NCBI GenBank assembly: GCA_028534125.1
Contig: CM052851.1
Location: 40,672,001-40,736,000 of the forward strand
Length of the DNA stretch: 64,000 nucleotides
Reading direction: 5' to 3'
From: Lama glama
Taxonomy: Eukaryota
Below are positions 1-64,000 of the stretch, piece by piece. Below the pieces are notes generated by a model. It made no database searches and was not told the origin of the DNA. It saw only the letters and a program-made list of their open reading frames with translations. Both the position numbers and the translations under genes were made by a program. Each line of letters opens with the position of its first letter. Position 1 is the first letter of the stretch.

Positions 1-329
1 TCACATCTGGAGAAAGACCCTCAGAATCCCAGTGCCCACATCAGGAGAGGATGCGCTCGGAGATGCCCTTCCTACCCTACCCATGCCCACCCTCACATAA
101 ACATTAAGGCACATGCAGCCCAGCCCCTCTCCCGCCCCACCCCAAACCTGGAGAGGACTCTGGGCTGGCCCCACTGTGTCCATTCATTCATTCATCCTTC
201 ATTCATGCATTGTCTTTAGAGAGGCCCATGGTGTGTCTAGCTGGGTACAGATAGTGCTGACCTGCTCCCACTGACTGCCTGTTTTGAAGTAATCTGACTG
301 TCTTTCTGCCTCCCTTCATGGCCAGATTT

Positions 330-1585
330 CTCTCCTGAATTGTCTGTATCTGCTGTGTTAATTTCTTCATCTTCATTCATCCTTCCATCACTCTAACCTG
401 GCTTCTGTCCCTCCCACTCCACTACAGCCAAATCTGGGGGACAGTCTCCAGTCTTCACCTTAATTCACTGCTCCTTCTTTCTTGAATCACTCTCTTCCCC
501 TGGTTCCCTTGATCCCACGCTCTCAGTCTCCCTCTCATCCCTCTGGGTTCTCCTTCACTCTTCACTCTCTGGCCCTCAGCCGTCTCATCCATCCTCATTG
601 CCTTCTGTGTCATTATTATGCCAGTGCTTCCGAGTCAATAACCAGCCCAGACCTGTCTCTTGAGCTCCTGTATTCTGTTCCTTACTTGACATCTCTACCT
701 GGGTATCACACAGGCACCTCAGACATAGCATGGCTAAAATGGAATGGCCCAAAGCAGCTGCTCAGCTTCCACTGTCTCTGGGTACAGCCCACCACCTGCT
801 CAAGGGGGAAACCTGGGAGTCCTTACTGCCGTTCCTTTCCCCTCTCACATCCAGTCCATCGTGATGTCCTTTTGACTCAGCCTCATAAGTGTTTCTCAGA
901 TCAGTCTACCTTTTTGCTTTTGGCTCTGCCAATACCCAACATCATCCTACCTGAAGAACTGGGGTAACCTCCCCAGTGGCCTCCCTGCTTCATCCCTAAC
1001 TCGTCTTCAATCCTCATAGTTGCCAGAGTAGCTTTTTATTTTTATTTTTATTTTTTGTGAATTGTATCATTTCCCTCCCAATTGGGTATAAAACCCAGAT
1101 TCTTAACATCAAGATCCTTTGTGATCTCATTCCACCCTGCCTGTCCAAACTCCCCTCTGGCCTTTTATTCCCTTCGCTCTAACCATATGGTCCTTACAGG
1201 TTCTCAGTGAGCCTTCTGCCTAAGAACCTTCCTTCATCCTCTTCCTTCAGCCAGCAATGATTTCCCTCCCTCACTCCCTGATGCCCCCACCCTCATCCCT
1301 ACCATTTTCCTTCTGTTCCTCAAAGTACTGCCTAAAAGTTTCCTGCTTGGAAAGACCTTCCCCAATCACTCAATCAAAAAAGAATTCTTTCTCATAGCAT
1401 CTTTTTCTTCTATATAGCACTGCCCTCCCCCAATTTGTACGTAGGTATTTATTTGTTTATTTACTTTAAAAATTTCTGCCACCACCTCCCCACCACAAGA
1501 ACAGTGACCATATCTGTCGTTTCTAACTCTATCCCCAGTGCCTGTACAAAGCAGGCACTTAATAAGTACTTGTTGAATTACTGAA
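330..1585 (+). mobile_element. L2 LINE fragment(s)
   Basis: Pyrimidine-rich L2 body ending in ctatccccagtgcctg..gcaggcacttaataagtacttgttgaat. Confidence 0.65.
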
Positions 1586-1587
1586 TT

Positions 1588-2360
1588 TAATTCAATAACT
1601 ATAAGCGAGTTCTTATGTCAGGCTCTGAGCTAAGTGCTAGGAATGAAAAAACAAAATACAATGCCCACCCTCAAGAACTCTGCATACAGTGGAGGAAGCA
1701 AAGAAATAATAATAAGATTATAGTATAGTGTATAAGGGTTTGGTATGGAGGAAATACAGGGTGCAGAATGATACAGAGGTGGAGCACTTAAGCCAGATGT
1801 CAGGAAATCAAGGAAGGCCTTCTGGAGGAAGTGACATTTACCTGCAGACCTGAAAGATAAGTGGAAGTCAACCAGACAAAGTGGGAGGGAGGTCTGGAAG
1901 AGGATCTCAGGCAGAGGGAACAGAATATGTGATGGCCCAGAAACAAAAGAGAACAAGGAGTTTTCCAGGAACTGACAAGAAACCAGTGTGACTGCTCACG
2001 GAATCATGAAACATGAGGTTTTAGAGGGAGGTATGGGCCAGACAAAGCTAAGCCTTGTTGACCAATTTAAGGAGTTTGGACTTTGTCCTCTGGACAATGG
2101 AGGACATTGAAAGAATTTAAATAGGGAGTTAGTGACAAGATGGAATCTGTGTTTTAGAAGCCTCATTCTCGCCACAAGAGGGATGGCACAGGCGAGGAGA
2201 CAAGGGCACCAGTTAGGAGGCTGTTGCTGTGTTGCTGGAGGGAGTTGGTGACAACTTGAACTGGGAGTGATATCTGTGCGGTTGGAGAAAAGGGGATAAG
2301 ATATTTGGGAGGCAGAACCCACAAGTCCTGGATGCTGAATGGATGTGGAAAAGAAGGGGA
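1588..2360 (-). mobile_element. L2 LINE fragment
   Basis: Reverse L2 3' region (tcaaggaaggccttctggaggaagtgacattt..gcagagggaacag..aggagtttggacttt..ggaggctgttgc). Confidence 0.65.
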
Positions 2361-2904
2361 CACCAGGCAGTGTGCTGTGAGGTGGGTAAGAGCACGGACA
2401 GAAGGGCTGCTGGTAGTCAGAGGAGACACACTCCGTCAGGAAGGTCTCCTGCGGGGGTTTGAGGGGAAGGCGAGGAGGCGAAGGGTGGGTGTGTCAGTGA
2501 AAGTGGGCACCCCGGTACCGTGCACTCGACACGCACTGTTGCAGATTCTCAAAACAACCATCTGAGGTGAGGATTACTTTTCCCATAACTGCAGATTAGG
2601 AGATTGAGGCTCAGAGAAGGTATATGAATTATCCAAGGTCCCACAGCTGGGAAGAGGCTGAGCTAGGTTTGAAATCCAATCTAACCCTTTGCTTTTATCC
2701 AGAGCTGTATCCTTGGAGTGGGAGTGGGGCACTCAGCCCACCTGCCTCACCCTGCTCCTTCCCTGGCGGGAGAAACGAGGCTAGTGCTCTGCCGGGGTTT
2801 TGAGTGGTGGGGATCAGGTGGTGAGAGGGAGCACTGGCTTCCCTGGAGCTGACCATCTCTCCGTACACAGGCCAGTGTGAATGGCAGGAGCATCCGTGGG
2901 CACC

Positions 2905-3035
2905 ATGGCGAAGAGGGAGGACAGCCCTGGTCCAGAGGTCCAGCCGATGGACAAGCAGTTCCTGGTGTGCAGCATCTGCCTGGATCGATACCGGTGCCCC
3001 AAGGTCCTGCCTTGCCTGCACACCTTCTGTGAGAG
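2905..3035 (+). CDS. TRIM3: TRIM3 first coding exon (RING N-half)
   Basis: [44 protein letters not shown]; acceptor cag|2871, Kozak caccATGG, donor AG|gtgag. Confidence 0.96.
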
Positions 3036-6000
3036 GTGAGGGCATGTGTACTGGGTAGGGATGAGGGCCTTGCAGGCCCCCTGGAGAAGGGAGTGATGTG
3101 TGTAAACCTGTAAGAGGTGAGGGAACTGTGTGTACATGTGGAAGGGAGCAGATGAACCCCAACCTGCAGAAGGTGAGTTTTAGATGCAAGAGCCTGTGAG
3201 AGGACCAGAGGTTCCTAACACTGGGCCATGCTCCCTGCCCAGAACAGGGCCATCTCTGCCTCTTCCCCATCCACAAGGCAGCCTTCAACCCCACCAGAGA
3301 AATCAGACAGAGCTGAGACCCTCAACCAGCTTTGGCACCAGAAGTCTGGGACCAGTGGGAGGATGTTCGAAGCTAGGTCTGTCCCCCAGGCTTCATTGTC
3401 ATCCTGAGCACTGAGTGAAAGGCAAGAAGCCTCTGGGCTTCTATCTGTTATTCACTCATTCAACAAATATTTATTTATCAAGCAACTATGATGTGTCAGA
3501 CCTGTCCCAGGTACTGGGCAGGCAGTGGTAAGCAAAACTAGATATGATCCTTGCTCTTAAAGAGCTTACAGTAGAGTGAAGCAGAAAGATAGTCATCAAA
3601 TCATCATACAGCCAGACTACAGATAACTGTCCTATTGCACCCTTAATGAGTGCTGCAGAGAAAGTGATAAGCAATGAGAGCTTAGCTGGGATCTGTTATA
3701 GGTTAGAGAACTGGGAAGGCTTCCCCGAGGTGCGATCCAGAGGCTGGCTGGGCGTTAACTAAATGAAGGGAGTAGTAGGAGCCTTCCAGGCAGGAGGCAG
3801 AACATAGGGAAGGGCCATGTGGTGTGAGGGACTGTGTTGGTCAGAGGTCCTGGAGGGAGCCCAACGAGGCTGGAGGGGAGCAAGCGTGGTGGAGCGTGGT
3901 GTGGGATGGAGCTGGAGAGCTGGGTGGAGGAGGCCAGACTGCAAGGGGCTTTGCAGACCTGTTGGGGCATTTGGCTCTTCCCCTGAGAGCCATGTGAAGC
4001 CTTTGCAGGGTTTTATGCATAATCACTTCTGTATTTTGACAGTATTCTCTCTGCAGCCCTCATCCCTCATTGCTGTCTCGAGGGTCCTGGTCCCTGGGTC
4101 CCTTCACTATCGCCTCCTCCCACGCCCTCCTCCCTTCACAGAGAGTGGGCTCGGCTGCCCTTCCAGCCCTGCTCTCTCAGATTCCAGCCCTACTGCTCTC
4201 TCCTCTTCATCTGGAAACAGCTTCAGCCTTCCTGCCTATTCCAAGTTCTTTCATCAGCCTGGTGACTTCACTACCCACTTAAGCCTCTCAGTTCTTGACT
4301 GTTTCTCCAGGGACATCCTCTGTGCCACCTGTCAGACTCTCTACCAGTGACAGTGTGGATCTTGCCATCACCCAGAATAACACCACTTCTTCTATGGTTA
4401 CAGACTCCAGTATCCCACTCCTGGCCCCCCTTGCCCCACTCTCACTACACCAGCTTTGGCTGGATGTAGACATCCAGCACCCTCGACTGCTCCCTCTTCT
4501 CCCAGCCATCAGCTCCCTCCTGGCCTCCCTTTCTTTCCTACCCATCCCTGATCCTATGGCGGACCACAAGCCACCACAATTCCTGCACACCTTTGTCCTT
4601 TTCTAAACCCACGCAGCAGAAGCTTGATCCTGGATCAGAGCCGTAATTGGACGTCTCTGCACCTTTTCCTACACTCAGATCACTGAGCACTCCTGGAGAA
4701 AATCAGTGCCTGAGAAATTACAATGATAGCTACCATGTATTGATTGCTTACTATTTGCCAGGGACTGGCTAAGTGATTTACACATATTGATTTACTTAAT
4801 CCTCACAACAGATACTTTATTATCCCCATTTTAGAAAGGAGGAAATTAGGGTTCAGAGTCATTAAGTAATTAAGAAATATTTCTAAGGCTCCATAGCAAG
4901 TAAATAGTCAAGGTTTGAATACAGGTTTGACTGCAGAGCCTTCTCTCTTAACTACTCATTCATTTATCCCTTGGTCCCTGCTCTCAAAGACTTATGCTCC
5001 AGTGGGCGGTGATGGACAGTAGGCAAGCTAATAACCAAACAGGAGAGTCACAGCTTGGGTTAAGTGTTTTGCAGGAAATAAACGGAGTAAGTGGGGGTCG
5101 TTGGGCCAGGGGCTAGTCTACGTAGAGTCATCAGGGAAGGCTTCCCCAAGGAGGTGACATTTGACCTGAGGATGAGAAGGAAACAGATGTACAGATTGTT
5201 CTAGGCAATGGGAACATCTTTGAACTGTTCCATGCAAAGGCCTTGAAGAAGTAGTAGGCAGGGCATGTTCAGAGACCAGAAGAGAAGCCAGCGTGACTGG
5301 GTGGAGAGGAAAGTGGGATGATGTGAGGTCCAAAAGAGTCAGAACAATTCATGAGGGAGTTTGGGGATTTGAGGAAGAGTGTTTGGGTTTTTAGTTAAAA
5401 AAAAAAAGTGTTTGGGTTTTTTTTCCTAAATGCAGTGGGAAACCACTGGAGCTTTTTTTTTTTTTTTTTTAAGCAAGGAAATAATGTGACACAAATTAGA
5501 TTTTTTTAAAGCTCACTCTGGCTGCTGTGTGGAGAACAGATTACAGAGATGCAAGAGTGAAAACAGGAAATCAGTTAGGAAACCATCCTAAGCCAAGTAT
5601 GCGCAACATATAGGAAGGAGATCTTGTTGACTTGGAAGGTATTTCACAGGGAAAACCCCAGGTTCAGCAAGCTGGGAAGAAAGCTACAGGGGAATGGAGT
5701 GGAATGGTTGAAGTGCAGATTTCAGAGTTGATGCAGTGACGGGTGATGAGACATGCGTGGTGCTCACGGGAGCATGGGAGTGGACAGCTGAGGTGAAGTG
5801 AAGGAAGAGCTCACAGTGGGGTGAGGAGGCTGAGGTACTAAAATCTTGATAGTGGTGGGGGGGTCACCCTATAGATGTCAGAGCCACTGAGCATGATGGC
5901 AGGAGGGTGTGTTAGTGGAGGTATGGATAATGGAAGAGAGTGCACCAGAAGAAAGACTTCAGCAAGGGGAGAAGCAGCCACGATGTCAGTGGAGACGATA

Positions 6001-9000
6001 TCAAGGAGGGGTGTTGGAGGCAGAAGGCACGAGCTTCCAGAGCCGAAGAAGAGGAAGAATTTAGAAGTGATCCAGTTGGGGGCGGGGAGGACTCAACCCC
6101 ACCTTCTGGCCCTGAGGAATGTGGAGTATGAGACGAAAACCACTCTAACCTCAAGGAGACTGCAGAGGAAACTAGGTCACAAAGAAGTTAATATTTGTGA
6201 AGCACTTAGAATCGTGCCTGGCACATAGTGTTGGTTAAATACATAAAAATTAATTAATTCAGATGGAGAGATGTAGAGAACTTTCAGAGAAGAGATAGAG
6301 GTCATGGGAAAGTTTGCACCATGCAGATCTTCCCTCCACAAGTTTGTAGTCTCTGAACACAGCTGCCGACAGCCTGTTTCTAGTAAGATTCCTCCCCTCC
6401 CTGTTCTCTGGGACCACCCCGCCCCTTTACTTTCAGCAGCTGATCTTGCCTGAGGCAAGCTAGGCATCCTCTACTTTTGCCCCCCTGTGCTCAAGTACAT
6501 CTACTTCTCTTTTCCCTTCCCTCCATCCAGAGGATGGGGTCCACTCCCCATCTTCAGGCCAGCCTGAGCCACTCTCCTATCCCCAGATCTTGTCCCATGT
6601 CTCTTAGTCTCCTCCCCCCTCCTCTACTCGTGCCTCAATTTATAAACATGCTCCATGTTCCCATTACACACAGATAAGAACTCCCCCTTGTCCCTTTGTC
6701 TCTCCCAGCTGCCAGCCAGTCCCTCAACCTCCTCAGTCAAACTGCCAACCTCCCATTCACTCCTCAACTGGGAACAGTGAGCCTGCCTTCCGCCACCACT
6801 CCACTCACTCTTTTCCTTACAGATAAAAGTACTCTTACAGTTGCCAAATTCAACGGGTATTTTCCAGTCCATCCGTTCCCTGACTCTTAGCTGCTTTTGC
6901 CGCTGACGACGACTTATTCTCTTCTTCTGGAACTGCATGCTCACTTTGCTGCCCTGACATTGTCTTTGCTTCTGCCTCTCTGCCCGTTCTTTGCTCTCCT
7001 CATTCAGTACTTGCTGAGTGCTCTGTCCTGCTCTAGGCACTGTATGCCCCTTCTTGGCGACCACATCCTCTCCCATGGCTACAGAGGTCATCTAAATGTT
7101 GATGACCTCTCCATCCTCATCTCTAACCTGGCTTCTTCCCAACTACTGGTCCCCTCTGCCCAGATGTCCCACTGTTTTAGTAAACTCAACCAGGTCAACG
7201 CTGAACTTCCCTATTAACCACTCCTCTTTCTATGTTTCTCATCATGGTGACTGTCACCACCATCCACTCAGTCACCTAAGCTAGGAATCTGGGAGGCAAC
7301 ACTCATCTCTCACTCCCCGTATCTAATCAAACAGCACCTCCTGCTGGCTGTACTTCTTAAATACTTCTCAAATTTGTTCCACCTTGGTCTTCTCAAATTG
7401 CTATTGCCTAGATCCAGGTCTGCCTCACCTCTTGCCTGGACTATTGCAAGAGTGTCTTGGTTAAGCACATGCTTTGCCTTGGGTCTGGCTCCAGTGCTCA
7501 GTAGCTTTGTAACCCTGGACCACTTACCCTTTCCGAGTCCATTAACAGAGTGCTTAATAAATGGCAGTTGGATGCTGGGGATGCTGCTGCTGCTGCCCCT
7601 TATCTGCTGTCTCATCACCTTCACCTTCACCCTCTGCGCAGAGGCAGTGAAGGGGAGTTTGATGAAAGTGTAGAGCTGGTGGTACCATGCTCCTGCAACT
7701 CCCTAGTGCTGTTGGGGTAACTTCTAAGCTCTTTGGTGTGGCCCAGGAGCCCTCCGTGAGCTGGCCCCTGACTCTCTCTCCAGACTTCTCTTACCATTCC
7801 TTGCCTTTGACTTGGTCTCCAGCCACCTCGAACTGCTTATAATTCCCTACCTGGAGGGTGCTTTATCTGACTACCTTCTGTATCTGGACACCCTGCCTCC
7901 TCTCCCTGCACCTTTCTTTGGCCAGACTAACAGTTATCTGTCCGTGAAGATTTTGCTTTTGTCACCTCCTTTGCAGCCCTTCCCTGGCTACCCTCTCTAC
8001 CCACCCTTGACCCAGTGCCCCTTCTGTGCATTTCCGTATCATTGCATCTACTGTATTCCTTACCTTAATGAGAAGTAACACTAATAGCCCACAATACATA
8101 GTGCTTTCTGTGAGTCAGGCACGTAAGCACTTTACATTTAATTATCCACATCTTGTAAAGCCTGTGCTGTCTCCGTCTTACAAAGGAAGGATCCTTGGCT
8201 CATAGAAGTTAAATACCTTGTCAGGGTTCACACAGTATAACAGGCGACCTGGGAACTGAACCCAGGCGTTCTAGCTCCAGGACCCATGCCTTTAATCATT
8301 ACATGTTCTCCTTCTATAAACTCTATTTCTGCAACTTTTTTTCTCTGTAGACTAGAAGTACTTTAGAGGTAGGCACTGTGGTTTATCTTTGTATCCCCAG
8401 AGCATGGCACAAATTTGGCAAGAGTAGGCAGTCAGTAAATGTTTAATGAGTTAGTGGGGTGGGGTGGGGGAGGGGCTACGCACATTTTCTGTGAGAAGGG
8501 TTTGTAAACACCTGTGAAAGGTGAACCCCTGTTTGTGCACACTGTGAGGAATGCGGATATATCTGCTCTTCTGAGAGACTTCAGGGATGTGTTTCCACTC
8601 AGATGTGATGAGTGAGGCCTTTTACACCTGCTGGTAAGACAAGATGCACGTGCCAACCAGAGGTTTCGAAATGAAGTGTAGCAGCACACCTGTGAGGAGA
8701 GGGATTGGCACCCATGGCAGGTGTGAGGACGGGTGCACGGACACAGCCCCACCCCTTCATTCCTTTGATTCCCCCTCCTCCCTGGCCAGATGCCTCCAGA
8801 ACTACATCCCTGCCCAGAGCCTGACGCTGTCTTGTCCAGTGTGTCGACAGACGTCCATCCTCCCTGAGCAGGGCGTCTCCGCACTACAGAACAACTTCTT
8901 CATCAGCAGCCTCATGGAGGCCATGCAGCAGGCACCTGATGGGGCCCACGACCCCGAGGACCCCCATCCCCTCAGCGCAGTGGCTGGCCGCCCCCTCTCC

Positions 9001-12000
9001 TGCCCCAACCATGAAGGCAAGGTGGGCCCAAGCAGGCCCAGTGAGGCCAGGACTTGGGGTGGGCGGGGAGGAGAGGTCGGGGGAGGGGCCGAGTGGCTGT
9101 GGGTGAGAGGGTGTTTCTCTGGATAAGCGGTCCAGGTAGGGGGACGCACCTGGAAGGGGAGAGGCGAGGAGGGCAGATGAGGGAGGAGAGGGGACAAAGA
9201 AGTTTGGTGTCTAGTCTTTGCCTGACTAGAGTCCTTATGCTGCCAGACGATGGAGTTTTACTGTGAGGCCTGTGAGACAGCCATGTGCGGGGAGTGCCGC
9301 GCGGGGGAGCACCGAGAGCACGGCACCGTGCTGCTGCGAGACGTGGTGGAGCAGCACAAGGCGGCCCTGCAGCGCCAGCTCGAGGCGGTGCGCGGCCGGT
9401 AGGCGCCTGGCGGGAACCCTGGCTGGTGGGGCCTTACGGGATGGTGTTTTAACAGGACAGGGGAGGGGTCCCGGGGAGGGAGAGACAAAATTCTCAGGGA
9501 GGGAAGGGGGGTCTCAGGGAAGGGGAGTCCTGGACGGCAGCAGTAGAGAGAAGGAATGGTTTGGTAAGGGCACCCTCAGGTGACCCCGGTATGAGATGCT
9601 TCCCCTCCCCAGACTGCCACAGCTGTCCGCAGCCATCGCCTTAGTAGGGGGCATCAGCCAGCAGCTGCAGGAACGCAAGGCCGAGGCCCTGGCCCAGATC
9701 AGCGCAGCCTTCGAGGACCTGGAGCAAGCGCTGCAGCAGCGCAAGCAGGCTCTGGTCAGCGACCTGGAGGCCATTTGTGGGGCCAAGCAGAAGGTGCGTC
9801 TGCCCACCCTATCCTACCACCGTCCATCATGAAATGGCTTTATTGCCTCCATGCTTCCCTTGCTTTCCACACCTGTGCATCCATCCCTAGTCTATAGTTT
9901 CTGCCTCCTGACGTGGCCCATAGGTGCTGTGGGCATCTCTGTCCCTTGTCCACTCTCACCCTCTTTTATTTTTTTCATGCCACAGTACTACAAGCTCAGC
10001 AGGAATTAGAGGCACTCACCTAAAATCCCCTCTCCACTCCCTGACCAGTCTGCTCACCCAGTCCTCCTGTAACCCCTCCTCAGGTGTTGCAGACGCAGCT
10101 AGACACGCTGCGCCAGGGGCAGGAACACATCGGCAGTAGCTGCAGCTTCGCAGAGCAGGCCCTGCGCCTGGGCTCGGCCCCAGAGGTGTTGCTGGTGCGC
10201 AAGCACATGCGAGAGCGGCTGGCAGCGTTGGCGGCACAGGCCTTCCCGGAGCGGCCCCACGAGAATGCGCAGCTGGAACTGGTCCTTGAGGTAGATGGGC
10301 TGCGGCGCTCGGTGCTCAATCTGGGAGCGCTGCTCACTACGAGCGCCACTGCGCATGAAACCGTGGCCACAGGCGAGGGCCTGCGCCAGGCGCTGGTGGG
10401 CCAGCCTGCCTCGCTCACCGTCACTACCAAAGACAAGGATGGGCGGCTGGTGCGCACAGGCAGCGCCGAGCTGCGCGCAGAGATCACCGCCCCCGACGGC
10501 ACCCGCCTGCCCGTGCCGGTGGTGGACCACAAGAATGGCACGTACGAGCTGGTGTACACGGCACGCACCGAAGGCGAGCTGCTCCTCTCGGTGCTGCTGT
10601 ATGGACAGCCGGTGCGCGGCAGCCCCTTCCGCGTGCGTGCCCTGCGCCCTGGGGACCTGCCACCTTCCCCCGACGATGTCAAGCGCCGCGTCAAGTCCCC
10701 CGGCGGCCCTGGCAGCCACGTGCGGCAGAAGGCAGTGCGTAGGCCCAGCTCCATGTACAGCACCGGCGGCAAACGGAAGGACAACCCCATTGAGGACGAG
10801 CTTGTCTTCCGCGTTGGTACAGAGGGCGAAGGGCAGAGCCAGATGAGGGTGGCACAGGCGGGAGTAGGGAACAGGGCGGGGCCAGAGGCTGAAAATGACC
10901 ACAGTGTGAATTTTTTAATTTCCATCCTATCTCTTCCCCACAGGCAGTCGAGGAAGGGAGAAGGGTGAATTCACCAACCTACAGGGTGTGTCTGCAGCCA
11001 GTAGCGGCCGCATAGTGGTAGCAGATAGCAACAACCAATGTATCCAGGTAAGCCCTCCCCCACCACCAAAATAAAGGTTTTCAAGTTACAGCTTCTTAAA
11101 AAAAAAGAGAGAGAGAGAGAGAGTATACAGGTCACCTCCTGAAAGATGAAACCCTACAGATAGGGTTCCTTAATGAGCAATGAATCATAGCACCACCTCT
11201 CACCCACCTACTTGCCACCCCTTCCTCACTGGCTGCGCAGTAACCAACATGTTCACAGCTAGGCACCAGGGTTGACCTTGCTGGCAGCCCCTACCTCCCA
11301 GGCTGTGGCTTAGACCCAACCAGCTCCTGGACCCCAAAGATCTGGTTCATTCTTCCTTCCCCTCTGCCTCCACATAAGCCTCCACCTGGCTGACTTACTT
11401 TCTCCCCTTTTCACCACCACATGGTCAGGATGCAGGCTCTGCCCTTCCCTGCTATCTTCCTACTGCCTGTGTGGCTCCAGAATGTGTGTTGTCTCTGTCA
11501 GTCTCTGCAGACATCCTGCTGACTAGACAGTCACATTGGGGTAACTTGTGAAAAGGGGCGCCTCCAGTGGCTAGACCATAGTGCAGTCTCATATGTGGTC
11601 CTGCCCCTGGCCTTCCCAGGGCCTCACACCCCTGAGTAAAGCACCCACCACATGAATGGACAGGCCTCTGCTGTACTTCCAGCTCCTTAAAGCCAGAAAA
11701 TGTTTTTTACTCTCTCTATTCACTGTCGTGAGCCTAGGAGCAGGCAGAGCCTAGTGGCGGGTGCCAGTGTGATAGACGCAGTACAGCAGGGAAAAGCTCA
11801 GGCTCTGAAACCAGACACCTGGGCTTGAATCCTAGCTCTGTCACTTACTGACAAGTCATGTGACACCTCCAAGCTTCGGTGAACTCATGTGTAAAATTAG
11901 GAAAAGAATACCTCATAGGGTTGCTGGGAGCACTGAGTGACATAATGTACCATGCCTGACACCTGGTGAGCCTTCTAATGTTAGCTGTTGTTGAAAATAT

Positions 12001-15000
12001 CATTGTCCAGGTGGAGGCTGTAGACAAAAGCCAGGAGGTGGGAAGGTAATGGAAGGGGTTGTTCAGGGAACTCGAAGGATCCCAGAGAGGCTGGAGGTGG
12101 ATTACGATTAGGAGTTGGGCAGCTGAGGTCACGCTGTAAATGACTTTGGAGAGGAAGCTGTGGGATTTTGATTTTATCCAGGATTATTTCTAACTGCTGT
12201 AAACTTTCAGTTCTTGGGAACATTTTATCAGGTAGCAAAACTTTTCCCTGAAGATCCTTACATCACATCTGAACATTTAAACTTCTTACTGACCTGCTGC
12301 CTGGGTACCCCATCACAGATCCAGCTCTGCCAAAGGGCTGTCACCTCCATGCCAGCTCCTCCTGGCCCTTGCTGGCCACCTAGCCAACTGAAGGTGCCAG
12401 GAAATCTTACGGGGGCCCAGGAAGACGTGCCACTTTGTCTCCCCAACAGGAGGCTGTGCTTGTCCCTTGTTTCACAGCATAGGGACTTAAGAGGGAGGAC
12501 CCAGTCCCTTCTGAACACTTGTTTTTCCTACAGCCGTCCTCCCTGCCCCTGGTCCCAACTGTACTCCAACCTTGTAGCTTCTAGGAGCCTGGCTCTCAGA
12601 TTCCAAAGCAGTTTCTCCTTCTCTTACTCTGGGGTCCTCAGGCCTGGTATGGGCCAGGCTCCCACATGGACTATGGCTCCCTACTTAGTTCATGAGGATT
12701 GCAGTCCTCTGAACTTTTCCCCCTTTGGACCTGGCTCTGGTGGTGGTAAATCCCCTCCTTGTGCTGAATCAGCATCAGCTGACAGAAGAGAGAAAACATT
12801 TTGTGATTTTGAATGAAGAATATGATTTGTATAACATCCTGGTGTGATTGTCTTAGTCTAGAAATTCTATCAGCTCTTCCATGAAAATGTCCTCATTTCC
12901 TTCAGACAGAATGTTAATCACATTCTCCTCTGAGCTCCCTCAGCCTTTTGCCATAGTACTTTGCATACTTTACCAGAATCACTGGCTTGTTTGCTTTATT
13001 TTGCTTTAGCTTCTCTCTCCCCCGACTCGACTCAGATCCTGAAGTTGCTTACTGCTACCATGGCATAGGAGAAAGATGTTCAGGACCAAATTAGGGCACC
13101 AGCAGATTCTAGAGATAAGGAAGCAAATACAGCCAGTTTCCAGGAGCCCTCAGATGTCAGGGCAAAGGGAGGGATCAAGAATTGCAGGCTGGGTGCCCTG
13201 GGTAGGTGTTGCCATTCAGGAGCAGGCCTGGGAGTGAGTTGATGAATTCGCTTTTGTGCGTGTTGAATTGGAGATTGCTGTGCAGCATCCGAGTTGAAGC
13301 TGTCCGATTCTGGTCTGAGACTGAGCTGAGGAATTCATGCATTTGTTAAATGTCTGCTGTGTGCCAGTTTGCCCCACCAGTGCTGCAAATGCAGCAGTGA
13401 ACAGAACAGACACGGTCCCTGCTTTACCTGGAGCTTACATCTTTGGCAGGGGACAAGGATATTTAAGAGCTATTTAGTCACAGAAATGACAGTGGGTATG
13501 AAAAGAGCTAAAACACATATATCATGGAGACCTAACTTTATGTATGTGTGTTGGTTCAGGGAGTGGAGTTGGTCATTAAAAGCTGCTCTGAAGAGGTGAC
13601 TGGGAAATTCTGAGAACTGGAAAATGAGTAGGAGTTGGCCAGGTGTAAGGGGTGGGACAGGATGGGATGGGAAGAGCAAGACAGCCCCCACCCCACCCCC
13701 CACCCCTGCCAAGCCTCAGTGTTGAGCTGGAAACTACGCTGCCGAGGCTGGAGGAGGCAGAAGTGTTGCCACAGTGCTGATCTGGTGGTAGCTCTAAGTC
13801 CCTCTCACAGCAGCTCTTCAGCCCATGGTGCCTACCTTCTTGTGCTGACAAGTGCTGTCCAACCACGGCGGAGCAGTGCAGAACCCAAAGGCTGTTCTGA
13901 TCAGCCAGGGGAGGGCAAGATTCAGGGTCCACATCAGGAGGGAGTGATGTCCATTGGTGGGACCAGTTCAAACAGCCCTGCAGGCCTAAGAAATGGGGAT
14001 GGTACAGGAGCAGAGGGACCAATCCATTAAGAAGGGAGCAAGTTTGGATCAGAGAGCAAGGCCAGTTTCTCCAGTGCTGCTCCTGACTTGATTCATCTTA
14101 TGTCTCTAGAGCCTCTAACAAAGCAGTGTGTGAGATGTGTGCAGTGAGTGATGTTTTGGCTGTGCAGGAGAGGCCAAACGGCTTAACTCTAGAGGAGAGG
14201 AGCATTAAAACAGGCGCTTTTAGGATGGGGAGACCTGAGCGTGTTGGGCAGCTAAGGTGGAGGAGGTTGGAGAGGGCAGGAGTTTGAAGGGTTTAACCCT
14301 GTCTGGGAGGAAGGTCACCGTATCAGCCTCACAGCCCGGACGGGCTATCCTTGTCCATCCCCCTACCCTCACCTGCCCCTTCCTTGTCTGCTACGAAGTC
14401 TTACTGAGTCTTCCTCCTCCATGTCTCTTGAGTCCATCTACTTCCCTCTAGCAAGCGGTCCAAGCCAGCGTCATTTCTCACCTGGACCACTGCAGCACCT
14501 CTGACTGGTTGGCTAGCTTCCAGTCCTGACTCCTTCCTGCAGCCAGAGTGCTCTTTCTGAAAAAGCTCCCATGTGTTTTTTCCTACACCACCAAGCAATT
14601 CTCCAAGTCTCAGTGAACACTGACCAGGGGTCCTGTAAATTTGATTCAATTCTGACACTGTCCACCTGGAGATAGTGTCACATCCCACAGGTTAAGGGCT
14701 CAGTCCCGAACGACTGCCTCTACTTCAGACGCCAATTGAAAGTTCGGCTTGTCGCCTGTACTGACCGACTAGCTGTAAATTGGAAGTTCCCACAACCCAC
14801 TTTTGGGGTTTAATTAATTAGCTAGAGCAGCTCACAGAACTCCAGGAAACATTTAATTATGTTTACCAGTTTACTATATGGAATACAGATGAACAGCCAG
14901 GTAAGAGGTATGTAGGGTAAGGTCTGAAAGAGTCCCTAGTGTAGGAGCTTTGGTTCCTGTGGAACTGGGGTACACACCCTTCTAGCACCAATCCGGAAGT

Positions 15001-18000
15001 TCATCAAATCTTGTTGTTCAAGAGTGTTTAGAGAGCTTAATCTGTGCTTTCCACCCATTCTCCTTCCCAGTGGTTGGTGGGCAGGGCTGAAATTTCCAGC
15101 TCTTCAATCGCATGATCTTTCATGCGACCAGCCCCTCCTGAAGCCATCCAGGGATCTCACCCTACGTCTCCTCATTCGCATAAGCTCAAAAGGGGCTCCT
15201 TTTGAATGACAGAAGACACTCCCATTAATCTAGAAATTCTGAGGGTTTGAGGAGCTCTGTGCCAGGCACGGGGGACAAATACCAAATCTATTTCTTATTA
15301 TACCATCAAAGCAAATCTCATCTTGTCCCTCACAATTTTCAGTGAATCCTCATTATACCCAGAATAAAACCTTTTTCCTTTTGTTCTTTATGGGCCTGCC
15401 TGCTGCAATCCAGCCACACTGGACAGCAGCGTCTGTACTGGACTCTGTGCCTTTTACACACTGATGATTCTGCTTAAACACCTTTTTTCCTCCTTCTTTA
15501 CCTGACAACTTTGGTTCCTCTCTTAGCATCCTTATTAGGCTCTTAGCTCAGATGGCCCCTGCTCTTGGAGCCTTTCCTGACCACCCCCACCCCTTTCACA
15601 GTCTTACAATCCCATTCTCCCCTCTGCTGCATGTCCCCTAAGGTGCAGGCTGTGTCTGAGTCTTCTCTGTACCCCCAGCAGGGTGTCGGTAAGTACTTGC
15701 TGAATGAGGAATGAATGGAGGTCTCCTCCCTCAGGATCCTGCTCCCTTCCCTCTGTGCCCACAGTCTCTCCCCTCCTGCCTGCTCCCTCCCTTGCTCCTC
15801 TGCTCCAGGTTTTCTCCAACGAAGGCCAGTTCAAGTTCCGCTTCGGGGTCCGAGGCCGCTCGCCTGGGCAGCTGCAGCGCCCCACAGGAGTGGCAGTGGA
15901 CACCAACGGAGACATTATCGTGGCAGACTACGACAACCGCTGGGTCAGCATCTTCTCCCCTGAGGGCAAGTTCAAGGTGAGAGGCCTACTGTCACTCTAC
16001 TCTGCACCCCTGGTGGCCAGCTGAGGTGACCATTCTAGTGCCTCCTGGTGGTCAGGTCCTGGAATGCTTGGTCCATCCCCAACGTGAGGTTCTGCTTTGC
16101 TGCCAGGCTGGGACTACTCTCCCACCAGGCAGGTTAGAGCCCCTAANNNNNNNNNNNNNNNNNNNNNNNNNNNNNNNNNNNNNNNNNNNNNNNNNNNNNN
16201 NNNNNNNNNNNNNNNNNNNNNNNNNNNNNNNNNNNNNNNNNNNNNNNNNNNNNNNNNNNNNNNNNNNNNNNNNNNNNNNNNNNNNNNNNNNNNNCCGTTT
16301 TGGGGGTCGTGGGGCCACTGACCGCCACTTTGCAGGTATTGGGGGAGAATTCAGATACCTATTCTGACACCCCAGTCCTAGAGAGCTTGCCTGGGTGCCC
16401 CAGCTCCAGAGACCCCTCCTGCTATATTTTGGCCCTAGGGGACCCCTCCCTTCATGGTGTCCTAGTAGCACCATCCCAGAGACCTCCCCATCTCCTAGCA
16501 CCCCAGCTCTCTCATCCCAAATGCTCTTCCCCATCCCACTCAGCATCCCAGCTTACTGCCAGAGAGCCTACTTTGTATTTTCAGGGCCCCATTTTGTGGC
16601 TGTGAACAACAAGAACGAGATTGTAGTGACGGATTTCCATAACCATTCAGTGAAGGTCAGTGTTCCCCCTCCCTCCAGGACCACTGTCCCAACATCCTTT
16701 CCTCTTCCACAAGACTCCTCTCCCCCTCACTTCCTTCTTTTCTCCCTTGAGATCATTGATTTGAACAGTCAACATTCATGGCATGGCTCCGCTGTCCCAG
16801 GCACTATGCTAGAAGCTGGGAATACAGTGATGAGTAAGGCAAATATGTTCCTTATCTTTTAGGAGGGGTGTGGTCCAGTAGGGGAGAGAAAAAGGTGCTA
16901 GGATATTACAGTGTGATGTGATAGATTCTGTGATAGGGGAGTGCAGGGAACTGGGGGAAGGCGTAGCAGGAGCATTTGATTCAGGTGAGACAGAGAATGA
17001 CCTAAAGCACAAGTGGGAATTAACCAGAAGGAGGAGGGACAGGAGGAGCCAAGAACTAGAGGTGGGAACCCTTACCGTGTAGTCAAGGAATTCCAAGTAG
17101 TTCAGACTGGATTTGAGGAGGGGAGTGGTTCCAGGTGAGAACGGGGCTGGCTCATTCCCTTAAGGGGCTTCCTCTCTTCCTAAGAGCCACGGGGAGTCAC
17201 TGAAGGATTGCGGGCATCAGGGTGATGCAATCCTGTGTGTCTCAGAAAGATTGCTCTGGCTGGGGCGAGACTAAAGGCAGGAAGATCAATCTTTTGCAAT
17301 CATCCAGATGAGGACCATTGCAGTGGCAGTATGTGCATTGGGTACAGATTGAAGATAGAATCAGCGGGTTGTGGTAATTCATTGGCTGTCAAGCAAAGGA
17401 GAAGGTGGAGTCGAGAATGACTCATGGACACCTGGGTGTTGCCAATCACTGAGAAAGAGAACATAGAAGAACTGCTTTCCCTGGGAGGATGAGCTGTTAG
17501 ATCTGAGATGCCCAAGGGACATCAGCTGGCGACGTCCAGTAGGCAGTGAGATGCATGGACGTGAAGCCTGGAAAGAAGAACTGGTTTGTAACTGCAGATC
17601 TGGGGGTCCTCAGCCCTGGGACTTCACCTCTTCCTCCTCCAAAGCCCCGCCCTCTGCCTGAGGCCAGGTCCCCAGTCCCCAGCCCTCTCCCCTGCCAGGT
17701 GTACAGTGCCGACGGAGAGTTCCTCTTCAAGTTCGGCTCCCACGGTGAGGGCAACGGGCAGTTCAACGCCCCCACGGGAGTAGCTGTGGACTCCAATGGG
17801 AACATCATCGTGGCTGACTGGGGCAACAGCCGCATCCAGGTGAGGCAGGCCCAGGGATGGCATGAGGGGGAGGTTTCCTGCTGGGCCCCACACACCCGCC
17901 TCCCAAGATGCTGCCACCCACCTGATCTCACCTACACCTCCAATCTCCACTCCTCCCNNNNNNNNNNNNNNNNNNNNNNNNNNNNNNNNNNNNNNNNNNN

Positions 18001-18114
18001 NNNNNNNNNNNNNNNNNNNNNNNNNNNNNNNNNNNNNNNNNNNNNNNNNNNNNNNNNNNNNNNNNNNNNNNNNNNNNNNNNNNNNNNNNNNNNNNNNNNN
18101 NNNNNCTCCAGTAG
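2905..18114 (+). CDS. TRIM3: Tripartite motif-containing protein 3 (RING-B-box-coiled coil-filamin-NHL E3 ligase), whole CDS span, ~744 aa
   Basis: join(2905..3035,8790..9021,9247..9398,9613..9793,10084..10816,10944..11047,15809..15976,~16167..16335,16585..16655,17699..17839,~17962..18114). All visible junctions are GT-AG and phase-consistent; total 2235 nt if the masked exons are human-sized. Non-coding exon 1 not identified, probably upstream of the window. Confidence 0.97.
4725..4950 (-). mobile_element. MIR SINE
   Basis: ttaatcctcacaac..attatccccattttaga..ggaaattagggttcagag..ctaaggctccatagc. Confidence 0.7.
8790..9021 (+). CDS. TRIM3: TRIM3 exon (RING C-half, B-box start)
   Basis: [37 protein letters not shown]...CPNHEGK; ccag|...|gtggg. 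Confidence 0.96.
9247..9398 (+). CDS. TRIM3: TRIM3 exon (B-box)
   Basis: [51 protein letters not shown]; GT-AG. Confidence 0.96.
9613..9793 (+). CDS. TRIM3: TRIM3 exon (coiled coil)
   Basis: [60 protein letters not shown]. Confidence 0.96.
10084..10816 (+). CDS. TRIM3: TRIM3 exon (coiled coil + filamin domain)
   Basis: [17 protein letters not shown]...[11 protein letters not shown]...GSPFRVRA...EDELVFRV; 733 nt. Confidence 0.97.
10944..11047 (+). CDS. TRIM3: TRIM3 exon (NHL1)
   Basis: [35 protein letters not shown]; cag|...|gtaag. Confidence 0.96.
11780..11990 (+). mobile_element. MIR SINE
   Basis: ggctctgaaaccagacacctgggcttgaatcctagctctgtcacttactg..tgtaaaat..tacctcatagggttg. Confidence 0.75.
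14572..15305 (-). mobile_element. MER21-family solo LTR in TRIM3 intron
   Basis: Reverse complement begins tggtataataagaaatagatttggtatttgtcccccgtgcctggcacagagctcc; typical MER21 core on the + strand (caattctgacact..cctggagatag..cccacaggttaagggctcagtccc). Confidence 0.8.
15809..15976 (+). CDS. TRIM3: TRIM3 exon (NHL2)
   Basis: [56 protein letters not shown]. Confidence 0.96.
16167..16335 (+). CDS. TRIM3: TRIM3 exon (NHL3), 5' part hidden by N run; start inferred
   Basis: Visible 3' end [13 protein letters not shown]|gtatt; start inferred from the recalled 169-nt orthologous exon, which fits the frame. Confidence 0.8.
16585..16655 (+). CDS. TRIM3: TRIM3 exon (NHL4)
   Basis: [24 protein letters not shown]; ttttcag|...|gtcag. 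Confidence 0.95.
17699..17839 (+). CDS. TRIM3: TRIM3 exon (NHL5)
   Basis: [47 protein letters not shown]. Confidence 0.96.
17962..18114 (+). CDS. TRIM3: TRIM3 last coding exon (NHL6), mostly hidden by N run
   Basis: Only CTC CAG TAG (L-Q-stop, the TRIM3 C-terminus) visible at 18106-18114; start inferred from a 153-nt orthologous coding part. Confidence 0.78.
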   Translation, partial: XXXXXXXXXXXXXXXXXXXXXXXXXXXXXXXXXXXXXXXXXXXXXXXXLQ

Positions 18115-18511
18115 CTGCACAGGGGCCCTGCCTGGCTCATGGAGGGACGGACATAGGGGTGATTGGACAAGATGGTCTGGCCAGAAAGTGGGCCAGACCT
18201 GGCAGCACTGAATGTGGGCTGCGGGCGTCAGTGCGCCCAGTGGCCTCCCTCTCCCCATCTCCCAACCCCACGGTTGCACTTTATTTATTCGGTTCTTGCT
18301 TTGGTGACTGGGTGGGCCTGGACTGTTGTCCCAAGGATGTGTGCAGAGCTTCACCCTCCCCTCCCCACCTCCACACCTCCCCGTCCCCTCAGTCTGCTCC
18401 CCATCCCCCAGCCTGGGGCCAGAACAGCCTCATACTCCAGGGCAGAAGTCCCTCTGGTTGTCTCCCTACCACCCGTACACACTGACAGAGACAGCAATAC
18501 CCCACCCCCAT

Positions 18512-18521
18512 ATTAAATAAA
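18512..18521 (+). terminator. TRIM3 polyadenylation signal
   Basis: Overlapping ATTAAA/AATAAA followed by a GT-rich downstream element (ggttgtgttgtttt). Confidence 0.8.
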
Positions 18522-18699
18522 TGCGTTCACCAAGATGGTTGTGTTGTTTTCTTGCGGGCTGGGAGCGGAGGGGATGGCGGGACCAGATCTGGACTAAAAG
18601 GTGGGCAAGCAGCCAGGGAGGGGACTGATTCCCAAATGTGCCCTGATGTTTTGAAGCTTCAGGAGAGGAGAGCGAGAGAGAGGGAACCCTGGGACTCAG

Positions 18700-19975
18700 C
18701 CACTGTAAATGCCTGCCCCCAGGCCCACATCTTCTGTAGAAATAGTAAATCCTTTGGCTGTCTGCTGAGAGGAGCCTGGAAAAATGACCCTTGCCGAGAA
18801 CACAGCCAGCAGCGGCCAGGAGAACAGTTGCAGGGATGGTGGGCATCCTGGAAGCCCGGGCCTGGGCCGGGGACCAGGGACAAGCCCAGGTGGGAGCTGG
18901 GTGTGGGAGCCTCCGTGGCCAGCTCTAGGGCTCAGTCCTGAAGCCTGGGAGCAATGCTTCATCCCCTTGTTCTTCATTCCGTGACTGCTGCCCCTTCCCC
19001 ACAGTGGAACAAGGGTCCCAGCACCCTGGCCCAAGCCCTCTTTTGCCAGGGTTTGGCTGCCAATTCCGGAGATAATTACCACCAACGCTCAGTGACTGGG
19101 GAGGTGGCACTGTGGTTTCTCCCGCTCTACAAATGGCTGAAGCTGCTCTTCATCGCTGAGGAAGAGCAGAGCCCAGGCTTGAATCTGTAGCTGTCATGCT
19201 CCTAACTGGGCAGTGACAGCACCTTACTCATTCTCATTCCCCTTGCACCCGACACGGCAACTGGCACAGAAGACACTCACAGGATTTGGGGAATGATGGA
19301 TCTGGGAAGGTTGGTTTGTGAGACTTTGTGGGAAAGTTCAAGACTTTGTCCTGGTGTAACAACACGACTCCTGGAGCAAGATGGGAGAGCTTGTCCATGG
19401 ACCCGTGGGAGACAACAGGGGCTTTGCAGGGATCAAGGGGCACTGTGTGGACCACAGGGAAGTCTTGGTGACATTCACCTCCCTGGTTTTTTTGACCCCA
19501 CTGGTTGGGATCTGGTAGGCAGGTGGAGGGACATAAGAACTCCCTGAACTCTAGGGCAAGCATCTTTTTTATTTTTAATTCTATTTTTTATTGAAGCATA
19601 GTCCATTTACAATGTTAGTTTCATGTGTACAGAAAAGTGATTCAGTTATACATATACATACATATATTTTTTCAGATTCTTTTCCATTATAGGGTAAGCA
19701 TTCTTACAAGGCCTATACTCCTGGCCGATTGTGGGTAGGATTGCCTGAGCCCATGCCCTGACCAGCAGAGACCATGTGCTCAATCATCAGTCACTTGGCA
19801 CCAAGGGGGCCTTCCCTGGGAGCCTCAGTGATGGTCTGTTCCTCCCTTGCACTCCCACCCTGAGCAGAGCACTAGCAATGACACTGAGGATGGAAACTCA
19901 TAGTTTCAGCCCTCAACATCTCCGTGCTTACAATCTGGACACCTAAAGTTAGCGAGGGAATAAGATGGCAATAAA
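18700..19975 (+). pseudogene. Putative decayed B-box/NHL-repeat (TRIM-NHL-like) gene relic
   Basis: Frameshifted motifs CPQAHIFCRNSKSFGCLL; QGLAANSGD..SDWGGG; IKGHCVDH..VLVT..FDPTG; ILLADCG*DCL. GT-AG intron 18890-19004; AATAAA at 19970; interrupted by an L1 fragment. Confidence 0.4.
19565..19692 (-). mobile_element. 5'-truncated L1 3' end (cetartiodactyl type) with TSD
   Basis: T-rich tail, then ttattgaagcatagt..tttacaatgttagtttc..tgattcagttatacatat..cagattcttttccattatagg; flanked by tagggcaagcat / tagggtaagcat. Confidence 0.75.
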
Positions 19976-21089
19976 GGTGAACTTTCTTGGGCAGGGAGCC
20001 CCACATGGCTTCCCTACCAGCCCGAGAACAGGCTCCTGGAGCTGATTTCCACAGATACCAGATTAGGCAGTCAGCCTAAGCCACGCAGAAGCCGTCTCAA
20101 GGAGAGGCCCCTCACTTCCTCCTGCACCTGATCACGGTGGGCATTTTCTCTCCACTTCAGAGCTTGGGCCCAGAAGCAGGTGGTGGGGGTGCCTGGCAGT
20201 GGAAGCTATGCCTTGATTTAGCTGGCACAAGTCTTAAGTGATCTTCACAGACTTGGGGGCTGCAGCAGAGCCCCTGCTGGCACAGGTCAGAAAGTTATTT
20301 TGTGGTCCTGCAGAGGCTCACACTATGCTTACATGGGGCTGTCTGGTGACTGGAGCAGCCCCATTGCTGCATGTGGCCTGCAGTTTCACTTAGTCATTCA
20401 GAAAGTACTTCTGAGCACTTACTACTGATCAGACAGAGGGGTGGGCCCTGGGAATACAGACAGCAATGGTCTTTGCCCTTATGGAGCTTATAGTTCAGTG
20501 GGGAAGGCAGGCAAACAAGTAGGCACAAGGAACTAAATGTGTAATGCAAGTTTGTGTTCAAGTTGTGAAGGAAATGAATGGAATGCATTAAATACAATAG
20601 TTAGTGAATATGGTATTAAATAGGGTGGGCAAAGAAGGCCTCTCTGAGCAATGACCTGCAGGTTGTGGGGTGGTGGGGAGGGAACCATACCAATAGTATG
20701 GTTTAATAAAATAATTCATATTATATCAAGTGTTTAGTGCAGTGCCAGGCACACAAGTACCCAACGGATACCAGCAAATTATTATTATAATTATTTAGTC
20801 ATAGGGAAGGAAGAATGGACTATGCTGGAAGGCCCATTACAGAGCAAGAGAAATTCTTGGAGGAGGTGGTTGGGAGCAGAGAGTATTTTTTGGTACCTGG
20901 AGCTAATTTTAAGCCTGGGGCGAGGGAGAATCCAGTCTCTGCTCCCTGGAGTACATAACTACGGGCAGCAGGGTCAGCACACTACGCACTCACTGGGCCC
21001 CCGGAGAAATAAGTGAGATCAGAGACCCCAGATAACGGCAGTGCAGGCTGCACACAGTCCTCCCAAGGGACAGGGGGTTGGCGTCCAGC

Positions 21090-22240
21090 TTTAATGTGGC
21101 ACCTGGCAATGCAAGAGGATGCGCTGTCCATGAAGATGTTTGCAAGCCCCCGTTCAGACGCCCTTAGAAGGAAGCCAGAAAACTGCTGGTTAGGAGGAAC
21201 GGGAAGACCACATGAAAAGGGAGATGATTGTATATTTCTGAGCTTGAATTCCCCCAGAAATCAAGCAAGAGACTGACAGTCCCAAACCCACTCCTACTCT
21301 GGGCAGCAGAGATTTGCAGAGGAAGGGGACGTGGCACTAAGCCACCATAGCCAGGCGGAGAGGAGTGAGAAGGGAGGAAGTCTGTGGAAAGACAGTTTTA
21401 GGGAGGGCAAACTCCAGGGCTACGGCTTCCAGTTGAAGCGTGGGAGCGCAATGATCCCTGCGGCCTCCAGAGGGCGCCCGGACCCAAGTATGGACAAACA
21501 CTTGATCCGCAGCCCAGGCCAGAGGGCTGGGAAGGACTCGGGACCAGCAGAAATAGCCACCTTAGGTGAGGAGACGAAAAGCAAGGCCAGCTCTATCTTG
21601 GGACCCTTGAATGTCCTTGCCTGCCGCCCTGTGACCAGCATCAGGAGGGCCAATATCCACAGCCTGGGTTCTCACATGGATATCCTCTCAGCCCCTGCAC
21701 AGAACGTGAGCTTCAACCTGAGCTGCCCGCCATGCAAAAGACTCTGCCTGCCTAGTCCCTGAGGGGATGAGGGGATGGGGGTGCGTGGGAGGAAAGAGGA
21801 AGGCTTCCACTAGTGGTATCTAAGCCACCATAGGGTAGACAAGGCAATTAGGAAACAGCAGTGAAAGGTGCCACAAATCATTCTTCTGCAATGGAGAGAC
21901 CCAGGGGTGCTGTGAAGGGGACCAGAGCTGGGTGGGAAAGAAGAGGCCAAGCTGAAAAACTGTCACCTGGTATACATGCTGTGTTCCCTAAAGAGCCCTG
22001 CTAGACCAGAGAGGAGGCTATTCCCCGGAGCAGCAGGTCCGTGCAGGGCCCTGACTGTTGGAGACAGTCACAGTGGGCTTTCTGGGGGGCGTTCACGACT
22101 CAGTGCGAATGCGTCCATCTCCCCACGCAGGCTCAGCCAAATCTGTAGGACACGCAGCCACAGTTCTGGAGTTAGTGATGGTTGTTGAGGGGTTGCTGAT
22201 GAAAGGTCATTGGAGGTTCAGAAAGGAGAATCCTGGGAAG
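21090..22240 (-). pseudogene. Unidentified spliced, coding-like relic convergent with the NHL relic
   Basis: Minus-strand intron 21966-21759 (CAG|gtgaca ... long pyrimidine tract ..ctcag|G), a long frame broken by two stops, ATTAAA at 21090-21095; no recognisable TE. Confidence 0.22.
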
Positions 22241-23100
22241 GTCATGTAAGGCTTTAGAGGATGAGACGGAAGAAAAAGTGAGGGGCGTCTGGGAGTAGCA
22301 GCATCCAGTGCCCAGCAGCTGGCGGTGGGGGTGGGTAGAGCAGGTCCAGCCAAGGATGCCCTGCGCTGGGAAAAGGTGGGTGTCAGGCACCTGTCGTGGG
22401 ATCTGTGGCACTGCCCATGCTGCCAAGGGCTTGGTGAGTCCAACTTTATTCACTAACTTATGAGGAGGAGTGAAGTTAACAAGGCACATTTTCATTGTAA
22501 GTCAGGAGAGGATGTTGAGATTGATGGCTGAGGCCTGGTGACAGATTGTTGTCCAGTCCCAGAAATCTCTGTCTTCCTATTAGGAGGAACCCTGGCACAG
22601 TTGGTAAGGGACCTGGGACCTGTGCTGAGGTTATACAGGGGAATGTCAACGGCATGGCACCTTCTGAGACGTATCAGGGGCCCTTCAGGGCTGGGGAACA
22701 GGGGTCCTGGAACCTCAGCCTGGCCCAGAGCTGACTTTGCACATATTTGTCTTCTGACTCAGCAACCTCAGGCTTGTCTCAGATGGAAATGGGACAGCCT
22801 TCGGGAGTGGCCCCGGCTAATACTGAAGATAGCAGGTACTAGAGATAGCAGGTGAGATCCCAGGGCTGGAGGAGAAGAGATATATAGGGCTGGGACCCTG
22901 GAGAGAGAAACAAGATCTTAAGATGAAGGTCAGTGCCAAGGAGACCTATGACTCCTAGAGCCAATATTCCCCCATCATAACACATCTCCAGTCCTGAAGG
23001 AGGAAAATTGTCAGAAATTCTGCTGCAACATTAGTAATGCTAGTCAGTACTTGAAATCAATTTTTTTCATTTATTTCAAATATTTATTGAGCATCTCTAA

Positions 23101-23555
23101 CAGGCATACCTCATTTATTGCACTTTGCTTTACTGTGCTTCACAGATACTGCATTTTTTACAAATTGACGGCTTGTGGTAACCCTGAATTGAATACTTTC
23201 CAACAGCATTTGCTCATTTTGTGTCTCTGTAATTTTGGCAATTCTTGAAATAGTTCAAACTTTTTCATTAATGTTATATTTGTTGTGGTGATCTGTGATG
23301 TGACTCTTGCGGAAAGATTACTACTCCCTTGAAGGCTCAGATGACAGCATTTTTAGCAATAAAGTATTTTTAAATTAAGGTATATATTTTTCTTTAGACC
23401 TAGTGTTCTTATACACTTAATAAACTACTATAGTGTAAATCTAACTTATATATGCACTAGGAAACCAAAAAATTTGTATGACCCAGTTTATTGTGAGGTT
23501 CACTTTATTGTGGTTGGTCTGGAACCAAACGTGTGATATCTCCAAGGTATGCCTG
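23101..23555 (+). mobile_element. Tigger1-derived non-autonomous DNA transposon (TcMar-Tigger)
   Basis: Terminal inverted repeats CAGGCATACCT...AGGTATGCCTG with Tigger1 subterminal sequence; inserted into an L2 3' end. Confidence 0.85.
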
Positions 23556-23670
23556 GATGTGCCAGGTACTAGTTTAGGTGGGGAAGATGTAACTATGTAA
23601 GACAGGCAAAACAGAAGAAAAAAAGCATAAGTAAGCAAAGCGTAAGCAAAAGCGTATTAGATAGATGACA

Positions 23671-23784
23671 TTTTTAAAGCTTATTTTTATTGAAGTATAG
23701 TTTATTTATAATGTGTTAGTTTCAGGTATACAGTAAAGTGGTTCAATTATACATATACATATATATTCTTTTTCAGATTCTTTT
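23671..23784 (-). mobile_element. L1 3'-end fragment (same family as 19565)
   Basis: ttattgaagtatagtt..ttagtttcaggtatacag..ttatacatatacatatatattctttttcagattctttt. Confidence 0.7.
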
Positions 23785-24499
23785 GAAATAATTTTGTTTT
23801 ATTAAATGACATAAAGGAAACAAGCGAGAGTCTGAAATGGCTAAATGAGGTGATTGAGAAAGGCTTCATTGAGAAGGTAGCATTTAAGCAGAATCAGCTG
23901 TAAATATTGTGAAACCCCCCCAGTACAGTTCTATTTATTCTGCGATGAGTAAACAAAGCACTTTTCCCTTCAGGTGGAAACTATGAAGAAAGTCTAATTA
24001 CTAGTAGGTCTCTCTTCCTGCCCCACTACTGTCAGCCCTTCCCTCCCAGGTGATTTTTGCTAAGCTATTTGTCATAGGGGTTCGGGGCAAGGGTGGGACT
24101 TAGACATTTGGCGACAGTGAAATATTGTTGACGCATCAAGGGCAAAGCGAAAGAGGCTTGGGAATGCATCAGAAAGGCCCTTGATGGAACTTGGAAAAAG
24201 CTGTCTTCTGTGTTTCTAAGTATGTTTGCATGTGTGTGTGGTTACTAAGTACACGTAAGAGTGTCTTTAGGGGTCTCAGAGCTGAGCTTGGCACAGTGCA
24301 TAGAAACGTTAGTTTCCTCTTCTCTCCTACTGCATTGTCGAGGTGAATCCAGCCACAGAAAGCCAGTCCTCAATCAGCCTACCCTGTCCCCTGAACTTAT
24401 GGGCTTCCAGACCCACCACCAAGGTGATGGGAGCCACAGCTGCATATCAGGGGCCTCGGCTAGTCACTGCTCAAAAGTCACCAAAGGGGGAGGGGGCCT

Positions 24500-24651
24500 C
24501 CTGCTGGGAAGAGCTAGTCCTGGACTCAGATTTCTGTCCAGACCCTGACCTTATTTGCACTGATGTAATCGGCCAATATTGGCATAGTTCTGAGCGAGCT
24601 CACTCCCTGCAGGCTTGGACGTGGGGGTGGTGCTGCTGCCCTCTCTATATA
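24500..24651 (+). promoter_or_regulatory. HPX proximal promoter
   Basis: CTGGGAA (IL-6/STAT3 type) 24504; TATTTGC (FOXA) 24552; TGATGTAAT (C/EBP) 24561; palindrome GCCAATATTGGC 24572; TATATA 24646; ATG 24699. Confidence 0.7.
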
Positions 24652-24698
24652 GGGGCTCAGCCAGGTGCCCAGAGCTGTCCTGGCCTTTCCAGCTCATC

Positions 24699-24769
24699 AT
24701 GGCTTGGGCACTGGGAGCACTGTGGTTGTTGGTGTGCTGGTCTCTGGCTAACACCCACCCTCTTTCTCT
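24699..24769 (+). CDS. HPX: HPX exon 1 (signal peptide)
   Basis: [23 protein letters not shown]; donor ct|gtgagt. Confidence 0.9.
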
Positions 24770-27700
24770 GTGAGTGAAGCTGGGGCAGGCGAAGGAGGGC
24801 TGGGGTCTGGGCTACAGTGGGATAGGGCCAGTATTTAAGCCTGGGGTGAGTTTGGGGTCAGGAGCTAAGGGAGAGGGACTGGGCTCTGTGGACCCGGACA
24901 TCTATCTGTCTCCTCTCTAGGGCCGGTGCCCCTAGCCATGGAGCTGAAGGTGGGAACAGGACCAAGGTGGACCCAAATGTGATCGGTGAGGCTCCGACTC
25001 CCTGAGTCTGTCTGTCTGGCTGTGTCTCTGCGTTGTACCATCTGACTGGTCTTTTACTTGCTATCTCCCCTTCTCCTCCCCAGAACGCTGCTCGGATGGC
25101 TGGGGCTTTGATGCGGCCACCCTGGATGAGCATGGGGCCATGCTGTTTTTAAGAGGTAGGAGGGGCATTCGGGACCACAGACTTGGCCCCCTTCTCGGAG
25201 GGTGTGTCCAACTGTGGGAAATCTTAGGAATCATCTGAGGGTAGCACCCGCCGCTTCTTTGTAATTATCTCAGTAGGCTGAAAGTTTGTTCTGGGTCCCT
25301 CAATGAGTGTGCGTTTTTCAGGGGAGTCAGTGTGGAAGGCTCCCAACTGGACCCGGGAGTTAATCTCGGAAAGGTGGAAGGACTCCCCCGGCCCTGTGGA
25401 CGCTGCCTTTCGCCGTAGTCACAACAGTGTCTTTCTGATCAAGGTATGGCTGGACCAAGGTCAGGGCCGGGCCAGGAAGTGCTGGAATCAACACTAGGGA
25501 CCCTCCCCCAGGTGGCCCTGGCATGGAGCCCTTCCCAACAGGTGCCAGGTTTCCTCTCCGTGTACCTTCTTTTCCTGAGAAAGCCCAGGCTAAGGGAGTG
25601 TGTGTGCATGTGGGCCTGGCAGGCATGACATCCAGCTGCTCTTTTTCAGTCCTTGTCTTCATCCAGACTTCTCTGCTGCTCCTCACACCATCCTCTCCTT
25701 CCTGGAAATTTCTCCCCTTGCTTCCATGACCCCGCCTTGGGTCCTCCTCAGATGCTGGCCAGGTTGTTCACATGACGGCTCTGGGCCGAGGTGCGAGTGG
25801 AGGATGAAACCCAGCGTGCTGTGCTCACCGAGTCCCGTGCCCCAGCCCGGGCTGCGTCTGCTCCTTCCGGCACCTTCTCCTGACTCGCACAAAGACGCTG
25901 TGTTGTTCGGGCGGCTTCACTGCCAGGTTTCTTTTCCTTCCCACCTCTTCTCCTGCTCTTCTCAGGCTCCTTATCCTGGGCCAGTCCCTCAGTGTTCCTT
26001 GGGGATCCAGCCCAGCCTGTCTGTACACCCTCTCTGGGCGATCTCAACCACTGCCATGGCTCTGAGGGCTTTTCACGATGTGGACACCGGGTCTGGATCT
26101 CTTCCGGGAGCTCCAGACAACTCTTTCCAGTTTCCTGGCTGACATCTTCAACTTAGATGTTCTGTAGGCACCTCAAATTCAGCATCCCCCCAAATGGAAT
26201 TTAGTATCTTCCTTACAAACCCACCCCTCCTCCTGTGTCCCTATTTCAGCAAATGGCACCACCCCGTGCTGGTTCCTGCAAGCCAGGAACACATGGGTCT
26301 TGAGATCTGGCCCCTGGTTATCTTTTCAGGTTTACCTTCTCCCCGCCACATTCACTGTGTGAATCTGAGCTCGTGATGTACATGCTACTCCCTCTGCTGG
26401 TAACGTCCTTTCCACACTTGTCCACCTGGAAAATTCCTGCTCAGTTGTTAACCCTTGGCCCAAATGCTTCCTCCTCTGTGTAGCCTTCCAGGAATTCTCT
26501 GGGTAGACTTAGGAACTCCCCCTTTATTCCCAATGCATTTCACATGCTACCACCTTGTGGCTTACATGGCTTGAATTGTAGGACAATTTCCAATTTTGTG
26601 CAGTGAACTCCTTGAAGGCAGAGACAGAGTCTAGTCATCCCTTTATCCCCAGTGCCTCTCACAATATCTGGCATATGGTAGTCATTTCAGCAACTGTTTC
26701 TTGAATGGGTGAATGATCAAACAAATGATGGTGTGGATGGATGGATCGGATCACTGGGGCATGATGATTTGTGGATGTTTGCCCAAACTAGTGGTGTTGC
26801 AAATAACTGTGCCATGGTGGGTGTCTGGTTGCACACAGCCAGATGTGAGGGTTATAGTAATAGTGATGAGATTTGCATAAACTGAGGGTGTGTATTTGTG
26901 CAAGGAGACAGCACACTGTCGTCTACAGATGGATTGAGAGTATGTGGGACTGCAGGAGGATACTGTGTAAGTGCAATAGATCAAAGATGGTGTGTGAGCC
27001 TGCAGAGTGGCAGAGTCTGGGGATGCATATTAAAAACAGAGTGCTTTTGTATGCAGGGGAACAAAGTCTGGGTATACCCTCCTGAGAAGGAGAAAGAATA
27101 TCCACAGTTGCTCCAAGATAAGTTTCCTGGCATCCCATCCCCACTGGATGCAGCTGTGGAATGTCACCATGGAGAATGCCAACAAGAGGGTGTCTTCTTC
27201 TTCCAAGGTCAGTCCAGGCTGGAATAAGAGAGCCTGGAGTAGTGGTGGGCTGGTGGTGATGGAGGCAGTGGTAGGGATGGTGGTGGTGGCGGCGAAACCA
27301 CTATAGGGTTTCCCAAGGAAGGGAAGAAATAGAGAAGCCAATTATAGTCTAGAGGTCAAGTAGGGGAAAAAGAGGAAGTCATCTGGGGAAGGTAATTCTG
27401 CTAAAAGTCCCTCACTGTCCCCTGTGACTCTTTGGACAAATCTATATTCCTTAGTCTTACATACAAGGTTCTCCATGACCAAGTCCCTGTTGATCCCCCA
27501 GCCTCTACTCTTATCAGATCCTTGCCTTGAATAGGAAGCTCCAGGAACTCTATGCTGTTCTGGAGTTCCATCTCCCACTCTTGTCTGCCTTGAAACTCAT
27601 GCTTCAGGTTTTAGTTTAAGTATCACCTTCCCTGGGATGCTTTCTCTGACTCTTCCCACTGCCCTTGCTGAGCTGATCACGTGTACTTTGCTGCTGAATT

Positions 27701-30700
27701 TTACTGTGTGATGACTTTCCTCGACTGTCTCCCTGCTGGGCTGTGAACTCCAGGTGACCAGAACCACATCTGGTCCATTCTGGGGCCCAGTAAAGGACAA
27801 GGGAGGGCATGGCCTGACTGAGTGCTTATTGGTTGATCGGACAAAGGCACACATACGTGGTTCTGGGACTCGACCACGAACACCACAAAGGAGCGTTTCT
27901 GGCCAGCCGTCGGGAACTGCTCCTCTGCCCTGCGATGGCTCAGCCGCTACTACTGCTTCCGGGGGAACCAGTTCCTGCGTTTCGACCCCGTCACGGGAGA
28001 GGTGCAGTCCAAGTACCCTCTGGATGTCCGGGACTACTTTATGCCCTGCCCTGGCAGAGGTGAGAAAGCCCCAGTCCCTGGGGCCTCCTGGACATTGTCC
28101 ACCTTCCCGGAGTTTGCAGACTCCATATGCCCCAGCTCCTACCTTCACCCCGTGGAAGGACACCTTGGCCCTCGCCCTAACCCCTCTTCCACTCTGGCTC
28201 TTCTCAGCTGTCCTCACTTATGGAAAACCTGCACCACCACCACCCCCAGTAACCCCAGCCATCGCTTCCACCTCAGACCTTATTCTGACCCCTTGCCTCC
28301 CTCTGTGCTTCCCCTCACCTATTTCTCCCCACAGGCCATGCACACAAGAATGCGACCCACCGTGGGGATGTGCGCTGCAGCCCAGATCTAGTCTTGTCGG
28401 CACTGCTGTCTGACAACCATGGTGCCACCTATGCGTTCAGCGGTAAGAGAGGCCCTCCAGCTCCCCTGTTTCAGCTCTCCGCACCTCCCGCCTCTTCCAT
28501 GTGCCTCCCGTCTCTGCTGCATTCCCTCCATTTTCATCAATGTGCCCCATACTTCGTCCCTTGGCCCCCATCCTTGCATCCTAGCATGCCCCCTTTCACC
28601 CCTCGTCTCCTAGGATGCCTGTTGCTCAGCCTGTCTCTTGCTGCCCAGGCCTCTAACTCCATCCACCTGTCTGCCTCCCAGTACCATCTGCTCCCGAGTT
28701 GATGCCCTTTCTGGACCTCTCGGCTCCTATGACTCCTCGTAGTCCCTTGGCGCCTGCATATTTTGCAGGGCCCTCTGCCCACCCTCCTCCCTTGAGCTTA
28801 TCCCCAGGAGCTCTATATTTTTCCAGATGCCTGGTTCCTATGTCCAGGCCTCTGACACAGTGTTACTTGGGGATGAGATGTTCCCATTGTTGAGAACCAG
28901 CTAAAAAGCACTCAGTCCCTTGGATCTTTAGGCAATAGCTTCACTAGCTCAAGGAGATTTCTCCTCTGAGTGCCCAGTGAAGACCCTTCTCCCCAGACCT
29001 GTGGCACTATTGGCAAAAAGCCATTTAATGACAGCTAGGGGTGTTCCAGGGCTGCTCAGACAGGTAGTGATGAGTCTTAATCTGTGCTTGAGGACGGCTC
29101 CAAGCGAAGGAGTGGATCACTCCATTGCACTCAGCCTGAGATATTTGTATGATCAGGCAAGAATGTAAAACAGTGGTGAGAACACAGAAGAGCAAAAATC
29201 TTTTCATGCTCTTAACCCCTCAACAAGTCTCATCAGATATGGCTACCAAGCCATAATGAAAAATACACAGTCCCAAAGAGATCATCTCCCCACACTGTGC
29301 TGAGAACAGACGCCTGTGGTGAAAAGGCAGACCTACACTGAGAATACAGGCCAGAGTAAGGGCACAGAAATATCGGGAGAACGTGCAGCTGTTTTTTTAA
29401 AAAGGTTATTTTTCTTTATTCCCAGTGCCCCTGGTCTCATGGCAGGGTCTGCGGGAAATCTCAGGGTCATGCCAACTCCCAGGCTTCCCTGACTCTGCAT
29501 GGCACCTGGGTGCCCCACCAAGGAGCTCAAGTTCCAAAGGCTGGGGGATCTTCAGCTGTGGCTCTTTCTAAAAGCAGTTCCTGGGCACAATGCAGAATCA
29601 GGGTTTCTTGGTCATTCCTCAGTCCCCTTCCCCGAGCACAGGAACAACCCAGCAGCTTGCTCCGTTGGCTTGCTGTGCCCATCCCAGGAAAAGGCGGGGA
29701 GGGGCTCCAGAAAGTGAGTGTCTCCTAGCTGAAAGAAGCTGGGGCCTTTGGTCTAGTTTAACCTGGGGCAGGCCCTGGTGAGAGCAAGGCACCATTGGGA
29801 GGACACACAGACAAAGTGAGACAGCGATGGAGATACAGAGAGATAGACAGAGATGGAGATGGATGGAGAGATGTGGAGATGGAGACGCTGAGAAAACAGG
29901 GCCACAGGACCACACAGAGAGGTAGAGAGATCACCCAGCCATGGCGAGATCACAGAACCTCAAGGCCATGTGTCCATAAACAGAATGTACCTTAAATTCT
30001 AAATCAAAAGTATTAGGCACATTCCATAGCTGTCGAGAGAACACCGTCGTATTAAAAATCTCCAGCTGAGAAGAGAATGCACTGCCTTGGTGACCCAGCC
30101 ACTCAGCACAGGGCTGGGCCTCTCCTGTCTCTTATTGATAAATCCCTTGTCCCTACCTCGGAGCCTCTCACCCACTCTTCCTGCTTTGTCCCAACTTCAG
30201 CTTGAATGTGGACCACCATGCCCTCTCCACTTTCTCTCCGGCCCTGACTTTTTAGCCTCAGAGCCAGCTAATAACTGCCTCGGCTGCCCTTTTTCCTACC
30301 TGGATTTCCAGGGAGAGAACAGGACCAGCCCAGCCCTCACCTTTATTCCAGACCACTGGCTACGGAGGGACTGGGGGCTCAGCACTTATTCACTCTGCAC
30401 AAAGAGCAGCATAGCTCTGATTCTCAAACTAGGGGCCGTGAGCAGGAGGGGAAGGTGGACATGTAGTCACCATGACTCGCACAGTTAATGTGCATAAAGA
30501 GAACCTATGCCTGCACGGAGAACACCAGCTACTTTTCCAGCACCAAATATTTGTCAGGCACCTGATAGGCACTGGGCGTCATTCTAGGCACTGGGATACA
30601 GTCGTCAACACGGCCGATGAGACACCTGCCCTCACAGAGACTGCTAAAGGGAGAGAGGAAAATCAGAAAGAGAAAATGAAAGAGAATACTTTCAAGTAGC

Positions 30701-33226
30701 TTTAATAGCTGTGAACACATCGGAATGCTTCTTATTCTCAAATACCAGGGGTTTAAGAACTGCTGATATTTTCAAATATAAGATTAAAAAATGTTAAGTG
30801 CCCCCCAAAAGCTGGGAAGAAAATAAAACAGGACAATGGGGTAGGAGTGAAGAGAGTGAGGGGCCCCTTCTCTCGAGAGATTTTTGAGCTGAGATTTCAG
30901 TGATTAAAAGGGAATCAGCCACATCAAGCACTGGAGGGAGAAAAGCATTTTCAGGGGGATGGACAGCAAACACTTTGAGGAGTCAAGAAAGGAGGCCAGT
31001 GAGGCGAGAGCATTGGAAAGGAGCTTGAGAAGAGGAAGGCAGGGGCCAGGTGATACAGGCCTGGGAGGGATTTTCAACTCTAAAAGGAAGCCAGGAAGGG
31101 GTTTTGAGTAGGGCCAAGATACATTCTGACTTAGTTTTTTAAAGATCATCCTGGCTTCTTGTGGAATATAAATCTCAGAGATAGAGTTGTGCATGCAGGG
31201 AATCCAGCTAGGAGTTCCTGCAGCTGTCTGGATTAAAGGTGATAACAGCTTGGACTAGGGTGATAGCAGCAGAGGTGGGTGAAGGGTCATCATGATGTAT
31301 TTGGGAAGTCGAGCCAGCAGCATACCCATGCATTGGACATTGGTCAGAGTAGGAAAGAGAAAAGAGAAGTTTTCAGAATGACTTAGCTTTTGGGGACTGG
31401 GCAACTGGGTGACTTGTGGTTCTTTTTCCTAAAATTGGGCAAAAGTAGGGAAGTAGTACAGTGTGTGTGGGGGGGGCAGGAATAAATTTAATGTGTTTTG
31501 GTGCCTAATGGCCTCAAATGGACATGTCAGGTTGGCAGCTGAGTTTCAGCCTGACACTCAAAGGAGAGGTCCAGCAGAGCTGAAGAGGACAGATCGAAAG
31601 TCATCAGCATGTAGATGGCGTTTAAAGCCCTGGACTAGGTGAAATCATCAAGAGAGTAAGTGTGGATAGAGAAGAGGCCCAAACTAGGGGATTCCAATAT
31701 TAGATACCAGGCTGAAGTGGAGTCAAAGAGATAAGGAGGACACTGAAAGAGTGTGAAATCACAGGACCCAAGATCTAAAAAAAGAAATTAAAGGAAGGGA
31801 GCTGTGAGCAGTCAAATGCCACTGAGAGGTAGTGTAAGATAAGACATTAGATGTGGCAAGTTGGAGGATACTGGTGACCTTGCAGAGAAGTATCCACGGA
31901 GGAGGGAAACAGGAGTGGAAGTGAAGTGGGCTGAGGAAGAAAACGTAAATGAGGGTTTATACAGTTCCTTTAATGTGTCATTATGAAAAGGGGAGAGGAA
32001 AGTTAGGGCGCTGGTCTGGCTACTCCACCCTTCTCCCGCTATCTGAAGGGATTAGAGAACCCAGCCAGGGTGAGGACACCCAGGGGAACCTGGCTGCAGT
32101 GCTTCCTTTTTAACTTCTGGCCACCACCTCATTGTAGCGTCTCTGCACACGGACACCTGAGATGCGTAAGGAGCCCCCACCAAACCCCATGGCGTTGGCC
32201 TTACCTGGCAACCTGGCCACTGTTGGCCTTGATGACTTGGCCTTACTAACTCCAATTCCAATCAGGTCTCAACACTCAGCTTTGCCACCCAAGTCCTGCT
32301 CTACACCTTCTCACTGGGCCCCTTTCCTCTTGGCCTCTGGATGCATTCTCTGCTACCTCTCAGGACCCATCCCTGCATCTGTCACTTGCATCTTCACTGC
32401 CTGGCCTCTTACCACCAGCACTAGAGGTGCCTCTGCTACTCTACAGGGTCCAACTACTGGCGTCTGGACACCAGCCGGGAGGGGTGGCATAGCTGGCCCA
32501 TTGACCATCAGTGGCCTCATGGTCCTTCAACAGTGGATGCTGCCTTTTCCTGGGATGATAAACTCTATCTGATCCAGGTGTGTGTTGGGAGAGAAGCTTG
32601 AGGTGGAGACTGGGAGAATATCCAGCTCTATGCTGACTGATGTCCTTTGTCCTCCAGGGCACCCAGGTGTATATTTTCCTGACGAAGGGAGGCTATACCC
32701 TAGTAGAGAATTATCCAAAGCGGCTGGAGAAGGAATTTGGGAGCCCTAGTGGGATCACCCTTGATGCTGTGGATGCAGCCTTTACCTGTCCTGGGTCTTC
32801 TCGGCTCCACATCGTGGCAGGTGAGGAGCGTTTGGTGCTAAGGGGTGGCTTGTTTTGCTACTTCTTCACTGCACAGATCCCCATCGGGGCATGAGAAGGG
32901 CTGGGTAGGAGCCATGAGGTGGAAGCCATGTAATGTCTGGTGTCTTCTTCCCAGGAGAGCGGCTGTGGTGGCTGGACCTGAAGTTAGGACCTAAAGCCAT
33001 GTGGACAGAGCTTCATTGGCCCCACAAGAAGGTCGATGGGGCCCTGTGTACGACAAAATTCCTCGGCCCCAACTCGTGCTCTGCCAAGGGTCTGGGCTTG
33101 TACCTCATCCATGGCCCTAATTTGTTCTGCTACAGTGATGTCGAGAAACTGACCGCAGCCGAGAACCCTCCCCAGCCCCAGAGAGTAAACAGCCTCCTGG
33201 GCTGCCTTCCTTCAAATGGCTCCTGA
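24699..33226 (+). CDS. HPX: Hemopexin, whole CDS span, 455 aa
   Basis: join(24699..24769,24921..24985,25084..25155,25322..25443,27057..27207,27847..28059,28335..28442,32447..32577,32658..32820,32955..33226) = 1368 nt, open. Signal peptide, hemopexin DAA repeats, haem-ligand His motifs GRGH and GWHSWP retained. Confidence 0.96.
24921..24985 (+). CDS. HPX: HPX exon 2
   Basis: [21 protein letters not shown]; ctctag|...|gtgag. Confidence 0.88.
25084..25155 (+). CDS. HPX: HPX exon 3
   Basis: [24 protein letters not shown]. Confidence 0.94.
25322..25443 (+). CDS. HPX: HPX exon 4
   Basis: [41 protein letters not shown]. Confidence 0.95.
27057..27207 (+). CDS. HPX: HPX exon 5
   Basis: [50 protein letters not shown]. 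Confidence 0.95.
27847..28059 (+). CDS. HPX: HPX exon 6
   Basis: [71 protein letters not shown]; weak AAG acceptor. Confidence 0.9.
28335..28442 (+). CDS. HPX: HPX exon 7 (interdomain linker)
   Basis: [36 protein letters not shown]. Confidence 0.94.
32447..32577 (+). CDS. HPX: HPX exon 8
   Basis: [44 protein letters not shown]. Confidence 0.95.
32658..32820 (+). CDS. HPX: HPX exon 9
   Basis: [54 protein letters not shown]. Confidence 0.95.
32955..33226 (+). CDS. HPX: HPX exon 10
   Basis: [32 protein letters not shown]...[17 protein letters not shown]...[10 protein letters not shown]. Confidence 0.95.
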
Positions 33227-33264
33227 ATTGAGTCTGGCCCAGCTCTTCTCTTGGTTTGCCTTAC

Positions 33265-33270
33265 AATAAA
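33265..33270 (+). terminator. HPX polyadenylation signal
   Basis: AATAAA 38 nt after the stop codon. Confidence 0.8.
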
Positions 33271-34399
33271 GCCAGAGGGCTTCTCCGCTTGAATCAAAGA
33301 GCCCTGCTTGTGGGACAATCTCACTTCTGTCTTTGAGTGGAGAAGCTCGTAGCATCTCTTTTGAGGCTCCTAGTGAGGCCGCAGGAGACAAGGAAAGAGA
33401 GGACTGAGGGACAAATCTTATTTCTGCACAAGTGATTCCTGAATCCCGGTCACAAACTGGCTTCTTCCAGACTATTGACACATAGAGGGGGAACAGAGGG
33501 CCAAAGGTAGAGAAAGGAACTGCTGTGTTTACACAGCAAGTAAGAAGCAGCGCCAGGACTCTGCCTCCGTCTGCTAATAACTGACCGCAGCGTGGCCCCA
33601 GGACACGGAGAAAACAGGGCTGGGGGTGGCTGTGCATGCGCAAAGCACCTCACCTCCAAGCTGCTCCATGGCCCCTTCTCCCCGTTCATCATTGTGCCTC
33701 TTCTTCCCAAACTTTCCACGGCGCCCTCTCAAATGCACCCCCTCAATGGTCAATAAGCTTCTCTGTTTTCTTCACACGCTCCACAGTTAATACACTTCTC
33801 TAGCTCTTTACCTTCAGCCTTAATTGAGGCCAGGCTCTGCCCCAGGGGGCCCTCTTCCCTCCCCCACAGCTGTCCCAGTGAATGGGAAGCAGTCTCAGCA
33901 TTGGCAGGACTCCACACACGTCTATGCCATTTTCCTTCCTTCTATGCAGGTTAAATTCCTCTTCCTTCAGCATCGAGCAGTTGAGCCATGCCATTCTTGT
34001 GACCATCATCTACCAATCTCCTGACTATGTCCCCTCAATTGCTGAAGTCCCCATTTCAGCTACCCAGTTAGGAAGGCCAAACTCAGACCCTAATCCTCAT
34101 TCACAGTTGCTCCACCTGTGAAGAGATTCCTTAAATTCCAACATCCCATCTGTGACCCCGACCTCTTACCCTTTATCCACCCTGACCCCCTCATGACTTC
34201 AGTCTCACGCTCCTGCTCTTTGACTTTACAGAGATGTCTGATCCCTTTATTCTCACCCTGTCCTCTGTTCCCTGAAGGCCATTTTTTCCCTACCCAAACT
34301 GAACATCAAGGTTGATCATCTAAACAACTTTCTAAACCATGCTTTTATTTCTCTGCCTCCTTTAACTTCTATTTAATCTAGCCATAAAAAAACAAAGAA

Positions 34400-34530
34400 G
34401 GGGGTGGGGCATAGCTCAGTGGTAGAGCGCATGCTTAGCGTACCTGTGGTCCTGGGTTCAATCCCCAGTACCTCTATAAGTAATACATAAACAAACAAAC
34501 AAACAAACAAATAAATAGAAAAGAATAACA
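34400..34530 (+). mobile_element. tRNA-Ala-derived SINE (camelid vic-1-like)
   Basis: Pol III A box TAGCTCAGTGG, B box GGTTCAATCC, tRNA-Ala(AGC)-like body, A-rich (CAAA)n tail. Confidence 0.8.
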
Positions 34531-34699
34531 AAACCCAGCTTTAGGTCAGAGAAAGAGTGAAAACTTTAGAGTCAGACATATCTGAACTCCAGTCTCAGCT
34601 AGGCCACTTACTAACTCTGGAGGTTTGATACCCTCAGCTTCTCTGAGCTTTGTGTGTGGTGTGTATGTGTGTGCACGCACATGTGTATGCAAAATAGGA

Positions 34700-35725
34700 G
34701 AATGTGTATTGTTTCAATCACCGTTCAATAAGAATACAGAAAGCACTCTAGATATTCCAATTAGATGGGAATTTAAAGCAAGGAATTTGTTACGAAGTTG
34801 TGGGGGAGGTCTGGAGAAGCAGAAGGAGAAAGCAGGGTTACCAGAGACCAGGAAACTACCAGTAATCTTGGCTTAGAGGAGAAAAGGGAGAAAAGGTATT
34901 GCCAAAGATCAAGGAGGTAGAACCCGCAAATCTGCACTGGCTGCTGACAAAGCTGGAGTCTGTATCGCTGACGCTATTGGAAGGGTCTCCATTCGCTAGG
35001 TTGGAACCACTGCTGCTGATGTTGCCAGAGGCACTGCCAAAAGCAGAAGGACTTTTCCCTTCTTCCCACCTTCCTCAAGTGAGGGTTCTCATTGGCAGAA
35101 CCTAATCGGAACGAGGTGACACAGAAATCTGTAAAATACGGTTTTCAGATTTCCAGCCTTGTTGGTACAGAGGAGATTATAGAAGACTGGATGTGGGGCT
35201 GAGTACCAACAGGCAATATCTGTCTCATGTATTCGTCATAACTCTTGGTTGCAAACAATAAAACCCATCTTAAAGTGGTGTAAGCAAAAAAAAAAAAAAA
35301 TCAGCTCATATGACTTCAGGAAAAGGTAAAAAGCTATTAAATTGATGTTATCAGGCATCTGTCCCTTTCCATCCCTTAGCTGTGCTTTCTTTGAGTTGGC
35401 TTCATTCTCAGGCAAGCTCATCCCACCTGACAGCAAGATAAGACCAGGCTTACATTCTACCAGCACCTCCTGCCCAACAGTTGCAGGAAAATTCTTGGAT
35501 CTATTTTCACTGGCTCAAACACAGTCATGTGCCTATCTTTGAATTGATCACTTTGACCTGGGTTAGGAGCCCACCATTAAAGTGGGTTGTGGGGCTGGGA
35601 TGATACCCATCTGAACCACATAGACTTAGACTGGGGAGGGCATGGGTCTTCACAGAAAACTGATGTGCTGTTACTAATTAGAGGGGGAAAGGATGCTGCA
35701 CAGATAACAAAGGCAACAACAACAT
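34700..35725. mobile_element. Ancient MaLR (MLT1-type) LTR fragments
   Basis: ctcttggttgcaaac..aaacccatct..; ttggcttcattctcaggcaagctc; gtcatgtgcctatctttgaa; gtgctgttact..gggggaaaggatgctg. Confidence 0.6.
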
Positions 35726-36574
35726 GTTCATGACAGGATATTTATCTTGCAAGGTTTTCCTTGTTCTCCAACCAACCCTCCTTCCCTTCCTCGGCCCAAG
35801 ACTTTGAAAATATTGATATCACTAGGCATGAAATACCTAAACCTCTTGCTTGCTCCCACCTTATTAATTACCCGACCTACCCCCTATCCTTGCCCCTATC
35901 CCTTCAGCCTGTAAAGTTCAGGTGTCCAGTTCTTCTACATGAGCCCATGATCCCACCTCCTCTCATCACCTCCAGGATCTCTCACCTTCTTTTTTACTTT
36001 GAAATTCATTTTCTCTACTGGTATCTTCTTGTAGTTCATACCCATGTTCAAGTATTCGCCATCTTTAAAAAAAAAAGACAAAATCAGAATCTCTTTAACT
36101 TTATATCACTTTTCATCTACTGTCTATTCTTTCTTCCATATTCCTCAAAAGGGGACCCTGCACTTACTTATTCTACTTCCTCATTTTCCTTTCCTCAATT
36201 CACTGTGGCTTCTGCCTCCATTTCCTGCTGATATAGATCATATCCTGGGGATCCATGACCTCTATGTTGCCAAACTCAAAGGATAACTTTTTGCCTTGAC
36301 TTTGGAAGTCTTTGCTACGTTTGAGGTTGCTGACCACATTTTCTTCCTTGAAAGTCTTTCCTCCCTTGGATTTCTTCCATGACATTACTCTCTCCTGATC
36401 TTCTTTTATTCTCTGTTTCTTCTTAGTTTTCCTCTTGGCCTTCTTTTCCTCTGCTGCCTTGCCAAATGCTGGCATTCCCAAAGTTCAGTCCTCTGTCCCT
36501 TTCTCTTCTCCTCCTATACGCTCCACCTGGGAATGTTTTAGAACGGTCCTGTTGAAGATGGGTGTTGAGGACGT

Positions 36575-37060
36575 CCTTGCCAGGCCTAGCACCTGTCTTA
36601 TGAATTCCACTGCATATAACATGTGGGAAGATTTTACTCCTTATGGATTTCCCAAGTGATAACAACCACCCTGAAGAAAAAAGATTTATTGGATCAACTA
36701 CAAGAAAAATGATAATATCAAAGCAATACTTACATGTAATGGTAGAAGAGACTGCCTATACTCCATAAGTGTCTTTGATGATGAAAGAGTTGAAAGCTCT
36801 GTTCTTCCCTTTGGGGGCCTTGGGTGCCAACTGCCTGGTAACACAAGTATTCACCAGTCTGACCTATCAAACCAAACAGCATAAAGCCAGTACTCCTGGT
36901 GAATGACTCTGCATGGATTTGCTTCTAATTCAAGGTTTTCCTGATAGGTCCAAGATAATAATTTTAAAAGAATGCTGCCTCAGAGGGGCCTACATTGCTC
37001 AAAACCACACACAGCATCTGAGGTGGCTCATAGGCCACTGGCTGCTCCTAAGCCATGAAG
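36575..37060 (+). pseudogene. Highly degenerate PTP4A (PRL phosphatase)-like processed pseudogene, tentative
   Basis: Collinear intronless matches to the recalled PTP4A1 CDS; LLLIQG-x15-RGAY mirrors LALIEG-x15-RGAF; many frameshifts. Confidence 0.45.
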
Positions 37061-38329
37061 AGCATCAGAAGAGGGGTGAGATACAGCAGAGAAAGGATGG
37101 ATAAAGGACACCAGTTGACTCCCCACTGATTAGGAGGCTTTGCAGACCTAGGATCAGAGATTCAGGAAGACTGTGTGTAGGTCAAACTGTACTGAGTGTG
37201 AACTGTAAATTTTCCTTTTTGCATCTTAGCTAATTAGACTCCTCTTCCCCACCCTCACCATCCTATCTGTGAGCTTCTGGTTACTTGGTGAGACTTCCCT
37301 GGATACTGCAGCCATCCTGCTCAGTGGGACTGGCAAGACAAGTATTCTGGTGGGCTGTTTGTAAATGGGTGATATTTCTGGATTTTTTTTCTTCATTTGC
37401 TCAAGCAGAAATCTGGAAGTCATCCATTCCTTCATACTACCATAGCCAATCAATCACTAATTTTTGTGAATTCAATCCCCTGATTATATCTAAAACCTAT
37501 GCAGTTTCCTCCATCTCTGCTCCCACCACTATGATCATCTCCCACCTAGACTACATCAATTGCTTTCTAACTGGTCCCCACACTGCCTAGTTTTGCTCTT
37601 CTCCTATCTATTCTCCATTGAGCAGCCAGAAGTGATCATATAAAAGGCAAGGGTGAACATGCCTTTCCCCTGCCTCAAACCCTTTGATGATTTTCCATTG
37701 CCCTTAAAAAAGTCCAAAACACTAAGCTCAACATACAAAGCCCTCCTCGATTTGGTACCTGTCCACCTTTCCACCTCACCTGATGCCATTCTTCTCCACT
37801 GTCGCATCCATACTGGCCTCCTTGTACTGCTCCTTTGACTTGGAGTCATTTTTCTCTTCTCCTGGATCACCTCTATCTCCTTCACCCTTTCCCCTCATAC
37901 AAGTGCCACTTCCTTATGAGAAAGCCTTCCCAAACTTCCCGAGGCCAAATTTAGTCCACTCACATAGCATCCTGTGATCATATCTCCTGCAAGATACTCA
38001 TCACATTTCTAATCACATGCTTAATGTCACTTTCCCTGTTAGTCAAGCTTCATGAGGGCAGGTACTAAATCTTGTTTCTTTACAAGTTCCTAGCACCAAG
38101 GACAGTGCCTCCCACACAACAATTACTTGTTGTGAGAGGATGACTGAATGAGTGAGGACACCTTTCTTCTGGGTAACTCTTACTCATCTTTCAAGGACCA
38201 AGACCACATTATATCTTCCAGGTTGGAGTTACTGTGAACTCTGATTCATCTTTGGATCCCTAGGGCCTAGCTTGGGACTTGGTACCTGGTTCTTATATCA
38301 TAGAAGTTTGTCAAATCATAATAAATTCT

Positions 38330-38460
38330 TGGCCAGGAGTTGATAATTGTTGAAGCTGTGTAATGGGTATATGAGAGTTCACTATACTGTTCTGTCTCCT
38401 TCTGTATACATATATATATATATATATATATTTGAAAATTTCTATAATAAAAAGCTAAAA
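38330..38460 (+). mobile_element. Old L1 (L1M) 3' end with (TA)n
   Basis: ttgataattgttgaagctg..gggtatatgagagttcactatact..ttgaaaatttctataataaaaag. Confidence 0.65.
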
Positions 38461-38586
38461 CATTTATATTCACTCAAGTCAAGTGAAAGTGTAGTCAACG
38501 ATGATCTTGAGGCATCTGGCCTAGGCAAGGCAGTAGTAGATGGTGATGCAACTCACTGGAATGGATGAAGTAGCGCTTCATCCAGT

Positions 38587-38589
<3 letters not shown>

Positions 38590-38627
<38 letters not shown>

Positions 38628-38642
38628 CGCGCGCGCACGTGT
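38590..38642. repeat. (TG)18 microsatellite followed by (GC)5ACGTGT
   Basis: Read directly. Confidence 0.95.
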
Positions 38643-39049
38643 TGGGGAGGGTTCTTTTTCACCCTAGTGAAACTTCTTAGAATAAAGGCCAATAAAGAGG
38701 ATGAGATAATGAATTTAGATTTGGACATTTTAGTTTTAGGTACCTTGAGGGCCTCCGGAGCCAGCTGCTCAATAGTTAGTAGGTATAATATATTAAAACC
38801 TCTGTCTTAGAGGAATGAGCCAGGAGAAGGTTTCTGGATGGTAATAGTCCCCTGCAACTGACTTGACCACTGGGAACTATCCCACTACCCAGGGTGTCTG
38901 GGTAACTTGGGGCCCCACCATTCCTTCTTTCACACTTTTCACCCACATTCTCCCCTTCTTCCTTCCCTCTTGTGAATTTCTACCAGGGAATGATTCATTG
39001 GTCACATCTGCAAGGCCCTGGGGTCACAGTTTCATGTTCAGCCGCAGGG

Positions 39050-39270
39050 GCAGGGTGTGAAGAAACATCTGAGTTCCAGTTTGATTTCACCACTTACCTG
39101 CGACTGCAGGCAAGTCGCTTTATCTTTCTGAATCTCAGCATCTTCCTCTGAAAACTGAGGCTAATCACGGTGGCGACTTCACAGGGCCGACGCGAAGATG
39201 GATGCATGTAAAGGGTTTTAACACAGAATCTGGCACGGTGTGAGCGGTCAATAAATACAAGCTATTATTA
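39050..39270 (+). mobile_element. MIR SINE abutting the APBB1 CpG island
   Basis: ccacttacc..ggcaagtcgctttatctttctgaatctcag..ctgaaaactgag..ctggcacgg..gagcggtcaataaatacaagctattatt. Confidence 0.65.
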
Positions 39271-39279
39271 CCACCAACG

Positions 39280-40000
39280 CTGCGTCCTCATCGCCTCTCC
39301 ACCAGGACGTCAGGGAGTGTTGCCGCAAGAGCGGAGCAGGCTGCCTCCTCGGAGCCCCTCCCCGCGCGGCCGCGGCCCGGCACCACCCGGCTGCAACCTC
39401 GTCCGTGCGTCGCCCCGCCGGGGTGCGCGGCCAGGGCCCTGCGGGGCGCGCAGGGTGAGTCTGGGGCCTCGTGGTGGAGGGCGGTGCTAGGCTGAGCGGG
39501 GGTCGGCGAAGGCTGGGGCAGCGCTCAGGGACCCCGGGACACGGGCGCAGGGATGGCGGCCGGCGAGGGGGTGTGGGCCGCGGGGCTCACCGAGGCCCGA
39601 GGGTCCCGTAGGGAGGAGCCCTCCGCGCGGCTGCAGCAAGTGGCGCCCCCGGGGCGCTCGCGCGCCCGGGCTCGCGCCCGGCCCAAGATGGCGCCCCTCC
39701 CCCACCCCCTGCTCCGCGCGCGCCTCCGCGGCCCCGGGCGCGGTCCCGCGGCCCGCGCGCTCCTGGGCGGGGGATGTTGTGATGGAGAAGCCACCGCGGA
39801 GCCCGAGCCCCGCAGCCTGAGCCACCTCCGCTACCTGGGCCTGGGGCCTCCCCGCACAGGTAGGAGCTGCCCCTGTCGGGGCCCAGCCCGGGCGGTCGGA
39901 TCCGGACCCCCAGCGGCGGGCAGACTCTGCAGCAGCCCTGATCCCCCGGCCAGGCCCCATCCCTCGGGCGGCCCTCTCACCGCGTATTCTGACCGCCCTT
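39280..40000 (+). promoter_or_regulatory. APBB1 CpG-island promoter
   Basis: Dense CpG and high GC, GC boxes, YY1-like CAAGATGGCG at 39684; donors at 39454|GTGAGT and 39859|GTAGG. Confidence 0.85.
39770..39859 (+). other. APBB1: APBB1 non-coding exon 1 (5' end approximate)
   Basis: Resembles the recalled human 5'UTR (GGATGTTGTGATGGAGAAGCC..CCGCAGCCTGAGCCACCTCCG); donor CAG|gtagg; exon 2 acceptor at 46599. Confidence 0.7.
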
Positions 40001-41319
40001 CTGTCACCCCACCCCAGCCCACCCCACCCCTTGTAGACTCCACTTCGGTCCTCACACCGTCCCCTCCCCGACCTTTACCACCTGCCCCTCCGGGATGAAT
40101 AGGGAACGAAAATAGGGGATGGAAGCAGGGGCCTTAGGAGGTGGGGGATGGGGGCTAGGGGATGGGGGAGGGGAGGCCAAGGACTGGGAAGGGGACGTGG
40201 GGTGAGGTAGGCAGAGAGATCACACGGATTCCTGCAGGGCCCTAGGCCTGGAATCTGTCAAGCCGCATTCTGTTGCCCTCCGCGACCGAGGGGTGTGCCC
40301 TGGGGCCGGCTGTGTCCCCAGCTCAGCCCGGAGGCCTAGCACTCGCAGGAACGCTCATTTAGAGCCGTTTTCCCACCGCCGGTTCAGAAGGTATCCCCAG
40401 CCTATTTTGAATCTGCCTGTGGGTTTCTTGCTTTCCCAGCCCCTCCAGCAAAGTCCTAGCTCTCTCCACTCCTTAAAGCCTCGTCTACACTTGCTGTCTT
40501 TTATTTCCTCATTTCCTATTCATTCTTAAAACGGCTTCATTCGATCTTCTGCCTCTGGCACCCACAAAACTGCTCAAGCCAAGGTCACCGTAGACCAACT
40601 CCAATGGGCACTTCCCTGTTAGCCCCTTTACATTTCCGTACTATCAGTGGTGTGTGTCAACCCTCCTTGAAACGTTTTCCTGGCTTCTCTCCTGCAGCAC
40701 TGTCTGCGCCTTCTCAGTCTGATTTGCGACCTCCTTCCCCACCCTTTAGATGTTGGGAGGCTCTTGATTCTTTCCTGGCTATCTTCCCTCATTCTGCACT
40801 TCCTCCTCATATTTTAATCACCCTCAAGTCTTCAGGTTTCACATATATATGGTTACCAGATTTAAATATCTCGCCCAGATCTCTTTCCTGAACTCCAGAC
40901 TCAGTATCCACCTGGTCTCATGATAGCCCCTTGGAAGTCCAGCAGGACTTCAACGCTTCCAGACCCCAAGCTGTGTGACCCTCCCTATGCTCCCTCTCTG
41001 CCATTCTTCCAAACCTGTTCCTCCTTCAGCTCTCAGAAATGGCTACTGTTTAATCAATTACCGAAGCTGGAGTCCTGGGCAGCATTCTAGATTAACTTCT
41101 CTCTCCCACCCTCCACGTCTATGTCACCAAGTTCTTTCGCACCCACTACCTAAGTATTTTTCAAATCCATTCATTTCACTCCATCCCACCGACTGCTGCC
41201 AAACATAATCTAGACCACACACCCCCTTTTTCCCTTGACTGCTCTGATAGCATACCCTCTTATCTATCCCCCATTAATACTTTAACATAGTATTTTCCTT
41301 AAAAAAAAGCACATCTATC

Positions 41320-42850
41320 TCATCATTTATTCATTCAACATATGCTTTGAGCACCTAATATATACCAGGTATTGTTAGGCACTGAAGATTTAATTATGAG
41401 CAAAAGAGACTGGGTCCTTGTCCCCATGGAGCTGACAGTCTAAGGGGGAAATCAGATAAGAATAAAATTACAAATGTAGTAGGTACTATGAAGGGAAAGA
41501 TGGATGGTGCTTTAAGAACACATAAGAGCACAAGCTAAACTGGTCTGGAGGTAGGGAGATAGGTCAAGGAAGGCTCCTCTGAGAACATGACATTTTGAAC
41601 TAAGAGGTAAAGGATGAAGAGGAGTTAGGCTGAGAGGGTAGGGGAAAGAGGTTCTAGGCAGAAGGGGAGTCATGTGCAAACACCTTGTGGAAGGAGAGAG
41701 CATGATGTCTTCGAATCAAAAGAAGGCCAGTAAGGCTGGATAGCAGAGTGCCAAAGCTGGAGAGGAGGGTACAGGCCAGACTATTTAGGCCATGTTAAGA
41801 ATTTTGATCTTAAGGTCTTTGTCCTTGGTGTGGACTGTTGACAGTAGTGGACATGGAGAGTAAATCAAATCCAGAATTGGGTGTAGGGAGTGAGAGAAAA
41901 GATAGTTTCAGGAATGGTACCTCTACTTCTGGTTTACACACCAGGATGGGTGGTCATGTCACCCCATGAGCCAGGATCCTGAAAGAGGACCAGTTAGGCT
42001 GTGGGAGAGAGAACCATGAATGAGTATATTGGTTTGAGAGGCCTTTGTGATATCCAAGTGGAGATGTTGAGTAGAAAGTTGAATGTATATGTCTGGAGCT
42101 CAAATGAGGGGTCTGAAATGGCGGTGTACTTTTGGAAATCATCAGTGTGTAGGTGGTAACTGAAGCCAGGGGCATGAGAAAGAGAAAAGGGTGTAAGAAC
42201 AAACCGTGAGAAACTCCAACATGTAATGGCTGGCGGAGGAAAATGAGGCAGCAGAGGAGAGTAAGAAACCACCAGACAGTAACTACAATGTAGGAAGAAA
42301 CCAGGAGATGTGGTGTGTGGAAGCCCATGAGAGGCCCATGGTGTCAGATGCTGCTGGGACTACAACCAAGATGAGGACTCCAAGGGTCTGTTGGATAAAT
42401 GGCACAGAGGTCACGGTGACCTCGGTAGGAGCTGTTACTGAGGTGTATTGGGAGTGGAAGCAGGAAAGAGTTGAGGAGTGAGAGCCAGGTGGGGAAATGG
42501 CAACAGTGAGTGAAGAAAACACTTTCAAGGATTTTGCATGTTAGGGGAGCAAAGAGATCGAGCAGCAAGTGGCACTGGAGGAGAGTCGGGTTGAGAAAGA
42601 GTCTATATTTAAGCTGGAGATAGTGGATCCCAGAGGAGAAATTGATTAGATAAAAGAGAAAATGGATAAACAGTGGCATTAAATTTCTGGAAGGAGGCAT
42701 GAAAGGAAGGATTTAAATGACAGGTGAAGTAGTTGGTTTTAGGAAGAAGTAGAGAAAAGGATAGATACCGAGTGAGTAAGTGTGTGTGTTTGAGAACTTT
42801 CCCGGGCTAATGGCTTCCATTCCCTCTGTGAATTAGAAGTGGGACTCGTC
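41320..42850 (-). mobile_element. L2 LINE fragment(s)
   Basis: tcattcaacatatgctttgagcacct..ccagg..ccatggagctgacagtcta..; continues with reverse L2 body. Confidence 0.7.
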
Positions 42851-45800
42851 CTCTGGGAAGGAAGGGTGGTGAAGCTTAGTGTTCCAAGGAGATTTGTGTT
42901 CTTGTCTCAGCTTGAAGGTCACATCCTCAGGCAGGTCTTCGCGGATGTCGTGGCTAAAGTAAGGCTTGGGCTCCTGTAGTGCCCTGTTCTTTCCCCATCA
43001 TAATACTCAATCATTTATTCAACAAACAGGAAGTGCTTAGAGTTACTAAAAGTGCTTAGAGTGCTAGATCCTGGCATTACACCGCATGGCAACAAGTTAT
43101 TCAATGACTATTTCCCCACTAGACTGTGAGCTCTGTGGGGAGGAGCCATTTCTTTATTATTCATCACTCTCCCCACCCCCCAGTGGGGGTGCCTGGCGTA
43201 TAGTAAGCAATCAGTTTAGAAGACCACTGACCCTGAGCAGGTCTCATCACCTGCCTCTGTGGTCTCACATCAGCCCCTTTAGGCTTAGTGGCCACTCTTT
43301 TAATTCCTCCCATGAGAGCCCCACCCAGTTCCCTGACTTAAGTCAGAATCCATGTGGCTCTTTCCATCCTTTGAGAGGCTCCAGGGTTGGGTAACCCCAG
43401 TGAGAGGGGAGAGGTTAGGTTGTGCCCCTTCTTGAAGATACTGGGCAGCTGGTCATACTTTGACCTCAAAAGGTGACCACTCTGGCTTGGGCTAGGCACT
43501 CAGGCTTCAGCACTCACTCCCGACAGAGCTTCCTTTTCCTCCCCCAGTGCTTTCTGCCTTGGTGACCAGATGGGCAGGGGTGCCCTGAAGTCACCCTGGC
43601 TTTACTCTATCCCAGCCTCACAGTGCCTGTGCCCTTCCCAGACCACACCTCCAAGTGCAAAGGAGGTTGGTCCCAGCCTGAGCGCTGAGAAACCTGGCTC
43701 CATCCACTCCTGCTTCAGAGAAGGCCCATCATCCCTATGCTGCTCTGAGCATGGCAGAGTCACGGGGACTCATGGAGATGCCATGCAAAGGAACAGCCTT
43801 TAAGCCAGGATGTCGGTTTAAGCTAACTCCTTCCCTCCCTTTTCCCTAGATCTCAGCCCTCACCTGTCTAGGGCCGCATCCTACTCCCTTCTCAGGGACC
43901 CTTTGTTCTCCAGGACCCTCCCTGACACTCCCGTTGCCATCCCCAGTCCATGGGGCCACACACACCTGTCTCAGGGTCTCTTCCCAACTAGTTCCAAGCT
44001 TCCTAGTTCCTAGTTCCTCTCACCCCTCCCTCCTGACCAAGGGCCCACTCTGTGCAGATGCCCAGTGCACTCTTTTTGGTAATGGGAGTGTGAAGTTGAA
44101 TAAGACACGGTGTCAGGTGTTCTGATAGAATGCCGTACTGGGTATCATGAGGCACAGAGGAGGGAATGGACACCTGAGGATGGAGAGAGGGGACTGAACA
44201 GGAAAGACTCACTGCTTAGAAGCTGTGACCGCTGAGCCAAGTTTTGAAACATGAGCAGAGGTTCTCACAAGGGGAGATAGAATTCCAAGCCTAGGGAGCA
44301 GTGTAAACAAAGAGCCAGGACTGTGTGTGTGTGACGTGCTCTAGAATCCCCATACTTCACGTGGCTGGAGTGTAAGGTGTGAAGGAGGCAGGACAGGGGA
44401 GGAGGTCTGAGAGGTCATAGGGATTGGCTCAGTGAGGCTCTTGGTGATCTGCTGACAAGCGCAGACGTATCCTGAAGGCAGCGGTGAGCCATCTAATTTT
44501 TTGAGCTGGAGAGTGACACAATCCGGTTTCCATTTTTGGAAGATTGCTTGGGTTCTGGATAGAGGCAGAGCCGTTTATTTTTCTCACTTATACCAGTGGC
44601 CACGAGATTTCTCATTGCCCAGGTGGAGCCGTACCAAGCAGACCAGCAGTTACACGTGAGGCAGACACAGACAGGAACCTTCTTTCGTTTCATTTCGTTT
44701 AGGCATAGCACTGTGCCAGAGTCTGAGGAGCTAGAAATGATGGAAAGGCCCGTGAAGGCTCCTGCCTCAGGACCACGTGCTGCACCCGAGAGATGGCAGA
44801 GCCTTGCCAGGCAGCCTGAACCCCTCACTGCAGCCTATGCTCAGTGCTGAGAGCTATGCTGAGGAGGCAGGGAGAACTGGGGCAGTGGCGTCAGGGAGAG
44901 GAAGGACTCGGTGGGGGGAATAGGGAGGTGGAGAACCCTCAGGTGAGAAACTGAGGGAGCTGTGCAGTGGGAGTCAGAAAGGAAGGTGTGTGTCGGGGGC
45001 AGTTGGTGAGGGAGAGTTGTGTGGTGGGGGGAAGGTCAAGTGGGAAGGGAGAACTCTAAGGGAGGGTGTCAGGGAGGGGAGGGGAGTGTGAGAGGGGCTG
45101 CCTAAGAGGGCCAGGATGAGAGGGAATGGAGGAGTGGTTGATCAGGGAGAACCAACTGTGAGATGGGGGGCCAGGAGGCCCCAGGGATGAAGTACCTTAT
45201 GGTGGGGGTCAGGGAAGGAGAGAAGCCCAGCAGAGGAAGGTCAGGGAGATGGGGACATGGAATGGCACCTTGAGGGTGGGATCATTAAGGAAATGGGATT
45301 GGAAGTCTGATAGGTGGAGAAGGTGATCCATGAAGGGCTTCTGAGGATGGAGGAGGGAGTCCAAGGGGACAGGAGCGGGGAGCTGTCACTGTGGAACAGG
45401 AGAGCCCGTCACCTGAAGGGCATGTGGTATTTGGGTGGGTACTAGGAGCAATGGTTGAGACACAATCACATGACCGAAGTGTTTCTGAAACTGATAGAGG
45501 AGTTGTTAAACAGGGCCTGGCGGAGGTAGGAGGGGAGATTCATACATTGATTCAACCAATATTTATTGAGGTCTTACTCTGTGTCAGCACTGGGCTAAGC
45601 TCTAGGCAAACTGTATTAAAAAAAAAAAAGCCAAAGTCCTCACCACCATGGAACTGAAATTATGGTCATGAGGAGACAATCGTTAAACAAACTAGATGAT
45701 AAATTAGCGTGTCAGGTGGTGCGAGGCGCTGGGGAGAGTCTGGGGATTACTGAGAGGGGGCATGGTGGCCTGCAGTTTTAAAAAGAGTATTTGGGGAAGG

Positions 45801-46612
45801 CCTCGCTGATAAGGTGACATTTGGATAAAGACCTGAAGGGCTGGAGGGTCCCAATCAAAGGCTTCTGCGGTGGCCCAGGCATCCGGCATTATAGGGGCTG
45901 GCAGAGGAACTGGTACCCGAGGTTAGATGCTGTATAGAAACAATCACCCAAATGCAGCTCCAGCTGGCCAAAGGAGCCATGAATTGGAGCTGAAGGTCCT
46001 TCTTTTGTGACCTGCCTTCCCAGGACCATGCCCTCGAGGGCTGGGTCTGTGGCTCATTCTCCCTTGTCCTACAGTCCCTAGTGCAGGGTGGGCTTGGGGG
46101 CTGATTGGTCCCTATGATGATAGGAACACAGCCTCGGGAGCTCACAGTGGTGGGGCTGTGGATAGTAGGGTAGCAGGAGGAAGGGGGCAGGCAGTGTCCA
46201 GCGTCCAGAACACATGAGCCGGTCCCACACCAGCTGTGGCCCTGGCACAGTAAGCCCCAGTCGGATGAGCTGGGGGTGGGGATGCACAGAGAGCCATTGT
46301 GTGGAGTCTCAGCCCTTGGGAGTGAGGGCAAAGCAGGGGCTGGCTGTGCTGTCCCAGGAAGCTCAGGGCTGGGGATTTGGGGATGGGGTGGGCTATGGGC
46401 CTGGGCCTGGCCAGTGGAGTGGTGGTGGAACGAATGGTGGTGGTGATGGTGGACGGAAGTCAAGCCCAGTTATTCTCCTGGGAAAATAGCTCAGAGGACA
46501 GCAGTGTGTGCTAGCCAGCTGAGTGTAGGGAGATAAGGAGATACAGGACACGGGCCTGGGGCAGAAGGCTCAACATGGTCTCCCCTCCCCACCTGCAGGA
46601 TCTGCCAAGGCC

Positions 46613-47330
46613 ATGTCTGTTCCATCATCCCTGAGCCAGTCGGCCATTAATGCCAACAGCCACGGAGGCCCCGCCCTGAGCCTGCCCCTGCCCTTGCACG
46701 CCGCCCACAACCAGCTGCTCAACGCCAAACTGCAGGCCACGGCTGTGGGACCCAAGGACCTGCGCAGCGCCATGGGGGAGGGTGGTGGGCCCGAGCCAGG
46801 CCCTGCCAACGCCAAGTGGCTAAAGGAGGGCCAGAACCAGCTCCGGCGGGCTGCCACGGCTCACCGTGACCAGAACCGCAACGTGACCTTGACCCTGGCT
46901 GAGGAGGCCGGCCAGGAGCCCGAGACAGCACCCTTGGGCCCCAAAGGTCTGATGCACCTGTACTCTGAGCTGGAGCTCTCCGCCCACAACGCGGCCAACA
47001 GAGGGCTCCGAGGACCCGGCCTGATCATCAGTGCCCATGAGCAGGGCCCCGATGACGGAGAGGAGAAGGCGGCAGGGGAGGCCGAGGAGGAGGAGGATGA
47101 TGAAGATGAGGAGGAGGAGGAGGACTTGTCTTCTCCCCCAGGGCTGCCGGAGCCCCTGGATAGTACGGAGGTGCCCCTGGGGCCCCGCACCCTTGCAGAC
47201 GGCCCCCGGGAGCCCAGCAAGAGTGCCAGCCTCCTGTTTGGCATGCGCAACAGTGCGGCCAGTGACGAGGACTCCAGCTGGGCTACCTTATCCCAGGGCA
47301 GCCCCTCCTATGGCTCCCCGGAGGACGCAG
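46613..47330 (+). CDS. APBB1: APBB1 exon 2 coding part
   Basis: [41 protein letters not shown]...acidic tract...[10 protein letters not shown]. Confidence 0.97.
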
Positions 47331-50300
47331 GTACCTTGTGGAGACTGACTGGAGAATGCGGGAGGGCAGGAGGGCAGAGGGTAGGTCCCCGCATACAGAG
47401 GCCAGGGCCAGCCTGGGTGTGAGTCGCAGAGCCCGTGTCCCCAGTCCTCAGCTGGCCATGCCCAGGCTCTCCGAAGGAAACTGTCCCTACATTCCGAGTG
47501 CTTGAACAAGTTGACAGACCCACCCATCACACACCCCGTGATGGATTATGGACTCGGTCTGCTTGTGGGGCACTTACCAGGTGCCGGCCCTGTGCTCAGC
47601 CTTACTGTATTTAGTCCTCACTATAACGTTGTGAAGTAGATACCATTATTATGCCCATACTGCTGGTGACAAAAAAGAGCACTTAGAGAGGCTTAGCCCT
47701 TTCCCAAGGTCACAGGTAGCCTGAGATCACAGTGGTCCTGAGATCTACACCAGGTCCAAGTGTGGACCTGAGCTCTTGGCCCTGCCTTATGCTGTCACCG
47801 ATGCATACAGCACGATGGGCCCAGGTGCACCCAGGACAGTTTGTAGCAGGCAACACCTCCCCACCGGGGTCTGTTTGGAAAGGCCAGGGGTGTTATGTGC
47901 AGAGCACAGTGCTGGGCATTGCAAGAATGCTGTTTTGTCAGGAATAGGATATTGGCTAAAAGTTAGGAAACAAAGGAAGAGTCAACATGCTTCATTGGGC
48001 TGGGGGGATAGATATTAGCACTCTGAGGATTGATCATTAAATGTGTCCCGTTTAAATAAATTGGGTCTCTGCATTTGCTGGTGTCACTTAGAGATGCAGA
48101 CAGAACTGAGGAGCAGAGGGCTGCAGCCGCAAGCCCGGAGCGGGTTGGAGTGTATGGAAGGACTCCTCTGGCACCAGGCAGCAGGCACCATCCCCACACC
48201 CCAGGCTGGGGGACCTTTGACGGGAGCATGTGGCTCAGATGAGCCAAGAGCAGCACGCTACCCTCTTTCAGAAGCTTACTATGGGCCTTTTCAGGCATAT
48301 ACAGAAATAATAGAATAAGGAGCCTGATTTACCCATGACCCAGTTTCAACAATTAGCAACACATGGCTAACCTTGCTACATCTATACCCCAAGCTACTCC
48401 TGGGCCCCACCCTAGGTTATTTTGAAGCAAATATGTAAATGTTCACTCATGCATTTCTTTCCTTTTTTTTGGTGAAGTACAATCAGTTACAATGTGTCAA
48501 TTTCTGGTGTACAGCACAATGTCCCAGTCATGCGTATACATCATTCATGCATTTCCAAAAGATAAAACTCATCCAAAAAATCCACAATAGCAGTATCATG
48601 CCTACAGAAATTTAACAATAATTCCTTAATATCACAGTTTCCAGTCAATGTTTACATTTCCCAGTTGTCTAACAAGTGTCCTCTTGCCCCTTTGATTTGA
48701 TTCTTTGCATCAATATCCAAACAGGAGCAGACTTTTTGATGGTCGATACATCTCAGAGTTTCCTGTGATCTATACATGATCCCTCCCTCTATTTTTGCTC
48801 CCAGTTTTGTTGCTGTATTAATTGAGACCACTGCGCTGTTTGTCCTGGGCTTCCTGTGGCCTGATTTTGCAGACTCCTCCTGTGTGGTGTTGAACATGGT
48901 CCTCTCCCCCTGGATTCCCCGTAAATTGGCAGTGAGCTCTAGAACCATGGTCAGGTTCAGATTTGAGGGTTTTGGGGCTTTGTTTTTGCAAAAATACTTC
49001 ATAGGTGTTGAGTCCTTTTGTCAAAGACACAGTCTGATTGCCTCTCTTTTGAAGGATTCTAGTGGCCATTGATAGTCAGCGCCTGGATCCTCCTTAAAGG
49101 GAACAGCTACTACTCCACTCCGGCTGCTCATTTATAGGGTTGAGCAGGGAAAAGTGTAGTCTTGATGGACCCAGTTCATGTAACTTTTCAAGGGAGACTG
49201 AAAACTAGATATTGATGCGAAACATCCTAATTTCTAAATGTTAACAACCAGTTCTGCTTTCTAAAAAGCACCACATAGGCCACACAAAATCTATCTGAGG
49301 CTTGCATCCGTCTGCAAGTTGCTTGTTTGCTACCCCTGCCCTAGGGGGTGTGAGTCAGAGGCCAAATAACGGAGGACCTGGTTGCTCAGGGCCTCCTGGA
49401 TGGTCACTTTTGTGGCCTGGTCTGTGAGCCTGCCAGGAGTGGGAGGACAGAACTGCTGAAGAGCTGGGAAAGGAATGCTGGGTGCGGGCAGCGGCCTCAG
49501 CAAGGGAGCGGGTGTGACGAGAGATCCTGAAGGATCCCGCTCCACTGGAGGCTGTGGAAGTGGAGCGTAGCGGTGCAGGGCCAGCCTATATCACTGCTTT
49601 CTCTTGTGACCGTGTTGTTATCACCAGGAAGGCCACAGAGGAGGTCTGGGCTCCTGCAGGAATGTAGTAGAATTGATTAAACATTATTTTCTCCTTCCTA
49701 CCCTAGGATCTCCACAAAGTTGTTGATTGGATGCATGTATGTGAATGAATGAATGAATGAATGAATGATGAGTGAATGACGTTTACTACTTGTGTTGGGT
49801 TCATACTTGGTGCCAGGCCTTGTCCTAAATGTGAGAATGCGTACTGCAGGCGACAGATGTTCCTGCCCTCGTGACACTCGCAGTCTAGAGCGGAGACAGA
49901 AGTGAACAGGCAGTCTGAGCACTGGGGTGGGGGAGGTGCAGGAGGGGCACCCAACGCTGCCATGTACCCGGTGGGGGAGAGGGGAGTGGGTCAGTTTTGA
50001 GAAGCCACCTTTACACTGATGCCTGAGGGAGGAGTGGGTGAGGCCAGGTGGAGATCCAGGGGAGGGGGCTGGGCTCAGAGAGAATAAGGGGCATGTCCCA
50101 AGCAGGGCGAGAGAGACCAGGGGTTTGGGGGTGGTCAGAGGTAAGGCGGAGAGGCAGGCGATTAAGGCACACATGCCCTGCAGAGGAATTTGGGTTCTTT
50201 TGAGGGTGAAGAGAACAGAGTATTCAGCTGGAGAGAACTTTAGCATTTTGGAGCAATCATTTGGGCTGCAGTGTGCAGCCCAGGTTGGAGGAGACTAGAC

Positions 50301-53300
50301 AGGAAGAGGGAGACCACTTGTGAGGCTGTTGCAGTGATCCAAGTGAAAATACCGGTAGTCTGGACCAGGCCAGTGACGTGGGGGTGGAGAAAAGGAGAGA
50401 GCATTGCTAACTCCTTAGCGGATGACTACATCTGGCTTAGCCAGGAAGGCATGTGTGGATGGATGAATGAATGAATGATACATGAACCTTTGAATGCGTG
50501 GGGGAGCACCTGAATGAATTGACGCAGGAGTTAAAGTGTACATTCCTGAATAAATGTGTGCTTGTGGAAGCAAAGGCCCCGGGTGGGGCTATGCTCAGAG
50601 GGAGTCGTGCCAAGCTCCAGAAGGGCCTCCCAGATGGTCAGGTTAGGGGCGGGGAGAGCGGCCCCTCCAGGACAGATCGGAAGGATGAAGCTCTTTGAAG
50701 CAGGAAGGTGCACGCTGACGGGGATGGCAGATGGATTGGTGTGTGTGACTCAGTCAGAAGATGGTGAACTAGTCCCCAGATTCGAGGGGTGTATGACCCT
50801 TCAGGAAGAAGGGTATGGCTCTGGGGAGCACGGCTGCCCTGGGTGTAGTGCTCTTGGAAGGTTTGGCCTGAGGGCGATGGAGGGTCTCTGGGGAGGAGGA
50901 GGCATTCTAATTTCCTAGGGCCTGAGGTGAGGGGTGGGGGAAGAAGCAGCAGTGGGTACCTAGAAGGCTGGATGGGCAAGAAGAGCACCTCCTGTGTGGG
51001 CCCACCTGACCTGGACGCGGAGGGTGGTGAGGCACCTTGCCCCAGTGACTCTCCCATCAGGTATGCAGCCACCCGGGTGTAACCACGCCCATTCCCTGCC
51101 CTCCTGCCTGGTTGCCCAGCAGCCTGGGTCTGGGGACTGCCTGTCCCTCAGCGCTGCCTCTTGGACCAGTCAGGGTTCCTGGTTTCCCTGGTAACGGGAA
51201 GCACGTCAGCAGTCTGGGCGCTCCCAGCCGGTCCTGGTGCTGCGGTTGCCGAGGAGACGCTGCAGCCTGGCTGGGCCCTGGCAGGTGAGGGGGGTTGGTG
51301 CTGGGAAGCCCCAGGCCCAGCCTCAAGCTTGCTGGGGCCCAGCCCCTGAGGCCCACTCTTGGGCTTGAACTGCTGGGCAGGTTCTGGGTGAAGGCAGGGA
51401 TCCCTGGAAGCCTTGAAGCCACACCCTGTTTGTGCTGAGAGCTCTAGGCTTTGCAGGGCCCCAGGTGGCTGGGGTATTCCCGAGGGGGGGAGCCTCCTGG
51501 TGTCCCTAAGACTTTGTGTGACTGTAACACTGAGGTGACCGCTGTGAGGTGGAATGGAGATTCAGGATTGGGGGAGGGGAGTCAGGATCAGAAAGAAGAG
51601 GTGTGAGCAGGGACGACTAGGGTCTCACAAACCCACTCCCCATCCCCTTCCGTGGTGGTCCTGCCCCTCCCTAGTGAGCTCCAGGCGGGGGAGGATCTTG
51701 CCTGGCAGGCACTCTGCCCTGGTGAGAAGGGGGTGGGATGAGCTTTTCTCTGCAGCCCAGCACCAGGCTGTGAGCCCAGCTGGCTGGGCTGGAGGGGCTG
51801 TGAGGAGGGAGGGTGGAGGCAGGAGGGGCTGGAAGCCAGCGCCATGTTCTCCCAGGACATTTTCCTGGCCATCATCCTGCAGGACAGCAGCCCAGGTGAG
51901 AGGCAGCACGGGGCTGGACATGATGTGGGGTGGGGCTGGCAGGGAGAGCAGCATCGGAGGAGGCAAGAGCCGGGCTGCAGGGCTGGAGCGGTGTGGCTCT
52001 GCCGGGGAGGAGGGGCCATGCCACAGGTGCAGGGTGTGTGTGCATGTGCACGAAACGTTTGCCTGCATTTGTGTGTGGCAGGGGTCAGGGTGTGAGTGTC
52101 TGAATGTGTATTCACTGTCTGTGGTACCCACACGTGTTGGTGGTCGTTGTGGGTGTGGTCTCTGCACACACGTATGGCAGGGGCTGGAATAGAGAGGTGT
52201 GTGTGTGCACACCTCTGTATGTGGTGTTTGCATTTGTGGATGGCTGGAGATGGTGTGTCTGTTTGCCCCTGCACATGCGAATGCACCTGTATATGAAACC
52301 TGCTGTCTGTGCAGCTAGTTCCTGTTTGTGCACATCCTTGTGTTTGTGGTGGTTGCACAGGTGTGTAGTAGGGCTTGCATGTGTTGTATATTTTGTATGT
52401 CTGTGTGCACGTATGTGTGTGCAGGAGCCGGTAAATGTGTGCACCTGAGATACAGATATGTGTGACAGGAGGTCATTTGGGGTCACTCAACCTCCCTCCC
52501 TTCTTTCTGCCTTCCTCTTTCCCTCTATGTGGCCACATTAGCCAGGAGCCGAGCCCAGGAGGAGACCTGAGTCACGTCCTCTGCTGGTGCCCCCTGCCAT
52601 GCTGTGACTCCAGATTTCAGGCTCTAGGGGGAAGCAGGAACCTTGTGCTGGAGCCCTTTCCCCACCCCTTCTCCACCATGGGGTCTCGGGAGGGGGTGGG
52701 CATAGCACCCATTCACTATCTGCTTTTCGTGGGGGCAGACATTCACCAAGCCTCCCCCGCCCCTGGCAGATTCCTTTTGGAACCCCAACGCTTTCGAGAC
52801 GGATTCCGACCTGCCGGCCGGATGGATGAGGGTCCAGGACACCTCAGGGACCTACTACTGGCACATCCCAACGGGAACCACCCAGTGGGAGCCCCCGGGA
52901 CGGGCCTCCCCGTCACAGGGGAGCAGCCCCCGAGAGGAGTCCCAGGTGAGGCTCACAGGCCTGATGACTTTGACCAGGGGTGAGGGTGGTACTGCTGGAG
53001 CAAGATGAGCCACCCATTCCTTGCTCCCATCCCCCCCTCCTAGCTCACCTGGACGGGCTTCACCCATGGAGAAGGCTTCGAGGATGGAGAATTTTGGAAG
53101 GTGAGAGGGGGGCCCTCCTTCACAATGGGGGAGCTGGAGAAGGGGCATCGTTTGGGTCCTGATTCCTCTCTCCCCTCCCCAAGGATGAACCTAATGAGGA
53201 AGCCCCGATGGATTTAGGACTGAAGGACCCTGAGGAGGGGACATTGCCCTTCCCGGCTCAGAGCCACAGGTGAGAGGGAAGGCATGACACAATGGGCTAG

Positions 53301-56300
53301 CCGTGGGATGGATCTACCTGGAAGGGGCCTTGGGACAGCTCCCTGTTTGGAGGCCTGTACCAAGTGTCGCCATCTGCCTCCAGCCCAGAGCCATTGCCCC
53401 AGGAGGAGGAGAAGCTGTCCCCACGGAATGCCAACCCAGGGGTCAAGGTTTGTTCAAGACCAATGCCCATTCCCCCGGGCCCGTGTGCAGGAGAGCCCCT
53501 CGGGTCATGTTCTGGGGGCCTTTCTGGTCTCAGTCCAGCCCCCCAGGTCTAAAGGTCTTCCAGTCTCAGCACAGACCCCTGTGTCTGAGTGGGAGGCTCC
53601 TCAGTTTTTAACTCAACCAGCCCAGTGGCCTGGCAGGGGCCATTCCAGACTTGACTCAGATGCTTCCTTGACTAGCAAGGGTCTCCTCCGAGACCATCAC
53701 CCCTCCTGCCAACTATATCCTGTTTATAGATCCTAGTCTTAAACCCTCCCACCCACCATGTTCTGAGTCAGGAACTCCTCTGGTCTCAGTGAAGTTCCCT
53801 TGTCCTGGGCTGGGGGCTCTTCTGGTTTTAGCTCAGACCCTCTACCCCTACACCCTCTTTTGTGTCTGGCAGTGCTTCGCCGTGCGCTCCCTAGGCTGGG
53901 TGGAGATGACCGAGGAGGAGCTGGCCCCTGGCCGCAGCAGCGTGGCTGTCAACAACTGCATCCGTCAGCTCTCCTACCACAAAAACAACCTGCACGACCC
54001 CATGTCTGGGGGCTGGGGGGAGGTGAGGGCCTGAGCTGACAGGGTGGTGGGCAGCAGAGAAGTGAAGGGGAGGTAAGGGCTGGGACAGCAAGCTGCCCAT
54101 GGGAGGGCTGGGGCGGGGAGTATGGACCCAGCGAGTGACAGCCTATGAGATGGACTTGTGACTCCAGGTTGGGCCCTTGGGAGATGGTTGTCTCATGGCG
54201 ATGGGGATGATAAAAGGAGTCACGTCAGAGGTGACAGGTGTGCCCCTACCAGACTGACACCAAAGCAAGGGCCCCCAAGCTGCGGCTCACCTCCCTCGAG
54301 CTGGAGGTGGTGAAGATCAGCCACCTTCCCAGCTGCGGCACTGCTGAGCGCCTGCTTCCTGGGCCTGCAGGGGAAGGATCTGCTGCTACAGCTGGAGGAT
54401 GAGACGCTAAAGCTGGTGGAGCCACACAGTCAGGCGCTGCTTCACGCCCAGCCCATCGTCAGCATTCGCGTGTGGGGCGTCGGGCGGGACAGTGGAAGGT
54501 GGGAGCAGGGCCAGGGATCCTCGGGTGGGGGCTCATCCTGCAGTCAGAACGGGCCCCCCTCCCTAACTCTGTTCTTTGCCTCTCTTGTGCTGCGGGACCC
54601 AGAGAGAGGTACTATGCCTAATTTACCTTGACCATTCCTCACCCCACACTTGGACCAGATGCTAAGAAGCACCCGACTTCCCCTCTTCTGCCCTGCCCCT
54701 TGTGCCCGCTGTGCTCGCCCATCCTCCCCTACCTCGGCATGCTTGCCTGTCTTCCCACCAGCCAGAAGGCAGCACCCACAGGGTACCATCCTGAGGGCAG
54801 AAGCCCTGGAGGAGCTGCAGTGGACAGGGAGGGTATGGGTGGGGTGGGGATGAGGCTCAGCGCTGGGTGGCACTGGGAGACACTGAGNNNNNNNNNNNNN
54901 NNNNNNNNNNNNNNNNNNNNNNNNNNNNNNNNNNNNNNNNNNNNNNNNNNNNNNNNNNNNNNNNNNNNNNNNNNNNNNNNNNNNNNNNNNNNNNNNNNNN
55001 NNNNNNNNNNNNNNNNNNNNNNNNNNNNNNNNNNNNNNNNNNNCTAGCTGCCACCTTTGCTCTATAAGGATGTGGGCAGGGTCACAGAGTTGGGGTGGGC
55101 GTCTCCAGCTTGATGAAGCCCTAAAGGACCTCCCTTGCTCTTCCCCTCCACCCCTCCCTTCCTCAGATCATGGCCGAACGGCGCAATGCCCGCTGCTTGG
55201 TAAATGGACTCTCCCTGGACCACTCTAAACTTGTGGACGTCCCTTTCCAAGGTCAGTGTCACAACCCTGCCAGGTCCAGCTCAGCTTTGTTGGCAAAGGT
55301 AGGGTGAACCAAGAAGAGTCACAAGCTACTGGACAGAATGGTAGAAAAATGGAGACTTAATCCTTTGGATCAAAAAAGTGTAGGGACTTTGGTTAAAGAG
55401 AGGCAGGTGGAGGGGGAGGGTGGGTGACTGTCCAGCTTATGCCCTGGTTCTGGGGACTGGGAATGAACAAGACCTGCCATGTGACTGATCCTCCTCTTCT
55501 CTCCTGCAGTGGAATTCCCAGCTCCCAAGAATGAGTTGGTACAAAAATTCCAAGTCTACTACCTGGGGAATGTGCCTGTTGCTAAACCTGTTGGTATGTG
55601 TGTCCTTTTTCACCCAGGGATCACTACCTTGATCCTAGAGCTCTGCCCCCACCCTCTTTCTCCCAGTGCCTCTTCTACCAGAACTTCCTCATGCTTGGTG
55701 TCACCCTGTTCTTCAAAATGCATCCTGCTTCCTGTACCTCTGTCCCAGCTGCATTCTGTGTCCTGCCTTCATTGAATGTGAACCAGGCACATAGGGAGAC
55801 CTACTCTTGAATCCCCTTGAAAAGCTTTGGTTGGGTTGGGAGGTGGGTCTTGGATGGCTGGAAACACCGGAGCAGCCAGGAGCTGGGTTTGGTATTACGG
55901 CACCAACTGTGGGCTGCGGGCATCTAGACAGGAAGCAGTGAATATGTTTGTTATGTGCTTTATTGTTTATAAACTACTCCCTTAAATGTCATTTAGCTTA
56001 TGAGGTTGGGATTATGATAATACCCATTTTATAGATAAGGAAGCCAAGGGTAGAGACTATTAGATTCTCTCGTATTTCCAGTGCTTTCACATTACCGGTT
56101 ATTTACTTGTTCATTCACTTAGCAAATACCTATGCAGCCTACCACGTGCCAGGTCCTGGGAGAGCAATAGCCAGTCCTTTCCTGGAGGTTACAGGCGATT
56201 ACAGTAGAAAAAGGGAACTACATTATTGCAAAAATAAATGTATAATTACAAATTGAGTCATTCATTGAAAGAAAGTAGCAAGGAGCTAGGAAACCATGTA

Positions 56301-59300
56301 ACAGAGGGGCCTCACTTAGTCTAGGGAGTCAGAAAGGACTGGAGAAAGTGATATATGAACTGAGATTAAAAAATGGATAGGATCTAATGTGGTCAAGTGG
56401 GATGGAGACGGGAGTAGTCAGGAGAGGTCATTCTGGGCAGAGTGAACAGTGTGTGCCACAGGGAAAGGCACTTTGGCACTTCAAAGGCATTGTGAGAGGG
56501 CCAGCAGCAGGAGGTGAGGCTGGGAGCTGGGCAGCGGTCAGACCCTGTGAGACCTCATAAGCCATGTAAGCCGTTTGTTCTTTATCATAAGAGCAGTAAG
56601 CAGCTATGAGAGGGTTTTGGAGAGCACGCTTGGCGTAACCCTTTGAATTTTGTAGTGCTCACCTTGGCTATACCGCGAAGAAAGATGATCAGCAGGTGGA
56701 GGTGGGTGTGGGGAACTCAGGAGGATCTTGCAGCAGTTGTGGCCAGTGATGGGAGTATCTTGGACTTTGCTGGGGCTGAGGAGGAGTGTGTGGATTTAAG
56801 AGATGTTTAGACGTTAAAGTCAACAGGCCTTGTGACTGGTTGGATATAGGGTGAGGGGCAGAGGCCTCTAGGCTGACTCCTAGCTTCCTGGCTTTCGGAA
56901 CTAACTGGAGAGTGCCATTCTCTAAAGGTAGCAGACCTTAGCAGAGGCCCAGTTTGGTATGGAGATTTGAGTTTGATTTCAGCCATCCCGAGTTTAATGC
57001 GCCTTGGGAAGCTGAGTGGCAAACTCGGGTTGGCAGGTGGATTGAGAGAGGAGAGGTCTGGGCTGCAGATACGAAGGTGGGCATCACTGGATTAGAGAGG
57101 TAATCAAAGCCATGTGTGTGGAGAAGACTGACCCCGGCAGGCGGGCAGCTGCTGCGAGAAGGCAACGAGGCTAGGCCTGGCCGTGAGCCCCTCCAACATC
57201 TAATGGACAGTGGAGGAGGATGAAACTGCCCAGGGGAGTGAGAGGGAGACAGGGCAGAGGGAAAAAGGAGACTGCTTCAACCAATGGTTGGGTGTCATGT
57301 CAAAAGACACTTGGGAAGAACTTGGTAGTGGTTGGTGGATTGATAAACACAGGAATGAAAGAATGAATCACACTTGCCTCAGAGGGCATAGCTGGGAGAT
57401 GGTAGACCCAGGACTCAGAGCCTGGTCACCTTCAGTTCTCTGCTCTCCTCTCAAACCGTGCTGACTAATAATCAGCATCTTATATTCAGTGACGAAAACC
57501 TTAGACAGGGTGGAGATTGAGCTGGAATTTGAAGGAAGGCCTGGATCTGCAGAGGAGTGGCACTGCCACAGACATGGAGCTGGAGGTGGTGAGAAGATCC
57601 TGCTCTGGGGTCAGGAAGGGGGCGTGGCTGAGCCCTCCACCTTTGCCTGAGTTTCCTCCTCCCTCACCCCCAACTTTGAAACCCTGTGGCCTCTTCCAGC
57701 TGTTATGCTTACTCCCCTGTCCACCTGCCACCCACTAAGCTCTCACTACGCGAGAGCAGCCCCCTGCGGCCCTGGACAGCCCCTCTGCTGCCCACCGGCT
57801 CGATGGGTCGGCTCCGCTGAAGCCAGGGCTTTCGCCCACTCGTCCCTAAGCTCATTTTAGCTTTATTTATGCCCCCCTTTTACCCTCCATGAATTTAACA
57901 CTGGCCCCTCCTGAAGCGGAAAGATTCACTCGTTAATTCAACAGATGACTAAGGGCCTGATCTGAGCCAGGCTCTACTCTAGGTTCTCAGTATATGTTAA
58001 TGAACAAAACTGACCAAGATTCCTGCCTTCAAGTACCTGACATTCTATTCAGGATAGACAGGCAATGAAATCGGTACATTATATAGAATGTTTGAAGGCT
58101 ACAGTTGAGATGAAAAAAAAAATGCACAGCAGGATAAGGGAGATTGGGAGTTCGGGGCTGGGGTCAGGGTGCAGATTTCAGTCCTGAACTGTTTCCAGTT
58201 ATGACAGACTTTTCCCAGGCCGTGTAGTTCCACTGCTTTCCCTGCCTCCACATTGGTCCTCCCTACTCTGGGGCCAGGTGCCACCCCCACAGCTCCATCT
58301 GCTTATTAAGCACTTTGACCTTGATGTCTGATTCACACTCATGATCCTTGAGCTTTCCATTGACTGGCATCAGTGTCATTAACATCTGAGCCCTCTGCAT
58401 TCTGCCCTGGCCCGCCCACTCCTGCCTGTGTCATCACCCTCCATGGTTCCTGGGTGGCTTGGTTGTACCAGTTTGGGTACATTTGCCCGTGTCGCCTTGA
58501 GGATGGCTTACTCATGCATCTGGAATTCCTTCAGTAGATAAGCCTTGTGCTAGGACTGGGGACACAGACATGAATTAAACTTGAGATGGCCATAACCCAG
58601 GGTGGAGAAAAGGGTTCCCAGCAGTTACAGGTTGTGCCAACGCTTGTCCTAGCAATGCCCCTTCTCTGCCCTGCAGTAGGGAAGGCCTCCCAGGAGGGGC
58701 CTGGGTGAACCCTGAAGCATGAAAATTGGGAGTTTCTCAGACAGTCAAGGGGGAAGGGCCCTCTAGACAGAGGCTTTTCCCTCACTTACAGTCTGTCCCT
58801 TGAGGGCATCCTCTTCTCTTACTTTGTATTCTCCATTGGTCGACCTGGGCATCTGCCAAGATTAGATGTTAATAAATGCTACATAAATTATTCAAAGTTC
58901 AGGGAGCAGTAAAATGTGAAGCTTGACAGGTCAGATGAGGCCAATTTTTGGAGGACTTACATGCTTAGGAGGGAAGTTTGGCTTTGCTCCAACCAGAGGT
59001 AAGACGAGCAAGGCCAAGATAAGGGAGGACCTTTGAGTAAGACATTTGTCCTCTGCCCACAAAGGGTCCACCTGGTCTACTCCTAGTAGTAGCTCAGAGG
59101 CACTGAAAGGGGCAAGAGGGCCCACGAGCTGACCACAGTGGTGTGTGCTTCTGCACTGGCATGGTTCACTCTAACCTCTTCACTGTGATGGTGCACAGGT
59201 GACACAGCCAGCTCACGAGCAGTGTGGATACCAGGACGCGTGCCCCACCGTGCCGTGTTCTCCTGTCTTGGTTCTCTGCTGAGTACAAGCAGGAGTGGGA

Positions 59301-60802
59301 TGCATGGGTGGAAATGTGTAACAGCAGTTTAAGGTAGAGAAAACATTGTTACAATGGCAAGTTGATTGATCTAAAAGCCTGGAAACTTGGGCTCCTTGGC
59401 CTTGGAGCACATCACAGAGATTACTGAGTGCAGTGAAGATTCTGACAGCCCTTCTGGGTCTAAAACTAAGAATATAGAGAAGGGGCAGGAGAAAGGCCTG
59501 GCTGAGAACCTAGGATCTGGAATCAGAATGCCTGCCTTCTGATCCCCATTCCTCAGTGTGACCTAAGGTTTATTACCTGATTTCTAAAAGCTTCAGTTTC
59601 CTTATCTGTGAAATGGTGATAAAGGAATCTGTTCTGAGATAGTAAATGGCAGAGTGCACTGTAATGATCAAGAGAGTAAACATTCCTCAAATGGATGTCT
59701 TAAAACAAACAAACAAACAAAAAACCAAAGGTTGGAGAGGACTGGTCTGTAGGGGCTGATCTGGGAGGCACTGTGGTGTGAAGCACTGGAAGGTCTGAAT
59801 GTGGATGAACACCGAAAGCAAGATACAGAGAGGGCAGAGCTCGTGGAGGGTCAGTCTGCTTAGGAGGCTGGAGGAAGAGGCAGTCAGTGAGGAAAACCAA
59901 GCTTAGGATTCATGCTGGAAGAGGCCAGAGAAGTGCCAAGTCCCCGAAGCCAAGGAGGAGAGCACCAAGGAAGGGGTACGTGCACAGCGTTGTCAGGAGC
60001 TGTAGGCTAGTGAAGCCAGGGGAGAGCCGAGGCCCTGAGCTTGATGGGGCAGAGCTGGAAAGTCTAGGGTAGAGCTGGGGTGTCTTCTCCCCACCCCCAG
60101 TAGTGCCATGTTCATGTCCTTGTCTTTCAGGGGTAGATGTGATTAATGGGGCCCTGGAGTCAGTCTTGTCCTCCAGTAGCCGTGAGCAGTGGACCCCAAG
60201 CCACGTCAGTGTGGCCCCTGCCACCCTCACCATCTTGCACCAGCAGGTAAAGACCTGCCGCGCCTTGCCGTGGAGGGGAGCCCAGGGGCGAGGGGAAGGG
60301 CTGCCTGTAAGGTGGAGGTGCCCAGTGGAAGAGGGTCGGACTGTTCCTTTCCAACTGGCTCCCCTCCCTGCAGACAGAGGCAGTGCTGGGGGAGTGCCGG
60401 GTGCNNNNNNNNNNNNNNNNNNNNNNNNNNNNNNNNNNNNNNNNNNNNNNNNNNNNNNNNNNNNNNNNNNNNNNNNNNNNNNNNNNNNNNNNNNNNNNNN
60501 NNNNNNNNNNNNNNNNNNNNNNNNNNNNNNNNNNNNNNNNNNNNTGCATGGTAAGTGGGCAGGGTGGTGGAGCGGTGGCGCCCAGCCGACAGCGGGCAGG
60601 CTGGGTTGTGACCGCCCCTCCTGTCTCTCTGCAGCTGCGCTACCAGAAGTGTCTGGATGCCCGCTCCCAGGCCTCCACCTCCTGCCTCCCAGCACCTCCG
60701 GCTGAGTCCGTTGCCCGGCGTGTAGGGTGGACTGTCCGCAGGGGCGTTCAGTCACTGTGGGGCTCCCTCAAACCCAAACGGCTGGGGGCCCACACCCCCT
60801 GA
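46613..60802 (+). CDS. APBB1: Amyloid beta precursor protein-binding family B member 1 (FE65; WW-PTB1-PTB2), whole CDS span, ~709 aa
   Basis: join(46613..47330,52770..52945,53044..53100,53184..53269,53384..53447,53873..54022,54371..54498,54603..54608,[~115-nt exon inside N 54888-55043],55167..55251,55510..55593,60131..60246,60374..60550,60635..60802); phases consistent. Confidence 0.97.
48290..49090 (-). mobile_element. Old L1 (L1M) fragment carrying a nested younger L1 3' end (48458-48541)
   Basis: acccagtttcaacaatt..catggctaaccttg..ttattttgaagcaaat; nested insert bounded by 14-bp TSD cactcatgcatttc / cattcatgcatttc. Confidence 0.65.
51844..51895 (+). CDS. APBB1: APBB1 alternative first coding exon (short isoform)
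   Basis: gcc[20 protein letters not shown], donor CAG|gtgag in phase 1, matching exon 3. Confidence 0.7.
52770..52945 (+). CDS. APBB1: APBB1 exon 3 (WW domain)
   Basis: [59 protein letters not shown]. Confidence 0.96.
53044..53100 (+). CDS. APBB1: APBB1 exon 4
   Basis: [19 protein letters not shown]. Confidence 0.93.
53184..53269 (+). CDS. APBB1: APBB1 exon 5
   Basis: [28 protein letters not shown]. Confidence 0.92.
53384..53447 (+). CDS. APBB1: APBB1 exon 6
   Basis: [22 protein letters not shown]. Confidence 0.92.
53873..54022 (+). CDS. APBB1: APBB1 exon 7 (PTB1)
   Basis: [50 protein letters not shown]. Confidence 0.96.
54371..54498 (+). CDS. APBB1: APBB1 exon 8 (PTB1)
   Basis: [42 protein letters not shown]. 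Confidence 0.96.
54603..54608 (+). CDS. APBB1: APBB1 6-nt neural microexon (exon 9, inserts E-R)
   Basis: ccag|AGAGAG|gtact with upstream CTAAC branch point, pyrimidine tract and TGC motifs. Confidence 0.88.
55167..55251 (+). CDS. APBB1: APBB1 exon 11
   Basis: [28 protein letters not shown]. Confidence 0.95.
55510..55593 (+). CDS. APBB1: APBB1 exon 12 (PTB2 start)
   Basis: [28 protein letters not shown]. Confidence 0.95.
56100..57260 (-). mobile_element. L2 LINE fragment in APBB1 intron 12
   Basis: tcattcacttagcaaatacctatgcagcctaccacgtgccagg.. followed by reverse L2 body. Confidence 0.65.
60131..60246 (+). CDS. APBB1: APBB1 exon 13
   Basis: [39 protein letters not shown]. Confidence 0.95.
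60374..60550 (+). CDS. APBB1: APBB1 exon 14 (interior masked)
   Basis: [10 protein letters not shown][N140]CM|gtaagt; 177 nt, equal to the recalled 59-codon human exon. Confidence 0.92.
60635..60802 (+). CDS. APBB1: APBB1 last exon coding part
   Basis: [55 protein letters not shown]. Confidence 0.96.
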   Translation: MRYQKCLDARSQASTSCLPAPPAESVARRVGWTVRRGVQSLWGSLKPKRLGAHTP

Positions 60803-61171
60803 AGCCCTGTCTTCCCTCCACCTGCTTGCATTGGGCCCCAGGGAACTCAAGGGTTTGGGGCAGGGAGGGGCCCTACAGGCTATTCTTAGATCTCAGAGCT
60901 GCCCCTCCCCATGAGCTAGGGTTCCCTGCCTAGGGGCTGGGGAGGGAAATCTAATCCTGCAAGATAGTGACAATACTGGTGGATTGATGAGAAAGGAGCA
61001 GGAAGCAAGGCCAGCCCCAGGTTCTCTATCCCCACGTTTCAGGTGGAGCAGGAGGAATTGGTCTAGGCCAGGCCCCATCTTTGTAGGGTCCTGCAGGGGC
61101 AGGAGGGGACTGGTCAGGCATGGGTCCCCTGCCCCCTGCTCCGTGGGCACCTCTGCTGTACTGATATCACT

Positions 61172-61177
61172 AATAAA
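61172..61177 (+). terminator. APBB1 polyadenylation signal
   Basis: AATAAA ~370 nt after the stop. Confidence 0.8.
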
Positions 61178-61339
61178 GTCTGTCTGCCCTGCTGAACTGT
61201 GTGCCTCCTGTGCCTGCACTACACCATCACTCCTGGTACCCTGATCCCTCAGTTAGGCTCTTACTCCCAGGGCCCCCTTGCCCTGCCTGCCTCAAAAGAA
61301 ATCAGGTCACAGCAGGGTCTTGAGCCCAAGTCTCTTGTT

Positions 61340-61345
61340 TTTATT
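61340..61345 (-). terminator. SMPD1 polyadenylation signal
   Basis: TTTATT on + (AATAAA on -), ~325 nt after the stop. Confidence 0.75.
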
Positions 61346-61669
61346 TTAACAGCCTGGCAACCAGGCAGTAGCAGCAGTACAGGGTTCCTGGCTGGCCAGC
61401 ACAGGCCTGGGGTGACAGCTTCTGTCTGGTCTGTCCAGGGCAGTGCCAACTGAGACCTCTGCTCCATGGCCATGAAAGGACAGCAGCCTCAGAGCACCCA
61501 GCCCCGCTCCCATATCTTGCTAAGTCAGCTCCAAGAATGGCAGTCTTATTTTGGAGGTGCGCCTGGGTGGGGGGATAGGCTCTTCCGCCAGACCTTGCTG
61601 TGGTGCCTCTCAGGGGTTTTCACTCCTTTCCTAAGACACATGCTTTCCCAACTCTGGGCCCTGGGAGTG

Positions 61670-64000
<2,331 letters not shown>

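Follow-up and report, generated by a model that had tools for sequence, protein, structure and literature searches.

The 1.2-kb stretch that lies directly behind TRIM3 in the Lama glama DNA analysed here may be the long-decayed remnant of a gene for a ubiquitin ligase that combined a zinc finger with an NHL propeller, a member of the TRIM32/malin branch that would once have stood in tandem behind TRIM3. We give this reading a probability of about one half. A finger-like part lies at the 5' end of the stretch and blade-like parts at its 3' end, both on the strand of TRIM3, and removal of an inserted repeat roughly restores the spacing of the blades. The membership of the candidate in the TRIM-NHL group is not established. 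The most serious competitor, which we hold to be quite possible though short of even odds, is that this is ordinary GC-rich single-copy intergenic DNA, in which chance motifs were gathered over three frames by a reader primed with TRIM3, and that the insert, the splice-like sites and the AATAAA are unrelated background. All other readings together take up only a small part of the probability.

The window, by which we mean the whole 64,000-nucleotide stretch that was analysed, carries TRIM3 on its + strand, with the RING exon near 2950 and the last AATAAA at 18516; hemopexin (HPX) exons start at about 24700, and at 46.6 kb there is an exon of APBB1, all these names being recognised from the translations. 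The TRIM32 of this genome is identical to that in a record labelled Vicugna pacos, which places the lineage among the camelids. Between TRIM3 and HPX, an AT-rich stretch at about 23100-23560 resembles what we take to be a fragment of a Tigger-type DNA transposon. The 3' end of TRIM3 is supported by a processed copy elsewhere in the genome, in which the 3' UTR match runs to 18518 and then stops; the candidate stretch thus falls outside that TRIM3 message. Processed TRIM3 copies matching window positions 10726-18518 were seen at L014 (G000:C824476:4502-6078) and also at L012 and L018, with exon matches that abut without introns at 76-88% identity, and L014 holds the 3' UTR up to the polyadenylation signal. 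A stop-free frame of 151 codons (18486-18941, + strand) begins at the end of the TRIM3 3' UTR and crosses the Cys/His segment, with C-x-H at 18522 and V-L-K-L at 18648 in a spacing close to that of TRIM32, which is probably a coincidence, as the frame overlaps the TRIM3 cleavage region. The features of the stretch are collected in Table 1.

Table 1. Features in and next to the candidate stretch, in window coordinates.
Feature	Position	Strand	Remarks
TRIM3 polyadenylation signal, AATAAA	18516..18521	+	Upstream boundary, outside the candidate remnant
ATG in strong context, possible old start	18574..18645	+	One in-frame TAA; reads into K-C-A-L
Cys/His-rich segment	18637..18821	+	Readable as a broken RING or a TRIM32-type B-box
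Short helix-like segment up to the putative donor	18818..18889	+	From sequence; can be aligned to the post-RING helix of TRIM56
Putative GT-AG intron, 115 nt, phase 0	18890..19004	+	GT at 18890, AG at 19003-19004; connects the helix-like segment to QGLAA without a change of frame
Weak blade-like motifs in several conflicting frames	19005..19400	+	First-blades profile null; malin propeller diagonal
Best NHL-blade-like motif, then FDPTG	19407..19505	+	Last-two-blades profile; two frames that agree in blade register to within 2 nt
Retroposed high-copy fragment of about 125 nt between direct repeats	19553..19705	-	Poly(T) left end
Terminal blade-like motif with in-frame TAG	19715..19747	+	From sequence and spacing
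AATAAA, possible old polyadenylation signal	19970..19975	+	From sequence

Every motif named in the original prediction is present in its place, letter for letter: CPQAHIFCRNSKSFGCLL at 18714-18767, RRTVAGMVGILEAR at 18818-18859, QGLAANSGD at 19047, SDWGGGTV at 19091, ESVAVMLLTG at 19181, IKGHCVDHREVLVT at 19432, FDPTG at 19491 and ILLADCG*DCL at 19715. Read in this order they involve at least five frameshifts, several stops and one insertion, that is to say, disabled frames such as a unitary pseudogene would have, and with its frames broken and interrupted by stops the stretch makes no such protein now. The possible start at 18574 stands 21 codons before the first Cys, compared with 19 in TRIM32 and 25 in malin. 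When the insert is cut out, the distance from the Pro at 19542 to the terminal motif becomes 43-44 nt, compared with 14 codons in TRIM2 and TRIM32. Only about 24 codons separate the Cys/His segment from the donor, too few for the coiled coil of usual length that belongs to TRIM-NHL proteins (subfamily C, class VII). The AATAAA at 19970 counts for little, since the window holds 66 of these signals on its two strands.

A clean intron had been proposed between the finger-like and the blade-like parts. The GT-AG pair is there and its sites are good, the donor ranking in the top 2.0% of GT and the acceptor in the top 1.1% of AG on approximate matrices; however, about 0.25 such intron-like pairs are expected by chance per 1.3 kb of one strand, which favours the chance explanation. 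In the alignments to malin and to the TRIM32 family, moreover, the segment is treated as coding sequence, which leaves the intron putative.

The Cys/His-rich segment had been taken for a B-box. The TRIM32 B-box does score well on it (13-21 of 2650 tiles as high), but the TRIM32 RING fits too (47 of 2650) and Pfam reports no B-box. The corresponding counts, again of 2650 tiles, were 104 for the TRIM56 RING with its helix, 206 for the malin RING, 1015 for the TRIM3 RING, which is null, 69-97 for the TRIM3 B-box and 304-557 for the TRIM56 B-box. A broad RING profile was null on the candidate, with 40% of tiles as high, as were the B-box and coil-linker profiles of the TRIM32 family. By eye, five of the eight RING ligand positions lie near the TRIM32 spacing; the residues on which the B-box match depends are missing from the TRIM32 family consensus. 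The alignment of the helix-like segment 18818-18889 with the post-RING helix of TRIM56 is, taken alone, not significant. Judged from these scores, the ancestral finger may have been a RING, a B-box or both, and the remnant does not tell them apart.

The signal in favour of a decayed ligase gene comes from a purpose-written aligner, which links successive motif matches, passes over the stretches between them that do not align, and was run with the insert removed. Control tiles were 786 non-overlapping pieces from 400 kb of the same genome and the rest of the window. A family profile weighted towards TRIM32, with blade matches at 19408-19473 and 19715-19747, scored as high in none of 100 shuffles, in one of 198 window tiles and in four of 786 genome tiles. 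The malin chain reached 100.7, a score attained by none of 100 shuffles in the first run, by 2 of 600 shuffles, by none of 300 shuffled-query controls and by one of 786 genome tiles; over five parameter sets, 2-19 of 600 shuffles scored as high. Summing the malin and family scores, whose correlation in the null was only 0.17, left none of the 786 tiles above the candidate, which thus ranks first of 787, and this speaks against chance. The TRIM32 chain was equalled by 3 of 100 shuffles with RING and propeller and by 14 of 100 at full length. The chains of NHLRC4 (54 of 100 shuffles as high), TRIM71 (53) and TRIM3/2 (31) were null, and so was the TRIM56 probe (264 of 786 tiles).

Much of this signal rests on one blade-like motif at 19407-19473. 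With this best blade masked, a residual signal remains that a purely fortuitous origin would not lead one to expect: 19 of 786 tiles scored as high for malin, 77 for the family profile and 14 for the sum. The profile made from the last two blades scores 38.9 at 19407-19466, above all of 500 shuffles and all of 764 window tiles and equalled or passed by one of 786 genome tiles; the match and the IKGHCVD motif lie in different frames, yet their blade registers agree to within 2 nt, which is what a small indel would produce. One control tile, on the minus strand of L140 and about 2400-4400 from the end of L140, reached 52.6 with the same profile, above the candidate, and may be either a chance match or a genuine propeller exon. 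The malin propeller on a tight diagonal over 19100-19516 was equalled by 10-13 of 1141 tiles.

A battery of 17 tests was then compared with 315 GC-matched tiles, so that the choice of the best among several probes is taken into account. The candidate was beaten by one tile on the sum, by two on the top five tests, by four on the top three and by 11 on the best single test, figures that are optimistic because the probes were chosen after the sequence had been seen. The tile that beat it on the sum has, judged by its reading frames alone, no obvious gene. For the dead zinc-finger-plus-NHL gene of the original prediction the outcome is therefore mixed: second place of 316 on the summed battery lends it some weak support and argues against chance, whereas the 11 tiles with a better single test and the silence of Pfam tell for chance. 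The signal is confined to the TRIM32 and malin probes, those of TRIM3, TRIM71, TRIM56 and NHLRC4 being null. Thus, the likeness to TRIM3's own repeats on which the gene had been proposed was not borne out (84 of 315 tiles as high), and the signal points to TRIM32 and malin. That it is limited to one branch of the family, on the same strand and directly behind a RING-NHL gene, also weighs against a fortuitous origin.

Other results favour chance. Pfam found no family in any of the six read-through frames, where a TRIM3 control exon reached 4e-10, and none in any of ten in-frame pieces; malin and an NHLRC4-like frame score strongly. The latter is an open frame of 315 codons at L121:1492-2436 (minus strand, G000:C10), in which Pfam marks four stretches of NHL and no Met precedes codon 296; the human protein is 123 aa long, and the coding sequence may have its start in an upstream exon and encode a fuller propeller. 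In a genome-wide scan with the NHL model PF01436, none of the 46 matches listed falls in the candidate. The weak matches elsewhere in the genome were mostly teneurin exons (four of the seven examined). On contig G000:C99064 the same NHL-bearing exons occur twice, inverted and with equal scores (L008/L009, L015/L016, L027/L028), which is likely an assembly artefact or a duplication.

A frameshift-aware local alignment to TRIM32 scored 43, against 38.8±4.2 for 100 shuffles, and a TRIM32 profile built from 121 sequences 39.4, against 32.9±2.8 for shuffles with maxima of 40.7-46.7; neither rose clear of its controls. Local Forward scores were null or marginal: those for the propeller were equalled in 7-19 of 200 controls, with a control region scoring higher, and a second run gave 14-84 of 300. 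A generic five-blade NHL chain was near null (40-68 of 300 shuffles as high). A PDB search with the best blade piece gave no match at E<=10, and the ESM Atlas gave for the Cys/His frame a top score of 0.78 and no family; with TRIM32 as query it returned chordate and invertebrate TRIM-NHL clusters. The comparison with Pfam and shuffled sequences by which the proposed gene was to stand or fall has accordingly come out divided, with no Pfam NHL or B-box score and a generic profile near null, but a weak frameshift-aware signal.

Balanced profiles of malin, TRIM32 and NHLRC4, whose power a real relic should raise, were null (27, 53 and 120 of 300 shuffles as high), which again favours chance. A broad three-part test set in advance gave 40% for the RING, 32% for the first blades and 1% for the last blades, and 224 of 7146 overlapping tiles when combined. 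The whole-gene Forward model returned -19 to -25 bits, with 18-81 of 198 tiles as high (47 of 198 for the malin model), below the +4 and -7 bits of simulated paralogues decayed by 30%. Only with the RING and propeller of TRIM32 did the whole-gene score exceed shuffles (2 of 150), and even then it did not exceed tiles (18 of 198). The codon-periodicity score of 8.7 compares with 4.7±5.7 in non-coding tiles, of which 19 of 79 score at least as well, and with 18.6±10.2 in held-out genes decayed by 20%; like the whole-gene model, it does not support a gene. Finally, the blade registers of malin, TRIM32 and the canonical repeat are incompatible with one another, so that some of the good-looking matches must be due to chance.

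At the DNA level, the flanks of the insert are single-copy at the sensitivity used, the 870 bases before it matching themselves alone. The search returned one match, the locus itself, and no match to TRIM3 DNA, where true processed TRIM3 copies are plain at about 80%. This bears on the idea that the stretch is a decayed tandem duplicate of TRIM3 itself, as its position directly behind TRIM3 and the TRIM2/3-like spacing, by eye, of the last two blade-like motifs might suggest. We regard it as very improbable and already largely refuted: besides the missing DNA match, neither a filamin exon nor the TRIM3 intron pattern was seen, and the TRIM3/2 NHL chain and the TRIM3 RING are null in the comparisons given above.

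A retrocopy or duplication of TRIM32, malin or NHLRC4 that arose long ago within the mammals would suit the single long coding frame that each of these parents has in this genome and the fact that TRIM32 and malin match best at the protein level. It is, if anything, still less probable. The DNA alignments lie at shuffle level (TRIM32 52, malin 35 and NHLRC4 23 of 100 shuffles as high); that of TRIM71 is borderline (5 of 100), over a non-NHL stretch. The DNA identity to a parent mRNA that a processed pseudogene of TRIM32, malin, NHLRC4 or TRIM3 should keep was not found. In simulations, the malin chain scored 76-120 on a paralogue after 20-30% decay and 518-1365 on a decayed malin copy (about 518 at 30%), compared with about 101 on the candidate, which falls inside the paralogue range. 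The lack of DNA likeness to TRIM32, malin and NHLRC4 and the far higher scores of the simulated malin copy indicate that the stretch is not a recent copy. With one DNA match, namely itself, and four paralogues aligned, TRIM71 at the borderline, the candidate has no parent copy in the genome, as is the case for unitary pseudogenes.

The fragment in the last blade had been described as a piece of L1 flanked by target-site duplications. The insertion, its poly(T) end, the flanking repeats and the high copy number are all confirmed; we presume the insert to be an L1 3' end. The direct repeats, at 19553-19566 and 19691-19705, differ by one substitution and one 1-base indel. Genome-wide, 2797 first-look candidates were found, and the 39 other copies that were scored are 84-91% identical. 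Poly(A) tail, target-site duplication and copy number are as expected of an L1 3' fragment. The copies differ by about 10% and the relic looks far more decayed, which suggests that the insertion came after the loss of the gene. Further fragments of the same repeat family lie in the window at 23670-23784 (84% identical) and 48462-48541 (72%).

The clean GT-AG pair, the AATAAA and the open frames of 151 codons (18486-18941) and 113 codons (19206-19547) could also mean that the stretch is still transcribed and spliced, by read-through from TRIM3 or as a non-coding RNA, which would preserve these sites and perhaps use one of the two frames. This too we consider very improbable, on a par with the retrocopy. 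Frames of such length are common, the first 32 kb of the window holding 94 with 90 codons or more, and the TRIM3 retrocopy ends at TRIM3's own signal. Fifteen of 24 sequencing runs hold at least half of the words, at 0.97-0.99, and RNA-like runs hold 0.04-0.11, which in itself is no evidence either way; the RNA or RNA-like runs listed do not exceed 0.11, about the share of the repeat insert.

No intact orthologue was found by sequence searches, and the protein searches have little power. A word-seeded search with the read-through frame 18711-19544 covered 1054 candidates, 152-487 aa long, and none of them reached E<=10. A search for TRIM32 homologues yielded, among the 120 of 208 matches listed, only TRIM32-like proteins of at least 59% identity, and a search with the TRIM32 propeller (164-524 aa) gave 56 matches and no new vertebrate paralogue, although it is insensitive, since it missed malin too. 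The matches listed in these TRIM32 searches were TRIM32, microbial propellers and one amphioxus protein. A profile search of the full library was uninformative, the 150 matches listed being 147 proteins of more than 1000 aa with many repeats and three TRIM32. A metagenome scan with a TRIM3 exon found 80 loci; the one contig with near-identical TRIM3 ends about 660 nt past the stop and has only exons in common with the window.

Nor was such a gene found in the literature, that is, in open-licence papers. In the passages on malin of PMC3160408, it is the only vertebrate protein found with just a RING and six NHL repeats, TRIM32 is its closest relative, and both are single-exon genes in mammals. 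TRIM subfamily C is given in the relevant part of PMC3503706 as TRIM2, 3, 32, 45, 56 and 71 and NHLRC1, and the duck NHL genes in that of PMC10445537 as TRIM2, 3, 32 and 71 and NHLRC1 only. Nothing bearing on the candidate was found in PMC3137616.

If the stretch is a decayed ligase gene, its history may be sketched as follows. A gene in tandem with TRIM3, coding for a zinc finger and an NHL propeller, would have lost its function long ago, the dead gene would have drifted until most of the similarity vanished, and a retroposed fragment would later have landed in the last blade. By analogy with malin and TRIM32, the product of the gene while it was alive would have been an E3 ligase whose finger recruited the E2 and whose propeller bound the substrate. 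We further propose, as a tentative extension that we hold to be rather doubtful, that vertebrates had one more RING/B-box-NHL ligase of the TRIM32/malin/NHLRC4 branch behind TRIM3, which disappeared before the placental radiation or early during it, which is present here as an unannotated unitary pseudogene, and which is intact and unstudied in some marsupials, monotremes, reptiles or amphibians.

TRIM32 is implicated in limb-girdle muscular dystrophy and Bardet-Biedl syndrome, and malin in Lafora disease. A true relic would add a lost member to their small branch, would supply a dated loss and an intact gene in an outgroup that could be studied, and would have a bearing on the origin of malin's stripped RING-NHL layout. 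If the resemblance is due to chance, it shows how convincing chains of motifs over three frames can look in GC-rich DNA. In either case the present coding content of the genome is unaffected, and unitary pseudogenes are a known class.

Unitary pseudogenes have disabled frames, a single copy and no parent gene in the genome, and are defined by an intact orthologue in an outgroup; the candidate is like them in the first three respects, and the orthologue was not found. TRIM3 and TRIM2 (RING, B-box, coiled coil, filamin and NHL) share with it the neighbouring position of TRIM3 on the same strand and, if the relic is real, the same broad fold family. However, the candidate is null in every TRIM3-based test and has no filamin part, and the NHL region of TRIM3 is distributed among several exons. 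TRIM32 (with a RING, a B-box, a coiled coil and NHL; TRIM subfamily C, class VII) gives the best local matches for both the Cys/His segment and the blades, but the candidate has about half its length, broken frames and no room for a long coiled coil and linker, and shows neither DNA similarity to TRIM32 nor a significant profile score. In malin and TRIM32 the finger recruits the E2 and the propeller binds the substrate. Malin (NHLRC1), with a RING, six NHL repeats and no B-box, is a single-exon gene in mammals and intact elsewhere in this genome, whereas the candidate has a putative intron and scores far below a decayed malin copy, and the malin register conflicts with the TRIM32 and canonical ones; yet among single proteins it is malin that gives the best colinear score, and its size is similar to that of the candidate.
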